A stretch of 64,000 bases of DNA, taken from assembly GCA_963677925.2 (NCBI GenBank), contig CAXXYH010000003.1, positions 1,408,001 through 1,472,000 on the forward strand. The letters run 5' to 3'. The translations under genes and the position numbers were made by a program. Positions 1-64,000 of this stretch are shown piece after piece. Origin of the DNA: Spirochaetia bacterium. Lineage in GTDB: Bacteria; Spirochaetota; Spirochaetia; UBA9216. Each line of letters opens with the position of its first letter. The stretch's first letter is position 1. Below the pieces are notes generated by a model. That model saw nothing but the letters and a program-made list of their open reading frames with translations, ran no database searches and had not been told where the DNA came from.

Positions 1-2313
1 TCGAATTCTATCTGAGATAAAATATGAAAAAAGTGTAAAGCACAATGTAATTATTAATACCGGCAGAATAGCGGCTGTGAAGCCGGGATGTGAGTTGAAT
101 CCGCTGACTCCTGCAAAACGCATTATAACATCTACAATAGGATCAGTTAAAACACTACTCAGAAGTGCTCCGAAAAAAGCCCCTAAAAATGACACTATTA
201 AAAATCTAAGAGCAAATGAGATTCGCAGACTATGGACCGAAAAACCCAACACACGATAGACAGCAATGTCATGCTGTTCTCTTTTCAGTATTTTATTCCC
301 GCTTAATATTACTGCAGTAAAAATCACAGCAGCAGCAATAATATACATAAATATCATCAGCAACCTCATGGCACTGATAATTCCATAGAGGCCGGGCCAG
401 CCGTTTTCATGGACATGAATATCAGCTCTGTAGCGCTGCTCAAGTTCTTCCATCAAAGGAATTCTCATATCAGGCTTTTCAAGAAAATAATGAACACACC
501 AGATTGCAGGATTATCAAATGCTATTTTAAGATATCCCTGGCGGCTTAAGCCGAAGTTGTCACCCATATCATTAGCACACTGATAAAATCCGGTTACAAT
601 ATATTCTTCTGAGCCTTTGGCAGCAGAAAGAGTTACTGTATCTCCTATTTCAGCACCAATGTCAGAGGCAAGAAATTCGGTAAGAACGACTTCATCATCT
701 CCTGTTCCCGCCCGGCCTTTCAGTATGTGAAGACGGCTGGGTTCAGTTATAATATTGGCTGTATAGTTTACTCCGTTTAAAGCAACACTTTCCATTGCAA
801 GCTCATAAGTATCGGTTATAGGACTGAATTCTGTAATAAGCGATTCAATTTCTTCGCGTTCAAGATCACTGAAAATCTGAACTCCCAAATCATGTTCGGC
901 AGGATTAAAGGCATCCATTAAGCCTTCTCCATTTGGACCAATCCATGAATCGATTCTTCCGATTAATGAAGAAAAGAAAACAAGAAGCAGGGCAATAAAC
1001 AAAGCGCTAAGATAATTCATTTTACCGGAAAGGACCTGACGTAAAGCAAGCCTGACTCTAAAAAAGGATTTCCCCAGTGAAAAATAATTTCTGCCCTTAT
1101 AATCTTCAAGCCCCTGCCTTATTGCCTTGACAGGCTCGATTAGAGCAACTGGGCGGGTACGAAAAAATAAGAAAAGCAAAACCAGAGAGAGCTGTGCCGT
1201 AAAGCCTAACAATATAATAGGTAATGGCAGATTTGGAGGAATAAGAATTCCGGAGGTTGTCAGCATCATACGAATTGCCACGGCAGAAGCTGCAGGGGAT
1301 AATACAAGACCTGCGCCTGCAGCAAGAATAACAGGAAGAATAAATTGAATTATAAGTACGCTCCTCAGATGTCTGCCGGAATAACCTATTGTTTTCATAA
1401 TACTCAAGCTGGCTTTTTCTTCAGTAATTGAACTGCTTATGGCATGACCCATTACAATAAAGGCTGTAACCAGGAGAACAATCGTAAAGGCAATCAGAAG
1501 AGCTGAGAAAATATTCTGAAGTATCAGCATAAAACCGACAAGGACTTCACGGCTGTGAGTGAACTCAGTATATTTTGGCAGATCGGTATGTTCATTAATA
1601 ATTCTGTTGAGATCTGCAATTGAAATATCATCCTTTTTATTTTTTACAACATGGAGCATTAAACCATTTCTTGCCAGAGAGTCTATACCGTAAGAATCTG
1701 CAGAACCAATGATATTTTCATAATCAGTATCACTTATCAGAAAACTCTTCATCCCTATCATAGAACTGCCCATAAACGGATCTTCAAAAAAACCTTTTAT
1801 TTTAAATGAGTAAACAACACCGTTTCTTGCAATTATAAAATCAATTTGATCATCAATTCCTGCTCCGAAAATTGTAACCATAGATGGAGAAACATAAATT
1901 TCACCGGGAATTATTTCTTCAGGAGCCTTTCTATAATCCGACAAATCATCAGAAATAAATTTATATGAAAAAGAGGAGGGAGTATAAGTTATCAACTGAC
2001 CCTCGCTATCGGATTCCTGTTCAAGGATTTCATAGTCAGAGATTATTATTTTCTGTCCGGAAATTGAATCTACTTCTTTCAGTGCTTCTATATCATTTAT
2101 TAAATTATCATTTTCAGAAAAACCGGTAATCCATAAGGTTAAATCTCCGAAACCGAGACGCTTCATCTCATTCAGTACATATGTACCGGAATTTATTCGT
2201 ATTGTGACAACTGATGCCCCGGCAATTGTAATAATCAGCATCAGAATGAAAATACTGAAAAGACTAAGTCTGTGAGCCTTAAGTCCGGAATTAAAAAAGG
2301 TTAGATTACGCAT
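1..2313 (-). CDS. ABC exporter permease, FtsX/MacB-like (3' end runs off the window)
   Basis: Not in the ORF track. Read by hand from ATG at 2313 (MRNLTFFNSGLKAHRLSLFSIFILM...), same frame at position 1 (...VLIITLCFTLFSYFISDRIR). Hydrophobic segments; directly follows a LolD-type ATPase. Confidence 0.85.
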   Translation of the reverse strand, partial: MRNLTFFNSGLKAHRLSLFSIFILMLIITIAGASVVTIRINSGTYVLNEMKRLGFGDLTLWITGFSENDNLINDIEALKEVDSISGQKIIISDYEILEQESDSEGQLITYTPSSFSYKFISDDLSDYRKAPEEIIPGEIYVSPSMVTIFGAGIDDQIDFIIARNGVVYSFKIKGFFEDPFMGSSMIGMKSFLISDTDYENIIGSADSYGIDSLARNGLMLHVVKNKKDDISIADLNRIINEHTDLPKYTEFTHSREVLVGFMLILQNIFSALLIAFTIVLLVTAFIVMGHAISSSITEEKASLSIMKTIGYSGRHLRSVLIIQFILPVILAAGAGLVLSPAASAVAIRMMLTTSGILIPPNLPLPIILLGFTAQLSLVLLFLFFRTRPVALIEPVKAIRQGLEDYKGRNYFSLGKSFFRVRLALRQVLSGKMNYLSALFIALLLVFFSSLIGRIDSWIGPNGEGLMDAFNPAEHDLGVQIFSDLEREEIESLITEFSPITDTYELAMESVALNGVNYTANIITEPSRLHILKGRAGTGDDEVVLTEFLASDIGAEIGDTVTLSAAKGSEEYIVTGFYQCANDMGDNFGLSRQGYLKIAFDNPAIWCVHYFLEKPDMRIPLMEELEQRYRADIHVHENGWPGLYGIISAMRLLMIFMYIIAAAVIFTAVILSGNKILKREQHDIAVYRVLGFSVHSLRISFALRFLIVSFLGAFFGALLSSVLTDPIVDVIMRFAGVSGFNSHPGFTAAILPVLIITLCFTLFSYFISDRIR

Positions 2314-2325
2314 CCGATTTATTCC

Positions 2326-3087
2326 TTACCATGAAAGGCCGGACAACCAGTTATTAACGTGCTTCTCACGTTCTTTTTCCAGACTGATATCAAATGAAGG
2401 CATTTTCATTTCTGCAACAATGTGTCCATCTTCGAGATACAGGATTCTTGTTCCTCTGACCGCAGCCCTTACATCATGAGTAGCAAGGAGTATGCTATGC
2501 GATTTTTTATGTAAGTTTATCAGAATATCAAAAACTTTATCTGAACTGCTGCGATTTAAAGCACCGGTAGGTTCGTCAGCAAACAGCAGTCCCGGTTCAT
2601 TTATCACAGCCCTGGCTATTGCGGCACGTTGTGATTCACCTCCGGAGGTCTGATAAGGCAGTCTGGCTCCTGCAGCACTGACATCCATTTCATTTAGTAT
2701 CCGGAGAGCATTTTCAGTAATCTCTTTTTCGGTCTTATTCTTATCGAGGTATCCGGCAACAGCCACGTTCTCAAACAGGCTGAGATTAGTAATGAGATGA
2801 GTCTGCTGAAAAATAAAGCCGAATTCTTTTGCCCGCAGTTCAGTCATCTTTTTTTCTGAATAGAGGCTTATTTCTTTATCTCTAAAAAAGATACTACCAG
2901 ATGTAATTTTATCAAGTCCGCTTAATGCATACAGAAGTGTGGATTTGCCTGCACCGGACGGCCCCATTATTACAGTAAAATCACCAGTGTAAATTTCAAG
3001 ATCTATATTATTTAAAACAGGGTTTACCCTGGTTCCCTGACGGAAAGATTTACAGATATTCAATCCCTTTATAAGAACATCTTTCAT
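2326..3087 (-). CDS. ABC transporter ATP-binding protein (LolD/MacB-like exporter ATPase)
   Basis: Walker A GPSGAGKS, signature TSGGESQR, Walker B LLFADEPTGAL, H-loop ATHD. Confidence 0.95.
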   Translation of the reverse strand: MKDVLIKGLNICKSFRQGTRVNPVLNNIDLEIYTGDFTVIMGPSGAGKSTLLYALSGLDKITSGSIFFRDKEISLYSEKKMTELRAKEFGFIFQQTHLITNLSLFENVAVAGYLDKNKTEKEITENALRILNEMDVSAAGARLPYQTSGGESQRAAIARAVINEPGLLFADEPTGALNRSSSDKVFDILINLHKKSHSILLATHDVRAAVRGTRILYLEDGHIVAEMKMPSFDISLEKEREKHVNNWLSGLSW

Positions 3088-4451
3088 ATAACACTCCGAT
3101 CAGATTGCTGATCTATAATCAGCCTTTTTTTTCCTGTCTCGGGATCGGGCTGTATTTCAGAAGCGAATTGTATAGAAAAATCGACATATTGCAGATTTTT
3201 CTCTTTAAGAAGTTCATCCATCCGTATAATCATTTCAGTTTTTACACCGTCCCGCTTTTTTTCTTCAGGAACAACTGCCAGCATGGTAAAACCGGAGACG
3301 GAGTTTTTAATAAATTGATAATCCAGAAGCCCGTCGATGCAAAAACCCTCAATAGAAAGGGGATGAAGAAAATCTGCACTTCTCTGCTCACTTCTGAACC
3401 ATAGAACATCTTCATCACGGCTGAGAAGCACCTTCACAAGTGTAAAAGGATATTTTTGGTAAACTGAATTATCGACAGGGAGAAGCTTATCTGAAATTTT
3501 ATATCTTATTAGGGGCTGAATAAAATTGTAAAGTGATGTCAGGTATATGCCGTCATCCTGAATCTCAATATAATTTAAATCATCAAACAGATACATTCCC
3601 TCTTTTGCAGAAGTCTCAACGCCCATTGCAAGCGATTCACTTGCACCATAAACATTAATTATAATTTTACAGAAAACTTCTTCATAGTATGAACGCATTC
3701 CAGTGCTGAGAGGTTCTCCGCAGGAAATAACCCTGCTAACATCAAGTCTTACATCTTCCTGTTTTTTTATATCTGCAAGAATTTTTAAAGCAGATGGATA
3801 CCCGATAATAATGTTTGGATTAAATTTTTCAATCTTATCTTTCCATTCAGGAAGCGGTGTATTAACATCTATAAATAAACGCTTCCCCTTAAGACTGTCA
3901 ACTCCTCCACCGACAGCCATTGCTCCGCCGTAACGCCCGTTTACTGCAGCTATATAAAGTATCCGTATTCCACCAGCCAGCACCTTTAATAGGCCTGGAA
4001 TCGAAAGATCCCATGCTGCTGCTCTGATTATTCCCAGAAGCATTTTATTCCAGGCTTCATCATCATATAAAAAATATCTTGGTGTTCCTGTACTGCCCGA
4101 TGAGTGGACAATGTAGTATTTATCCTGAAACAAGCCCTTGTCTACCGAAGCTTCTTCATCAAATTTACGAAGAGCATTCTGCGACACACCATCAACCGTA
4201 ACTACCAGATCAAAATTATTCATCAATGTTTCTTTATCAATAATAGGGAAATCAGAAAGCGGACGGCTATCAATCTGGTCACCGTAAATTCCTGCCTTTT
4301 GAAATGCTTTCCGGTAATAAGGAGAATTAGCATAAGCATGCTTCAGCATTGTTCTTAATTTTTTCTCACGTAGTTTTATTACTTGGTTCCGATTTTTGCT
4401 CATATTGTTTTTCATAACAAACAAACTTGAGAGCAATTTTATAAAGTTCAT
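3084..4451 (-). CDS. Phenylacetate--CoA ligase-like (PaaK/CapK-type) adenylate-forming enzyme
   Basis: HAYANSPYY N-terminus, P-loop HSSGSTGTP, GYPS, CGEPL, YGASE, PLIRYKISD, C-terminal TGKKRLI. Confidence 0.85.
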   Translation of the reverse strand: MNFIKLLSSLFVMKNNMSKNRNQVIKLREKKLRTMLKHAYANSPYYRKAFQKAGIYGDQIDSRPLSDFPIIDKETLMNNFDLVVTVDGVSQNALRKFDEEASVDKGLFQDKYYIVHSSGSTGTPRYFLYDDEAWNKMLLGIIRAAAWDLSIPGLLKVLAGGIRILYIAAVNGRYGGAMAVGGGVDSLKGKRLFIDVNTPLPEWKDKIEKFNPNIIIGYPSALKILADIKKQEDVRLDVSRVISCGEPLSTGMRSYYEEVFCKIIINVYGASESLAMGVETSAKEGMYLFDDLNYIEIQDDGIYLTSLYNFIQPLIRYKISDKLLPVDNSVYQKYPFTLVKVLLSRDEDVLWFRSEQRSADFLHPLSIEGFCIDGLLDYQFIKNSVSGFTMLAVVPEEKKRDGVKTEMIIRMDELLKEKNLQYVDFSIQFASEIQPDPETGKKRLIIDQQSDRSVI

Positions 4452-5542
4452 CAGAGATCTCCATTCAGGTAAAATGAATAACTTTTAGTATAGTCTTCTC
4501 TGTGAAAGTATTGAGCTTTAAGATTTTCCTGATCGAATACAATACTCCATTCAGTTGAAAGAAACTCTTCAAAGTTTTTTTTGCTTACCCTGCTGAGCGC
4601 ATCTCTTACATCGGCTTCATTCATGCTGTAATTATTATTAATTATTTCATCAAGTATCCGATATCGTTCATGCGACTGAGCCGAACCTATCCCCTGCTTT
4701 TCACCTTCTGCCAAATAAAAATTAGTTAGAATTGGAGTATCAATAATTTTCATTTCATTATTCACATATTCAACAGCAACACTCCGTCCGGACGCATCGG
4801 CTATTGCAAAATGGACCATATATCCGAATGAAGCATGAAGATCATATGAGTCCAGAAGATTCAATGCTTCATCAACATCTGATGCCTTATCCAGAAGAAG
4901 CCGTATCAGGGTTGATGTGGTGATGTCAGGTTTTGCACTACGCTGATCAATTGTTGTAGAATAATCTTCTATCATATTAACTGCAACACAAAGCCCCTTC
5001 TCATTCATTCCATCCAGCGGAGCATATAAGGAGGCGACAGCAAGGATTCTATCCGGCATCAAATTAAACATAACACCGGTTTCTTGTCTGATAAAATCCA
5101 TATTGACTGTGGAAATGGAACCATAGCCATTGTCCGGAAGAGATTGCACCACCATAATATCGCATTTCATCCAGTCGAAATTTCGTCCGAATAAATAGCC
5201 TCCATCCAATGAAGATACAGAAATTGTGCTGCACCCGAACACGGAACCTTCAAAGCTCAGACCTTCAGCTTCGGAAAGCAGATTTTCCGTAAGAAAATTA
5301 AGAACCTTCTCATCGGAGTCTGCTCCGCCTCTGCTTAAAAAGTAATCAAACCCGTAGTCACCCTGGTATAAAACAGTTGTAAAACCATTCTCTACCTTTC
5401 GTATTTTTGTTTCAGGTATTATTTTCATGTCAGCATATTCGATCTGAGTATCTTCTTTGCTGTTTTCAAAATTACCGGCGGCGCTTAAAAGGGACACACT
5501 TAAAATAAATACGCTGACTGAAAATAAAAATAATCTGTACAT
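4451..5542 (-). CDS. Exported Ntn-hydrolase (peptidase C45 / linear amide C-N hydrolase family)
   Basis: Signal peptide, internal G|CSTIS autoprocessing Cys, GRNFDW, DGMNEKGL, LTNFY. Confidence 0.85.
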   Translation of the reverse strand: MYRLFLFSVSVFILSVSLLSAAGNFENSKEDTQIEYADMKIIPETKIRKVENGFTTVLYQGDYGFDYFLSRGGADSDEKVLNFLTENLLSEAEGLSFEGSVFGCSTISVSSLDGGYLFGRNFDWMKCDIMVVQSLPDNGYGSISTVNMDFIRQETGVMFNLMPDRILAVASLYAPLDGMNEKGLCVAVNMIEDYSTTIDQRSAKPDITTSTLIRLLLDKASDVDEALNLLDSYDLHASFGYMVHFAIADASGRSVAVEYVNNEMKIIDTPILTNFYLAEGEKQGIGSAQSHERYRILDEIINNNYSMNEADVRDALSRVSKKNFEEFLSTEWSIVFDQENLKAQYFHREDYTKSYSFYLNGDL

Positions 5543-5544
5543 AC

Positions 5545-6027
5545 CTAACGTTCTACATTTATGATCATAACATTCCAGCCGTCAAGAACAGGATTTTCTT
5601 CTACAGCTCTTATAAAATCATCGGTTGCGCTAAACTCACCGACTTTTGTGTACTCACCGCTCACCTGGGCATCATGGAAGAAAAGAACAAGTCGGTTGGG
5701 TTTGGAATAATACACTTCACCGGCTTTTTCAGATTTTACAGTCTTGGAGTTGGACGGAATAGTATACCTGGAAGGAATATCATAATAATGCATCACATCG
5801 CTGTTTTCAAAACCTTTAAATCCAACTATGGGAAGATTCCAGCTTGTTCTCCCCACATGCCTTGCAATTGCAACAGCAGTTTCATTATCTTCAAGTACCA
5901 GGGAATAAGCCTTGCCCTCGTAGCCAAAGATCACTTCCAAATCCGGAAGAGACCCGGAAGAACTCTGGGCAAAACTCACACCTGCGGCGGTAATAAACAC
6001 TATTAAAATAAAGAATATCTTTTTCAT
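5545..6027 (-). CDS. Exported cyclophilin-like fold protein
   Basis: Signal peptide; LEDNETA...AGEVYYSKPNRLVLFF...YTKVG pattern of the cyclophilin-like family. Confidence 0.75.
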   Translation of the reverse strand: MKKIFFILIVFITAAGVSFAQSSSGSLPDLEVIFGYEGKAYSLVLEDNETAVAIARHVGRTSWNLPIVGFKGFENSDVMHYYDIPSRYTIPSNSKTVKSEKAGEVYYSKPNRLVLFFHDAQVSGEYTKVGEFSATDDFIRAVEENPVLDGWNVMIINVER

Positions 6028-6038
6028 CTTAAATCCTG

Positions 6039-6908
6039 TTATTTCTTAAGATCTCCACCGTAAACAGGAAACATACTGGCTTCTCCGTAGTTTTTAATTT
6101 TTTCCATGTTTTTCAGCAGTTCCATATCATCGCCGGATATTTCAAAATCCACATCAGCATTATTTTTCATATGAGCAGGATTCGCAGTTTTTGGAATAGG
6201 AAGAAGTCCAAGCTGAAGGTCATAGCGGATAGCCAGCTGAGGTATAGTAACATTGTATCTTGAAGCAATATCTGCGACCTTTTCATTCTTCATCAATTCG
6301 CCATGTCCAACCGGAGAGTAAGCTTCAACAAGGATTCCCTTATCTTCACAGTATTTAATAAGTTCAGAGGGAGTATTGCTAATATGAGCAAGAATCTGAT
6401 TGACCATTGGTTTAACAGTGCAGTTTTCAAGAATGTTATCAAGATCTTCTTCTGTAAAATTTGAAACGCCGATAGCTTTAATTTTGCCAGCCTTGTATGC
6501 GTCTTCAAGAGCTCTCCATGCCTGACGGTTTCCTTCTAGGAACCGGTCATCTTCCTGATACTCCATCCAGGGTTTAGGACTGTGAATAATCATCATATCA
6601 AGATAATCAAGACCCATTGTTTTAAGCGAACCTGCAATTGAGGCAACAGCTTCATCATAATTTTTCACTTCAGCCGCAAGTTTAGTTGTAACAAAAAGTT
6701 CTTCTCTTTTTACACCGCAGGTTCTTACACCTTCACCTACTCCGCGTTCATTCTGATATGCCTGAGCAGTATCGATGTGCCTGTATCCAAGCGCTACTGC
6801 ATCTTTAACTGCCTGCACAGAATCTTCATCACTGATAAACCATGTTCCAAGTCCAAGGCGCGGAATTTCCACACCGTTTGAAAGCTTATAATTTTCTTCT
6901 AATATCAT
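6039..6908 (-). CDS. Aldo/keto reductase
   Basis: LGLGTW, GYRHIDTAQAYQNE, TTKL, IHSP, AIGVSNF, IPKT. Confidence 0.95.
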   Translation of the reverse strand: MILEENYKLSNGVEIPRLGLGTWFISDEDSVQAVKDAVALGYRHIDTAQAYQNERGVGEGVRTCGVKREELFVTTKLAAEVKNYDEAVASIAGSLKTMGLDYLDMMIIHSPKPWMEYQEDDRFLEGNRQAWRALEDAYKAGKIKAIGVSNFTEEDLDNILENCTVKPMVNQILAHISNTPSELIKYCEDKGILVEAYSPVGHGELMKNEKVADIASRYNVTIPQLAIRYDLQLGLLPIPKTANPAHMKNNADVDFEISGDDMELLKNMEKIKNYGEASMFPVYGGDLKK

Positions 6909-6930
6909 AATTGTTCTCCTTATAAGTCTT

Positions 6931-7791
6931 TTAATCCAGACTTAATTTTACTGTTACATTTCCCTTACCGAGAATTTTCTTCAGCTCTTCTGCTGAAATA
7001 TTTTTTATTTTTCCAATCCTGGTAAAGTTCCAGGAATTAGGAGCATAGTAGATAACAAAAGCATTCCCCTGATAGAGAATTAAATCTCCTGCCTCGGTAG
7101 TTATCTGCTCATCATTTCTGGGGAGACTCTTCGGCAGAGTTCCCACCTTTTCCATCGAACCGTAATCCCTCATATCTACGGCAACCGGTCCGTCGGCAAG
7201 CATCTTCTTCAAGGCTTCCGCGGTTGAATTATCCGCCAGTTCAGCGGTAAGTCTGGTATCGCCTACATATAAATTCACTGTGTTTTCCTCCTCTGCAATC
7301 TCTGCAAGTCTGATTTTAATATCAACTCTTCCCTTAAAAGATTTTACGATACTCATATCTTCATCATTGATTTTGCCAATGATTGGGATACCCGGCATAT
7401 TGCTGAATTTCTCTTCATGATCCACAAGAATGGTAAACCATCCTCCGAACCAGCCTATCTCTCCGATTTTCCAGCTTGTCCTTCCTTCGGAAGGATCTGA
7501 AGGAAGCTCCTCTCTGACAGTACCGCAGAGGTCATCTGCAGCTCGTGAAACTGAAACTGAATACGGAAGCATCTTTAAAAATTCACGACCGGCCAGGGTC
7601 GTATTTATTACAGCGCCCACTTCTGTACCGTTCATTTCAAGGATGACAGGTGTCCCGTCTTCAGACTGTATTGCATTTTCAGCCATAGTGCTGTTCTCCT
7701 GAACCATTTCCTCGCTGCCGGAAGCGGCAGCCGAAGAAATCGGTAAAATTATTATTATCAAACCAAGAATAATTTTTTTAATTTTCTTCAT
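6931..7791 (-). CDS. Exported protein with two tandem cyclophilin-like domains
   Basis: Signal peptide. Domain 2 LADNSTAEAL...MRDYGSMEKVG...AGDLILYQGNAFVIYYAPNSWNFTRIGKI; domain 1 is a divergent copy. Confidence 0.8.
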   Translation of the reverse strand: MKKIKKIILGLIIIILPISSAAASGSEEMVQENSTMAENAIQSEDGTPVILEMNGTEVGAVINTTLAGREFLKMLPYSVSVSRAADDLCGTVREELPSDPSEGRTSWKIGEIGWFGGWFTILVDHEEKFSNMPGIPIIGKINDEDMSIVKSFKGRVDIKIRLAEIAEEENTVNLYVGDTRLTAELADNSTAEALKKMLADGPVAVDMRDYGSMEKVGTLPKSLPRNDEQITTEAGDLILYQGNAFVIYYAPNSWNFTRIGKIKNISAEELKKILGKGNVTVKLSLD

Positions 7792-7818
7792 TTTTATCTC
7801 CTAAGAAGTTATGAATAG

Positions 7819-7849
7819 AGAATACATGCTAGAGATTACTCTAGGTCAA
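7819..7849 (-). promoter_or_regulatory. MerR-type (NmlR/AdhR-like) promoter with dyad operator
   Basis: Minus strand TTGACC (7849-7844), 19-bp spacer, TATTCT (7824-7819). Perfect dyad CTAGAG-N4-CTCTAG at 7829-7844. Confidence 0.85.
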
Positions 7850-7934
7850 GCTTTATTCTTATAAATTTTCCCTTTTTTTACCTTTTTTCTTCGAATTCAA
7901 CATAACCTCCGGACTGTCTACCGAATGTTCTCTA

Positions 7935-8817
7935 CTAAAAGTTTCTTACAAGCCTGAAGCCTCTGCTGAAAAAAGCATCTGTCGAGGGTGTTGCCGAGCG
8001 GTAGGATGAGCGAAGATGCTTACCGAAATCATTCCATCCGCCGCCCCGGACAACCCTGAGGAAACCTCTGCAGGCCCTGATGGATTATCATTCCGTGCGG
8101 CATCATATTCACCATACACGTCAAAGCACCATTCGCTCACATTTCCGTGCATGTTATACAGACCGAACTGGTTAGGTTCAAACTTATCAATTTCAACAGG
8201 CTTTTCCCTGTAGACGCCGGGGAGAGGTATCCATCTCATGCTGTGCAAAATAGTGGTCTTCGATTGTGTAGGGATAAGTTCCGAAATAATTAGCTTCATC
8301 AACACTTATATTATTCCCGGTGTTAAATGGTGTGGCTGTACCGGCTCTGCAGGCATACTCCCCATTCTGCTTCCGTAGGAAGCCGGTATCCATTTGCAGC
8401 CCGATCCCATTCAACGTTTTTTCCGTCTATCCTGTATGCAGGCTGAAGTCCCTGAGAGCGGCTTAGAGCATTGCAGTATTCAACGGCATCATACCAGGTT
8501 ACCGATTCAACAGGCAGATTGTCACCTTTAAACCCGGATGGATTTGTGCCCGTAATCTCTGAATACTCTTTCTGGGACAGCTCATATTTACTTATATAAA
8601 AATCGTTCACAGTTACGGTGTGAAGAAGCTCATCAGTCTCCCGCCAGGATTCCGATTCAGGGCTCCCCATTCTGAAAGTCTCTCCTTTTATCAGAACCAT
8701 ATCTGAAGACAGAGGCTCAGAATTCTGCGAACCGTCCAGCCTTCCCTGAGAATAAGCAGAAAATACAGAACTTAGTAAAACTGAGAGCACCATAACCCTA
8801 ATTAACTTTCTGTTCAT
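7935..8817 (-). pseudogene. Formylglycine-generating enzyme (FGE-sulfatase/SUMF1) family protein, split by three single-base indels
   Basis: FRMGS, YRLPTEAEW|EYACRAGT, PNQFGLYNMHGNVSEWC and RVVRGGGWNDF...GFRLVRNF* (stop at 7935) lie in successive frames. Indels at about 8360-8363 (+1), 8219-8222 (+1) and 8065 (-1). Confidence 0.85.
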
Positions 8818-9417
8818 TTCAAAACCACCCCGTTATCTGTAAGCCATTCTTTTATATCTTTTTCAAGCGACCCACGCCCCCCGTAATAAACCTCAAAAGG
8901 CTCAAGGATTTCAGAGCCCGGACTTGATTTTAGCAATAGCGGAAATAGACTGCCCGAAGCGGCCGCCTCCGTGTGTGCAGAATGGAATAATTCTCTTACC
9001 GGAAAGATCATATTCTTCAAGAAATGTTGCAATAGGCATGGGAATTGATGCCCACCAGTTTGCAAAGCCAAGGTAGATAGTATCGTACTGATCAATATTA
9101 TCAATTTTATTTTTTATCTGTGGTCTGTCTTTTCGCTTCTGCGCATCCTTGGCCTCCGTAAGCACGGCGTTGTAGCCTGATGAGTAAGGTGATACCAGCT
9201 CTATCTCAAAAACATCTGCCCCTGTAAGCTCCTGTACTATTGCAGCAATAGATACAGTATTGCCGCTTGCGTATGTTACAGCATCAACATCTCCGGACAG
9301 ATTTTTGTTTCTGGAGCTTGGATAGATTACCAGCAGCTGCTTTCCATTATCCTGCGCATTAACAGCCAGAGCAATTAAGAGAAAAATACAGATGTTAATT
9401 AAAATCTTTTTTTTCAT
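8814..9417 (-). pseudogene. Exported flavodoxin, frameshifted near the C-terminus
   Basis: SGNT, YDTIYLGFANWWASIPMP, PFCTHGGG in ORF 8911-9417. The expected tail SPGSEILEPF...IKEWL is in another frame (+1 base in the run at 8928-8931). Confidence 0.8.
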
Positions 9418-9431
9418 ATTTCACCTCTCTG

Positions 9432-10112
9432 CTATTTTGTATATCCCATTCCGCGCAGCCATTTTTCAAGCTCAGGACGGGAAACGTTTATTTGTGAACG
9501 GTAAAATCCTTTTTCTTTTTCAAGTTCAGCGGATGAAGGCAGAAGCTTTTTCAAATCTCTTATGGTTCTGGCGACTCCGCTTGTACCATGAGCCACAAAG
9601 GGAATAACTGTTTTTCCGGAAAGATCATTCTCTTCCACAAAACTTGCTACAGCCATGGGAATGGTGTACCACCATGTTGGGAAACCAAGAAAAACAACAT
9701 CATAATCCGAGAGGCTTCGCACTTTGGAGGTTAACACAGGTCTTGCTCTGTCAGCCTTCTCATCAGCAGCCCTATCCAGAATCTCGTCCCAGTAGCAGGA
9801 ATACTTATCCTGAACCTGAATAGAGAAAATATCTCCGCCTGCTGTTTGCTGGATCCATTCTGCAAGCTGTCCTGTATTACCCGGCGGAAGCACACTTGCC
9901 GTGGTTACCGTATCGACGCCCGAACTGTTTTCCATGCTGAAGACATGCCCGTTTGCATCGCGGATAGCTTTTGCCCGATCGAGGATTACTGTGTTATCAG
10001 CCCAGGTAAAATAGGCTATGAGAATTTTCTGCTCGGCCTGAGCTTGCAACTGCATCAGACTGCTAAACAGCATCAGTATTGATAATGATATAATTATTTT
10101 TGGTTTAAGCAT
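9432..10112 (-). CDS. Exported flavodoxin
   Basis: Signal peptide, KILIAYFT, PGNT, YDVVFLGFPTWWYTIPM, PFVAHGTSG. Confidence 0.9.
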   Translation of the reverse strand: MLKPKIIISLSILMLFSSLMQLQAQAEQKILIAYFTWADNTVILDRAKAIRDANGHVFSMENSSGVDTVTTASVLPPGNTGQLAEWIQQTAGGDIFSIQVQDKYSCYWDEILDRAADEKADRARPVLTSKVRSLSDYDVVFLGFPTWWYTIPMAVASFVEENDLSGKTVIPFVAHGTSGVARTIRDLKKLLPSSAELEKEKGFYRSQINVSRPELEKWLRGMGYTK

Positions 10113-10794
10113 TTATCTGTCTCCGTATTTTAAGTTGCCCCAGCAGCCTTGTAAAATAAAAGGTCACTGAAGCAAACAGAATGACCATGGATATATATTC
10201 AAAAAAGAAATACAATACCGGCTGCTCAAAATCGAAAAATACGAACTGAATCCGCAAAAACATATAGGATGCAATCTGATTCTTAATAAAGGCGTAAATG
10301 CCGAAACCAGACATCAGAACTGCCAGTACATTCAATAACACCCTCACTCGGACTGAAATTCCGGATTTTGTGCTCTTTGCTGTTATTTTAATAACCCTGC
10401 TCCAGTGCATTCCCAGATGAAGTGATGATAGAACAAAACCCCAATAGGATGTAACCATGTGCAGCTTTCTTGCGAAATCCATCCCTCCATCTATATTCAA
10501 AAAACTGAAAACATATGAAGAGAGCATTATGCTGCTGACAACAAGACCAATCGCACTAAGCAGAAGCAGGATGTTTATGATGTTATTCACAGACCTCCTC
10601 AAATGATAGGGTGGAACTGCCAAAGATTTGTACCATTTGCGGTTGAGAACTGTATGCACAATCCAGAGAGCAATCAGCAGGGTTCCAATTATTTCATGGG
10701 CAAGATCACCGGTGAGCATATATGCCATAAGGATAATCAGGGATACTGTCATGCTGATATCAACGATGATTTTTAGTTTCAGCTTTGAAGTCAT
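10105..10794 (-). CDS. DUF4405-type His-rich membrane protein
   Basis: Probable start MTSK at 10794. About 6 TM helices with HEIIG, IVHTVLN, LHMVTSYWG, LHLGMHW. Confidence 0.75.
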   Translation of the reverse strand: MTSKLKLKIIVDISMTVSLIILMAYMLTGDLAHEIIGTLLIALWIVHTVLNRKWYKSLAVPPYHLRRSVNNIINILLLLSAIGLVVSSIMLSSYVFSFLNIDGGMDFARKLHMVTSYWGFVLSSLHLGMHWSRVIKITAKSTKSGISVRVRVLLNVLAVLMSGFGIYAFIKNQIASYMFLRIQFVFFDFEQPVLYFFFEYISMVILFASVTFYFTRLLGQLKIRRQINA

Positions 10795-10795
10795 A

Positions 10796-11953
10796 TCATT
10801 TCTCCTTAAGTGCAGTTTCAAGCCGTGACAATGCATCTTCAACAGTACTGCGGGGACATGCAGTATTCATTCTGAGAAAGCCCGAACCTCCCGTCCCGTA
10901 ATGTCTGCCGTCAGTGAGGTAAAGACCCGTTTTTTCACGGATAAGACGGCAGAGCTCAGTACTGTCCTGAGTAATTTGCCTGCAGTCAAGCCACAGCAGA
11001 TAGGTAGCCTCTGACGGAACCACTGTAATACGGGGAATCCGTTCGGAGATAAAATTTCTTATGAACTGTTTATTCTGATACAGATACTCTCTCAGCTCTT
11101 CAAGCCAGGATTCGCCATGATTAAAAGCAGCAGTGACGGCCGGAACAGCAAAGGAATTAGGCTCGGCAATTTCATCGGTATTCAGCGCCCTGTACATTTT
11201 ATTGCGCAGATTTTCACCGGGGACCATAGCGGCTGCACTGTGCATGCCTGCAAGGTTGAATGCCTTAGAGGCTGAAAGAAATGTAACACTGTTATCCCTG
11301 CAGTCATCTGATACTGATGCAAAAGGAATGTAGTTTTTACCAGGATCAGTCAGGTCACAGTGGATTTCATCCGACAGGACTGTTACATTATTTTCCCTGC
11401 ACATTCTGCCTATCTTCTGAAGTTCCTCAATTTTCCATATTTTACCAACGGGATTATGCGGATTGCATAAAATCATCAGGCTTGTCTGAGGATCCCGTAG
11501 CTTTTCTTCAAGATCAGCAAAATCGATGTCATAGCCACGGCCGTTATAAGTCAACGGACTTTCAAGTATATGACGTCCGTTGTTAACTATTGAATTATAG
11601 AAGATATTGTAGACAGGGCTCTGTATCAGAACCTTTTCACCTGCAGTAGAAAGTTTCCGGACTGCACTGGATACAGCCGGAACAACACCTGTGCTGAATA
11701 TCAGCCAGTCTTTCTTCATTTGAAAATTATGTCGTCTCTGCCACCAGCTGATATATGCGTCATACCAGGAATCCTGAACAACTGAATACCCGAATACTCC
11801 ATGGCTGACGCGCTCATTAAGTGCAGTGATAATTTCAGGAGCTGTTTTGAAATCCATGTCGGCAACCCACATTGGGATTTCGCCTTCATTTATATCCCAT
11901 TTCAGGCTGTCCGTACCGGCTCTTTTTACCGGCTCATCAAAATCATACTTCAT
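10796..11953 (-). CDS. MalY/PatB-family PLP-dependent C-S lyase
   Basis: PMWVADMDF, HGVFGY, LCNPHNPVG, SDEIH, SASKAFNLAG, ATYLLWLD. Confidence 0.92.
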   Translation of the reverse strand: MKYDFDEPVKRAGTDSLKWDINEGEIPMWVADMDFKTAPEIITALNERVSHGVFGYSVVQDSWYDAYISWWQRRHNFQMKKDWLIFSTGVVPAVSSAVRKLSTAGEKVLIQSPVYNIFYNSIVNNGRHILESPLTYNGRGYDIDFADLEEKLRDPQTSLMILCNPHNPVGKIWKIEELQKIGRMCRENNVTVLSDEIHCDLTDPGKNYIPFASVSDDCRDNSVTFLSASKAFNLAGMHSAAAMVPGENLRNKMYRALNTDEIAEPNSFAVPAVTAAFNHGESWLEELREYLYQNKQFIRNFISERIPRITVVPSEATYLLWLDCRQITQDSTELCRLIREKTGLYLTDGRHYGTGGSGFLRMNTACPRSTVEDALSRLETALKEK

Positions 11954-11961
11954 ACTGATGA

Positions 11962-12861
11962 TTATACCACCTCAGCTAAATCTTCAGCTTCACTTCGGCA
12001 GATAATCCTGGTCTGTCCGGCATCAACCTTATCTTCTTCCATTATAATCTCACCGATACTGTCGGCTCTTATAATTCCGCCGTAGGGATTTTTTATACTG
12101 TCAATACTGCCCCGGACATCAACATCTACGGTTGAATATTCAAATGCCAGGTCTGTGTTCATAAGTGTACAGTCTTTCATTACAAGATTTTCGATGTAGC
12201 ACATCCCCTGCAGGCTCTCGATTGTACAGTTAATAAAAGTCAGATTCTTAGAATTCCAGCCGAGGTATTCACTGGAAATAAAGGAATCATAGACTGTTAC
12301 ATTTTCGCTGTTCCAGAAGGCATCCTTGGTTACCATGTGGGCATTTCTTACCTCTGCATTTTTTACACCGTCAAAAGAGTATCCGCCGACCAGAGATAAT
12401 CCGTCTACAGAAAGATTTTCACTGTTCATTGCAAAATAATCTCCCTTGACATTTATATTTTCAAGCCTGATATTTTTGCAGCTCCACAGTGTTTCAGCTG
12501 CATTGGACATAAGAACATTCTTCAACTCAATATCGTTGCAGCGTCTGAAGTTTTTAGGTGCCTCAATCACACTGTTCTCTACAGATATCCGGTTTGTGTA
12601 CCAGACACCTGCCCGCCCCATTTCCATCCAGGTACTGTTGCTGACATTTACATCACTGCAGTACCAGAGCGGATATTTCCATTTAAAAACTGATCCCTGC
12701 AGTTCAATCTGACTTGCTTCTTTTAAGGGTGATTCGCCTTCTTCAAAAACAGTATTTATTACCCGGAGATTATTTCCCTGAAAGAGAGCTCTTTCTCCCT
12801 TCAGAACCTGATTTTCGATTTGTTTCTTTTCTTTTGTGTTCATCTTATTCATTTGCCTCAT
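11962..12861 (-). CDS. DUF3737 family beta-helix protein (true start may be 12852 or 12843)
   Basis: GERALF, GESPLKE, WKYPLW, KDAFW, EYLGWNSKN, DLAFEYS; the usual partner of patB. Confidence 0.88.
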   Translation of the reverse strand: MRQMNKMNTKEKKQIENQVLKGERALFQGNNLRVINTVFEEGESPLKEASQIELQGSVFKWKYPLWYCSDVNVSNSTWMEMGRAGVWYTNRISVENSVIEAPKNFRRCNDIELKNVLMSNAAETLWSCKNIRLENINVKGDYFAMNSENLSVDGLSLVGGYSFDGVKNAEVRNAHMVTKDAFWNSENVTVYDSFISSEYLGWNSKNLTFINCTIESLQGMCYIENLVMKDCTLMNTDLAFEYSTVDVDVRGSIDSIKNPYGGIIRADSIGEIIMEEDKVDAGQTRIICRSEAEDLAEVV

Positions 12862-12865
12862 AATG

Positions 12866-12896
12866 AATGTACAACCTAGAGCTTACTCTATGTCAA
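12866..12896 (-). promoter_or_regulatory. Second MerR-type promoter with the same operator
   Basis: Minus strand TTGACA (12896-12891), 19-bp spacer, TACATT (12871-12866). Dyad CTAGAG-CTTA-CTCTAT at 12876-12891. Confidence 0.85.
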
Positions 12897-12969
12897 GCTT
12901 ATTGAGATGAATTTCACCCTTTTTTTCAATAAATCCGTATTTTTATACCTGGAGCAGCAAGTTTGAATA

Positions 12970-15282
12970 CTATGTTACGAGTTTTATATGAGATGCAGGT
13001 TCTTTTACAGCTATTCCAGGCGGAATATCAGCTTTTACCTCTAATTTCCGATCTACAAGTTTCCAGGAAATTTCTGCGGTCCCCCGCGGGGTAACAGCCT
13101 TTCCCTGTGCCCACTGCAGAAGTCCGGGAACAGGATTAATCTCCATTTCAGAAAAACCAGGGGCTGAAGGCCTTACTCCTAGAATTACTGAAGGAAGTTC
13201 ATACAGAGCAAGGGCACCCCAGGCATGGCAGTCGCTGCGGCTTAGAACATTATCCTCTTCACATGTTGTGAGATTCTTTTTCAGCATATCACGCCAGATA
13301 TTCCACAGTGCATCAGTTCTGTCATACATTCCACACATTTCAAGGGCACGGAAAAGATAAAACATCATGGCAACTGAACACTGTGCATAACTTTCCGGGT
13401 CATCTAAAGTCATTTTGAGTAAACCTTTGCCTTCTTCAGCTGAGACTGTACCGGTAAGGATGGCAAAAACCTGGGAATGCTGACTGCATACCTTGGTATA
13501 GGGACCGTCCGTAAACATACCGTCTGACCTGCGGCAGTGATTTTTTACTGCACTCTGAACCGATGCCGCCTCATTAAGAAGCTGAGCGGAAAGATCTGCG
13601 TACCCAAGCCATGAACATATTTCCGCCGAATATTTCAAACCAAGTATAAACAGAAGACTTTCCATCGTAATCGGACCGTCAAATGTTGCAGGGGGAACAC
13701 CGAAGGAGGTTTTCCACTCTTTAGTCCAGTCTATGAATGACCATACGCGTGAACTGAAAAGCAGTCCGCCAATTTTTTTCACAAGACCATTCTCGCTGAG
13801 GTTTCTGCGGAAAAAATTAATTACGCCGAGGATGGACGGAAGATGCTCCTGTAAAAGTATCCTGTCTCCGAAGTACATCATGTGGTCATATACCATACCT
13901 ATATAAAAAACTGAAAACCCGGGAATGATATGATCTTCAAAATTGGGATATGAGCAGTTTATCATTCCGTCAAACTTCGAAGATCTTCTAAAATCTTCCA
14001 TACATTGCCTGGCAAGCCGGTCGTCAGCGGACACTGCGTAGGTATAAAGAATCTGACTTCTTGAATCCATGGCATACTGCATCTGCTCATAAAAGGGACA
14101 GTCTTCATAGGTCTCGTGCATGCATAGACGAAGACTCCGCTCACTGATGTCCCAGATTCCATCAAAGGTCTGATCAGAAATCATGGCAGAGCTTTTTATT
14201 TCAAGCGGATACGCAAAATACCGGTATAAAAAATCTTTAAGAACAAGAGGCTCATTTCCTGTACTTATTTCAAGTCTGATATAGCGGAAAGTCCGGAACC
14301 AGAAGGTCTCATAAACTTCTACCGACTCGCCTGCAGTCGCACCGCTGACAGAGTAAGTATCTGTAAAACCGAACAGCTTTCCTTTTTCCGAATCTGTCCG
14401 GTCTCCTTTGAGAGGAATAAAATGCCCTTCGTTATCATCCACAGGATCATATGCATAGCATTCCGAGGTCAGTAAACTTATGGTAGCACCTGCTCCTCCA
14501 GACATTTTCAGTACCGGAAAACCCGTTGTCTCGGCACCTGCACTGATCTCGATAATCTCTGTAGTTTCAGGAGCAATCACAAGCGGCATTCCATCCTGGA
14601 GGGAATTATTCCATTCGTCCGCGGAAAGTGCCGACCTCCTTATCACCTGAATATTTTCAAAACGCCTCTCCTCCGAGTATAGAAGCGGTATTGTTCTTTC
14701 CTGAAGACATTCAGGAAGCAGGATTTCCGGAACCTCAGAACCTCCCCTAACCTTGACGCTTTTCCAGTTACAATCATCAAAGCTCTCACTGAATACACCG
14801 GAATTATAGGAAGTTCCTGCAGTATTCTCAAATATTGACAGGGGAGCAAAATGAGCATCCTCAGCATAGAGAGAGACATCCGACTCTGTGTATTTCCAGC
14901 TTTCGTCTGTGTTAAACACAGAACCCTGTATATACAGGCCCGGACAGCCTGTTCTGTGCACCGAAAAATTACCTCCCCGATGCCGGGTACTTACTTCAAG
15001 GATTTCAGCAACAACTATATTACCGCCGTCATTTAAAAAGGGTTTAATATCAATGCGATCAAAATAGTGAATATTCCGGTCCCCCTTCTGAGGCCCCATA
15101 TTAATAAAACTGCCGTTTATATAAAGTTTATATTTGGAGTCAGCTGTTATTATTATTTCAGCAGGACCATCAGCCTGAAGGTATTCAACAGTTTTTCTGA
15201 AGTATATAACTCTTCCAGGCTTTGACATATCCAAATCTGATTCTTCGATCCATATCCAGTTTGCTGTGTTTTCCGATTTCAA
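12970..15282 (-). CDS. GH78-type alpha-L-rhamnosidase
   Basis: TADSKYKLYING, FRYIRL, ETYEDCPFYEQMQY, FIDW, TTCEE, RSDCHAW; no signal peptide. Confidence 0.88.
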   Translation of the reverse strand: MKSENTANWIWIEESDLDMSKPGRVIYFRKTVEYLQADGPAEIIITADSKYKLYINGSFINMGPQKGDRNIHYFDRIDIKPFLNDGGNIVVAEILEVSTRHRGGNFSVHRTGCPGLYIQGSVFNTDESWKYTESDVSLYAEDAHFAPLSIFENTAGTSYNSGVFSESFDDCNWKSVKVRGGSEVPEILLPECLQERTIPLLYSEERRFENIQVIRRSALSADEWNNSLQDGMPLVIAPETTEIIEISAGAETTGFPVLKMSGGAGATISLLTSECYAYDPVDDNEGHFIPLKGDRTDSEKGKLFGFTDTYSVSGATAGESVEVYETFWFRTFRYIRLEISTGNEPLVLKDFLYRYFAYPLEIKSSAMISDQTFDGIWDISERSLRLCMHETYEDCPFYEQMQYAMDSRSQILYTYAVSADDRLARQCMEDFRRSSKFDGMINCSYPNFEDHIIPGFSVFYIGMVYDHMMYFGDRILLQEHLPSILGVINFFRRNLSENGLVKKIGGLLFSSRVWSFIDWTKEWKTSFGVPPATFDGPITMESLLFILGLKYSAEICSWLGYADLSAQLLNEAASVQSAVKNHCRRSDGMFTDGPYTKVCSQHSQVFAILTGTVSAEEGKGLLKMTLDDPESYAQCSVAMMFYLFRALEMCGMYDRTDALWNIWRDMLKKNLTTCEEDNVLSRSDCHAWGALALYELPSVILGVRPSAPGFSEMEINPVPGLLQWAQGKAVTPRGTAEISWKLVDRKLEVKADIPPGIAVKEPASHIKLVT

Positions 15283-15336
15283 TTTTGTTCTCCGGTTTTT
15301 TACAGGCCTGAAAAAGTTTAACTTGCAGAATAAAAC

Positions 15337-16938
15337 TTAAAGCTGTTCGCGATAGGCCTGGGGACTGAGCCCTGTTTTACTTTTAAAAAATCTTCCAAAA
15401 TATCCTGAACTTGAAAATCCCAGGTCAATTGCTATTTCTTTAATCTGCAGATTATGATCAGCAATAAGTTTTTTTGCCCTGATGATTTTCAGATCATTTA
15501 TATACTGCAGTATGTTTATATTTTCATTTTTCTTGAAAAGCCTTGAAATATACTCGGGACTTAAGTTAACAAAGTCGGCAAGTGTATCAAGAGATGTATC
15601 ACCGCTTAGATTATCCTGAATATATTTCTTAATTTTGTTGATTAGATATCCGGCATGACGTTCCTGATCGGCACTTCTGGTTTCAAATAAAAAATCCACT
15701 ATTCTCAGAAGATAGCTGAAGGCTTCGGTCCATGAGCTGTGTAAAGTAACGTTAAAAAGAGAAGCAACATCGGCTTCCTGCTTAATGGCATCGGATAGGT
15801 TGTAGTGATTGATGTACTGAAACAAAACGACTGCAATATCATAATATACTTCAACAGCAAAGAGGTCCTGAATGCTGGATACATTTTCAAACAGCTCCAG
15901 AGCCTCGGTTATCAGATCCTTAACCTGCTGCTTGTTTGAGTTCTCAAAGAAGAAATCCATCAGTTTTATTCTTGATATGATATTATTCTTCTGCTGTTCA
16001 ATCCCGTAGTCACTTCTTGTTTCACTTAGAAATTCATTATCGATAAGAAGAATATCGTCATCGCTGCCGCGCATAAACTTGGATTTGACAGTCTGAAAAT
16101 TCATTAAAAAATCTTCAAGCAGAACAGCTTCACTGCTGATACCTATCCTGACTGTCATACCGAAATTTTTCCCGCATGCTTTCTGAAACAGCTCCCCCGC
16201 TGAATACAGATTTATTGTCTTCAATTCGAATTCTCTGTTTTCAGACTGGAGCAGTATGACAATAAAGTTCCTTGCAAAATTAAAGGATACACCTGCTGCG
16301 TTTATAAAGAAGTATCTTTCAATAAGGTTCTGCAGATCTTCTGTAATTTTAAGCTGTTCATAGTAATCTTCTTTGACAATATATTCATGATGCACAACTA
16401 CATAGTTAATTTTCTCTGAAATATCAAGTTTAATTTCAAGATCTCTGAAAAGTTCCTGAGTGATGCATGAATTATCAATAAAGCCGTTCATTAGATCAAA
16501 AAGAAACTGAACCCGCTTAAGCATCTTAAGTCTGCTGCTTTCCTGCAGACTTTTCTCAATCAGAAAATCATTTTCAATTTCTTCAACAGCTTCTCTTACA
16601 GCATCAATAATTTTACTGTCGTCCTCAGCTTTAAGGACATAGCGGGCATGCTTCTGAGCCTTATAAACATAGTCAAACTCGGAAAATCCTGTTAGAAAGA
16701 CAACCTTGCAGTGGGGCCATCTCTCCAGAATGGCGTCCATCAGCTGAAGTCCATTCATTTTGGGCATCTGTATATCAGTCAGTACGATGTCGATTTTTTT
16801 CTGTTCAAGAATTTTCTGTGCCTCAATAGCCGATGCGGCAGAAAATAAATTAAGCTCAAGAGTCTCCTCCATTGAAAAGAGGTCGACCATACCCTGTCTT
16901 ATTATTTTCTCATCATCGACTATTAAAAGATTATACAT
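15337..16938 (-). CDS. YesN-type response regulator (REC + AraC HTH)
   Basis: LIVDDE, TDIQMPKMNG, TGFSEFDY; C-terminal EYISRLFKK...GYFGRFFKSKTGLSPQAYR. Confidence 0.93.
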   Translation of the reverse strand: MYNLLIVDDEKIIRQGMVDLFSMEETLELNLFSAASAIEAQKILEQKKIDIVLTDIQMPKMNGLQLMDAILERWPHCKVVFLTGFSEFDYVYKAQKHARYVLKAEDDSKIIDAVREAVEEIENDFLIEKSLQESSRLKMLKRVQFLFDLMNGFIDNSCITQELFRDLEIKLDISEKINYVVVHHEYIVKEDYYEQLKITEDLQNLIERYFFINAAGVSFNFARNFIVILLQSENREFELKTINLYSAGELFQKACGKNFGMTVRIGISSEAVLLEDFLMNFQTVKSKFMRGSDDDILLIDNEFLSETRSDYGIEQQKNNIISRIKLMDFFFENSNKQQVKDLITEALELFENVSSIQDLFAVEVYYDIAVVLFQYINHYNLSDAIKQEADVASLFNVTLHSSWTEAFSYLLRIVDFLFETRSADQERHAGYLINKIKKYIQDNLSGDTSLDTLADFVNLSPEYISRLFKKNENINILQYINDLKIIRAKKLIADHNLQIKEIAIDLGFSSSGYFGRFFKSKTGLSPQAYREQL

Positions 16939-16941
16939 CTG

Positions 16942-17832
16942 CTACTCTTTAACACTCCCTAAAGTCATACCGGTAACAAAATATTTCTGCAGAATTGGAT
17001 ATATTAAAAGTATAGGTATTATTGCTATAAAAATCTGCGAAGCAGTCAGAGTTTTTTGTGAAATAAGCTTCATCACTTCTACATTATTCAGATCCAGATT
17101 AGTGGCATTAGCAGAAGCTGACTGGATAACATTTCGCAGATATGTCTGAAGCGGATATTTACCCGGATCACTAAGAAAGACAAGACCGTCAAACCAGGAA
17201 TTCCAGTGAAATACCATTGTGAACAGACCTACAGTTGCCAGTGACGGCTTTGATATCGGCAGATATATTTTCCAGAGAATGGTGAAATGGTTTGCCCCGT
17301 CAATGAACGCTGATTCTGCAAGACTGTATGGTATTCCCCTGAAGAAATTAAGCATGAGTATAATATTAAAAACCTGAACAGAAAAAGGAAGAACAAGAGC
17401 CCATATGGTATTATAGATACCCACTGCCTTAACTACAATAAACAGCGGTATAAGTCCTCCGCTGAAAACCATAGTTACAATGAAAGTCCATGAATAGAAT
17501 TTCCTTGCGTGAAAGTTTCTTGTTGACTGAGATAGAGCATATGCGCTTGTTATGGTCAGAAACATACTTATCGAAGTTCCAAGAATAACACGCAGTACAG
17601 CAACTCCGAAAGCCCTGAAGAATTCCTCTTTACCGAGGATGTATTTATATGAACTGAGCGTAAAATCTACAGGAAAAATGGTGACCCACCCGGCCTGTGC
17701 CGCAGCATTCGAGCTGAATGAGAGAGCCAGTATGTGCAGAAGCGGAAACAGTGAAATAAACGCTGTCACCGTTAATATAATATAATTGAAGGTATTGAAA
17801 ACCTTTCTCGAAACTGAAGAGTTTTTTACCAT
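16942..17832 (-). CDS. Carbohydrate ABC permease (LplC-like)
   Basis: FSGGLIP, ESAFIDGA loop, HWNSWF, GSVKE terminus. Confidence 0.93.
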   Translation of the reverse strand: MVKNSSVSRKVFNTFNYIILTVTAFISLFPLLHILALSFSSNAAAQAGWVTIFPVDFTLSSYKYILGKEEFFRAFGVAVLRVILGTSISMFLTITSAYALSQSTRNFHARKFYSWTFIVTMVFSGGLIPLFIVVKAVGIYNTIWALVLPFSVQVFNIILMLNFFRGIPYSLAESAFIDGANHFTILWKIYLPISKPSLATVGLFTMVFHWNSWFDGLVFLSDPGKYPLQTYLRNVIQSASANATNLDLNNVEVMKLISQKTLTASQIFIAIIPILLIYPILQKYFVTGMTLGSVKE

Positions 17833-17841
17833 TTCAATCTC

Positions 17842-18753
17842 CTAGAATAATCTATAATTGGCAAAGCGTTTAGCCATATAGAAAGATGAAGCTATAAAAA
17901 TCAGTGACACCACAGATTTAAAAACACCTATAGCTGTAGCAACACTGTACTGCAGCTGCTGCATACCCACACGGTAAACAAAGGTATCAATGATATCAGC
18001 CTTTTCATATACAATAGGACTGTACAGGTTAAAGATTTGATCAAAACCTGCATTCAGAATATTACCCAGGCTCAATACGGTTAAGAGAATAATAATCGGC
18101 TTAAGGCTGGGCAGGGTTATATAGAGCATCTGCTTGAACTCACCTGCTCCATCAACTGTAGCAGCTTCATAAATAGTCTGATCAATACTTGTCAGAGCTG
18201 CCAGAAATATAACCAGGTTGTAGCCGACTTCTTTCCATATATGAGAAGCAACAAGAACACTCCGTATGGTTTCCAGGCTTCCAAGAAAATACACAGGCTC
18301 ATGTCCAAGACTTGATATCAGTTTATTTATAAAACCATCTGAAGGCGAAAGTAAATCAATCAATATTCCGCTTAAAATAACCCATGAAAGAAAAAACGGA
18401 ATATATACAATAGTCTGCACACCCTTTTTAAAAAGCTTGATTTTTACTTCATTCAAAAGCAGAGCCAGGATAAGCGGAACACTTATTCCGGCAATTATTT
18501 TAAAAATTGCAATAACAACAGTATTAACCAGTACTCGCCTTGTGTCGGAAATTGCAAATATATATTTAAAATTCTCCAGGCCTATCCATTCTGATCTGAA
18601 AAACTGCCCGAAACCTCCTGACGGAATAAAATCCTGAAAAGCTATCACGATTCCGATCATCGGGAAGTAGGCAAAAATCAAAACCATTATGAACGCAGGC
18701 ATCATCATTACATGCAGAGGCCATTCTTTTTTCAGAATCTTTCCCATCTTCAT
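17842..18753 (-). CDS. Carbohydrate ABC permease (LplB-like)
   Basis: WIGLENF, PFFLSWV, YEAATVDGAG, DIIDTFVYRVG. Confidence 0.93.
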   Translation of the reverse strand: MKMGKILKKEWPLHVMMMPAFIMVLIFAYFPMIGIVIAFQDFIPSGGFGQFFRSEWIGLENFKYIFAISDTRRVLVNTVVIAIFKIIAGISVPLILALLLNEVKIKLFKKGVQTIVYIPFFLSWVILSGILIDLLSPSDGFINKLISSLGHEPVYFLGSLETIRSVLVASHIWKEVGYNLVIFLAALTSIDQTIYEAATVDGAGEFKQMLYITLPSLKPIIILLTVLSLGNILNAGFDQIFNLYSPIVYEKADIIDTFVYRVGMQQLQYSVATAIGVFKSVVSLIFIASSFYMAKRFANYRLF

Positions 18754-18774
18754 AACTGTATCTCCTCAATATAC

Positions 18775-18807
18775 AAAAAGAGTGAAGCAGAAGCTGCTCC
18801 ACTCTTT
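18775..18807 (-). terminator. Intrinsic terminator/stabilising hairpin between binding-protein and permease genes
   Basis: Minus strand AAAGAGTGGAGCAG-CTT-CTGCTTCACTC followed by TTTTT. Confidence 0.75.
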
Positions 18808-18821
18808 CAGCCTATTCTGAA

Positions 18822-20516
18822 CTATTTAGCGGAATACCACTGGTTAACTTCTGCAGTTATCTGCTCAAGACCGATTTTATTCAGTTCCTCAACAAAACTT
18901 CCAAAAGTGCTGATGTTTTCTACACCCATAATAACCTTGGTGAAGTATTCCATCTCCTTGTCCTTGATGAGCTGCATTTTTCTCTTCATGGTATCAGTGG
19001 TTGCTCCGTAGAAAGCATCCATCTGAAAGAGATCACCTTCATAGTAGTAATTCATTGCCTTGAATGCGCCGTCCTTACCGAAGGTCTTTACTGCTCCTGC
19101 GAATGACATATCACCGTTATTGTAGCCTACTATTGAATTGTAGTAGTTGAGCTCTTCAGCATTAAGAATTGAGGGATCATCTTTTTCAAAGGCTTCATTC
19201 ACATGCCAGTAAGCCTGCAGATTGTTTAAAGCGTTATATGTTTTGAACATGGTTTCATGAAGTGCAAACTGAGGAATGCCTGTATCGTCTACAAGATAGA
19301 GCTTGTATTCTTCAGGTGAAGCATATGAGAATTTTTCAACAAAAAAGTTAAGCAGTTTGATAAGAGCTTCTGGATGTTCAGCATCCTTGCTTACTACGTA
19401 GTACCAGGGTATGTTGAGTTTAATCTGGGGCTTGGCAGGAGCTGATGTAGCTGTAGGAATGGCTACCGGAATCCAGTTAGCATTCGGATCGTTCTCAAGT
19501 GTACTCATGAGAGGCCACATTGCATTCCACATTGCTCCGTACTGTATGCCGGCTCTGCCTGATGCTGAAAGCTCGGAAACCTTCATCATGTCTTTTACAC
19601 CGAAATCTTCTTCGATCAAACCTTCTTCATACAGTTTATTAAGGAATACAAGTGCATTCCTTGTTTCAGGCTGAATGCTTCCGTAGACAAGACCGCCTTT
19701 ACCATCTTCCACCCAGGCTCTTGGATATGAACCGAATCCGTTAAACAGACCAAGACCGTCTCCGGCATCGGCAGCCATACGCATAGGAACAAATTCCCTG
19801 TGAAGAATCAAACCAAGAGTATCATTCTTTCCGTCTTTATCAGGATCGTTTTCCTTGAAAGCTTTCATAACCTTATAGAGTTCATCCATTGTTTTCGGAA
19901 CACTCATGCCGAGATTATCAAGCCAGTCAGCTCTGATCCACAGGAAGGGAGCTGTGTCTATTGAAGAATCAGTACTTGGTATAGCAATAACTTTTCCGCC
20001 GAAAGTAGCAGAGTCCATCGCAGCAGAACCTTCCTGAGTCATCCATTCTTTAAGATGGTCGCTTGCATACATATCATAAACATCGCCGATATTTTTATTG
20101 ATAAGATCACTCTTTGCAAGAAGCGCCAGCTGCTCTTTGTTTACCATCATGATATCAGGAATATCTCCTGAAGCGATAGCAATGTTTTTCTTCTGAACAC
20201 TGTCTTCTTCAGACTGGGCTGCAAACCAGACATACTCCAAATTAATGCCGAGTTCTGCAAGATACTGTTTCTGCCAGATATTATTCATTATCCGGTCTTT
20301 TGTAAAAAATTCAGCCAGCGGCGGCTCAATCTCAAAAAATGTGCTTACTGTAATCGGCTCTTCATACTTTCCAAGCGGATCAGTATTTACATCTTCAGCC
20401 ATCTTAACGGAAGCAGAATCATCCTGCTTTCCCGAAGCTGATACGGGCAGTGCAATTACGGTTACAAGTAAAAGCAGAAAAACCCATTTCAAGTTACCTG
20501 TCATCAGTCTTTTCAT
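18822..20516 (-). CDS. Carbohydrate ABC substrate-binding protein (LplA-like)
   Basis: Start reassigned to ATG 20516 (GGAGG at 20529-20525, then signal peptide MKRLM...VSASGKQDD). IASGDIPD, WIRADWLDNLG, DPDKDGKNDT. Confidence 0.92.
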   Translation of the reverse strand: MKRLMTGNLKWVFLLLLVTVIALPVSASGKQDDSASVKMAEDVNTDPLGKYEEPITVSTFFEIEPPLAEFFTKDRIMNNIWQKQYLAELGINLEYVWFAAQSEEDSVQKKNIAIASGDIPDIMMVNKEQLALLAKSDLINKNIGDVYDMYASDHLKEWMTQEGSAAMDSATFGGKVIAIPSTDSSIDTAPFLWIRADWLDNLGMSVPKTMDELYKVMKAFKENDPDKDGKNDTLGLILHREFVPMRMAADAGDGLGLFNGFGSYPRAWVEDGKGGLVYGSIQPETRNALVFLNKLYEEGLIEEDFGVKDMMKVSELSASGRAGIQYGAMWNAMWPLMSTLENDPNANWIPVAIPTATSAPAKPQIKLNIPWYYVVSKDAEHPEALIKLLNFFVEKFSYASPEEYKLYLVDDTGIPQFALHETMFKTYNALNNLQAYWHVNEAFEKDDPSILNAEELNYYNSIVGYNNGDMSFAGAVKTFGKDGAFKAMNYYYEGDLFQMDAFYGATTDTMKRKMQLIKDKEMEYFTKVIMGVENISTFGSFVEELNKIGLEQITAEVNQWYSAK

Positions 20517-20615
20517 TTTAATTTCCTCCAATAATCCAAACACGTCTGTTTTGATGAGCTTATATAAAATTATAAGCTCATAATTTTGCCTGCGAAATTG
20601 GACATTTTTGTTTTC

Positions 20616-20634
20616 AGTGTTCAATTATTGACAT
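20616..20634. promoter_or_regulatory. Candidate regulator site shared with 25637-25655
   Basis: AGTGTTCAATTATTGACAT; 17/19 match to AGTATTCAATAATTGACAT; palindromic core TCAAT-W-ATTGA. Confidence 0.65.
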
Positions 20635-20653
20635 AAAAGTAATTTTTACTGAC

Positions 20654-22387
20654 TTATCGTATCTCAACAGCTGGATTTATTTTTAATTCGATTTTTATAC
20701 CTCCCATATCGCTTAAAGATATAAAAACCCCGCAGTCTCTACCGTAAACAAGAACCAGACGGCGGTTGATATTTGTTAAAGCATGATTTTCACTGAATCC
20801 TGAGTCATCTTTAAGATTATCGATCATTTTGGCAACGAGGGCTGTATCTGCTTCTTCTCCGTTATCTTCAATAATTATTGACAACAGATTTTCGGACCGA
20901 CGGTAACCTACATTTATTATTCCGTTTTCAAGGACATTTACCAATCCGTAATTATATGCATTTTCGATTACAGGCTGTAGAATCAGTTTGGGAACATTAA
21001 CCTCAGTAAGTTCGGCCGGAAGAGGCTGAATTACAACCTTTATTTTATCTTCAAACCTCATCTGCTGAACAGCAATATAGTTCTGCATATGTTCAACTTC
21101 TCTTGCGAGTGAGATATAATTTTTTGTTTCCTTATTGATAAAGCGATAGTATTTTGCAAGCGATGTTACAAATTTTGTTATCTGTTCATAATCCTCATTC
21201 ATCGCCATTCTATTAATTATGAAAAAACTGTTGTAAAGAAAATGGGGATTAATCTGGGACTGAAGCTGGGCCAATTCAGCATTCTGAATAAGGTTCTCCT
21301 GCTCATAAATATTATTAATCAGCTCCTGAATATAGGTAGCGGTTTTATTAAATCCATGGTAGATATAATTAAACTCATCGTGGGGTTCATGGTAGATTCT
21401 TACACTGAAATCATCGTTCTGTATCTTCTCAAATGCAGACATTATCTCATGCAGCGGTTTTATAACTGCTTTCTTTGTGAAAATAAGTGAGAAAATGAAC
21501 ATAAGACCTATAATCAGCATCAATGCGGTAAGAACCGAAATATACCTGGTGAGCATACCTGTAATTATTTTTTTGTCGGTAAAGGAGATGATCGACATAG
21601 GATATTTACTGCTCCTGAGCACAATAAACTGATAGTCTCCTGCCTCAGTTACAGTCTCTTCCGGCGAACTGCTGATTATTTCAAACAATTCATCAGCATG
21701 ACTCTCAACAATACCTTCCGGATTATTCTCAAGGATGATTTCTTCTCTGGTCTGAAACCATATTCCGGCCCCGCTGCCCCTCTCATTTCTTAAAAGTTTA
21801 AGAGATTCTGTAAGTTCAGCTTTTGAAAGTATAATCTGTATATTAAAATCCGGTATATAATCAGTGCTGGAAGATGAAGTCAGAGGATATGAAAAGTTCA
21901 TTGCAAGCCTGTCTTCAACTGAAATAAGGGTGTTTAATCTCATACCCGGATCAGGCTCATCAAAGCAACCGGATACACAGTCCTGATAGCCCTCTCTGGA
22001 GGACAGGATGATATGCTGTTCGGGAAAGGTCAGAATAATATCCTCAATAAGCAGATCCACGGATTTGCTTGACTCAATTTCCCGCAGCAGATTCAGGATC
22101 AGCTGGGTTCTTTCATAGTTATTATTATATACCGAGTAGGCAAGCTTTCTGATATCATCAGTATTCATCAGATTTATCTGCTGATTATGAATTATATCAA
22201 GCTGCTGTTCCAGGTTGCCCAGATATGCCTCTATCCGGCTAGTGTTCTGAGATATCTGCTCTTCGCTCGTCCTGTTTATATTACTCAGGAACATCCATAT
22301 TATTACAATATAGATGACTACAAACGTGAGCAGATACACAATGAAAAGTCTTTTAAAAACGCTGAATTTATTAAAACCTGCAATCAT
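20654..22387 (-). CDS. YesM-type sensor histidine kinase
   Basis: Two TM helices, HAMP, LQSQINPHFLYN, PKLILQPVIENA, EDNG. Confidence 0.93.
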   Translation of the reverse strand: MIAGFNKFSVFKRLFIVYLLTFVVIYIVIIWMFLSNINRTSEEQISQNTSRIEAYLGNLEQQLDIIHNQQINLMNTDDIRKLAYSVYNNNYERTQLILNLLREIESSKSVDLLIEDIILTFPEQHIILSSREGYQDCVSGCFDEPDPGMRLNTLISVEDRLAMNFSYPLTSSSSTDYIPDFNIQIILSKAELTESLKLLRNERGSGAGIWFQTREEIILENNPEGIVESHADELFEIISSSPEETVTEAGDYQFIVLRSSKYPMSIISFTDKKIITGMLTRYISVLTALMLIIGLMFIFSLIFTKKAVIKPLHEIMSAFEKIQNDDFSVRIYHEPHDEFNYIYHGFNKTATYIQELINNIYEQENLIQNAELAQLQSQINPHFLYNSFFIINRMAMNEDYEQITKFVTSLAKYYRFINKETKNYISLAREVEHMQNYIAVQQMRFEDKIKVVIQPLPAELTEVNVPKLILQPVIENAYNYGLVNVLENGIINVGYRRSENLLSIIIEDNGEEADTALVAKMIDNLKDDSGFSENHALTNINRRLVLVYGRDCGVFISLSDMGGIKIELKINPAVEIR

Positions 22388-22417
22388 ATCCTGTTTAGAA
22401 TAACACGACTTTGCAGA

Positions 22418-23317
22418 TTAATTACTCCTAAAATATCCTGCAATTTCCTGCAGAGCTTCTTCGGTTTCAGGACTGTTAAACAGCGGAAATACATGGAACA
22501 GCCCATCCCAGACTTTCAGACTGACATCAACACCCGCCTCACAGCATTTATTGTATATCAATTTTGAATCATCAAGCAGAACTTCTTCACTCCCGACATG
22601 GATCGCGAGTTTTGGAAAACCTTGAAAATCACCATAGGCCGGAGATACATAGGGACTTTTAAAATCTGCATTCCGGTAGTATGGAACAACACCTTCATAG
22701 CTTATCATAGGATCCCGTTCATCAAGATCATCATGAGAAGGAAGCGCTATTTCCTGGCCGGCAACGGGGGAAAATACAAATGTTTTTCCCGGAAGTTCAT
22801 CGCCATGATCTTTTAAAAACAGCGTCATCGTGAGGGTAAGCATGGCACCGGCAGATTCACCGAAAACATAGATATCTTTTCCGCTATACCCCATTGATAT
22901 AAGCCAACGGTATGCGGCAACACAGTCATTGAGCGCCTGAGGGTGTTCGGTTTCAGGCCACTGCCCGTATTCAACGGATAGTGCGTCAATCTTCACATGC
23001 TCCATAATGTCATGACAGAGTTTCCGCCGTGATTTAACCGAGCCGTTCATGAAACCGCCGCCGTGAAGAAAAAGCAGCACTCTGCCCTTCAGTTTTTCGG
23101 GATCATTTTCATCATAGGTGTAGAGTGCACCTTCAAAATCTTTTGTTTTTATCGCTTCAATACTGATGCTGTCACTGAACGGAAGGCTTCCGAGTATATC
23201 ATCTATTCTGCCCCTGTCCTCCAGAGCACTTTCGGCTGTAACAGCCTTTCCTGCATTCCGCTTTTTTTCATTGTGGAGCATTTCAATTGCTCCCTGTATT
23301 TCTTTACTCAGCATCAT
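22418..23317 (-). CDS. HSL-family esterase (alpha/beta hydrolase)
   Basis: HGGG, GESAG, EVLLDD, LFHVF. Confidence 0.92.
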   Translation of the reverse strand: MMLSKEIQGAIEMLHNEKKRNAGKAVTAESALEDRGRIDDILGSLPFSDSISIEAIKTKDFEGALYTYDENDPEKLKGRVLLFLHGGGFMNGSVKSRRKLCHDIMEHVKIDALSVEYGQWPETEHPQALNDCVAAYRWLISMGYSGKDIYVFGESAGAMLTLTMTLFLKDHGDELPGKTFVFSPVAGQEIALPSHDDLDERDPMISYEGVVPYYRNADFKSPYVSPAYGDFQGFPKLAIHVGSEEVLLDDSKLIYNKCCEAGVDVSLKVWDGLFHVFPLFNSPETEEALQEIAGYFRSN

Positions 23318-25583
23318 TTTCCCCTTTGTTCATCTTTTCCAGTATCTTCCTGCAGTAGTCGAAATCGAGTGCGCCTCCGAATGAAACAAGATTCCGAAGC
23401 GGCATGTTGTTTATCATTTCTTTGAACATCAGGTCGGTGCCCTCTCCAAGAACTTCATTCTCAGGGTCAGAGCCGGAGAGTGCATTTGTAAATTTCCTCA
23501 CAGCATCTTTCAGAACCTCTTTACCGTAGTCGGTCTTCATCATATCGCCGAGTGTACTATTCATGTGATAAACAACCGGAATTTCCACGGTTGATTCAAT
23601 ATTGATTTGTCCTGACAGAACAATGTTTCTTGAAGATTTACCGATTCGTATCTCATACACACCGGATTCAGCATACCAGTCATGGATTTCTGTATTGAAG
23701 TATGCAAAAGAACGTTTGGAAAGAACAAAGCTTACAGTGACAGTCTGCCCCGGGGCAAGTTCGATCTTCTCAAAGCCTTTGAGCTCCTGAACAGGACGTA
23801 TAATACCTGTATCCGGGGGAGACACATACAGCTGCACTACTTCTTTTCCCCGAACCTTTCCGGTATTTGTAACATCAAGGCTGACCTCTACTGTATCTGT
23901 ATCTGTATCCTTTGCTTTCTGTTTACTTATTTTCAAATTGCTGTATTCGAAAGAAGTGTAACTCAGTCCGTGCCCGAACGGAAATAGAACTTCCATCTCT
24001 TTTTTATCATAATACCTGTATCCGACAAAAACACCTTCTCGGTACTCAACGGTATCCTTTTCTCCCTTGTAAAAGAGATATGAGGGGTTATCCTGAAGCT
24101 TCAGCGGAAAGGTTTCTGCAAGCCTGCCGGATGGATTCACATCACCGTACAGGCACTGAACCACCGCACCGCCTACTGCCTGGCCTCCCAGATAAGCTTC
24201 AAAGAGGCCTTTAACCTTATCAACCCACGGCATCTCAACCGGTGAGCCGTTATGAAGAACTACAACAATATTCGGGTTAACAGCGGATAATTCCTCTATA
24301 AGCCTGTTCTGGTTTGCAGGAAGCCTCATGTGTTCACGATCAAAGCCTTCCGATTCATAAATATCAGGCAGTCCTGCAAAGACAACCACAATGTCGGCAG
24401 CAGAGGCAGCCTTCAGCGCATCATCCGCCTTTTTATCATCGTAGATATCGGTCTTGGTATCAAAGCCTTCAGTATAGGTAACCTTATATTCTTCTGCCTG
24501 CTGCAGAGCAGATTCAATCTTTGATGCATTTATGTGTGAACTGCCGCCGCCCTGGTATCTGGGCTTTTCAGCGAAGCCGCCGATAAAGGCCACCTGCTTA
24601 TCCTTTGAAAGAGGGAGTATATCCTCATTCTTTAGAAGAACAATACACTCAGACGCTGTCTGCCTTGCCTTCTCATGGTCTGCATCACGGTCAAAAACGG
24701 AATCAGGTTTCCGGTTTTTCTCGAACCTTTCGAGAATTCCCAGTATGCGTGCAGCCGCACGATCAACTACAGCCTCATCCAGAATGCAGGATTCAACAGC
24801 CTCAACTATCAGCTTGTCATTAATACCGTTTGAATCAGGCATTTCAAGATCCAGTCCTGCAGCCAGATCCGGAACCCTGTCGTTAACAGCACCCCAGTCG
24901 CTGACAACAAAGCCGTCAAAACCCCACTCTTTCCTGAGAACATCAGTAAGATAGGTTTCATTTTCAGCTGCATATACACCGTTTATCCTGTTGTATGAGC
25001 ACATTACCGTCCAGGGTTTTGATTCTTTGACAGCATATTCAAAAGCCGCAAGATAGATCTCGCGAAGTGTTCTTTCATCAACCTCGGAACTTGACGACAT
25101 TCTCCTGTATTCCTGATTGTTAGCAAGGAAGTGTTTAATACTGGTTCCTACATTTCTGCTCTGTACACCCTTGATGAATGATGCAGCCATTGCAGATGTC
25201 AGCAATGGATCCTCGGAAAAATATTCGAAGTTCCGTCCGCAGAGAGGCGAACGTTTTATGTTAACAGCAGGCCCGAGAAGCACACCGACTCCTTCAGCCT
25301 GACATTCATTTCCCAGTACCGATCCAACCTGATTGATAAGAGATTTGTCGAAGGACGCGGCAAGCGCGCATCCTGCCGGGAAACATACAGCCTTTATGCT
25401 CTCATTTAAACCCAGATGATCAGCATCTGCCTCCTGAGTCCGGAGCCCATGAGGTCCATCGCTTACCATGAGGGAGGGGATGCCGAGTCTCTCAACGGGT
25501 TTGGTTCTCCAGAAGTCCAGTCCGGACAATAATCCGGCCTTCTCCTCCAGGGTCATATCAGAAATTAATTTGTTTATATCCAT
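23304..25583 (-). CDS. GH3 beta-glucosidase with Fn3-like domain
   Basis: SDGPHGLR, GRNFEYFSEDP, KHFLANNQE, SDWG nucleophile, ESEGFDR, FPFGHGLSYT. Confidence 0.95.
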   Translation of the reverse strand: MDINKLISDMTLEEKAGLLSGLDFWRTKPVERLGIPSLMVSDGPHGLRTQEADADHLGLNESIKAVCFPAGCALAASFDKSLINQVGSVLGNECQAEGVGVLLGPAVNIKRSPLCGRNFEYFSEDPLLTSAMAASFIKGVQSRNVGTSIKHFLANNQEYRRMSSSSEVDERTLREIYLAAFEYAVKESKPWTVMCSYNRINGVYAAENETYLTDVLRKEWGFDGFVVSDWGAVNDRVPDLAAGLDLEMPDSNGINDKLIVEAVESCILDEAVVDRAAARILGILERFEKNRKPDSVFDRDADHEKARQTASECIVLLKNEDILPLSKDKQVAFIGGFAEKPRYQGGGSSHINASKIESALQQAEEYKVTYTEGFDTKTDIYDDKKADDALKAASAADIVVVFAGLPDIYESEGFDREHMRLPANQNRLIEELSAVNPNIVVVLHNGSPVEMPWVDKVKGLFEAYLGGQAVGGAVVQCLYGDVNPSGRLAETFPLKLQDNPSYLFYKGEKDTVEYREGVFVGYRYYDKKEMEVLFPFGHGLSYTSFEYSNLKISKQKAKDTDTDTVEVSLDVTNTGKVRGKEVVQLYVSPPDTGIIRPVQELKGFEKIELAPGQTVTVSFVLSKRSFAYFNTEIHDWYAESGVYEIRIGKSSRNIVLSGQINIESTVEIPVVYHMNSTLGDMMKTDYGKEVLKDAVRKFTNALSGSDPENEVLGEGTDLMFKEMINNMPLRNLVSFGGALDFDYCRKILEKMNKGENDAE

Positions 25584-25589
25584 TTTTTA

Positions 25590-25655
25590 ATTATAGAGCC
25601 TGTAATGCAATCTGTTAATTTAAAAAAATTGATATTAGTATTCAATAATTGACAT
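25590..25655 (-). promoter_or_regulatory. sigma70-type promoter (probably leaderless) plus upstream shared regulator site
   Basis: TTAACA (25618-25613), 17 bp, TATAAT (25595-25590), 6 nt, ATG. Site AGTATTCAATAATTGACAT at 25637-25655. Confidence 0.65.
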
Positions 25656-25664
25656 TGTCAATGT

Positions 25665-26690
25665 TCAGATTCCTGAGGTAAGTGACAGCCTCATCTCCCG
25701 GGCCTCTTTAATTCTTGCACGTTTCGCGCGGTAATTCCTTAAAGAATTCTGGTTAGCCAGGAAAACAAGAAACCCTATGAATGCAAACATATTCAGGGCA
25801 ACCTGCAGGGCTGACGGCAGTTTCAATGCTGTTAAACCCAGCACGAAAAATTTCAGAGCCAGAGTTCCCATAAGTATTCCGACAGCAAGGTTTGAACGTC
25901 TTGCCAGATAATTTCCTATAAACATTGGAAAAGCCATTGAGACAACCGCACCGTTACTTGTCAGACCAATTGATGCAGTCATTGAACCGGTAAAGGCTGC
26001 ATTGAAAACTCCTGATACTGCAACCAGAGCTCCGGCTATTGTATAGCAGATTACAACATGGCGGAAAATATTAATGCCTGATTCCTGTGCAATCTTCTGT
26101 GAGCCCTGAACCGCATGCAGTTCATACCTGAACTTTGTCCAGGCAAACAGAATATACATACACAGCATTATTATACCGAGAACAATAAGAGTAAAAACAG
26201 GATTCACAAGGACTTCCATATCAGGCACACCGAAGAGCTGAAGCCCCTGACCCGAAGAAAAAGCGAATGCAATACTTTCATAGATAAGCGCCATTCCGAT
26301 TCCCAGCACTACCGGAGGGACTCTGAATGTGATAAATACAATTCCGACAATAAATCCAAAAATAAACCCGCACAGAACGGCAACTATAAGCAGACCAACA
26401 CCGTCCAGACCCAGCGATATTGCGATATGCCCGCCTATGATTGTTCCGACAAGACGCTGAGCCCCAAGCGAAAGATCGAATCGGCCGCTTGCGAGGTTCA
26501 GCGAAAGACCATAGGCAATAATTGTGGATATTCCGAGATCCCTAAGCAGGTTTCTGATATCAAGTACAGAATTGAGAAGATGGGTGCCGGCAGCCGCAAA
26601 GACTATCAATTCCATTATCAGGAACACTGCTGCCGGTATAAAAAGCACATATAAAATGTTAAAAATTATAGTTTTCATTTTACTGTTCAT
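25665..26690 (-). CDS. Monosaccharide ABC permease (RbsC-like)
   Basis: GRFDLSLGA, multiple TM helices, A..SGI motif. Confidence 0.88.
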   Translation of the reverse strand: MNSKMKTIIFNILYVLFIPAAVFLIMELIVFAAAGTHLLNSVLDIRNLLRDLGISTIIAYGLSLNLASGRFDLSLGAQRLVGTIIGGHIAISLGLDGVGLLIVAVLCGFIFGFIVGIVFITFRVPPVVLGIGMALIYESIAFAFSSGQGLQLFGVPDMEVLVNPVFTLIVLGIIMLCMYILFAWTKFRYELHAVQGSQKIAQESGINIFRHVVICYTIAGALVAVSGVFNAAFTGSMTASIGLTSNGAVVSMAFPMFIGNYLARRSNLAVGILMGTLALKFFVLGLTALKLPSALQVALNMFAFIGFLVFLANQNSLRNYRAKRARIKEAREMRLSLTSGI

Positions 26691-26728
26691 ATTATTTTTT
26701 CACCCACCTCTGCTTGACTGTATACTGA

Positions 26729-27949
26729 TTAAAAGCCCCGTCGCTTTATCAGATCTTCTGTTGAAAAGCTGTCGAGAACCTTGTAGATATCCGCAGTCGT
26801 AACTGAAGGATTATATACGGCCAGCATCTGCTTTACCTCATCACCTGTGTAGCTCCATGTCCCGGGGCCTGTGTCAAGCTTTTCAAGCTTCTCATAGTCT
26901 GCTTTATCCTTTACAACAAGCATGCCGGCGCCGAATATTGCCGCACGTCCGTCGGGTTTAATCAGATCAACATGCCCTGAAAGAGCATTGTAAATCATCA
27001 TAATACTGAATACATCCTGTGCAGTCAGTCCGCTGATTACCGCACCGTCAAGCGAAGGATTTCCTGTCGGATCAAGAGTTTCGAACGCTGTTTTAGTAGG
27101 AGGCCCGAAGGTTGCAGTACTAATGATCATGATATTTTTCCTGAGGGCTGCTTCAACTTCCTCTACTGCAGTAGCAAACACACTGGTAGTCGGATAAACA
27201 GACATCATGACATCATAGTCACCGGTCTGAAGAAGGCTGGAAATTCCCTGTACATAACCGTCCATATTGGGAAACCCGGGAGCTATTGTAATCTTGATAT
27301 CTGACCCCGTATCAACATCTGTTATAGCTCTGGCTCTTGTAAGAGCATTGATATCCTCTTTGTAATTCAGACCGTAAATTTTCTGAATCTGACTGAGCAT
27401 GGTTGATGTAGCCTCGATGTGTGAAGTAACTCCAATACCTGCTCCGCCCGATACTATAATAAAATTACGGGGTTCTGAAGGATTCAGCTTTGCCGAAAGA
27501 AGCTCTTCATAGGCAGCGCCGACTTTCTTAAGATCAACACCTGTTATCCCCAGGTTGTATGGCATATCAGCAACATCTTCCGAATAGCGCGATGTGGTTG
27601 TAGCCAGGTATAATCCTAACTCATTACATTTAGCTGCTATCTGTTCAATATCGGTGATTGTACTGTAAACAGCATCTGCTCCTGCTGAATATGAGTTCTC
27701 GATAAAAGTGATCATTTCTTCAACATCATCAATAACATCAGAGAAAATAAAATCAACACCAATTGCCGGACCGATTTCTTCAGACAGGTAAGCCATCCTG
27801 GTCTGAGTCGTAGCATCTATTGCATACCAGCCTACAGCAATAGTAAAAGTTTCAGGACCCTCAGCCTCCTCTTTTGCTCCCCCTGCATACAATACTGTGC
27901 TTAACAGAAGAAACGAAATAATTAGAAAAAACACTCTCATTCTTTTCAT
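26729..27949 (-). CDS. Divergent sugar ABC substrate-binding protein
   Basis: Signal peptide ending YAGGAKEE; soluble; located between two RbsC-like permeases. Confidence 0.75.
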   Translation of the reverse strand: MKRMRVFFLIISFLLLSTVLYAGGAKEEAEGPETFTIAVGWYAIDATTQTRMAYLSEEIGPAIGVDFIFSDVIDDVEEMITFIENSYSAGADAVYSTITDIEQIAAKCNELGLYLATTTSRYSEDVADMPYNLGITGVDLKKVGAAYEELLSAKLNPSEPRNFIIVSGGAGIGVTSHIEATSTMLSQIQKIYGLNYKEDINALTRARAITDVDTGSDIKITIAPGFPNMDGYVQGISSLLQTGDYDVMMSVYPTTSVFATAVEEVEAALRKNIMIISTATFGPPTKTAFETLDPTGNPSLDGAVISGLTAQDVFSIMMIYNALSGHVDLIKPDGRAAIFGAGMLVVKDKADYEKLEKLDTGPGTWSYTGDEVKQMLAVYNPSVTTADIYKVLDSFSTEDLIKRRGF

Positions 27950-27974
27950 ACCAATCCCTCCTTATAGGATTTAA

Positions 27975-28940
27975 TTATATTGTTGGCGAAGGCAGCCTGT
28001 CAGGCCGCTTTTGACCAATAAATATCAATGTTAGAAATATGATCCCGCGAACCATCTGAAGGATCATAGGACTGACACCAAGCATCAGCAATCCGTTATT
28101 CAGAACAGTCACTGTGATTGCGCCAAGTATTCCTGCATAGATAAAAGACCTTGACCCGCCGAATATCGACATGCCGCCAAGAACAATTGATAGAACAACA
28201 TCCATATTCAGACTTGTAGCTGTGCTTATGCTGATGGTTCCGGAACGGATAATAACCATGATTGCAGCTAACCCGACACTGATTCCGGTAATAAAAAATG
28301 CCCATAAAAGATATTTTGACTCATAGAGACCTGTCTGGCCGGCACAGATTTTGTTTGAACCGATGAAACGGATTGCTCGGCCGACGCCTGTGCCGTGAAA
28401 GATTATCGCTGACAGTATAAAGAAAATCAGAAATGCAATTGGAGTAAAATTGGTCCTGGTAAGAGCAGTTGTCATCTGAAAAGGCAGAGTCAGCGTACTT
28501 GCTCCCAGAATTGTCTGCTGGATGGCTGAAAGAAGCATCATCATCACAATTGATACAAACATCACGCTGACCCGAAGAGCTGTACTGAGAATAGACATAA
28601 GCAGAAGCAGGATAATCCCGAAAACAACAGCTGTCAGCATCATCAGCAGAATTGACTCAGTTGCAAGATAAACCATTGAAGCAATAGTAGCGACAAGCGC
28701 CACGCTGGCACCCATCGCAATATTTACATTATTGGTTCCAAATATAAAAACAGCTCCGGTAGCTACAGTTCCTGTAATAAGTGCCTGATTAAAAACAATT
28801 TTCAAATTTCTGAAATTCAGAAATCTATCGCCTACAAATACAGCAAAGAATATACAGATCAGCAGTAAAACAAAGACCGGCATCATTCTTGTAAACCAGA
28901 GGCTCTCATACATCTGTAAAAGCTTTTTTCTCATCATCAT
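27975..28940 (-). CDS. Monosaccharide ABC permease (RbsC-like)
   Basis: FLNFRNL, GRAIRFIGSN, IVLGGMSIFGG, LNNGLLMLGV. Confidence 0.9.
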   Translation of the reverse strand: MMMRKKLLQMYESLWFTRMMPVFVLLLICIFFAVFVGDRFLNFRNLKIVFNQALITGTVATGAVFIFGTNNVNIAMGASVALVATIASMVYLATESILLMMLTAVVFGIILLLLMSILSTALRVSVMFVSIVMMMLLSAIQQTILGASTLTLPFQMTTALTRTNFTPIAFLIFFILSAIIFHGTGVGRAIRFIGSNKICAGQTGLYESKYLLWAFFITGISVGLAAIMVIIRSGTISISTATSLNMDVVLSIVLGGMSIFGGSRSFIYAGILGAITVTVLNNGLLMLGVSPMILQMVRGIIFLTLIFIGQKRPDRLPSPTI

Positions 28941-28949
28941 ATTCCTGCT

Positions 28950-30566
28950 TTAAATCATAACCTCAATCAGTTTCTGCTCACTGGGCTGTTCACTTCGTAA
29001 AACCTCTGATACAACAGAACCGTCTTTCATTATCAGAATACGGTCACTCATCCCTATCAGTTCTGATAGTTCTTCACTGATCAGAAGAATTGACTTGCCC
29101 TCTTTTTTCATTTCATACATAAGCTTGTACATAGCCGCTTTGACACCTACATCGACACCGCGAGTCGGACAATCCATAATCAGTATCTGTGAATCAGCAG
29201 CGATCCATTTTCCAAAAACAACCTTCTGTTTATTACCGCCTGAAAGAGTTGAAACAAGATGATTTCTGGAGGCTATTTTTATTGATAATCCGTCGATCTG
29301 CCTGCTGACATAAGCCTGCTCTTTTCTGAAAGATATTAAAGGTCCGAATACCCTGTTAACCGAATATCCGGTACTTTGAATATTTTCTTTTATAGTTCCA
29401 AGCAGACCAAGAGATTCTGTATCCCTATCCTTCGAGAGATAGCCAATACCCTTGGCAATTGCAGTTTTGCTGTTTCTGATTATTGTTGCATCAGCCGTAC
29501 GGACCTCTCCGTCAAGCACTTCTTCGATGCCGAAAAGAGCTCTTCCTACGGTATGCATGCCGCAGTTCGAAAGTCCGCCGATGCCGAGGATTTCCCCCCT
29601 GTGAAGCTCCAGATCAAAACAGAGAAGCTCCTGCAGGGTAGTTATACAGTCAGCTTTAAGTACGATTTCATCTGAATATCCGTCGCTGTCATTTCTGTAG
29701 AAATGACCGGTAAGCGTTCGGCCGACCATCATCTGCTTAATTAACCCTTCCTCAAAATCCTGTTTATCAATGCTGCCGATAAAATGACCGTCACGAAGAA
29801 CATTCAGGCTGTCGCAATGCAGCATCATCTCATCAAGGTCATGACTGATAAACAGCACAGTACTTCCCCCGGCCTTCAGCTTTTTTATAACACGGTACAG
29901 TAATTCACGGCCTGAGTAGGACAGTGCAGTTGTTGTTTCATCAACTATAAAAACACGCGGATTCCAGTACATAGCCTTTGCAATTTCCAGAAGCTTTCTT
30001 TCCTGGGAATCAAGATGTGATGCTGGAGTATCGGCTCTGAAATCGCTTATGCTGTATCCGTCAAGGATTTTCTGAGCCTCTCTGAATAGTTCACTTCGAT
30101 TTATAAACAGGCCTTTTTTAAAAAGCCGCTCCTGTCCCAGGAATAAATTCTCAGCTACTGTAATATTGGATAATGTTCCCGTTTCCTGGACAATCATGGC
30201 GACGCCGTTTTTCTGAGCTTCAAGAATATTCTGAGGAGCCCACTCCTTGCCGTCAAGAAATATTTCTCCGCCGCTCCTGGACAGGATTCCCGCAAGAATA
30301 AGGGAAAGTGTTGATTTACCGCTTCCGTTCTCACCAACCAGACCGCAGATCTGCCCTCTGCCCACTGTAAATGACACATCATCCAGTGCGGTAGTTGCCC
30401 CGAACAGTTTTGAAATGTTTCGGAATTCGATAAAAGGTTTTATATCTGCTGCTTCAGCTGAGCCGGTGCGGCTGTCCTCACTGTTCATGCTGAAATTATA
30501 GGTATTGATTTTCCCATCCGCATGGACATATTGACCCCTAAAAGGACGTTCCTGCATATTTTTCAC
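28950..30566 (-). CDS. Sugar ABC ATP-binding protein (RbsA-like, two NBDs)
   Basis: GENGSGKS, DETT, ISHDLDE, LSGGNKQKV, PTRGVDVG. Confidence 0.95.
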   Translation of the reverse strand: MKNMQERPFRGQYVHADGKINTYNFSMNSEDSRTGSAEAADIKPFIEFRNISKLFGATTALDDVSFTVGRGQICGLVGENGSGKSTLSLILAGILSRSGGEIFLDGKEWAPQNILEAQKNGVAMIVQETGTLSNITVAENLFLGQERLFKKGLFINRSELFREAQKILDGYSISDFRADTPASHLDSQERKLLEIAKAMYWNPRVFIVDETTTALSYSGRELLYRVIKKLKAGGSTVLFISHDLDEMMLHCDSLNVLRDGHFIGSIDKQDFEEGLIKQMMVGRTLTGHFYRNDSDGYSDEIVLKADCITTLQELLCFDLELHRGEILGIGGLSNCGMHTVGRALFGIEEVLDGEVRTADATIIRNSKTAIAKGIGYLSKDRDTESLGLLGTIKENIQSTGYSVNRVFGPLISFRKEQAYVSRQIDGLSIKIASRNHLVSTLSGGNKQKVVFGKWIAADSQILIMDCPTRGVDVGVKAAMYKLMYEMKKEGKSILLISEELSELIGMSDRILIMKDGSVVSEVLRSEQPSEQKLIEVMI

Positions 30567-30694
30567 TATCCTTATCCTTTTTTATCCCGTACAACATAAA
30601 ACCACCCTCCTAAAACAGTTAAAATCTTTGCCTGGCTGCTCTTACCTGGAAATCCTCACGCTGTATGGATATTCGGCAACCTATCAGGATTTTC

Positions 30695-30722
30695 TTGACA
30701 CTTTGTTTTTTCACTATATACT
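30695..30722 (+). promoter_or_regulatory. sigma70 promoter of the AraC gene
   Basis: TTGACA (30695-30700), 16 bp, TATACT (30717-30722); in-frame ATG at 30731. Confidence 0.65.
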
Positions 30723-30730
30723 TTCAGTAT

Positions 30731-31891
30731 ATGGAATTTTTCTCAAAAAGCATTGCTGATATCACGGGTTTGAATATCTGGCTTTTCCCTGCAGGGGAAA
30801 GCTCCATACAGCATATTTCAGGAAGTGAGAATCTGGCCGCAATGAAAAATGAACTTAATATAGCCGCACTTCAATACATGCATCATAATAATGATCCCGC
30901 ACTCCTTTTTACAGACATTCACAATCTTTCATATGTTCATGGGGAGTTTGAGGAAGGCACAGTACTGTGCGGTCCCTTTTTAAATGAAGAACATCAGGTT
31001 TCCAATGAGCTCAGAAATAAAACAGTTATGATGCTGGTTCCTACACTAAGCAAGGATGAAATTCAGGCTATAGGTCAGCTGATACGAATTTTCGCAAATC
31101 AAAGAGGATTAAAAGTCCAGACCACGATACCTCAGATTGATCACATGGTAACTCATAACCCGGCACATGATGATCTCAACAGGATAAACAAGGAAGTAAT
31201 CGAGGAATCATATAAAAAGGAACGAAAACTTCGCATCCTTGTCTCTGGCGGAGACATCGAAGGATTGAAACAGTTTCTGAAAAGTTTTCTCCCGACTAAG
31301 ACGATGATTCATGCTATGCCGATAAACCCGCTCAGACAGTCGAAAAATGGAAGTATTATACTTAATACAATTTTAAGGCTAAGTGCAGAAAAGGGAGGAA
31401 TGATACCGATAATGCTTCACGGAATGTCCTCTGAATTCGCAAGACGTATAGAAAGGGCAAGATCTGAGGAGGAGCTTAAGAATCTCCGGGATGAAATGTG
31501 CCTGGCATATTGCGACGCTGTAAATAAATTTTCTATTGCCAATCACAGCCTTATAGTAAAGAAAACTTCTGAATATATAATGACACATCTAAATGAAAAA
31601 CTAAGCTTAAGCGATCTGGCTGATTTTGTTTCCTGCTCCGCAACTTACCTTGCAAGGCAGTTCCGGAAAGAACAGGGCATGTCAGTCGGGGAATTTATCA
31701 GATCCAAAAAGATTGATGAAGCAAAATACCTTCTTGCCAATACCCAGGAATCGCTTGCTGAAATTTCTCTCAAACTCGGCTTTGAAGATATGGGGTATTT
31801 CACCAGGGTTTTCAGAAAAACAACAGGAAACCCTCCCAGTGTATATAGAAACCGGATTGAAGCAGAGATAGACAGCAGCCTGCCTATTTAA
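30731..31891 (+). CDS. AraC-family regulator (PocR-like N-terminal region)
   Basis: C-terminal LSLSDLA...YLARQFRKE...LGFEDMGYFTRVFRKTTG. Start moved from 30665 to 30731 because the promoter lies inside the extension. Confidence 0.9.
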   Translation: MEFFSKSIADITGLNIWLFPAGESSIQHISGSENLAAMKNELNIAALQYMHHNNDPALLFTDIHNLSYVHGEFEEGTVLCGPFLNEEHQVSNELRNKTVMMLVPTLSKDEIQAIGQLIRIFANQRGLKVQTTIPQIDHMVTHNPAHDDLNRINKEVIEESYKKERKLRILVSGGDIEGLKQFLKSFLPTKTMIHAMPINPLRQSKNGSIILNTILRLSAEKGGMIPIMLHGMSSEFARRIERARSEEELKNLRDEMCLAYCDAVNKFSIANHSLIVKKTSEYIMTHLNEKLSLSDLADFVSCSATYLARQFRKEQGMSVGEFIRSKKIDEAKYLLANTQESLAEISLKLGFEDMGYFTRVFRKTTGNPPSVYRNRIEAEIDSSLPI

Positions 31892-31894
31892 TTC

Positions 31895-32788
31895 TTAGCC
31901 CTTGCTCTCCCAGGAAGGGATATCAGGCAGACTTTCTGTAAATTCCTTAATAAGGAAAGCCTGGTATTCATCATCATAAGTGCCGCCAAGAAATCGATCC
32001 AATGCCGTATTTAAAAATTCCGCCCAGCTCTCAATTTCTCTTCCGGGAATGACAGGATAGAACAATACACCGTTAGCCTGAGCAGCCTTCAAATCCCCCG
32101 GAGCATCACCTATTTTTATTACATTACTTCCGGTATACCGGCCATCCATAACTATCCTGATATGGTCCTCTTTAGTACCGGCTTCCTGCCCGGCAATCAC
32201 CTGAACATAATCTGCAATTCCATGTTCATTCCATTCCCGTTCCAGAGCCTCCATAGGAGTAGCAGAAACAACCAGCAAGTCCGCATATACAGCTGATTTT
32301 TCAAGTGTTTTATGCACACCGCTGAATGGGGGAACACCCTTAAACGATTCGGTTACAGTCCTGTTGATACCTAATGACCAGTCATAAGTTCTTTGCAGTA
32401 TAGGGTCACCTGTCCGTATAACTTCTTTTTCAAGTGCAGAATTAGCCAGTGCATCAGTATTTTCTATCCAGTTTCTCAAAGAAGTGAGATCAGGCTTAAT
32501 CCAGCCGCTGCTTCGAACCTCTGTTCTATCTGAAAGCATATCAAGGGAATAGACCAGAGCTTTAAAGCGGTTTACACCCCTCGTTCCTGAATACAAATTT
32601 ACAAATTCCCAGACCTCTCTTGCAGGAGTCTCCAGTTCCTGAAGACCCCAATGCTTTATAAAATTCGGCGCAAAACACTCTCGATGTTTTACCCCCATAG
32701 AATCAAAAACACATCCGTCGGAATCAATACAAATGAGGAAGTCGTGTTCTTTTTTAAAATTCTGAAGCCTGTATAATGAATCGTTCAT
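31895..32788 (-). CDS. HAD-family hydrolase (putative sugar-phosphate phosphatase)
   Basis: Motif I IDSDGCVFD, motif II VVSA, K of GTKE, motif IV IGDAPGD. Confidence 0.88.
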   Translation of the reverse strand: MNDSLYRLQNFKKEHDFLICIDSDGCVFDSMGVKHRECFAPNFIKHWGLQELETPAREVWEFVNLYSGTRGVNRFKALVYSLDMLSDRTEVRSSGWIKPDLTSLRNWIENTDALANSALEKEVIRTGDPILQRTYDWSLGINRTVTESFKGVPPFSGVHKTLEKSAVYADLLVVSATPMEALEREWNEHGIADYVQVIAGQEAGTKEDHIRIVMDGRYTGSNVIKIGDAPGDLKAAQANGVLFYPVIPGREIESWAEFLNTALDRFLGGTYDDEYQAFLIKEFTESLPDIPSWESKG

Positions 32789-32821
32789 GTTCTGTCCTTT
32801 TTAAGCAATTAAGTTCCTGCC

Positions 32822-34570
32822 TTAAAGCCGGGTTTCCCAACGGCCGCAGAAAACAGTTTCACTCGCTCTTCCCCTGAATTCTGTTTTTCCGCAGATCTTT
32901 TCTATTGCTTTTCTTATACCGATCCTCTGGCTGGAATATACGTGAACAAGTGTTTTCACCTGGGGTATATCTATCAGATGATTTGTATAATTCAGGCTCA
33001 TTGCTATTGTTGGAACCTCCGGAATATACCAGGGCATTTCCTTGCTGTGGTGTATACTCCATCGAATTCGCTCGTTATTTTCCTGTGCATATCCCTTAAT
33101 GTTCAGAACCAGGAATACCAGATCATATTTCGATCTGAATTCTTTCCGTGATCCCGGCTCCAGCATCTGTCCGAAATTCATTGGGCCAGGTCCGTTTTTT
33201 ATCTCTAAATCATGGAAATTCATCAGGGCATCCACTTCAAATCCTGCATTTTGTAGTTCTTCTATTACAATATTCTTTACAGGATCACCGGAGTAAGCTC
33301 TGCTGTTGGGAATATTCGGAACATATACAAGCAGGGCCTTCTTATACTTTTCAGGGTTCACCGGGAGCAGCTCATTGGTATCTTTCACCAGAGTTATACA
33401 TTTCTCTGCTGCCGCTTCAGTATAAGAAAGATGCTGAGTACAGCCTACAATGCTTTTTCCCAATGCCGCATCAGGAAAACAGATATCAGGCTCGTTGACC
33501 CTGACCCTCGCCTTTAATGCAAGGATTCTGGTCACAGCATCATCCAGACGTTTCTCTGAAATTATACCCTTTATCAGACCGTTTCTTATAAACCCCAGAT
33601 CTTCTTCCAGATTATTGGCAAATAGAATCATGTCACATCCGGCTGCAATAGCCCTTGGAAGTGCATCTTCGCGTTTAATTACCGCAGAAAGGCCTATCAT
33701 ATGGGTAGCATCTGTTAGAATTAAACCCTGAAAGCCGAGCTTGTTTCGAAGAAGATCTGTTAGCAATTCAGGAGAAACCGTAGCAGGCATAATTTCGCTG
33801 TCCTTAATTCCCGGAACAAGTTTCCTGCTCATTGCAGGAAATGCAATATGACCGACCATTATACTTTCTATCCCGTCACTTATGAGCCCCCGGTATACTT
33901 TCCCGAAACTGGCTTCCCACTCGTCAACATCAAGACTGTTTATTCCCATAACAAGATGCTGGTCAAGTTCTTCCACTCCGTCACCGGGAAAATGTTTTGC
34001 ACAGCATGCCATATGCGGAACTCCGGCCCGCACACCTTTTATAAACGCCCGCGTATTTTTCAAAACCGTATCGGCTGTGTCGCCGAAACAGCGTGTATTT
34101 ACAATACTGTTTCTCCAGTTCATGTAAATATCTGCCACCGGATTAAAGAGCCAGTTGCAGCCGGCACTGCCGCTTTCCTTTGCAGCGACCAGTCCCATAT
34201 GATAAGCTGTCTCCTCACCATCTTCTGCTGCGGCCTGTACTGCTGTTGCGACGAAAGTTCCTTCAGGAAAGGCACCGCTGCCTCCGTCATCACAATTAGC
34301 AGCTATCAGAAGAGGAATCGGTGAATATTTCTGATAAGCAGTATTCTGATTATAGACAGCCTCCCAGTTCCCTCCCTGCCAGCGCAGGCCGCCCTGGCGT
34401 GTTTCCTGTATTGTGCTTCGGATGCTGTTTTCATCTTTATTCTGCCTGGTATCCAGCAGAATAAACAGCTGTCGAATTTTATCTTCAACATTCATCCCGG
34501 CTATCATTTTTTCAACCCAGCTAATCTGACTGTCATTTAGGTAAAAGGGATTTTCCCTGAGATTTATCAC
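32822..34570 (-). CDS. GH3 NagZ-like glycosidase/glycoside phosphorylase (DQH type)
   Basis: KHFPGDGVEELDQH, MVGHI, LILTDATHM (Asp nucleophile); no signal peptide. Confidence 0.88.
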   Translation of the reverse strand: MINLRENPFYLNDSQISWVEKMIAGMNVEDKIRQLFILLDTRQNKDENSIRSTIQETRQGGLRWQGGNWEAVYNQNTAYQKYSPIPLLIAANCDDGGSGAFPEGTFVATAVQAAAEDGEETAYHMGLVAAKESGSAGCNWLFNPVADIYMNWRNSIVNTRCFGDTADTVLKNTRAFIKGVRAGVPHMACCAKHFPGDGVEELDQHLVMGINSLDVDEWEASFGKVYRGLISDGIESIMVGHIAFPAMSRKLVPGIKDSEIMPATVSPELLTDLLRNKLGFQGLILTDATHMIGLSAVIKREDALPRAIAAGCDMILFANNLEEDLGFIRNGLIKGIISEKRLDDAVTRILALKARVRVNEPDICFPDAALGKSIVGCTQHLSYTEAAAEKCITLVKDTNELLPVNPEKYKKALLVYVPNIPNSRAYSGDPVKNIVIEELQNAGFEVDALMNFHDLEIKNGPGPMNFGQMLEPGSRKEFRSKYDLVFLVLNIKGYAQENNERIRWSIHHSKEMPWYIPEVPTIAMSLNYTNHLIDIPQVKTLVHVYSSQRIGIRKAIEKICGKTEFRGRASETVFCGRWETRL

Positions 34571-34625
34571 ACAATACTCCTTTAAGCGGTAAAGATAACC
34601 GGACCGTAATTTATACTGTTTGTAT

Positions 34626-34643
34626 TTTGATTATATAATCAAA
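34626..34643. promoter_or_regulatory. Perfect 18-bp palindrome upstream of the GH3-HAD pair (candidate operator)
   Basis: TTTGATTATATAATCAAA. Confidence 0.5.
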
Positions 34644-34734
34644 GGTCAGAGGGTTTTGGGATAATTAAATACAATTAGGGATTATTACAACAAAACAATC
34701 ATCTGCTAAGAAGATGAAAATTTTAATCGGCTGA

Positions 34735-35487
34735 CTATACAATAAGCAGTTCGAAGCCTAACTCTTTGAAAAGATCAGGTTCCTTGAAACCTGTATCGGT
34801 TATCAATATATCGACCATTTTACTGTCAGCAAATTTTGCAAAAGCGCTGGCATTATACTTGCTGCTGTCAGACAGAATAACCCTTCGCTTTGAAGCTTTC
34901 AGGATTTCACATTTGACAGAGGCTTCAATGGAATTTCCCGACAGGAACGAACCTTCAGGGCTGAAGCTTTCCGCACCTACGAAACATATATCAAACTGCA
35001 TTTGCTTTATACCGGATTCAGTAACCGGTCCGATAAAAGAACCGGCCTCCTGTCTTAAATTTCCGCCTAATACGGTAAGCACAGCCGATTCTGATTTATT
35101 GAGAACATTAATAACCTCAAGTGAATTAGTAACAACTCTTACAGCATGCTCAATAAGTTTTTCAGCAAGCATTGCATTAGTAGTCCCTGCATCCAGACAG
35201 ACGGTATCACCGTCCTGAACAAGCTTAAGCGCATACGATGTTATCCTGTCTTTTTCATTGTAATTTCTGCTTTTCCGTGAAGAAAGATTTGTAACGGCAT
35301 TAACACTTTGAGCAAGACGGGCTCCGCCATGGCTGCGGATAATATAGCCCATATTCTCAAGCTGAGTCAGGTCTTTTCTGACAGTGACACTTGAAACGCC
35401 AAGTCTGTCCGTTAATTCAGCGACAGAAAGATTACGGAAGTTATGCAGAAATTTCAGTATCTGATCATGTCTGGGATTTCCTGGCAA
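34735..35487 (-). CDS. DeoR/GlpR-family regulator
   Basis: VSSVTVRKDL, RSHGGA, LDAGTT, VVTNS, DSSK. Confidence 0.95.
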   Translation of the reverse strand: MPGNPRHDQILKFLHNFRNLSVAELTDRLGVSSVTVRKDLTQLENMGYIIRSHGGARLAQSVNAVTNLSSRKSRNYNEKDRITSYALKLVQDGDTVCLDAGTTNAMLAEKLIEHAVRVVTNSLEVINVLNKSESAVLTVLGGNLRQEAGSFIGPVTESGIKQMQFDICFVGAESFSPEGSFLSGNSIEASVKCEILKASKRRVILSDSSKYNASAFAKFADSKMVDILITDTGFKEPDLFKELGFELLIV

Positions 35488-35597
35488 ATTCCAACCTCTT
35501 ATATTTCATGTGCTATATAAGATAATAGAGAGAAAGTGCAGATATGTCCACAAAAAGTTTCATATTCTTACGTTTTACGAAAGTTTTAATAACACTC

Positions 35598-35626
35598 TTG
35601 ACAGACCAATACAACAGAGCAATAAT
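35598..35626 (+). promoter_or_regulatory. sigma70 promoter of the SDR-uxaC operon
   Basis: TTGACA, 17 bp, AATAAT upstream of 35661. Confidence 0.55.
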
Positions 35627-35660
35627 TTATCTTAAATATTTATTATAACAGGATGGAAAT

Positions 35661-36476
35661 ATGAGAGCTTTAGGCGATGAAATAGCAGTAATAACTGGAG
35701 GGACCGGTGCCATAGGGTCAAGCTTTGCTAAAGGCCTTCTGAACGCCGGGGCAAGGGTTATAATCCTTGGAAGAGGAAAAACAAAGCCGGTTGACGATGC
35801 AGTCAGAGACATTCTTTCAGACGGCAGCCTTCCCGAAGATGCAGGAAAAAGACTTTCGGGCTACACCTGTGATGTAGCTGATGAAATGGATATAAGCAGA
35901 ATTATAGACTTAATCACAAATGATGCCGGCATACCGACTATCCTTATCAATGCAGCAGGAGGAAACAAGGGCAAGGCCGATTTTGTTGATGTTGATGTGA
36001 GTATATTTAATGAAGTTGTTCAGATGAACCTTCTTGGAGGGCTCGTTGTTCCTACAAAACATATAGCCAGATTATGGATCGAGAATAAAATTCAGGGAAC
36101 CGTTATAAATATTGCATCAATGGCTTCCTACCTGCCCCTATCCGGAGTGTGGGCTTATGGAGCTTCAAAAGCAGGAGTAATGAATCTGACTGCAGGGCTT
36201 GCCAAAGAACTTGCGGAACACGGTATCAGGGTTAACGGAATTGCTCCCGGCTTCTTTGTTGGCAACCAGAACAGAGCTCTTCTGTATGAAGATTATGAAA
36301 AAGGCATTCTTACTGAAAGGGGTAAACAGATAATAGCTCATACCCCCTTCGGACGCTTTGGAAAACTCGAAGAACTAAATGGAACACTTGTATATCTCTG
36401 TGATAAGTCGCAGTCAGGATTTGTCAGCGGAGTCACAATCCCGGTCGACGGCGGATACCTGATAGATAATATCTGA
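35661..36476 (+). CDS. SDR oxidoreductase, probable D-mannonate (fructuronate) oxidoreductase
   Basis: TGGTGAIG, NAAGGN, YGASK, IAPGFFVGNQNRALL, HTPFGRFG; adjacent to uxaC. Confidence 0.8.
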   Translation: MRALGDEIAVITGGTGAIGSSFAKGLLNAGARVIILGRGKTKPVDDAVRDILSDGSLPEDAGKRLSGYTCDVADEMDISRIIDLITNDAGIPTILINAAGGNKGKADFVDVDVSIFNEVVQMNLLGGLVVPTKHIARLWIENKIQGTVINIASMASYLPLSGVWAYGASKAGVMNLTAGLAKELAEHGIRVNGIAPGFFVGNQNRALLYEDYEKGILTERGKQIIAHTPFGRFGKLEELNGTLVYLCDKSQSGFVSGVTIPVDGGYLIDNI

Positions 36477-36502
36477 TAAAACTAAAAGGGAGGCTGTTAT
36501 TA

Positions 36503-37912
36503 ATGAAATTCATACACGAGGAGTTCATGCTTGAAAACACTTCTGCGTCCAGACTTTATCATGAATATGCCGAAAAACAGCCTATCATCGATTATCATTG
36601 CCACCTTGATCCGCAGGAGATTTCTGAAGATAAATCCTGGGAAAATATAACACAGGTATGGCTTTACGGTGATCATTACAAATGGCGGGCAATGCGCAGC
36701 AACGGCATTGATGAACGTTTCTGCACAGGAACTGCCTCAGATTGGGAAAAATTCAAGAGTTTTTCCGAGATAATGCCCTTCCTGCTTCGGAACCCTCTCT
36801 ATCACTGGAGCCACCTGGAACTGGCGCGAAGTTTTAAAATAGACAATCTGCTGCTCTCTGAAAAAACTGCACAGGAAGTCTGGGACAGAAGCTCAGAAAT
36901 ACTTCAGGACGGCCTGTCTGCCCGGCAATTAATGAAAAACAACAATGTACTGGCAGTCTGCACAACAGATGATCCGGCTGACAGTCTTGAACATCATATA
37001 AAGATTTCAGAATCGGAAAGCTTTACACGCGTACTGCCCACCTGGAGACCCGATAATGCACTGGCTATTGAAAAAGAATCATGGCCGGGCTATATCCGGC
37101 GTTTGTCAGAAGTTTCAGATACTGATATTTCTTCATACGATGATTTGATCGAATCCCTGAGTAAAAGACACCGGTTCTTTCATGATACCGGCTGCAGACT
37201 ATCAGATCACAGTTTGGAAACCTTCTTTATAACAGATTACAATGCAAAAGAAGTAAGGAATATTTTTACAAAAGCCGTAGCAGGAAAATCTGTAAGTATT
37301 GAAGAATCCCGGAAGTTTAAAACCGCCCTGATGCTTGAGTTCGGAAGAATGGATGCAGAAAAGGGATGGACAAAACAGATGCATATTGGAGCTCTCCGGA
37401 ACAACAGCAGCAGAATGTACAATATTCTTGGACCGGACAGCGGATTTGATTCGATAGACGATCAGCCTGTTGCACGGCCGCTTGGTCGCCTGCTTGATAT
37501 GCTTGACAGAGAAAACAGCCTGCCTAAAACCATACTGTACAATCTTAACCCTAAAGACAATGAAGTGATTGCCACCATGATTGGGAATTTTCAGGACGGC
37601 AGGATTGCCGGAAAAATTCAGTTTGGAAGCGGCTGGTGGTTTATGGATCAGAAAAACGGAATAGAGCGCCAGATTGAAGCTCTTTCACAGCTTGGCAGCT
37701 TAGGCCGTTTCGTTGGGATGCTCACTGACAGCCGTTCTTTTCTGTCATATTCCAGACACGAATATTTCCGAAGGATTCTGTGCAGCATCATAGGAAGAGA
37801 TATGGAAGCGGGAATGATTCCTGATGATTTCCAGCTTGCGGGGAAGCTGGTGGAAGATATATGCTATGGGAATGCATCAAGATACTTCGGATTCGATCTG
37901 AATCAGGATTAA
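36503..37912 (+). CDS. uxaC: Glucuronate isomerase
   Basis: PIIDYHCHL, GDHYKWRAMR, NPLYHWSHLEL, CTTDDP, GWWFMDQ, GMLTDSRSFLSY. Confidence 0.98.
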   Translation: MKFIHEEFMLENTSASRLYHEYAEKQPIIDYHCHLDPQEISEDKSWENITQVWLYGDHYKWRAMRSNGIDERFCTGTASDWEKFKSFSEIMPFLLRNPLYHWSHLELARSFKIDNLLLSEKTAQEVWDRSSEILQDGLSARQLMKNNNVLAVCTTDDPADSLEHHIKISESESFTRVLPTWRPDNALAIEKESWPGYIRRLSEVSDTDISSYDDLIESLSKRHRFFHDTGCRLSDHSLETFFITDYNAKEVRNIFTKAVAGKSVSIEESRKFKTALMLEFGRMDAEKGWTKQMHIGALRNNSSRMYNILGPDSGFDSIDDQPVARPLGRLLDMLDRENSLPKTILYNLNPKDNEVIATMIGNFQDGRIAGKIQFGSGWWFMDQKNGIERQIEALSQLGSLGRFVGMLTDSRSFLSYSRHEYFRRILCSIIGRDMEAGMIPDDFQLAGKLVEDICYGNASRYFGFDLNQD

Positions 37913-38014
37913 AGCTGAGACCTCCTGATGCAAGTGAAAAACCCTGCATTCTCTTCCAGAGTCCTGCCATAAGGTAATTCGTTTATATGCATCAGAACCG
38001 GCCAAATATATTAT

Positions 38015-39685
38015 TTATATTTCCCTTTCATATACAGTTTTTCCTCTGAAAACAGTTTTTACAACACGTACATCTATAATCTTTTCGGGGTTGATGGAAA
38101 AAATATCTTCATCAAGAATGATAAAATCAGCAGATTTGCCTGCTTTGATCGAACCTGTCTCATCTTCAAGAAAATTTGCATAAGCAGCATTGAACGTAAA
38201 TGAGTTTATCATGGTTTTTAAATCCACTCTTTCCTCACTCCATAGCGGTTCACCATATTCCGCATCATGAGGATTACATCTAGTTATTCCGATCTGTATA
38301 GCTTCCAGAGGATTCGGATTAATTGTAACCGGAAAATCACTTGCTGATGCTACAACGATTCCCTGATCAATAAATCCAGCCATCGGATATTCATGTTCAG
38401 CCCGGTCGGCACCAAGATAGGGTACCTGAAGTTTGTAATAGTATTCATCTTTCATAAACCAGTAAGGATTGGGAATACAGACTATTCCAAGCTCACTGAT
38501 TTTTTGTATATCGTTTTCAGCGACAATCTGTAAATGTGTAATGCAATGCCTTTCATCGGTTTTGTCGGTTTCGGACAAAGCTCTTTCAAATGATTTAACT
38601 ATAAGAGCGGTTGCTGCATCGCCTATTGAATGTAAATGTACTTGAAATCCATATTCACGCGCAGACTTTATTATTGAAAAAAGCAGTTCTCCGGAATAGT
38701 ATGCCTTCCCCCTATAGCCTTCCATTCTTCCGGCAGCTTCAAGGTAAGGTTCCAGTAAAAAGGCAGTCCCGCCTTCCAATACACCATCCATGAAAATCTT
38801 TACGCTGTTAATTTTAAATTTAAGTCCCGATTCATCCCGGCCTCTTGCCTGATTTATCAGTTCAATCTGATTCAAATCACCAGCCTTATCCCATGCGTAG
38901 GCTCCCCTGAAATACATTTGCAGTTCATCACTATCTGCCAATTCCTTTATTGCCGCGACGGCATTACTTCCGGGAAACAGAACAGCATCAAAAGTTCCCG
39001 TAATCCCTAAAGAAAGTGCCATTTTCTGGTATTCAAGAAACGCATCTTTATACTGCTTTACCGAAAATTCAGGAAAATGCTTCATAACCATGTCAGCGGC
39101 AGACTCCCTGAGTGTACCTATAGGTTCACCGGAATCATCTTTTTCGATAATACCTCCGTCCGGATTTTCAGTATCCCTGCCTATCCCGGCAATCTCCAGC
39201 ATCTTTGTATTAACCCAGAGAGAGTGGTGATCTTCGGACCATAAAATAATAGGTATTTTATCTGAGATACGATCAAGAATTTTTCGGGATGGCCCCTTAT
39301 TGTCAAAAACCGTATTGGTCCAACCATTTCCGGCAATAAAGGTGGCTTCTGGATTTTCCGTCAGATACATTTCAACAGCCTCAATATACTCATCCAAAGT
39401 GTGCATTTCCGAGATATTTACGGAATTCATCAGCTCGACCATTGCTGTAGGATGACAATGAGCATCAAAAAAAGACGGAAGAACCGTATTCCCTCCAAGA
39501 TCAATGATTTCAGTTTCCTGAACGATCCAGTCAATTACACCGGAGTTATCGCCGGCATATGCATATTTACCATTTTTGACGGCTATAGAGTTTACGATTG
39601 TCTGCTCTTCATCACATGTAAAAATATTTCCATTTAGCAGAACAAATTCAGCCCCTTCCAGATTGCCAGTTTTTTTGTCTGTCAT
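38015..39685 (-). CDS. Metal-dependent amidohydrolase (Amidohydro_3/YtcJ-like)
   Basis: PSFFDAHCH, HHSLWVN, KIFMDG, HSIGDAA, HLQ, SASDFPV, GSIKAGKSADF. Confidence 0.92.
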   Translation of the reverse strand: MTDKKTGNLEGAEFVLLNGNIFTCDEEQTIVNSIAVKNGKYAYAGDNSGVIDWIVQETEIIDLGGNTVLPSFFDAHCHPTAMVELMNSVNISEMHTLDEYIEAVEMYLTENPEATFIAGNGWTNTVFDNKGPSRKILDRISDKIPIILWSEDHHSLWVNTKMLEIAGIGRDTENPDGGIIEKDDSGEPIGTLRESAADMVMKHFPEFSVKQYKDAFLEYQKMALSLGITGTFDAVLFPGSNAVAAIKELADSDELQMYFRGAYAWDKAGDLNQIELINQARGRDESGLKFKINSVKIFMDGVLEGGTAFLLEPYLEAAGRMEGYRGKAYYSGELLFSIIKSAREYGFQVHLHSIGDAATALIVKSFERALSETDKTDERHCITHLQIVAENDIQKISELGIVCIPNPYWFMKDEYYYKLQVPYLGADRAEHEYPMAGFIDQGIVVASASDFPVTINPNPLEAIQIGITRCNPHDAEYGEPLWSEERVDLKTMINSFTFNAAYANFLEDETGSIKAGKSADFIILDEDIFSINPEKIIDVRVVKTVFRGKTVYEREI

Positions 39686-39708
39686 CGTATAAGATTCCTT
39701 ATATATCA

Positions 39709-39743
39709 GCGGTTTGCATTTACTGATGGTAAATGCAAACCGC
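39709..39743. terminator. Perfect 15-bp stem-loop between transporter and amidohydrolase genes (no U-tract)
   Basis: GCGGTTTGCATTTAC-TGATG-GTAAATGCAAACCGC. Confidence 0.6.
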
Positions 39744-39754
39744 CGGCAGTAATA

Positions 39755-41221
39755 TTAAAATATAAATCCTGATATCAGAAACAGGATAGCCGAAAATCCG
39801 GCAGCGATAAACCCGTAAGGCATCTGTGTAAGAGCATGTTCATAATTGTCACAGCCTGTAGCTGCCGATGTAATCAGGGTTGCATCTGAATACAGGCAGA
39901 TATGACTTCCCCATACACCTGCGGAAAGAAGAGCTCCTACGGATAAAGCAGTATTTGCACCCAGCGCCATTGACAGAGGAATTACAATCGGAAGCGCAAT
40001 AATATAAAGTGTCCAGTTTGAACCAGTTAGAAATTCAGTAATACCGAAAACAAGAAAAATAATAAACGGCATCAGCTGCGGATTCATTATCTCTTTGGCA
40101 TTGTCGATAACGAACTGAATAAATCCAATTTGATCCAGCAGACCGCCGAATGTATAGCCAAGAGCAATGATGGCAAACATGAACATCATATTTTTAAAAC
40201 CATCCACCAGAAGAACCATGAACTCCTTAATTGTAATTATCTTCTGGGGGACATACAGAAAAAAGGCAAAAACTATCCCCACAGCAGATCCCATAAAAAG
40301 ATCCACATCAAAAAAGATGGTTGCTATTATCAGCACGATTATCGGAAGGAAGAAATTAATAATCCTTGGTTTATCGGGAATATTCAGTTTCTCGTCTCCG
40401 CGAAGATCTATCTTTTCGGAGCCGGGAGGAGCAAGAACTCCTGTTGTCTGTGCCCTTTCCTCAGCTCGTTTCATCCTGCCGATCACGGGCACAACGCCAA
40501 GAATTACCAGTGGGACAATCAATACAGCAGACCAGGCATAAAAGTTATAAGGAAGGGTTTTTATAAAATAAAGCATTCCCTGACCTTCGGGTGCCCACTC
40601 GTTTGCTTCCAGCAGATTTGCAGCAAATGCTGCCCAGGTAGATATAGGGATGAGTACGGAAACCGGAGCCGCGGTTGAATCTACAATATATGAAAGCATT
40701 TCTCTGGATACTTTGTGCTTATCTGTTGCTTTAGGCATGCTTGATCCTATAGTCAGTGCATTAAGATAGTCATCGAGAAAAACTACTACCCCCAGCAGCC
40801 ATGTCCAGAGAAGAACGCCCTTTCTTGTTTTTGCTTTTTTCGCAATCAAATTACCGAATGCGATTGCACCGCCCGATCTTTCAATAACAAGAACCAGTGC
40901 CGACATAAATCCGCAGACCAGGATTACCCAGACAAAGTCTTCATTCATCAGCGTGCCGAAGAACTGACCTACGTATTCAGTAAAGAATGCTCCCTTGAAA
41001 ATCATAAAACAGGCAAATAAACTGGCAATTATCAGACCAAGAATAATTTCATTAGTTAATAGAATAAATGCCATAACAAAGACAGGAGGCACTACACTAA
41101 ACCAGCCAAGATTATCACCTGACGGATTCAGGATAAAAAATAAAACAAGAATTACAGCCGTAGCAATCAACAATAATATTTTTAATAACTTTTTATTTTC
41201 GGAAATCTGTTTACCCAACAT
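39755..41221 (-). CDS. NhaC-family transporter (amino acid/amine-type subfamily)
   Basis: FLDDYLN, SREMLSYIVDSTAAP, PISTWA, TGSNW, GSHICLYSDAT. Confidence 0.9.
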   Translation of the reverse strand: MLGKQISENKKLLKILLLIATAVILVLFFILNPSGDNLGWFSVVPPVFVMAFILLTNEIILGLIIASLFACFMIFKGAFFTEYVGQFFGTLMNEDFVWVILVCGFMSALVLVIERSGGAIAFGNLIAKKAKTRKGVLLWTWLLGVVVFLDDYLNALTIGSSMPKATDKHKVSREMLSYIVDSTAAPVSVLIPISTWAAFAANLLEANEWAPEGQGMLYFIKTLPYNFYAWSAVLIVPLVILGVVPVIGRMKRAEERAQTTGVLAPPGSEKIDLRGDEKLNIPDKPRIINFFLPIIVLIIATIFFDVDLFMGSAVGIVFAFFLYVPQKIITIKEFMVLLVDGFKNMMFMFAIIALGYTFGGLLDQIGFIQFVIDNAKEIMNPQLMPFIIFLVFGITEFLTGSNWTLYIIALPIVIPLSMALGANTALSVGALLSAGVWGSHICLYSDATLITSAATGCDNYEHALTQMPYGFIAAGFSAILFLISGFIF

Positions 41222-41289
41222 CTCTTATTCTCCTTTACAATATTTTATTTACAGTCTTCAGGGTATATCTCTATCACCTCCTTTAGAGC

Positions 41290-41330
41290 AAAAAAAAGAC
41301 CGATGCAAAATACAAATTTTGCATCGGTCT
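41290..41330 (-). terminator. Intrinsic terminator within the 5' leader of the NhaC-family gene
   Basis: Perfect 15-bp stem AGACCGATGCAAAAT-TTGT-ATTTTGCATCGGTCT plus U-tract. Confidence 0.92.
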
Positions 41331-41447
41331 ATTAAAAGCTATCAGCTATCTCTTTTAATCAATTCCGATAATAACGAGTAATAATTTTACTGCGTCCGAT
41401 TCTCCTGAAGCACGGAAACATCCCGTCAGCAGAAGCTCGTCGAACCC
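41290..41447 (-). ncRNA. Riboswitch-like cis-regulatory leader RNA with terminator/antiterminator
   Basis: Own promoter; nested stems GACGAG/CTCGTT, CTGC/GCAG, ACGGGA/TTCCGT; alternative stem TATCGG..ATTAAAAG/CTTTTAAT..CCGATG overlapping the terminator arm. Confidence 0.7.
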
Positions 41448-41451
41448 TGAA

Positions 41452-41480
41452 AGTATATCATACCTTCGGAAAACGGACAA
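41452..41480 (-). promoter_or_regulatory. sigma70 promoter (extended -10) for the leader RNA
   Basis: TTGTCC (41480-41475), 17 bp, TG-a-TATACT (41457-41452). Confidence 0.75.
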
Positions 41481-41545
41481 GAATTATCCGAAGGCAGTTA
41501 AATCTGGTACTATTAAATAAAAAAAATATATAAAATCTTTACTCT

Positions 41546-42295
41546 TCAGCCTGTTAAGTATGTGAGAGTCAAAAAATCAGTATCCGCAACCGGATTAACC
41601 TCAATATCTTTTAATTTTACTTTCATTCCGATGTGTCTGGAAACAAGTTCTTCTATCTCCTGCTTGAGGATGTTATAGAATATCATTCTGTTCTGCTCTA
41701 CAATAGAGGCGTTTCGGCCTGAACGGAGAAGGGTTTTTTCAAAAACTGTCTGGACATTCAGACATCTAATTTCCAGCTGTTCCTGACCAATAAAAACGAC
41801 AATATCCCTGGGACCTTTTCCTGAATGCTTTTTTATTAAATTCATGAATTGAAATTTTATGGTTTTCTCTATTTCCTTCTTCTCCACTCCATTCAAATGA
41901 AGAACATTCCCTGTATTTTCCAATACAGATTCAGCAAAACGTTCAAGAGCCTCTTCAAGTTCCATCAATTCAATCGGTTTTATAATATATTTACTTATTC
42001 CAATATCAACGGTTTTTATAATGGAAGGAGCATCACTTAGCGCCGAAGTAATTATGACAGGATTTTGAAAGCCCGATTTCCTTACTTCTTCTATAAACTC
42101 AATCCCTCCCATATCAGGGATTACCAAATCTGTTAAAATAATATCAGGATTATATTTAAAGAACTTATCCAAAGCTTCCTTACCATTTGTTGCTGTAATA
42201 ACTTTGGTGAATCTTCTCTTTAAAAACACTGTCAGAGGTTCAAGAGTATCAACTTCATCCTCTATATATAAAATTCTCAAGTTATAATGCATCAT
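41546..42295 (-). CDS. Response regulator with REC plus DUF2294 (MpsC-like) C-terminal domain
   Basis: ILYIEDE, TDLVIPDMGG, TSA, IIKP. C-terminal IKKHSGKGPRDI...QTVFEKTLL...VEQNR resembles DUF2294; no HTH. Confidence 0.82.
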   Translation of the reverse strand: MMHYNLRILYIEDEVDTLEPLTVFLKRRFTKVITATNGKEALDKFFKYNPDIILTDLVIPDMGGIEFIEEVRKSGFQNPVIITSALSDAPSIIKTVDIGISKYIIKPIELMELEEALERFAESVLENTGNVLHLNGVEKKEIEKTIKFQFMNLIKKHSGKGPRDIVVFIGQEQLEIRCLNVQTVFEKTLLRSGRNASIVEQNRMIFYNILKQEIEELVSRHIGMKVKLKDIEVNPVADTDFLTLTYLTG

Positions 42296-44444
42296 GGTCT
42301 TTATCACTCTTATATACCGGTAAAATTATTCGGCACAATACACCTGTATTTACATTCTCAAAAGAAATACTTCCGTTTAAATGTTCTTCCACTATTATCC
42401 GTGACATATACAATCCAATTCCGGTACCGCCTCCGCCCGTTTTGGTGGTAAAGTATGGTGTGAATATATTTTCCAATATTTCTGATGGAATTCCAGGTCC
42501 GTTGTTCATTACCAAAACAGTAACCTTGGCGCCGCATTCAATTTCAATTTTTATATTCCTCTTATTCCTTGGGTTTTCCAGAAGTGCATCCTTCGAATTA
42601 TAAAGAATATTCGATATAACCTGAGAAAACTCATTGGAGCAACCCCAAACTTCTGCATCAGATTTCATATCGATTGAGATCTTTATATTTTCTATATTAA
42701 AGCTGTCTTCAATTAATTCTTTAGTAAAGAGAATATTCTTGTATACAGAGAAAATCTCTTTCTCGGCAGAAGGGCTAAGAAAATTTCTAAAGTTATCAAT
42801 TGTTTGAGACATCCTGATAATGATTTTCCTTGATTTGTCTATAACTTTACTAAGATAAGCCCCGTCAAAATTTCCATAAAAGTAAGAATCTTCAAGTTCC
42901 GATAATATAATCGAAAGACTGTTTAATGGCTGCCGCCACTGATGTGCTATATTGCCTATCATCTGTCCCAGCTTTGCCTGCCGTGACTGATAGATCATTA
43001 CAGCATCCCTCTGCCTGTTCAACTTCAATTCTTCGGAAACAAGATCTTCAAGCTTCAAATTCAACTGTTCAAGTTTATCAACAGATTCCTTCAGATTCTC
43101 ATCAACCAGTTGTTTCTCGCCGGTAATTCTCTCAATTGCCTCTGCAGCCTGAACGGCTGCATTTTGTGTCCTGTCGAATATTTTTTCAAGAAGAATATCC
43201 TTTGCTCCGATTCCGCCGGTAATTTCGAATTCTTCGATCATGTCGCTGATGATCGTCTGCATTGCGAACACTGAACGAAAAAATGCACCTAAATCATCAT
43301 CCCTGTTTCTAAGCGTTTCAGGAAAGGCATGAGTAAAATCACCTCTCTCAATAATCTTCAACTGCTGGGCTGCACTATCTATGGTTTTTGACAGTTTGTT
43401 TGAGAACAGATAGGCAGTCGAAATTGCAAGAATTATGCTTAACAGTGTAAAGAAGATAATGTATGCTGCAAGCTTGTCTATCGGTCTGTAAATTTCCGCT
43501 CTTGGGGGAATAATTACAAGAATCCAGTCATTAGACAGTTTACAGTAGCCCAGAATCTCATCTTTATCTTCACCCCTGTATTCTACTACTCCGGACCTGG
43601 AATTGAGGTTTGATGTTTCAAGGAATTTAAACATACCGTTTTTAAACTGATTTATCTCAACAGTCTCTGAGGAGTCGGGATCAACAAGCACTTTGCTGCC
43701 GTCTTCATTTAATAGAAATGCATAACCGGTTTTAAAAACTTCCATATTCTGAATAGTTTTTAATATATACTCAAAGTTTATATCGATTCCAACAACACCG
43801 ACAACAGAATCTTCAATTATTACTGGCACTACGTATGAAATAATTTTTATATCAAGCCCTATTTCAGAATAAGGTTCAAACCATATCGGCCGTTTGGAAT
43901 TCATTGTTTCATAAAGATATTTCATACCCTCATTTTCAGTATCCATAAAATAGTTCTTGGAAGGATAGTCTGAGTACAGATCCGGATTATCTATCGTGTA
44001 CCTGCTAATAAGCTCTGTAGTTATTTTATACAGATTCCCGTCACCCGTAATATCCGCAAACCAGATTTCTTCGGGCTCTGCAGTCATATACGGATTAAAA
44101 GTAATATAGACGCCTTCAGGTTCTTTGTAGTTGGAGAGCATATTCTCCAATATTTTCTCCAGTTCCATTTTATATCCGATAAGATAATCAGGATCTACTA
44201 TAAACTCGTTCATATTGAAACCTGATTTTACTATTGCCTGCAGCGCATCTACATAACTTTCAGTTCTTTTGAGGTTCTGGCTGAACTCATTTGCATAACT
44301 TCTGGCCATATATACAAGATTGTTTGATGATTCATGTTTTATATAGCCGGCACTCTGGCGCAGACTAAATCCTCCTACCAGAGTAGAAGTCAGGACAGCA
44401 CATCCTACGATTATACTCATTATCCTGGAACTGACTTTTTTCAC
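42282..44444 (-). CDS. Sensor histidine kinase (Cache-HAMP-HisKA-HATPase)
   Basis: Two TM helices, Cache motifs WFEPY/VGVVGID, H-box IAHQWRQPL, NNGPGI, FTPYFTTK, GTGIGL. Confidence 0.93.
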   Translation of the reverse strand: MKKVSSRIMSIIVGCAVLTSTLVGGFSLRQSAGYIKHESSNNLVYMARSYANEFSQNLKRTESYVDALQAIVKSGFNMNEFIVDPDYLIGYKMELEKILENMLSNYKEPEGVYITFNPYMTAEPEEIWFADITGDGNLYKITTELISRYTIDNPDLYSDYPSKNYFMDTENEGMKYLYETMNSKRPIWFEPYSEIGLDIKIISYVVPVIIEDSVVGVVGIDINFEYILKTIQNMEVFKTGYAFLLNEDGSKVLVDPDSSETVEINQFKNGMFKFLETSNLNSRSGVVEYRGEDKDEILGYCKLSNDWILVIIPPRAEIYRPIDKLAAYIIFFTLLSIILAISTAYLFSNKLSKTIDSAAQQLKIIERGDFTHAFPETLRNRDDDLGAFFRSVFAMQTIISDMIEEFEITGGIGAKDILLEKIFDRTQNAAVQAAEAIERITGEKQLVDENLKESVDKLEQLNLKLEDLVSEELKLNRQRDAVMIYQSRQAKLGQMIGNIAHQWRQPLNSLSIILSELEDSYFYGNFDGAYLSKVIDKSRKIIIRMSQTIDNFRNFLSPSAEKEIFSVYKNILFTKELIEDSFNIENIKISIDMKSDAEVWGCSNEFSQVISNILYNSKDALLENPRNKRNIKIEIECGAKVTVLVMNNGPGIPSEILENIFTPYFTTKTGGGGTGIGLYMSRIIVEEHLNGSISFENVNTGVLCRIILPVYKSDKDHDAL

Positions 44445-44579
44445 ACTCTATCCCCGGTGGCTGCAGAATATGTTCCCTACATCGATATATAGCATGTTAC
44501 TATTATTAAGAAAAACTTTCGGAATGTCTGCATACATAAACTCTTCCTAGAGAAATATCAGAATCAAATTCATTATATA

Positions 44580-45545
44580 TTACTGATTGAAGATAGCGGA
44601 TATCCAGACATCAGCCAGAACCGGCCATAGAGCAACTTCTTTATTCATTCTTCTATTGTATAATTCAAAATTCAAGTTTTTAAAATATTCAACGATTTCA
44701 AAAGCCTTAGTACTGAGTGCAATCTCATTACGCTCGACTGCTTCTAATACCTTTTTAATCTGTGCTAGCGTATAATCATCACCCCAGCGTCCTGCCGCCC
44801 AGTCTTCATCAGCAAGCGATAACCCATGTTCTCCCTCGGAAAAAATATGAAGCGCCTGTTTAACTCCTGCTCTCCTGCAGGCCTCTGAAAACATAATACT
44901 GTTTTCAGGCGGAACAAGCTCATCCGCGGCTGTATGCCATAAAAAGCATGGCGGAGTATTTTGGGTTACATGTTTTTCCAGAGACATGTAATCAAGCATC
45001 TCAGGATCTGGATCTTCACCAAGCAGCGCAGTAAATGATTCAGCATGCCCGAGCTTTCCGCTGCTGATAACGGGATAGCAGAGTACAGAAGCATCAGGCC
45101 GGTTTGAAAAACTGCTGTAAGCCTCTTCAGTATCAGCAATATCATCAAAGTGAACAGATAAACCTGCGCACAGATGCCCTCCAGCCGAGAATCCGCAGAG
45201 AATTACTCCTGTATGATCAATTTTAAACTTGTCCGCATTCAGCCTGAGATACCTTACAGCCCTTGAGATATCCTTCAGAGGCTGCATTTTCAGAGGTGAT
45301 GTCAGAAGAGGGTTTGTTGTATAGCTTAGAACAAAGCAGTTATATCCCATTGAATAGAATTTAAGAGCCGTTATTTCCGCTTCAGTGGGAGAAACTGACA
45401 TATAGCCGCCGCCGGGAACGACCAGCATGCAGAGACGCTTTGACTCACCTTCATGAATATAGCTGACAATATTAGGTACAAAACCGAATGCAGCGGGATA
45501 ATTATATTCAGATTCAGCCCAAAGCCTGTAAACACCGGTTTCCAT
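44580..45545 (-). CDS. Alpha/beta hydrolase (carbohydrate acetyl/feruloyl esterase-like)
   Basis: PGGGY, GFSAGGH, RPDASVLCYPV, DELVP, GEHG. Confidence 0.9.
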   Translation of the reverse strand: METGVYRLWAESEYNYPAAFGFVPNIVSYIHEGESKRLCMLVVPGGGYMSVSPTEAEITALKFYSMGYNCFVLSYTTNPLLTSPLKMQPLKDISRAVRYLRLNADKFKIDHTGVILCGFSAGGHLCAGLSVHFDDIADTEEAYSSFSNRPDASVLCYPVISSGKLGHAESFTALLGEDPDPEMLDYMSLEKHVTQNTPPCFLWHTAADELVPPENSIMFSEACRRAGVKQALHIFSEGEHGLSLADEDWAAGRWGDDYTLAQIKKVLEAVERNEIALSTKAFEIVEYFKNLNFELYNRRMNKEVALWPVLADVWISAIFNQ

Positions 45546-45623
45546 CTTAACATTATAGATCTGAAAACCTTATCGATGTAGCGGAGATTATTGATATATG
45601 TGTTCAAAAATTGATATTCAGGT

Positions 45624-45670
45624 AAAAAAATACCCATGGAAAGACCACTTGTCCAAAGCCCTTCCATGGG
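45624..45670 (-). terminator. Intrinsic terminator in a divergent intergenic region
   Basis: Minus strand CCCATGGAAGGGC...GTCTTTCCATGGG followed by TATTTTTTT. Confidence 0.7.
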
Positions 45671-45778
45671 GGAAGTGAACCTGTTACCAGGTTAAATAGT
45701 ATGATGTACACAATATAGTCTCTAAATGTGTGAATTCTGTGAACAAAATCTGTATATTATTTGTAGAAAGGAAATAAT

Positions 45779-46165
45779 ATGTTAAAAGGAATACATCACG
45801 CAGCAGTTATCTGCTCTGACTATGAAAAATCAAAAAACTTTTATGTAAATATACTCGGCCTGGAGGTAATTGCTGAAAACTACAGAGAAAAAAGGGATTC
45901 ATACAAGCTGGATCTTAAACTGCCGGATAATACACAGATTGAATTGTTTTCTTTTCCTGACTCACCGGCACGACCAAGCTATCCTGAAGCAAGGGGATTA
46001 AGGCATCTGGCATTTACTGTGGAATCTGTGGAAGAATCATCAGCATATCTGATTGAAAACGGTATAGAGGTTGAAGGCATACGCATTGATGAGTATACCG
46101 GAAAAAAGTTTACCTTTTTCAAAGACCCTGATGATCTTCCGCTGGAAATTTATGAGTTGCGGTGA
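45779..46165 (+). CDS. VOC/glyoxalase family protein (YaeR-like)
   Basis: IHHAAVICSDY, QIELFSFP, RPSYPEARGLRHLAF, FFKDPDDLPLE. Confidence 0.93.
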   Translation: MLKGIHHAAVICSDYEKSKNFYVNILGLEVIAENYREKRDSYKLDLKLPDNTQIELFSFPDSPARPSYPEARGLRHLAFTVESVEESSAYLIENGIEVEGIRIDEYTGKKFTFFKDPDDLPLEIYELR

Positions 46166-46240
46166 GACTTAATTACCGCAGGGGTAAACGGCAGCCGGCA
46201 GAGACTGTATAGATGCCGCGCTGATTCCGATAAAATAAAC

Positions 46241-47077
46241 TTATAAAGTCCCACGCAGTCTCGGATCAAGTGCATCACGCAGACCGTCCCCGATAAAGTT
46301 AAGAGACATTACCAGCATAACTATGCATATTCCAGGTGAAACTGCCAGTATGGGAGCGTTCATAAGGTAGCTCTTGCCATCGCTTATCATCCCGCCCCAG
46401 GTAGCTGTCGGAGGTGTTATCCCGAGTCCGAGAAAACTCATTCCGGCCTCTGCAAGTATAGTAAAACCAACAGTCTGCATCATCATTATCAGCATAGGAG
46501 ACAGAGAATTATGCAGAACATGCTTGAAGATTATTCTCCAGCTGTTAGAGCCGATTACCTTCTGTGCAAGAATGTAATCCATTTCCTTGACACTTAATAC
46601 CTGAGCCCTCATAAGTCTTACATACCCGGGAATTGCAGTAACTCCTAAAATTATAGTCAGGTTCAAAACACCTCCGCCCAGAACAGCGGACAGGGCAATG
46701 GCAAGTATTATCTGCGGAACCGACATTATCATTTCAATTATCCTCATGATTACCGCATCAATAATACCTCCGAAATATCCGGAGACCATTCCAAGCACTG
46801 CTCCGATCACAGAAGCAACACCTACAGCCAGAACACCTATTAGAAGCGAAATTCTTGCTCCGAAAATCAATCTGGAGAGGATATCTCTTCCGAATTTATC
46901 GGTACCCAGTAAATGCTGTGATGAAGGCGATTTAAGTATGTTATACAAATCCTGCTTATTCGGATCATTAGGTGCAATATAATTTGCAAATAGAGCGAAA
47001 ATAATAAACATAAGAATAATTGCAGAACTAACTACAACGACTTTTCTCTGGAACATTGTTTTAAGTATTTTGTTCAT
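46241..47077 (-). CDS. Dpp/Opp ABC permease C
   Basis: HLLGTDKFGRDILSRL, EAGMSFLGLG, GDGLRDALDPR. Confidence 0.95.
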   Translation of the reverse strand: MNKILKTMFQRKVVVVSSAIILMFIIFALFANYIAPNDPNKQDLYNILKSPSSQHLLGTDKFGRDILSRLIFGARISLLIGVLAVGVASVIGAVLGMVSGYFGGIIDAVIMRIIEMIMSVPQIILAIALSAVLGGGVLNLTIILGVTAIPGYVRLMRAQVLSVKEMDYILAQKVIGSNSWRIIFKHVLHNSLSPMLIMMMQTVGFTILAEAGMSFLGLGITPPTATWGGMISDGKSYLMNAPILAVSPGICIVMLVMSLNFIGDGLRDALDPRLRGTL

Positions 47078-47089
47078 CTATTCAGTCCC

Positions 47090-48037
47090 CTATCCGTTAA
47101 CTCTGATACGCGGATCAATATATCCGTAAAGCAGATCTACAATAAAATTTGATGTACAGAAAACAAGTGAAACAATAAGGACGCAGGCTTGCAGCATAAA
47201 AAAATCTTTTGAGGCAACACTGTAAATTATCAATTGCCCCAACCCCGGCAGCTGAAAGACACTCTCAATGAATACCGAAGTGCCTATCATAACTCCGATT
47301 TTCATTCCCATCAGAGTTACAATTGTTACCATTGTATTTTTAAGTGCATGACCATAGATAACGTTGATTTCCTTTAATCCCTTCGAACGAGCAGTTCTTA
47401 TATAATCCTGCCTGACAACTTCAAGCATACTGGATCGTGTCTGGCGGGTAATAACTGATAGGTTAACAATACCCAGACAAACAACGGGCAGGATAGTCTG
47501 TTTAATGCTTTCTCCAAAATCCTCCCAGGGCCAGACGAAACCGAAGGCCGGAAGAAGTCTCAGCTTTACACTGAAAATCAAAATCAGAACTATTCCCAGC
47601 CAGAACATAGGAGTACAGGTTCCTATATTTGCAATAGCTGTTACAAGTGTATCTTTCCATGTACCCTTATTCACCGCTGTAAATATTCCCAGAACAATCC
47701 CAACGAACGTACTTGTCAGAAGAGCAATTATTGTAAAATAAAATGTTACGGGAATTCTGCTGGCAATTATTTCTGCTACTGGTTTATTGAATTTAAAAGA
47801 CATACCAAAATCACCATGCAGCACATTCCATAGCCAGTTAATATATCTGACGATAAATGGTTTGTCCAAACCCATATAATTATACGTTTCTTCATATTGC
47901 TGTTTTGTTGCATTTTCGCCGATCACAGCCGAAACCGGATCTCCCGGTATCAAATAAAGCAATAAAAAAGAAAAGAAAGACACGAGCAGCAGTACAATTA
48001 CAGTTTGAACGACTCTCTTTCCAATAAACCCAATCAT
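47090..48037 (-). CDS. Dpp/Opp ABC permease B
   Basis: IPGDP, HGDFGMS, TRSSMLEV..QDYIRTARSKGL, DPRIR. Confidence 0.95.
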   Translation of the reverse strand: MIGFIGKRVVQTVIVLLLVSFFSFLLLYLIPGDPVSAVIGENATKQQYEETYNYMGLDKPFIVRYINWLWNVLHGDFGMSFKFNKPVAEIIASRIPVTFYFTIIALLTSTFVGIVLGIFTAVNKGTWKDTLVTAIANIGTCTPMFWLGIVLILIFSVKLRLLPAFGFVWPWEDFGESIKQTILPVVCLGIVNLSVITRQTRSSMLEVVRQDYIRTARSKGLKEINVIYGHALKNTMVTIVTLMGMKIGVMIGTSVFIESVFQLPGLGQLIIYSVASKDFFMLQACVLIVSLVFCTSNFIVDLLYGYIDPRIRVNG

Positions 48038-48127
48038 TATTACCTCCGCTTCTCCAATAACTGATTAATATAAAGTATTTAAATTAATCATTTTCACATT
48101 AAGAAATATTTACTTTTTGAAATTTCC

Positions 48128-48167
48128 TGCAATACAGCCCGCAGTGTTTAAGCCGCGGGGTATTGCA
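48128..48167 (-). terminator. Stem-loop after the binding-protein gene
   Basis: TGCAATAC..CCCGC...GCGGG.GTATTGCA imperfect inverted repeat. Confidence 0.55.
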
Positions 48168-48180
48168 ATTATAAGCTTAT

Positions 48181-49821
48181 TTATTCATCTATCTTCATTT
48201 CTTCCGGAGTCCACTGGATTCCTATTCGTCCGAACCCTGTAAGTCTTTCACTGGAAAACAGGTTTGAACCAAATGCCATCGTACCAATCAGAAGGTCTTC
48301 ATAACCTATGTAATAAGTAAGGGCTTTGAGTGATTCAAGACTGTCGCCCTTTGCTGTAGTCAGAGAATAATTCAGCAGCTCCGGCATTGTCATGCCTGCA
48401 TATTCAGCATATTCAGATGGAAGTTTATCTCTGGTAATAACCTGAGTTCTGTCAATTCCTTTGACATACTGAGTAGGACTATCCGAGAAAACAATTCCGT
48501 AATAATCAAGCGGATTTATATAGATACCGGTCAACTGGACAATCATGCCTTCCCATGCATCACCGTTAACGCCCATCATCTGAGCGATCTCTGAATACTG
48601 AACAATCTTTAATTCAATATCTATAAAGATTTCTCTAAGCATACCCTGCACTGCAGTTGCAAAAGGAAGATTCTGCGAAGTTGTCCATAAGGCAATTTTG
48701 CACAGATTAGAATCGCTGTATCCCTTTGAAGACATTATCTTTTTAGCAGCTTCTACGTCATATCCCCGAATATCATCAAGTTCTTTAACATATGCTGAGA
48801 CAGACGGATCAATCCATTGGGTCGAAGGTGCATCAATTCCGAATGATAAAGCTGCAACAAGTGCGTTTCGATCAAGTCCGAAAGAGACAGCCTTTCTTAT
48901 TTCAGGATCGTAGAGCGGATTATCAACTTTGGCTCCATTTACGGTTACAGTCTTATCTTTACTGTTCGGGATAAGAGCTCTGGTTGCAGCCGGAAACTGT
49001 ATTGCTTCATTAACATATCCCATATCCTGCAGTTCTTTTGAAACAGAGCTGTCTGTCGGTGCATAGAGATCAACATCTCCAGACAAAAACTGAGTCTTTG
49101 CTATAGTCTGATCTGGCTGCGGAATAATATAGATCTCGTCAATCATCGGCTTACCCGGCATTCTGTAGTTAGGATTCTTTACAAAAGTCAGACTGGAAGC
49201 AGGTACCCATTCACCAAGCATAAAAGGTCCTGTTCCAACAGGATGAGATTTAGCGTAAATCTTTCTGTCCTCTTCTGTAGCACCGCCTTTTTCATAAGCA
49301 GTCGGGGATGCTATTACCCTTGCAGCAATTTGTGCCAGAATGTTGTTTCTCCATTGATCCCATTTGCAGACAACGTTTCCATCGGAATTAACAGTAATCT
49401 CAGGTTTTCCGAATTCATTTCTTCCGGCTTCCATCCATTTTTCAAAGTTCCATTTGATGGCTTCTCCGTCACATACTGTTCCATCTGAAAACTCGACACC
49501 GTCTCTTACAACAATGGTGATTGTTTTAGAAGCCGGATCAATAATAAAGTCTTCAGCAAGGAAAGGCTTTGTATTGCCTTTTTCATCATATCGACCTAGC
49601 TGTTCATAAACCAGCTGATAGAGAATCAACTCATTAGCTGTCCCCTGATCCGGCGGAAAGAAGCTTTGCGGCTCGGTATGGATCATTTTCATAACGAGAG
49701 GACCTGATGATTTTTCAGAGACAGATGAACCTGTTTCTTCCTTTGAATTGGAACAACCTAGAACTCCGATAATCAGAAAGCTGATAACAGCAATCCTGAA
49801 AAACAATGTTCCCTTTTTCAT
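48181..49821 (-). CDS. Family-5 (Dpp/Opp) substrate-binding lipoprotein
   Basis: Start at 49821 with AGGAG upstream; lipobox VLGC; VRDGVEFSDGT, PVGTGPF, NPNY. Confidence 0.92.
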   Translation of the reverse strand: MKKGTLFFRIAVISFLIIGVLGCSNSKEETGSSVSEKSSGPLVMKMIHTEPQSFFPPDQGTANELILYQLVYEQLGRYDEKGNTKPFLAEDFIIDPASKTITIVVRDGVEFSDGTVCDGEAIKWNFEKWMEAGRNEFGKPEITVNSDGNVVCKWDQWRNNILAQIAARVIASPTAYEKGGATEEDRKIYAKSHPVGTGPFMLGEWVPASSLTFVKNPNYRMPGKPMIDEIYIIPQPDQTIAKTQFLSGDVDLYAPTDSSVSKELQDMGYVNEAIQFPAATRALIPNSKDKTVTVNGAKVDNPLYDPEIRKAVSFGLDRNALVAALSFGIDAPSTQWIDPSVSAYVKELDDIRGYDVEAAKKIMSSKGYSDSNLCKIALWTTSQNLPFATAVQGMLREIFIDIELKIVQYSEIAQMMGVNGDAWEGMIVQLTGIYINPLDYYGIVFSDSPTQYVKGIDRTQVITRDKLPSEYAEYAGMTMPELLNYSLTTAKGDSLESLKALTYYIGYEDLLIGTMAFGSNLFSSERLTGFGRIGIQWTPEEMKIDE

Positions 49822-49832
49822 ATACACACTCC

Positions 49833-51836
49833 TTAGATAATATTTACGCAACTAACATAATGCTGCGTATTAATTTCTTTTAATGGCGGCTGAATAGAAC
49901 AGGCTTCAGTTGCATTAGGACACCTGTCAAAAAACACGCACCCTTCAGTCTTTTTCAGTAAGCTGCTCACCTCACCTTTTACAGAATCAATATTTCGATT
50001 TTTCTCAATCTCCGGATCCGGTACAGGAATAGCAGAAAGCAGAGATTTAGTATAAGGATGTACAGGATTTTTATATAACTCATCGCAGTCAGCAGCTTCA
50101 ACAACTCTGCCCATATACATGACTATTATTCTGTCACTGATATGTTTTACAACAGACAGATCATGTGCTATGAACATATATGTAAGGCCCAGGTCAGCCT
50201 GAAGTTTTTCAAGCAAATTTATAATCTGTGCCTGTATCGATACGTCGAGGGCCGAGATGGGTTCATCACAAATAATAAAATCAGGGTTACTTGCGAGTGC
50301 TCGTGCTATTCCTATACGCTGCCTCTGCCCTCCTGAAAACTCATGAGGAACTCTCTCTGAGAGTTCCGGAGATAAACCGACTAGCGTGAGGATCTCGGAA
50401 ACCCGTTTACTGTATTCTTCCTTGTTATTATAAATTCTGTGAACCAGCAGCGGCTCACCTACTATGCTTCCTACAGTTTGTCGCGGGTCCAGGGAACTGA
50501 AAGGGTCCTGAAATATCATCGACATTTTGCTTCGGTATTTGCGCATCTTTGATTCAGACAAACCTGTAATATCTTCGCCGTTAAAAATTATCCGGCCTGA
50601 TGTTGGTTCATACAGTTTTAAAATAGTTTTAGCAAGTGTTGTTTTTCCGCATCCTGATTCTCCGACAACGCCAACAGTCTCGCCTTTCCGTATTTTAAAC
50701 GAAACTTTTTCAACGGCTTTGAGCTCAACCTTCGATTTTGTAATAAAAGATTTTGATAATTCTTCAAGACTTATTATTACCTTTTCTTCGATCACCTTTT
50801 GGGAAACCATCCTGGAATCTGCTGAAAGCTCTTCATCTTCCCTGCCGGCATAATAGCAGGCACATTTATGTGTAAGGCTGCCGTTAAACTCAGATAATTC
50901 AGGAACACCGTCATTTTTACACTTTTCTCCCGCATAAAGACATCTCGGAAGAAACATGCACTCCTCACCCCGCAATGCAAGATTCGGCGGCATACCATCG
51001 ATTGGTATAAGCACCCGCTCTTTTGAGTCATCAAGCCTGGGGATAGCTTTCAACAGTCCTTTAGTATAAGGATGAACCGGAGATTTAAAAATCTCCAGAC
51101 AGTCTCCTTCTTCTACAACATTGCCGGCATACATCACATAAATTCTATCTGCATATCTGGCCACAATGCCCAGATTATGAGTAATGATGAACAATGCCAG
51201 ATTTCTTTTTCTGACTATATTTTTCAGAAGTTCCAGAATCTGTGACTGCATAGTTACATCCAGAGCAGTAGTCGCCTCATCTGCAATTATAATTTCCGGC
51301 TCAGCAGCAAGAACCATCGCAATCATTACTCTTTGCCTCATTCCGCCGCTGAACTGGTGCGGATAATAGTCAAACCTGTCTTCAGCGTCCGGAATTCCTA
51401 CCTCTGTAAGAAGTTCAATCGCCCTTCTTTTTGATTTTTCGGAATCATACTTCAAATGCAGTTTGATTGACTCAGTGATTTGCCTTCCGATAGTGTAGAG
51501 CGGATTCAGCGAGGTCATCGGTTCCTGAAAAATCATACCGATTTTACCTCCGCGAATATTTCTCATCTTCTCACTTCCGGCAGGATAATCAGAGATATCG
51601 ATTCCGTTTATCTTTACTGTTCCTCCCACAACCTTTCCGGGAGCACTTATCAGCTTCAGAAGGCTTAATTGGGTTACAGACTTACCGCTTCCTGATTCTC
51701 CTACTATTCCGACAGTCTCTCCCGAATCAATATAAAAGGAGACATTATTGGAAGCCACAACAGTTTTTCCATCCACAAAGAATTCAGTTTTAATATCATC
51801 AACATTAAGAATATGCTCCAAAATTAGTACCCCCAA
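49833..51836 (-). CDS. Fused DppD/DppF ABC ATPase
   Basis: GESGSGKS...[12 protein letters not shown] and GESGCGKT...[11 protein letters not shown], each with an HPYT/Cys-rich tail. Confidence 0.96.
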
Positions 51837-51862
51837 AAAAGCTGTGTAAATTACAATTTATT

Positions 51863-53254
51863 TTAATTACTGCACATTCTGTTTTGCGTCTTAAAAACAG
51901 ATAAAAGCAGAAATCCGATCGCTATAATACTAATACCAATAAATGCCGCATTAATTCCTCTTGCATCTGCAGTGCCGCCGGAGCCTGTTGCTGTCCTTGA
52001 AAATGTCTGCATTACTGCAACAAACAAAGCAGATCCGAATGCACCGGCAATACTGCGCAAGGTTAAAATCAAAGCTGAACCATGCGATATGTATACCGAA
52101 CTTAACGTACTCAAGCCCCAGGTCACCAAGGGCATCATTGTCAATGTAAGCCCCAGGACCCGCATAGCATATAATGTTGAGATATAGATAACAGGAGTTG
52201 AGGAATCGACAAAGGACAATCCTATACAGCCGAAAAGGATTGAAGCGCTGCTTACAATCGACAGCATTCTTATTCCAAAGCGATCATAAAATTTGCCTGC
52301 AACCGGACTGACTACAGCCATCAGCATAGACCCAGGCAGCATTACTAATCCCGAGCCGGTTGCCGTTAATCCTTTAACCCGCTGCAGGTAGATCGGCATG
52401 AGAGTTGATGTACTGATTAAGACCATAAATACAATGCAGCTCATAATTACAGAAATCCTGAACTCATAATTGATAAACGTCCGCATTTCAAGAAGAGGAT
52501 CTTTGATTTTCAATTGCCTGCTCACAAAGAAGAACAATATTATCAATCCTAGAATCATCGGCAACAATGCTGTAATAAGACTGGAAGTAGTCAAACTGAT
52601 ATTTCCTATTCCAATCAAAAATAAAGAGAACCCGATACTGCTCAGCAGGAAAGAAACAAAGTCAAATGAGGTTTCTTCATTTTCCAATACATTCTTCATT
52701 GATATCAGAGAAGCTATAAAGAAAATAATCATCAGTACGAGAGCGATAATGAATATATACCGCCAGTTGTAGTTGTCAATTATTATGCCGGCCAGAGTCG
52801 GAGCAATAACCGGCGCCAAGCCGAGTACTAATCCGTAGATACCCATAGCCGTCCCCCTCTTCTCCAGAGGGAATATTGTAAGAATAACAACTTGAGTTAA
52901 AGTTAGAATTACCCCTGTTCCCAAGGCCTGCATAAGCCTTCCCAGCAGAAGGATTGCAAAAGTGTCGGTCAATGAAGCCAACGCCAGACCCATAATATAG
53001 AAGATTATTGCTATTAAATGCAGATTTCTGGTTTTATATCTCTTTATCAAAAAGGCTGTGATAGGAGTCAAGATTCCCATAATCAGTGAATATATGCTTA
53101 TCAGCAATTGGCCGGTTGTCATCGGAATATTGAAATCATTAGTAATTCCCGGCAGAGCAACCACAAGTGCAGTATGAAGAAAAGTCCCTACAAATGAGCA
53201 TGATATAAAAATTATGAAAATCAAGTTCTTCGATTTCATTAAAGTCCTTTCCAT
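51863..53254 (-). CDS. MFS transporter, DHA2/LmrB-like
   Basis: VALPGI, GRLMQALG, EKRGTAMG, APVIAPTLAG, WRYIF, PLLEMR. Confidence 0.9.
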   Translation of the reverse strand: MERTLMKSKNLIFIIFISCSFVGTFLHTALVVALPGITNDFNIPMTTGQLLISIYSLIMGILTPITAFLIKRYKTRNLHLIAIIFYIMGLALASLTDTFAILLLGRLMQALGTGVILTLTQVVILTIFPLEKRGTAMGIYGLVLGLAPVIAPTLAGIIIDNYNWRYIFIIALVLMIIFFIASLISMKNVLENEETSFDFVSFLLSSIGFSLFLIGIGNISLTTSSLITALLPMILGLIILFFFVSRQLKIKDPLLEMRTFINYEFRISVIMSCIVFMVLISTSTLMPIYLQRVKGLTATGSGLVMLPGSMLMAVVSPVAGKFYDRFGIRMLSIVSSASILFGCIGLSFVDSSTPVIYISTLYAMRVLGLTLTMMPLVTWGLSTLSSVYISHGSALILTLRSIAGAFGSALFVAVMQTFSRTATGSGGTADARGINAAFIGISIIAIGFLLLSVFKTQNRMCSN

Positions 53255-53258
53255 AAAA

Positions 53259-54926
53259 TTAAAAAATCGTTTTTAAATTTAGCTCTACTTTTTTTTCACC
53301 GTGCTTTCGGCTGAACTGTTTAAGAAAAGTCCATGCAGCACGGCTTTGATCATAAACAGCTCCGTGCGGCATATTCTTTAAAAGGGTGTATCCTACCCGT
53401 ATCTCTCCATACTGGTTACAAAACCAGTATGTCTTCATTCGATCGCCGTCTGTATACCCGTTCTCTTCTGTATAAGTATTTGATTCGTCATGTATTAAAT
53501 CAGGCTTGAAAGGCAGGGGTTCCGATGAATCGTTTTCAACTATATTGCAGTGATTTACTTTCAGCATACTCTCAATCAGACTGTCTACATCCTTTCCAAG
53601 CGGAACCTTCGCATCGTTATCGCCTGTAAATATCATGCATGGAATTTCATAATCGCTTTCCAGCAATTCCCTGAAATCATTAACAAACGGGCCGCTCCAG
53701 GGAGATACTGCAGCAAATAATTCAGGCTGATAATTCGCCATTTCCCTTGTCAGCATTGCACCGTTTGAGAACCCTGTCATGTATACCCGGCTTTTATCTA
53801 TTTCGTATTTATCAAATAGTTCATCTATGATTAAGCTGAACACGGTATTGTCTCTGTCATAAAGCCAGATATTCTGTGGAGAATCCGGCAGGACCAGGAT
53901 AAATTCTTTTGTCTCATCTGCAAGTTTATCCCAGCCGTTTTTTGTCGAAAAAATCCAGGAAGGTTCTCCTCTTCCATGAACACTGAAAACAACAGGCATA
54001 TTTTTTGCTGTAGAACCAGAAACACCATCAGGCAGATAGGTAAAATAATCATATACTCTGTCTTCAACCGAAACACTGTCTTTTATAAATCTTGAGGAAT
54101 TGTAAAAATCGTATTTACTTAGACAGGGCTTAGGCGTACCATCCGGTGAATTTTTCCATCTAATAAACTTATTGAAAAATTTTTCCATAAGGACTTTCGG
54201 CAGATCTCCGTAAGATTCAGCTTCTGTAATTGAAAGTCGTAACTGGGCAGCCTTATCAGACTCGTTACTTAGTAATCTTGTTGATATTCCTCCGAGATTA
54301 ATTTCTTTACCGTCATCGGTCAGCCTGTTAACCTTGCAGAAGTATTTTTTTACAGTATCTAAATCATCCTTCCCTGAGTTAATTATCCATATGCAGACAG
54401 GAATATCTGAATTTTTCAGGTTGTAATCACTGCTTACATCGGGTACCAGCCAGTGATCAGAGTAAGCCTCCGCAGAACTGTAATTATCTGGAACCCCGTC
54501 GATCAGTACTATTCCTGCAAAACGATTCGGGTATGCTACTGCGGTATTACCTGCAAAAACGGCTCCATCATCATAACCGACAAGATAAATAATTGTCTCC
54601 CAGCACCATACAAATCCGTCACGGCCTGGAATACTGTCGCCCTGTTTTGATTTGAATTTCTGCCTGGCGGCGGCATAAATATCAGGGATAAGGGATACGG
54701 GTTCATTGGCCCAACCGTTCTTCACCAGAGGCATTACCAGAACTGCGCCGTCTTCTTCTACCTGCCTCAGCCAGCCAGAAGTCTCTGCAAACTGCTGTGC
54801 CGATTTATACTCTGAAGCAAACTGAGCAGGAGCACATACAAAAATAGTTTTAGCCGGTGTATATGTATTTGCTTTTTCAGACACATAATAAAAAATATCC
54901 AAAGTATCTAAATTACTATTATCCAC
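53259..54926 (-). CDS. PHB-depolymerase/LpqC-like esterase with a degenerate N-terminal hydrolase domain
   Basis: C-domain VHGRG, GWDKLAD, YMTGFSNG, GDND, MPHG; N-domain IYLVGYDDGA. Confidence 0.78.
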   Translation of the reverse strand: MDNSNLDTLDIFYYVSEKANTYTPAKTIFVCAPAQFASEYKSAQQFAETSGWLRQVEEDGAVLVMPLVKNGWANEPVSLIPDIYAAARQKFKSKQGDSIPGRDGFVWCWETIIYLVGYDDGAVFAGNTAVAYPNRFAGIVLIDGVPDNYSSAEAYSDHWLVPDVSSDYNLKNSDIPVCIWIINSGKDDLDTVKKYFCKVNRLTDDGKEINLGGISTRLLSNESDKAAQLRLSITEAESYGDLPKVLMEKFFNKFIRWKNSPDGTPKPCLSKYDFYNSSRFIKDSVSVEDRVYDYFTYLPDGVSGSTAKNMPVVFSVHGRGEPSWIFSTKNGWDKLADETKEFILVLPDSPQNIWLYDRDNTVFSLIIDELFDKYEIDKSRVYMTGFSNGAMLTREMANYQPELFAAVSPWSGPFVNDFRELLESDYEIPCMIFTGDNDAKVPLGKDVDSLIESMLKVNHCNIVENDSSEPLPFKPDLIHDESNTYTEENGYTDGDRMKTYWFCNQYGEIRVGYTLLKNMPHGAVYDQSRAAWTFLKQFSRKHGEKKVELNLKTIF

Positions 54927-54956
54927 AATATCTCTCCTGTTCCTGAATAGGCCTGC

Positions 54957-56117
54957 TTACGAAGTCTTTGCTGAGGTAGGATTATAAAGTCCTACTGCCT
55001 CTCTCTTCTTTCCGGATACTGCGGCCTCATCAAACCTCATATACTTAACTCCCAGCCTGTTGCAGTATGCAAATGCAAGATGAATCATACCGTCCCGGCC
55101 CTGCATCATATACGGATATTCATATTGACTGTTGTTTGTTGAGTTCTCCGGACCTGAAAAGCCTTCTCCCGGTTCCATATTCCGAATCAGCGGCCAGGTC
55201 GTTCCACCATCTTCCGACAAGGCAACCGCTACCGGACATCTAAGTCCGGGCCAGGAAGATACCCCGAATTCAGCTTCCGGAGCTCTGGTCGGATTATACG
55301 CAACTGCTATTCTGCCGCTTTCCAGTTTCAGCGCACTGATGCTTGAATTATTATTTGGAAGAATTGTCGGTTGAGGAATAGACCATGTGTCGCCGTAATC
55401 ATTGGATTCGCTTCTGTATATAAAATCTGCAAACCTGCTTCTCATTAGAGAGATCAGATGCCCGGTATCCAGTTCGATAATATTTGCGTGTACACGGCCA
55501 TTGCTCTCCGACATCTGTACCGTGCGCCATGAAACACCCTGATCATCAGAGAGCCTGAAAATCGTAGGGTCACCGGACAGATCATTCACATCAGGACTGC
55601 ATGACCAGTTACTGAAAATCCATCTTCCGTTTGAAAGGACCTGAATGGGCTGTCTGCAGAAACTACCTTCTTCTCCGAACAGGATCTCAGATTCCGTCCA
55701 GGTAATTCCTCCGTCGAAGCTTTTTTGATAACGGATAACAGAAGTAAACTGCATATTGTCATGCCCTTCAGCACGTGCAAGCTGTGAAGTATATACAAGC
55801 CATATTTCTCCTTCGTTTTTTAGAAAAAACGAAGGATTTTGTTCGCTTCTGGACGGATCGTTAGAAACTTTTACCGGACTCTCCCATTTATCCGAACCGG
55901 CGGGCAGTCTTGAACACACTATGCTGATATCCGGGCTGCCCTCAAATGAACCGGCAAACCAGGCACAGAGAAGATCTCCGTTCGGTAATTCCAGCATGGC
56001 CGGCGCATGTGCTGTTTCATACCCGCCCGGAGGAATCAGGGCTTCAAGGGTGCCCATCTTATCATTTATAAATATTCGTCCATCCACGGACATGCCGTTC
56101 ATTTTTATAAAATTCAA
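54957..56117 (-). CDS. BNR/Asp-box beta-propeller (sialidase-like) protein
   Basis: Asp-boxes SFDGGITW, SDDQGVSW, SNDYGDTW, SEDGGTTW; AHAP..ELPNGDLLCAWF; LPNNNS; YEYP. Confidence 0.88.
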   Translation of the reverse strand: MNFIKMNGMSVDGRIFINDKMGTLEALIPPGGYETAHAPAMLELPNGDLLCAWFAGSFEGSPDISIVCSRLPAGSDKWESPVKVSNDPSRSEQNPSFFLKNEGEIWLVYTSQLARAEGHDNMQFTSVIRYQKSFDGGITWTESEILFGEEGSFCRQPIQVLSNGRWIFSNWSCSPDVNDLSGDPTIFRLSDDQGVSWRTVQMSESNGRVHANIIELDTGHLISLMRSRFADFIYRSESNDYGDTWSIPQPTILPNNNSSISALKLESGRIAVAYNPTRAPEAEFGVSSWPGLRCPVAVALSEDGGTTWPLIRNMEPGEGFSGPENSTNNSQYEYPYMMQGRDGMIHLAFAYCNRLGVKYMRFDEAAVSGKKREAVGLYNPTSAKTS

Positions 56118-56169
56118 ATCTCCACTTCCTTATAAATCTTGCTATAGTAAAAAACTCTATTGGATTTAT

Positions 56170-57150
56170 TCAAAGTCTGTTCATCAAAAACTTAAAGGCC
56201 GTTTCGTCAGCCTCCACACCCAATGTCGGACCATGACCGCCTAAAGAACAAGACACATACATCGCATCCGCTTCGGCATCCGCCAGAAGCTTATACAGTT
56301 TCTCACTCTGCCCTATCGGGACAACCGGATCCTGACCTCCATGAAGAATAATCATCGGAGGACAATCAGAGCTTACATAATTTACCGGACTGCATTTTTC
56401 TGCCAGTTCAATATATTTCCAGTCCGGATCCTGCATATTGTTTGTTGAAAATAATTCTTCCAGTCTGGATAAAAATGCAGTTTTGTCCGGCCACCCTAAT
56501 ATGCATGACCAGAGATCAATAAAGCCAAGGCCTTTCTGACCGACCTCGGTTGAAGATAGGTCCTTTTCCCGGCTGGCTTCAGCTAATCCTTTCTTTAATA
56601 TTTCAGGAATGTCAGCAGGTGCATAATAAATCGCTGCAGCTTTCACATCGCTGCCGTACTCCAGATTTCCGCCGACATCGCCTTCAATGCTATTATCTCC
56701 GGAACTCATGGCAACCATCGCAGCCAGATGTCCGCCGGCGGAATTGCCGAAAACGCCTATTCGCTCAGGATCAATGTGATATTTTTCCGCATTAGCTTTT
56801 AAAAAACGGATAACGGCTTTGCTGTCATGGATGCAGGCGGGGAAAGGAGCCTGGGAGGCAAGCCTGTATGCAGGTGATACGATTGTGTACCCCTTCTCTA
56901 CAAGACGTATTAATTCACGGATATATACGGCCCGCTGAGTAATCTGCTTGTATTCACCCCACATCCAGCCGCCGCCGAAATAATATACGATACATGGTCC
57001 GGGGTCTTTCTGGTTAAGGTCCTGATAGATATCCATCTTCAGAATGTCAGAACTTCCATCGGAAAGAGGCACTTCAGCAAACTCAACATCCTCAAAACGG
57101 GGAGGTCTGCCCGGAGGACAGAGAGGTTTAATTTTCGGACCTTTATTCAT
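56170..57150 (-). CDS. Alpha/beta hydrolase (carboxylesterase, BD-FAE-like)
   Basis: FGGGW, YRLA..APFPA, GNSAGGH, HGGQDPVVP, GGHG. Confidence 0.9.
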   Translation of the reverse strand: MNKGPKIKPLCPPGRPPRFEDVEFAEVPLSDGSSDILKMDIYQDLNQKDPGPCIVYYFGGGWMWGEYKQITQRAVYIRELIRLVEKGYTIVSPAYRLASQAPFPACIHDSKAVIRFLKANAEKYHIDPERIGVFGNSAGGHLAAMVAMSSGDNSIEGDVGGNLEYGSDVKAAAIYYAPADIPEILKKGLAEASREKDLSSTEVGQKGLGFIDLWSCILGWPDKTAFLSRLEELFSTNNMQDPDWKYIELAEKCSPVNYVSSDCPPMIILHGGQDPVVPIGQSEKLYKLLADAEADAMYVSCSLGGHGPTLGVEADETAFKFLMNRL

Positions 57151-57162
57151 ACATTTTCATCC

Positions 57163-58050
57163 TTACTGTTCGTAAGTTATACCAAACTCGTTCAATAACT
57201 CCAGAATCCGGTTATCCAGCTCGGCATCAGCCATAAGAGACGGGGCGCGATTATTTCCAACCGACGGATTATTGACATACACTGCCCGCTTAACCAGAGC
57301 CGGCCCGAATCCAAGAGCATATAGCTTTGTCCTGAACTCAATCAGTTTTATCTGAAGTTGTTCTGCAGACTCCATCTGGCCCAGCTCAAAGAGAGTACAA
57401 ATTCTGTTAACCCATCCTGGAACAATATTCGACAGACCGGAAACGCAGCCTGATGAACCTTTTTTCAGACCGTGAAGAATCTGTGAATCAGCACCGGCCA
57501 GGACTTCAAAGGATTCCGAAGCTATTTCACAGTATGCATCAAGATGATCAAGTTTACCGCTGCTGTCTTTAATTCCGGCGATATTCCCATGTTTTGAAAG
57601 TTTCTGTACCGTATCCGGAAGTACACCATTCTGGGTTCTTGCAGGGATATCATATATGTAGACAGGCACAGCTGACTCATCCGCAACCCTGCTGTAATGC
57701 TCATAAAGACCTTCCTGTGTGCAGTCAATAAAATACGGGTTGATAACTGCTACTGCATCAACACCCAGTCCGGTAAATCTCTCAATAAGCCTTAGAGTCT
57801 GGTAGGTAGAAGGCGCACCTGCATTGGCAATTACCCGAACCTTGCCGGAAGCTTCTTCAACAGCAGCTTTTATAATTATTTCTTTTTCGCTAGTCAAAAG
57901 ACTCGCAAAATCTCCGTTTGTTCCGCAGACGAGGAGATGATTCCCGTTTTTTATCTGCCTTCGCATTTGAGCCCTGGTGCTTTCAAGATCAACCGACTCA
58001 TCTTTACGATATGCTGTTATTACTGCAGAAAATGAATATATATTTCTCAT
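57163..58050 (-). CDS. DHDPS/NAL-family class I aldolase
   Basis: GTNGDF, YIYDIP (catalytic Tyr), GIKDSSG (Schiff-base Lys). Confidence 0.92.
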   Translation of the reverse strand: MRNIYSFSAVITAYRKDESVDLESTRAQMRRQIKNGNHLLVCGTNGDFASLLTSEKEIIIKAAVEEASGKVRVIANAGAPSTYQTLRLIERFTGLGVDAVAVINPYFIDCTQEGLYEHYSRVADESAVPVYIYDIPARTQNGVLPDTVQKLSKHGNIAGIKDSSGKLDHLDAYCEIASESFEVLAGADSQILHGLKKGSSGCVSGLSNIVPGWVNRICTLFELGQMESAEQLQIKLIEFRTKLYALGFGPALVKRAVYVNNPSVGNNRAPSLMADAELDNRILELLNEFGITYEQ

Positions 58051-58057
58051 AGTATCC

Positions 58058-59083
58058 TTAAACCAGTCTTACTCCCATTTCAATAGCCTGAATCATGCTT
58101 TCAGGGTTTGCCCGGCCTTCGCCGGCCTTTCCGAAAGCCGTGCCATGATCAACTGATGATCTGATTATGGGGAGACCAAGCGTAATATTTACTCCCGACA
58201 TGGAAAGCCAGGTGTTTGTTTTCTGATCAAAATTGAATCCCGCAAGCTTTGTCGGTATATGTCCCTGATCATGGTACATAACCACCACGATGTCATACTG
58301 CCCTCCCTTCATTTTCGAGAATACAGTATCAGGAGGCAGGGGGCCTTCAACAATTTTCCCTGACTTCACGGCTTCTTCAACAGCAGGTATTATCTCTTCA
58401 ATTTCTTCAGTTCCGAACATTCCATTCTCACCGGCATGCGGATTCAATCCTGCCACCGCAATTCTTGGATTTTCAATATCCATCTTTTTAAGAGCATCAT
58501 ATGCCAAATTAATAACTTTCAAAATCCGATCTTTTTTAGTCCTTCTTATTGCCTCCTGCAGCGAAACATGTGTGGAGACATGCACTACCCGAAAATCACC
58601 TTCTGCCAGCATCATTGCATAGTCTTTGGTATTAGTTAATCTGGCGTAAATTTCAGTATGTCCGGCTTCCTTAATTCCGGCGGCATTAATTGCTTCCTTA
58701 TTAATGGGCCCTGTAATTGTTGCATCTATCTCACCTGATAGTGCAAGCATAATAACCTTTTCGATGTAGTCATATGAGGCTTTACCGCACATTGCTGAAA
58801 CTTTTTTATACTCAAGTTCAGCTAAATCTACATTTGCCATATCAAGAACATCGATTGTTCCGTACTGATAAAGACCATCAGACGGCTTCGTTACAGCTCT
58901 GGTTTCAAGATTGAGTCCTGAAAACTTAACAGCTTCATTAAATACAGCTAAGTCGCAGACAACAAGAGGTCTGCAAATTTCATATACATGTTTTTCATTT
59001 AAAGCTTTTGCTGTTATCTCAGGCCCAATCCCTGCAGGATCCCCGACACTTATTCCGAGAATAGGTTTTGTTTTTTCAGTCAT
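58058..59083 (-). CDS. pdxA: PdxA-family dehydrogenase (PdxA2, tetronate-4-phosphate dehydrogenase)
   Basis: GDPAGIGPE, GHTE, GLNPHAGE, MYHDQGH, RSSVDHGTAF; DUF1537 neighbour indicates PdxA2. Confidence 0.93.
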   Translation of the reverse strand: MTEKTKPILGISVGDPAGIGPEITAKALNEKHVYEICRPLVVCDLAVFNEAVKFSGLNLETRAVTKPSDGLYQYGTIDVLDMANVDLAELEYKKVSAMCGKASYDYIEKVIMLALSGEIDATITGPINKEAINAAGIKEAGHTEIYARLTNTKDYAMMLAEGDFRVVHVSTHVSLQEAIRRTKKDRILKVINLAYDALKKMDIENPRIAVAGLNPHAGENGMFGTEEIEEIIPAVEEAVKSGKIVEGPLPPDTVFSKMKGGQYDIVVVMYHDQGHIPTKLAGFNFDQKTNTWLSMSGVNITLGLPIIRSSVDHGTAFGKAGEGRANPESMIQAIEMGVRLV

Positions 59084-60243
59084 TTTTCCCCCAGTAATTT
59101 CATGTAGATTGATTCAATCTGTTCTTTAGAAAGCTCAATTGGATTATTATCCATTAGACGTCTATTCTGGTATGCATTCTCAACCAGTGCCGGAATATCT
59201 GCTGCTGTCACATTGAAGGCAGCCAGCGATGATATGATTTCGAGATCCTTCAGCAGCTGATGCAGTTCTCTTGTCAGATATTCAACCGGGTCAATTTCAG
59301 TATTGGTATTATCATATCCGAAACATTCTGCAACCAGAGTGGTTTTTGCAATATCAGCTGTAAGATTTATTTCCATGACAGACGGCAGCAGCATAGCATT
59401 TGCCTGACCGTGCGGAATATGAAATACAGTACCAAGCGGGTAGGACATGGCATGAACCGCATTGGTACCGGAAAGAGATATACACATCCCTGCAAAATTT
59501 GATGCTATGAGCATATTCCACCTGGCTTCAAGATCATCACTGTTTTTGAAAGCTTTTCTTAGGTTTTGAGCAATACGCTTTATGGAATCCAGAGCAAGCA
59601 GGTCACTCATGCTGTTCGCTTTCACAGACAGAAAGCACTCAATCGCGTGGCAAAGAGCATCCATTCCGGTAGTTGCAGTTATCCCTGAGGGTAATGTTGT
59701 TGTTAGAACCGGATCCAGAAATACAAGGTCCGGCAGAAGTCTTCCGCTGATCACCGCCGATTTAGTACCTCTGTCAGGAATTGCAATTATAGAATTTTTT
59801 GTAGCTTCAGAGCCGGTACCGGCTGTGGTGGGTATCAGGGCTGTAAATACGGAATGTTCCGGAACATCAGCACCATCAAGCAGCTGGAGAACATTTTTGT
59901 CCGAATGAATCAGTACTGATAAAAGTTTTCCAATATCAAGAACTGAACCGCCGCCTATTGCTACAACACCATCAGGCTTATAGGCTTTTGCTTTTTCTAC
60001 AACGGCATCTACATCAGGAACACCCGGTTCTCTTGGAATATCAGTGTAAGAATCAACTGATATACCTGATTTTGAGAGATATCCAAGAATCTTTTCTCCA
60101 ATTCCGGAATTTACAATTCCGGAATCCATTATCAGAAAAATCCTTTTCTTTGCGTATGAATCGAGGATCCGGCCTATTTCCTTACTCGATTCTGCTCCGG
60201 AAATTGTTCTTCCCGAAGCATTAAAGTCAAAATTATTATTCAT
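59080..60243 (-). CDS. Iron-containing alcohol dehydrogenase
   Basis: Start MNNNF at 60243. GGGSVLD, PTTAGTGSE, DALCHAIE, HAMSY, PHG. Confidence 0.93.
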   Translation of the reverse strand: MNNNFDFNASGRTISGAESSKEIGRILDSYAKKRIFLIMDSGIVNSGIGEKILGYLSKSGISVDSYTDIPREPGVPDVDAVVEKAKAYKPDGVVAIGGGSVLDIGKLLSVLIHSDKNVLQLLDGADVPEHSVFTALIPTTAGTGSEATKNSIIAIPDRGTKSAVISGRLLPDLVFLDPVLTTTLPSGITATTGMDALCHAIECFLSVKANSMSDLLALDSIKRIAQNLRKAFKNSDDLEARWNMLIASNFAGMCISLSGTNAVHAMSYPLGTVFHIPHGQANAMLLPSVMEINLTADIAKTTLVAECFGYDNTNTEIDPVEYLTRELHQLLKDLEIISSLAAFNVTAADIPALVENAYQNRRLMDNNPIELSKEQIESIYMKLLGEK

Positions 60244-61513
60244 TACCAGCTCTCCGTAATTTATTCGACAAATATAACAATATTTTTTCAAAGGCGTCCT
60301 GCTCACCATATGATCCAGCCTTTGTAATAATCAGAATCTCACGTCCGCTTACCGGATGTACCGCTATAGCAACAGGAATACCAGGCAGAGCTTCATCGAC
60401 CAGCTGAAGATAGTTGATATTAAGCTGTTTGAGGATATGCAATGCTGTGTCTCCGCCTGAAAGCAGAAAGACATCGATCCCGCTTTCTTCCAGCAGTCTT
60501 TTCACTGAATTCCCGGCAACCGAACCTATTTTACCTGAGTCAATAACCATATTCTCACTGCAGGATTCACTCTCGGTTTTAAGAATGACAATGTTATTTT
60601 TTTCAAAATCAGACTTAATCTTATGAACTATTTTCTTAACCTCACTCTCCGGCGAATTTATCGCTCCGGAAGTTGACAGGATTGTACTCTCCGCTTTAAC
60701 TCTGTTTTCCAGCCATTCAGTCTGCCGTAAAGTTGTGTCCATTAGACTTCCAATCATAAATAGAAATCTGTAATCATCATTAAGTTTTATTATGGCAGGT
60801 GGCAGCGTTTTATAGACATCATCGAACATAGCATGATACAGGCCTGCTGCACCCACAAAAAGAACTTTTCTATGAATTGAAGCGAATGCGTCTTTTACCA
60901 TCCTCAGGTCTTCAACATTTTCTGAATCTGCAATGATAATCCTGGTATCATTGTCCATCATTTTCAAAATGTGCCTGTTTAAGCTCTGTGGAGTTGTTCT
61001 TATCTGTTCAAGCATTAAATTGTCAATTTCCCTGTTTGTCTGGCAGGATATTATATATTTCACGTCAGAACTTTTTACGGGAGTGAATGGATCACTGCTT
61101 ATTTCTGTTTCAGCAAGGGGTGTACCGTTGATAAAACACTTTCCGGAAACCACAGTTCTTCCGTTTCTAGGGGCAGCAGGCGCAACACAGACAAGATCAA
61201 AGCCTTTTCCGTCAATCATGGCATCTATTTCTGCCCCGACATTACCCCGAAGAGTTGAATCAATTTTTTTAAAGACTTCTACACCTTCTTCTGAATACTG
61301 TTTTACAGTTCTCAGAACTTTTGAATATGCATCCTTACTTGATAACATTCTGGTATTAGTATTTACGACTAGAGTACCTTCGTTTTGACCCGGAAATGCT
61401 CCGTCTGAATCTGCAACAACTCCTACAGATTTATCAAGTGATAAAAAATGAATTCCAGTGTCGTTAGCGCCGGTTAGATCATCAGCAATGATAAGTCGTT
61501 TATAATTATTCAT
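60236..61513 (-). CDS. Four-carbon acid sugar kinase (DUF1537, DtnK/DenK family)
   Basis: IIADDLTGANDTG, KKIDSTLRGN, DPFTPV, SGGDTA, TKAGSYG. Confidence 0.93.
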   Translation of the reverse strand: MNNYKRLIIADDLTGANDTGIHFLSLDKSVGVVADSDGAFPGQNEGTLVVNTNTRMLSSKDAYSKVLRTVKQYSEEGVEVFKKIDSTLRGNVGAEIDAMIDGKGFDLVCVAPAAPRNGRTVVSGKCFINGTPLAETEISSDPFTPVKSSDVKYIISCQTNREIDNLMLEQIRTTPQSLNRHILKMMDNDTRIIIADSENVEDLRMVKDAFASIHRKVLFVGAAGLYHAMFDDVYKTLPPAIIKLNDDYRFLFMIGSLMDTTLRQTEWLENRVKAESTILSTSGAINSPESEVKKIVHKIKSDFEKNNIVILKTESESCSENMVIDSGKIGSVAGNSVKRLLEESGIDVFLLSGGDTALHILKQLNINYLQLVDEALPGIPVAIAVHPVSGREILIITKAGSYGEQDAFEKILLYLSNKLRRAGNE

Positions 61514-61526
61514 TTGTAGTTATTAG

Positions 61527-61543
61527 AGCTATAACTGTGCCAA
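61527..61543 (-). promoter_or_regulatory. sigma54 (-24/-12) promoter
   Basis: Minus strand TTGGCAC-AGTTA-TAGCT with correct GG-N10-GC spacing, facing a divergent sigma54 activator. Confidence 0.85.
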
Positions 61544-61615
61544 AAAAAATCAACAGCATTTGATTCTATAAATTATTACTATATAATGATTTAGTTATTG
61601 TAAAAAAACTTAAAC

Positions 61616-61632
61616 TGAAAATGAAGTTTTCA
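61616..61632. promoter_or_regulatory. Candidate upstream activator sequence
   Basis: TGAAAA-N5-TTTTCA about 100 bp upstream of the sigma54 start; further T-tract/CAC repeats to about 61672. Confidence 0.45.
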
Positions 61633-61715
61633 AGTGGTTATAATTTCACAGTTACTGATGATATTTTCACCACATTATTTCTACACCTTAGGAAAAATTC
61701 ATGATATTATGATAT

Positions 61716-63611
61716 ATGAAAATACTTATAGTAGCTCCCTATATCGAACTTGTAGAAACCTGCAAAACAGCACTCTCAAACCAGCCCTACGATATAAAAA
61801 TAATCCATGGTGATCTGCACACCGGATTACGATCAGCAATAGATGTTATTGAGAAAGAGAATATTGACATTATTATCAGCCGCGGAGGCACTGCAAATTT
61901 ACTGAAGAATAATCTATCAGTTCCGGTATTTGAAATCGAAGTATCAGGCTACGATCTTTTAAGAGCAATATATCCACATGTAAGAGCTGAGGAGAAGCTT
62001 GCAATTACCGGATTTAAAAACATAATCAGCGGAGCCAGAAGTATATCAAATATTCTGGGTATAAATCCGATATTCTATCAGATCGACCCCCAAACCGACA
62101 TTAAAAGCACAGTGATCAAAGCAAGAGAGGAAGGTGTTAAAGTTATTATCGGAGATACCATATCTGTATATACGGCAAGAGAAAATAGTATTGAAAGCTA
62201 TCTGGTACAATCAGGCCCCGAATCTATTCAAAGTGCTGTCGATTCAGCTGTAAGCTTTTATAACCATATGCAGAAAGAAATTCTGATAAATAAGCGTCTT
62301 GTCTCAATCATGGAGCATACAAGCCAGGGCGTAATATATCTTTCAACTGACAACCGGATAGAGATGCTGAATTCAAGAGCAGAAGAAATCCTTAAAATAC
62401 GCAGGAACAGGATTATCGGGGAATTATTCTCAAGCAAAGCTGTTCCGACAGGACTATCCAACTGCCTGGAAAAAAATATAAACAATCAATTAGTTACTCT
62501 CGATGATATGGATTACTTTGTTGAAATTCTTCCCATTTTAACTGACAGCATACATGCGGCAACTCTGATTTTTATTCAAAGTTCCGAACATATCAAAGAT
62601 ATTGAAGGAATTATAAGGCAGCAGCTGATAAGACGCGGCCTGGTGGCAAATTATAATTTCGACTCTATAATTGCTAAAAATTCAGGTTATAGAAATTCCA
62701 TTGAAAAAGCGAAATGCTACAGCAGCACAGATTCAACGGTTCTTCTGCTGGGAGAAACGGGTTCAGGCAAGGAAGTTTTCGCACAAAGCATTCACAACGC
62801 ATCTGTCAGAAAAAAAGGTCCATTTATAGCTGTAAATTGCGCAGCCCTTCCAGACAGCCTGCTTGAGAGTGAACTTTTCGGTTATGTAGAAGGTGCATTC
62901 ACTGGGGCGAAAAAAGGCGGCAAAGCCGGACTCTTTGAAATGGCACATAAAGGAACTATCTTTCTCGATGAAATTAATGATATGAGCAGTACTGTCCAGG
63001 CCAGACTTTTGAGAGTTCTGCAGGAAAAACAGGTCATGCGTATAGGAGATAACCGGGTATACGATGTCGACATCCGTATAATTGCAGCATGCAACAAAGA
63101 TCTGTTTGCCGAAACCGAAAAAGGAAATTTCAGAAAAGATCTTTATTACCGTCTTAAAATTCTGGATATCGAAATCGCACCGCTCAGGAAAAGACGTGAA
63201 GACATTCTTCCACTTTTCCATCACTTTATAATTCATTTCCGTAATAAATATTCACTTGATAATGCTGTAATTCCAGAGGATTTCCTTACTGCCATCCGGG
63301 AATATTCATGGCCCGGAAATATCAGACAGCTCAGGAATTTTGCAGAAAAGGTTTGCGTTCTGAATTCTCTGGACAGGGACAAGAAGCAGATTTTTCAGGA
63401 TCTGCTAAACGAATTAAAGATTGAAACATCAGAAAAACCAGAGCATTCGTATATAATGGAAGAAAGTGTAAAAATAGAACACAAAAGTCTGAAACAGATT
63501 GAATCCGAGCTCATCAGAAACATTTGGGAAAGAAATAACAGAAATACCTCCAAAACAGCCAGGGAGCTGGAAATTGACAGAGTTACCCTTAGAAAAAAGC
63601 TGAATCTATAG
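61716..63611 (+). CDS. PrpR-like sigma54-dependent activator (PrpR_N-PAS-AAA+-Fis HTH)
   Basis: [45 protein letters not shown]-terminal HTH. Confidence 0.96.
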
Positions 63612-63696
63612 ATACAGCGTTTTAGCATTCATTCATTATATAAAGTAAAAATTTGCATTAGAAACATTTAAAATCATATAATTAGTTGAACAGCAA

Positions 63697-64000
63697 ATGA
63701 TTATGAAAAGAATCAACAATAAAATACTACTGCTTACCTTGTCCACTATGCTCGTAATTATCTTCATCTTTTCCTATGTCTCATTCAGATTCGCAAATAA
63801 CAAGGTGAATGAATTATATGACGATATAATTGGAAACAAAACAACACTCTGGAGCAATCATTTTGAAAATTTTCTTAAACAAAAAGAAGATTCTATAGAT
63901 ATTGTTAAATATATAATCGAAAAGAGGTTCAGCCTCGAAATACTTGAGGATCCTGATTTGCTGGAGGAAGAGTTTAACTACATTTCCGAAATAATGTCCT
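63697..64000 (+). CDS. Membrane-anchored sensor protein, 5' part (runs off the window)
   Basis: Read by hand: MIMKRINNKILLLTLSTMLVIIFIFSYVSFRF... open to the window end. One TM helix followed by a helical extracytoplasmic region. Confidence 0.65.
   Translation, partial: MIMKRINNKILLLTLSTMLVIIFIFSYVSFRFANNKVNELYDDIIGNKTTLWSNHFENFLKQKEDSIDIVKYIIEKRFSLEILEDPDLLEEEFNYISEIMS

Follow-up and report, generated by a model that had tools for sequence, protein, structure and literature searches.

A conserved terminator/antiterminator element in the leader of a transporter operon, linked to two-component regulators with an MpsC/DUF2294 output domain

The 5′ leader of a transporter and amidohydrolase operon of a Spirochaetia bacterium contains a conserved terminator/antiterminator switch, which is OFF by default and is genetically tied to a two-component system with a REC-DUF2294 response regulator. 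The phosphorylated regulator probably turns this switch ON by stabilising the antiterminator (estimated probability about 0.6), and we infer both that the regulator acts directly on the RNA and that the direction of its effect is activation. Switching by direct RNA binding via DUF2294 is a tentative proposal. With the same reserve, MpsC/DUF2294 may represent an unrecognised RNA-binding antiterminator domain, which when fused to REC would make up another class of RNA-binding response regulators next to that of ANTAR, its own conserved RNA target being the three-tier hairpin that overlaps a terminator. A conserved, covarying RNA switch outside Rfam 15 is thus paired with an output domain of response regulators to which no function has been assigned, and the finding joins two questions, i.e. 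the role of PF10057 and the route from dCache two-component systems to their target operons.

The element is located in the 64-kb window, which is the whole stretch of DNA analysed (64 000 nt). The two-component pair is encoded on the minus strand with the histidine kinase gene first and the response-regulator gene second, and in most related loci a kinase homologous to that of the window is found directly upstream of the regulator. The start of a database homologue of the regulator is 4 residues later. The NhaC gene downstream of the leader has its own Shine-Dalgarno sequence followed by ATG, as read from the window sequence.

Table 1. Features of the two-component locus, the leader and the controlled genes, with positions in the window.
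Feature	Position	Strand	Basis
Sensor histidine kinase, 720 aa, dCache/PDC + HisKA + HATPase_c	42282..44444	-	Pfam, NCBIfam
Response regulator, REC + MpsC/DUF2294 (PF10057)	41546..42307	-	Pfam
Intergenic region between response-regulator and NhaC genes, 324 nt		-	
Promoter-like site TTGTCC-17-TATACT with extended -10 (TGaTATACT)	41452..41480	-	sequence
Lineage-specific 5′ leader, site of the proposed P1/P2	41371..41446	-	RNAfold, alignment
20-codon ORF within the leader, non-conserved	41421-41359	-	
Three-tier antiterminator, 49 nt, conserved	41322..41370	-	RNAfold of truncated leader, model R1, covariation
Outer helix, UAUCGG/CCGAUG	41370-41365/41327-41322	-	RNAfold
Middle helix, AUUAAAAG/CUUUUAAU	41359-41352/41338-41331	-	RNAfold
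Apical part of the antiterminator	41351-41339	-	
Intrinsic terminator, 15-bp stem (41330-41297) + U8 (41296-41289)	41289..41330	-	-20.5 kcal/mol
Shine-Dalgarno-like 13-mer AAAGGAGGTGATA	41272..41284	-	16S 3′-end comparison
NhaC-family transporter (Na_H_antiporter, PF03553), first controlled gene	39755..41221	-	Pfam, NCBIfam
Amidohydro_3 metal-dependent amidohydrolase, second controlled gene	38015..39685	-	Pfam, NCBIfam

From the sequence, transcription of the leader is expected to start near 41445. The promoter claimed in the initial annotation, TTGTCC-17-TATACT, is present on the minus strand, and a TG precedes its -10 hexamer. Promoter-like sites as such were not enriched in the 800-nt region (3, versus 2.7 ± 1.6 in shuffles). 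At the homologous loci having a spacer between the regulator stop codon and the motif, an extended -10 was located in that spacer in 9 of 10 cases, with about 2.5 expected on the basis of shuffles, and the promoter thereby gains support.

The 166-nt leader folded at -53.5 kcal/mol (z = -4.64) and none of 200 shuffles folded as well, the z-score being dominated by the terminator. With 6 GC pairs in the stem, a loop of 4 nt and a tract of eight U, the latter is of the intrinsic (Rho-independent) type, and its 5′ arm is common to the outer helix of the antiterminator. Pairing of UAUCGG with CCGAUG, which closes the stem formed by AUUAAAAG and CUUUUAAU, had been proposed for the window and was reproduced by RNAfold once the 3′ arm of the terminator was omitted. 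The internal loops of the antiterminator are rich in purines.

Fourteen leaders were folded with RNAfold after being cut just ahead of the terminator 3′ arm, which mimics the nascent transcript, and 13 of them formed an outer helix, a middle helix and an apical hairpin. Across the leaders the tiers comprised an outer helix of 4–7 bp, an internal loop, a middle helix of 6–8 bp, a purine-rich internal loop, and an apical hairpin with a loop of about 3 to 7 nt. The sequence of the outer helix followed that of the terminator arm, as in the variants CUGGU/ACCAG, AUCGG/CCGAU, CUGAC/GUCAG and UUGGU/ACCAA. When the same leaders were folded at full length, the terminator displaced the outer helix in every one, and in six the strand set free was sequestered by a small upstream hairpin. 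The two folds are thus mutually exclusive and of the OFF type, as initially annotated: the terminator was the more stable structure in 14/14 leaders, and the switch is therefore OFF by default.

Only the expression platform of about 49 nt is conserved in the leader. The leader sequence quoted in the initial annotation agrees with the minus strand, and the minimum free energy (MFE) structure of the 5′ leader consists of two separate hairpins, one of which is the annotated ACGGGA/UUCCGU hairpin, likewise present in the 14 lowest-energy folds printed. The “aptamer” composed of P1 and P2 was not the preferred fold, and this 5′ part was unalignable with the three nearest homologous loci (L052, L057 and L054). 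When P1 (GACGAG/CUCGUU) was enforced, the 5′ leader folded at -17.2 kcal/mol versus an MFE of -22.9 kcal/mol, a cost of 5.7 kcal/mol. The suggested pairing of UAUCGG back with the 5′ UUCGA was absent from every fold computed. In L061, L067 and L074 the motif starts at or inside the last codons of the regulator gene, so that there is no upstream domain at these loci. BLAST with the leader DNA gave no match in 60 relatives.

The annotated absence of a known riboswitch class was confirmed over the whole window, where Rfam 15 produced no matches at the gathering threshold. At E ≤ 10 there were 14 sub-threshold matches in the region, which were noise from sRNA, miRNA and snoRNA families (the best at 26 bits against a threshold of 60), and the ldcC motif, previously named as the first candidate, was not among them. 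A covariance model of the motif (R1) was built from seven loci with the window excluded; MAFFT had displaced the window and L070 by 4 columns, and for this reason both were left out of this first model. Its only match in the window was at 41324-41368 (28.6 bits, E 1.3e-5, 203 kb searched), and in the 5.04-Mb genome the same element ranked top with an E-value of 3.1e-4, the next match being 9 bits lower at 19.6 bits. R1 also detected L052, L057 and L068/69/104, none of which had been used to build it. A second model (R2), made from 11 sequences, additionally detected L064 (E 0.002) and L070 (E 0.005). The E-values of both models are rough, since the calibration was short.

Homologous leaders with covariation, which the initial annotation had named as a check, were found, and the helices covary on an alignment of 11 sequences (A7). 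This alignment was fitted to the model structure and thus favours pairing. In A7, 91.8% of the cells were paired versus 79.2 ± 1.8 in shuffled alignments (0/500 reaching the observed value), both sides changed in 9 of the 17 pairs (2/500 shuffles), and the covariation score was 0.427 versus 0.213 (0/500), while partners slid by 1–3 columns paired in 32–57% of the cells. The outer helix, in which the leader pairs with the terminator arm, was fully paired at 4/4 positions, three of these with compensatory changes. One pair was split into AU:5 and GU:5, which speaks for an RNA and against a DNA operator. Because A7 leans toward the model structure, the outer helix was counted again on a MAFFT alignment (A4) prepared with no structure fitting and leaving the window out, and 46/46 cells were paired there (0–54% in slid controls).

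Pairing of at least 4 nt between the arm and shuffled upstream sequence occurred in about 45% of the shuffles per sequence, and was observed in 12/13 sequences versus 5.8 expected. With chance pairing at this level a single sequence carries little weight, and the argument rests on position and covariation. Only 13 of the motif sequences are distinct, and these are mutually related.

All 16 model-detected copies of the motif adjoin a gene for a REC+MpsC/DUF2294 (PF10057) protein, 15 of them directly downstream of it and one in divergent orientation. The linkage is one-way: clear motifs always stand beside the regulator, but not conversely. Among REC-MpsC loci from relatives and metagenomes the motif directly follows the response-regulator gene in 15/23, and at 14 of all 30 regulator loci the models detected no motif in the DNA retrieved. 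L099, L109 and L115, with 25–28% identity to the regulator, were excluded from these locus counts and gave no model match. In L056 and L060 a terminator follows the regulator gene, yet neither locus gave a model match, and they were not counted as members.

In the genome of the window PF10057 and the motif are each single-copy and mutually adjacent, with one significant R2 match. Over 401 genomes of the class, PF10057 occurs mostly as a stand-alone protein of about 125–140 aa, and is fused to a receiver behind a homologous kinase in three (G000, G006 and G022); at both fused loci other than that of the window, the regulator gene is again followed by a leader and a terminator. When 150 genomes of the class were scanned, R2 reached 39 bits or more in these three only; sequences from G006 and G022 had gone into R2, and the G006 copy (L052) had already been found blind by R1. 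Three marginal matches in class genomes (23–24 bits) had no regulator and no terminator nearby, and there was no model match at 25 stand-alone MpsC loci.

An independent sample of 399 Clostridia genomes added seven regulator loci, one with the motif. This copy (L148, 25.3 bits) is on the opposite strand about 390 nt from the start of the response-regulator gene, has a promoter-like site and a terminator of its own, and precedes a putative lipoprotein gene; being divergent, it cannot be the terminator of the two-component operon itself. L151 shows the same three tiers with a different sequence, and in L145 only the 3′ half is similar by eye; neither was counted as a member. At the four other regulator loci of the sample nothing motif-like was seen within 1.5 kb. 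Five regulator-bearing genomes of the sample gave no R2 match among the 150 candidates scored per genome out of approximately 6,000–9,000 at first look.

The first gene after the motif differs considerably between loci. It encodes an NhaC-type carrier in the window and L067, an amidohydrolase in L052 and L057, an amino-acid permease in L058, L059, L061, L066 and L074, a CitMHS carrier in L064, and a 2-hydroxycarboxylate carrier (2HCT) in L070, and in L068/69 the first genes are those of a three-subunit Mo-dehydrogenase (molybdenum). A single small-molecule ligand for all these operons is hard to imagine, and the unrelated cargo substrates fit well with kinases of differing dCache specificities that share one output mechanism. 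In relatives, NhaC homologues (50–54% identity) stand among other neighbours, and the DNA upstream of them differs and lacks a leader of this kind. The nearest NhaC (70% identity) is in L024, a Clostridia MAG, where it likewise forms a gene pair with the amidohydrolase, follows it, and lies beside a sigma-54 activator. Since close relatives of the NhaC and amidohydrolase genes are regulated differently, the leader accompanies the regulator rather than the cargo.

Among 5.8 billion proteins, a word-indexed search identified 14 two-domain REC+MpsC proteins including that of the window, the other 13 having 36–52% identity to it by alignment; the family is rare. Scanning metagenomes with the alignment of the 14 proteins added 19 full-length loci and one near-duplicate, and in most of these metagenome loci the DNA after the regulator stop codon is arranged in the same way. 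The receiver residues E16, D17, D60 and K110 are invariant in the 14 sequences and the cognate kinase is adjacent, which qualifies the protein as a response regulator. Pfam assigned Response_reg and MpsC only, with no ANTAR, CAT, PRD, or known DNA- or RNA-binding domain.

The whole regulator was modelled with a pLDDT of 87, and the C-terminal domain, from 30 aligned sequences, with a pLDDT of 95 as a helix, two strands, three helices and two strands. A sequence search of the PDB returned receiver domains only and nothing for the C-domain, fold-search matches of the whole regulator were dominated by REC, and the C-domain fold gave none in the PDB at E ≤ 0.001, the best TM-score being 0.48 (V4R/Bet3-like, with designed proteins also weak). 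There was no usable match in a protein-atlas search. Prediction supports a C-domain homodimer: the score was 0.70 (best control 0.01), with 100% contact agreement between runs and a partner pLDDT of at least 91. Of 30 proteins solved as one-chain pairs, 20 attained the mark for this score, compared with 1 of the 23 solved as single chains. The invariant region with GKGP, T53, E56 and R73 is situated within or close to the predicted interface, and its conservation may thus reflect dimerisation rather than RNA contact. Net charge was uninformative for this domain: it is mixed (pI 4.7 to 9.6), and two motif-bearing loci encode acidic versions.

The only stand-alone member studied is MpsC of Staphylococcus aureus, which is reported not to be needed for the function of MpsAB; outside staphylococci its gene does not lie together with mpsAB (PMC6689103). 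The papers retrieved by full text for DUF2294, for PF10057 and for MpsC combined with “response regulator” were all unrelated, none of them dealing with function.

The preferred mechanism would proceed as follows. The promoter just past the response-regulator gene would initiate the leader transcript, the last ~90 nt of which could fold into either the antiterminator, whose outer helix would use the first 5–6 nt of the terminator 5′ arm, or the much more stable terminator; unaided, the terminator would win and the operon would stay OFF. On sensing an external ligand, the dCache histidine kinase would phosphorylate the REC-DUF2294 regulator, which, probably as a dimer, would bind the conserved purine-rich internal loops and hold the antiterminator closed. 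RNA polymerase could then pass the terminator site and transcribe the genes for the NhaC-type transporter and the amidohydrolase. As the motif always stands beside a REC-DUF2294 regulator, switching by this protein is likelier than switching by a small molecule.

Control might instead be exerted at the promoter, with the regulator acting on DNA or RNA polymerase and the attenuator forming a separate layer, either a leaky insulator or the target of another trans factor. The extended -10 conserved right after the regulator gene at 9/10 loci, the lack of a known nucleic-acid-binding fold in DUF2294, and the 14/30 regulator loci with no detectable motif would agree with this, but a passive terminator would have no use for an antiterminator that covaries and keeps its loop sequences, at three loci the motif follows the regulator gene too closely for a promoter to fit in, and no operator-type conserved repeat was seen upstream of the -10; we consider this reading unlikely. 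Still less probable is an orphan riboswitch, in which the 49-nt hairpin, by itself or together with the leader upstream of it, would bind a small molecule that stabilises either the antiterminator or the terminator, and the two-component system would be separate. The layout is indeed that of small riboswitches, since two internal loops hold conserved unpaired nucleotides, the helices covary and a terminator overlaps them, and no Rfam family claims the element. Against this stand the single motif per genome beside only one regulator family, the unrelated substrates of the downstream operons, the lack of conservation of the larger 5′ domain that was the supposed aptamer, and the loci L061, L067 and L074, where only regulator coding sequence precedes the 49-nt core. 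Of the riboswitch-like leader with an expression platform that had been annotated, the cis-acting leader and the platform are thus real, while the riboswitch reading is unsupported, given an unconserved aptamer, linkage to a regulator and diverse cargo.

Translation could also set the fold, if a ribosome ending a leader ORF or the regulator ORF covered the 5′ strand of the antiterminator. The stop codon of the 20-codon ORF in the window abuts this strand, ORFs end near the motif in L054 and L066, and the regulator stop codon is at or inside the motif in L061, L067 and L074. However, L052, L057, L058, L059, L064 and L068 have no such ORF, that of the window has a poor Shine-Dalgarno sequence and a start codon buried in a hairpin, and the leader peptides share no common sequence. 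Lack of ORF conservation led us to reject the leader-peptide model, and translation-coupled attenuation as a whole appears very improbable. A plain terminator of the two-component operon, with upstream complementarity arising by chance, is barely credible. The hairpin does lie 216 nt after the regulator stop codon, and shuffled sequence often has short stretches complementary to the arm, but position-specific conservation, covarying helices, and significant model matches on sequences unseen by the model speak against it, as does L148, where motif and terminator head a divergent transcription unit. The possibility raised in the initial annotation, that the hairpin serves only to terminate the two-component operon, is contradicted by the blind matches, the covariation and this divergent copy.

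The arrangement invites comparison with ANTAR leaders such as those of EutV/EutW of Enterococcus faecalis, AmiR and NasR/NasT (PMC12591593, PMC3369931). There too, a histidine kinase and a response regulator with no DNA-binding domain are found beside the leader, and control is exerted after initiation, an alternative fold of the RNA taking precedence over the terminator. Here, in contrast, MpsC/DUF2294 is the output domain, and its RNA binding is putative. ANTAR leaders are described as a pair of tandem hairpins, each with a loop of six nucleotides, of which the second overlaps the terminator (bioRxiv 10.1101/2020.09.27.315978), whereas the element presented here is a single nested hairpin of three tiers, with internal loops and variable apical loops. 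In CAT-PRD/RAT systems (BglG, LicT, SacY), a dimeric protein clamps an imperfect hairpin with internal loops against termination (PMC12591593). With its imperfect hairpin overlapping the terminator 5′ arm by a few nt, the present element resembles RAT, as described there, most closely in RNA logic. There is, however, no CAT or PRD domain here, and control is proposed to run via a two-component phosphorelay and not via the PTS; RAT models were not among the Rfam matches, and the motif sequence is unrelated as far as the tools tell.

Riboswitch platforms, including that of ldcC, similarly have a terminator/antiterminator pair in the 5′ leader of transport or catabolic genes, but the motif here has no Rfam 15 match, is single-copy and regulator-linked, and precedes diverse cargo. 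The attenuator logic is like that of ANTAR and RAT systems, yet the element lacks what defines both of them and every Rfam riboswitch class. Annotating such leaders as riboswitches by shape alone would be wrong. Only a few RNA-binding domain families are known in protein-regulated termination. A review from 2025 on RNA-binding antiterminators deals with CAT, ANTAR and HutP only, and neither DUF nor MpsC is mentioned in its text (PMC12591593). If DUF2294 does bind RNA, an RNA-related role would be suggested for stand-alone MpsC proteins too.

A separate sequence element was noted 5 nt past the U tract of the terminator. Over 12 nt, AAAGGAGGTGATA is perfectly complementary to the 3′ end of the 16S rRNA of the same genome, and no start codon follows it. 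STAB-SD is a 5′ mRNA stabiliser in cryIIIA of Bacillus thuringiensis; the 13-mer is likewise Shine-Dalgarno-like, is unusually long, has an extended match to the 3′ end of 16S rRNA, no start codon, and a position within a 5′ UTR, and is hence a candidate only, which unlike STAB-SD is located just after a terminator and not near a mapped 5′ end. The 13-mer is unique in the 5.04-Mb genome, and in the same relative place L052 has an identical copy and L057 has AGGAGGTGATA.

The terminator that follows the antiterminator motif in the window is succeeded by a Shine-Dalgarno-resembling 13-mer, AAAGGAGGTGATA, which is complementary without mismatch, over 12 of its nucleotides, to the 3′ end of the 16S rRNA of the same genome, and which occurs only once in the whole 5.04-Mb genome. 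At this site, AAAGGAGGTGATA is not followed by a start codon. Among the other motif-carrying loci, the identical 13-mer recurred in L052, a variant was located in L057, and GGGTGATAG was present in both L054 and L059. The element may act as an mRNA stabiliser or ribosome-loading site. Upstream, the leader includes a 20-codon ORF, which has a weak Shine-Dalgarno sequence and a start codon lying within a hairpin; comparable ORFs were identified only in L054 and L066.

Features identified in the window and in the comparison loci
Feature	Location	Strand	Remarks
AAAGGAGGTGATA element	window 41272-41284	-	5 nt 3′ of the terminator U tract
Identical 13-mer AAAGGAGGTGATA	L052, about 1283-1295	-	same relative place as in the window
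AGGAGGTGATA	L057, about 4940-4950	+	same relative place as AAAGGAGGTGATA in the window
20-codon leader ORF MFPCFRRIGRSKIITRYYRN	window 41359-41421	-	UGA abuts the 5′ strand of the antiterminator
Motif copy	L148, 1053-1101	-	heads a divergent unit; product a putative lipoprotein or solute-binding protein
Closest cargo relative	L024, 2326-7018		order amidohydrolase, NhaC (70% identity), PAS/sigma-54 activator gene

The divergently placed motif copy was found in a single Clostridia genome (L148), in which the gene order is regulator followed by kinase. The closest relative of the transporter and amidohydrolase genes was in a Clostridia MAG; a PAS/sigma-54 activator gene was also situated directly 3′ of the motif-controlled permease in L058 and L066.

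Other regulatory arrangements were recognised among the NhaC homologues. In four relatives (L005, L006, L007 and L008), a palindrome-like ATGTTACCGTAACATC box, which looks like an operator for another regulator, was located about 90-110 nt 5′ of the transporter gene. The homologues of L010 and L016-L019 were divergent from a small regulator gene and had a TTGACA-type promoter, an arrangement that is a third mode of regulation for the NhaC-type transporter family.

PF10057 is named [quoted passage not shown] in Pfam, apparently a misleading label. As far as the account in PMC6689103 extends, deletion of mpsC resulted in no phenotype, and outside staphylococci mpsC is without linkage to mpsAB. 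The stand-alone PF10057 proteins (loci L027-L051) and the domain fused to the regulator have the same invariant residues, namely GxGP, T, E and R.

The reading frames of the kinase and the regulator overlap by 26 nt (window 42282-42307) if GTG 42307 is the regulator start. The database homologue of the regulator starts 4 residues later, corresponding to ATG 42295, and with this start the overlap with the kinase frame persists.
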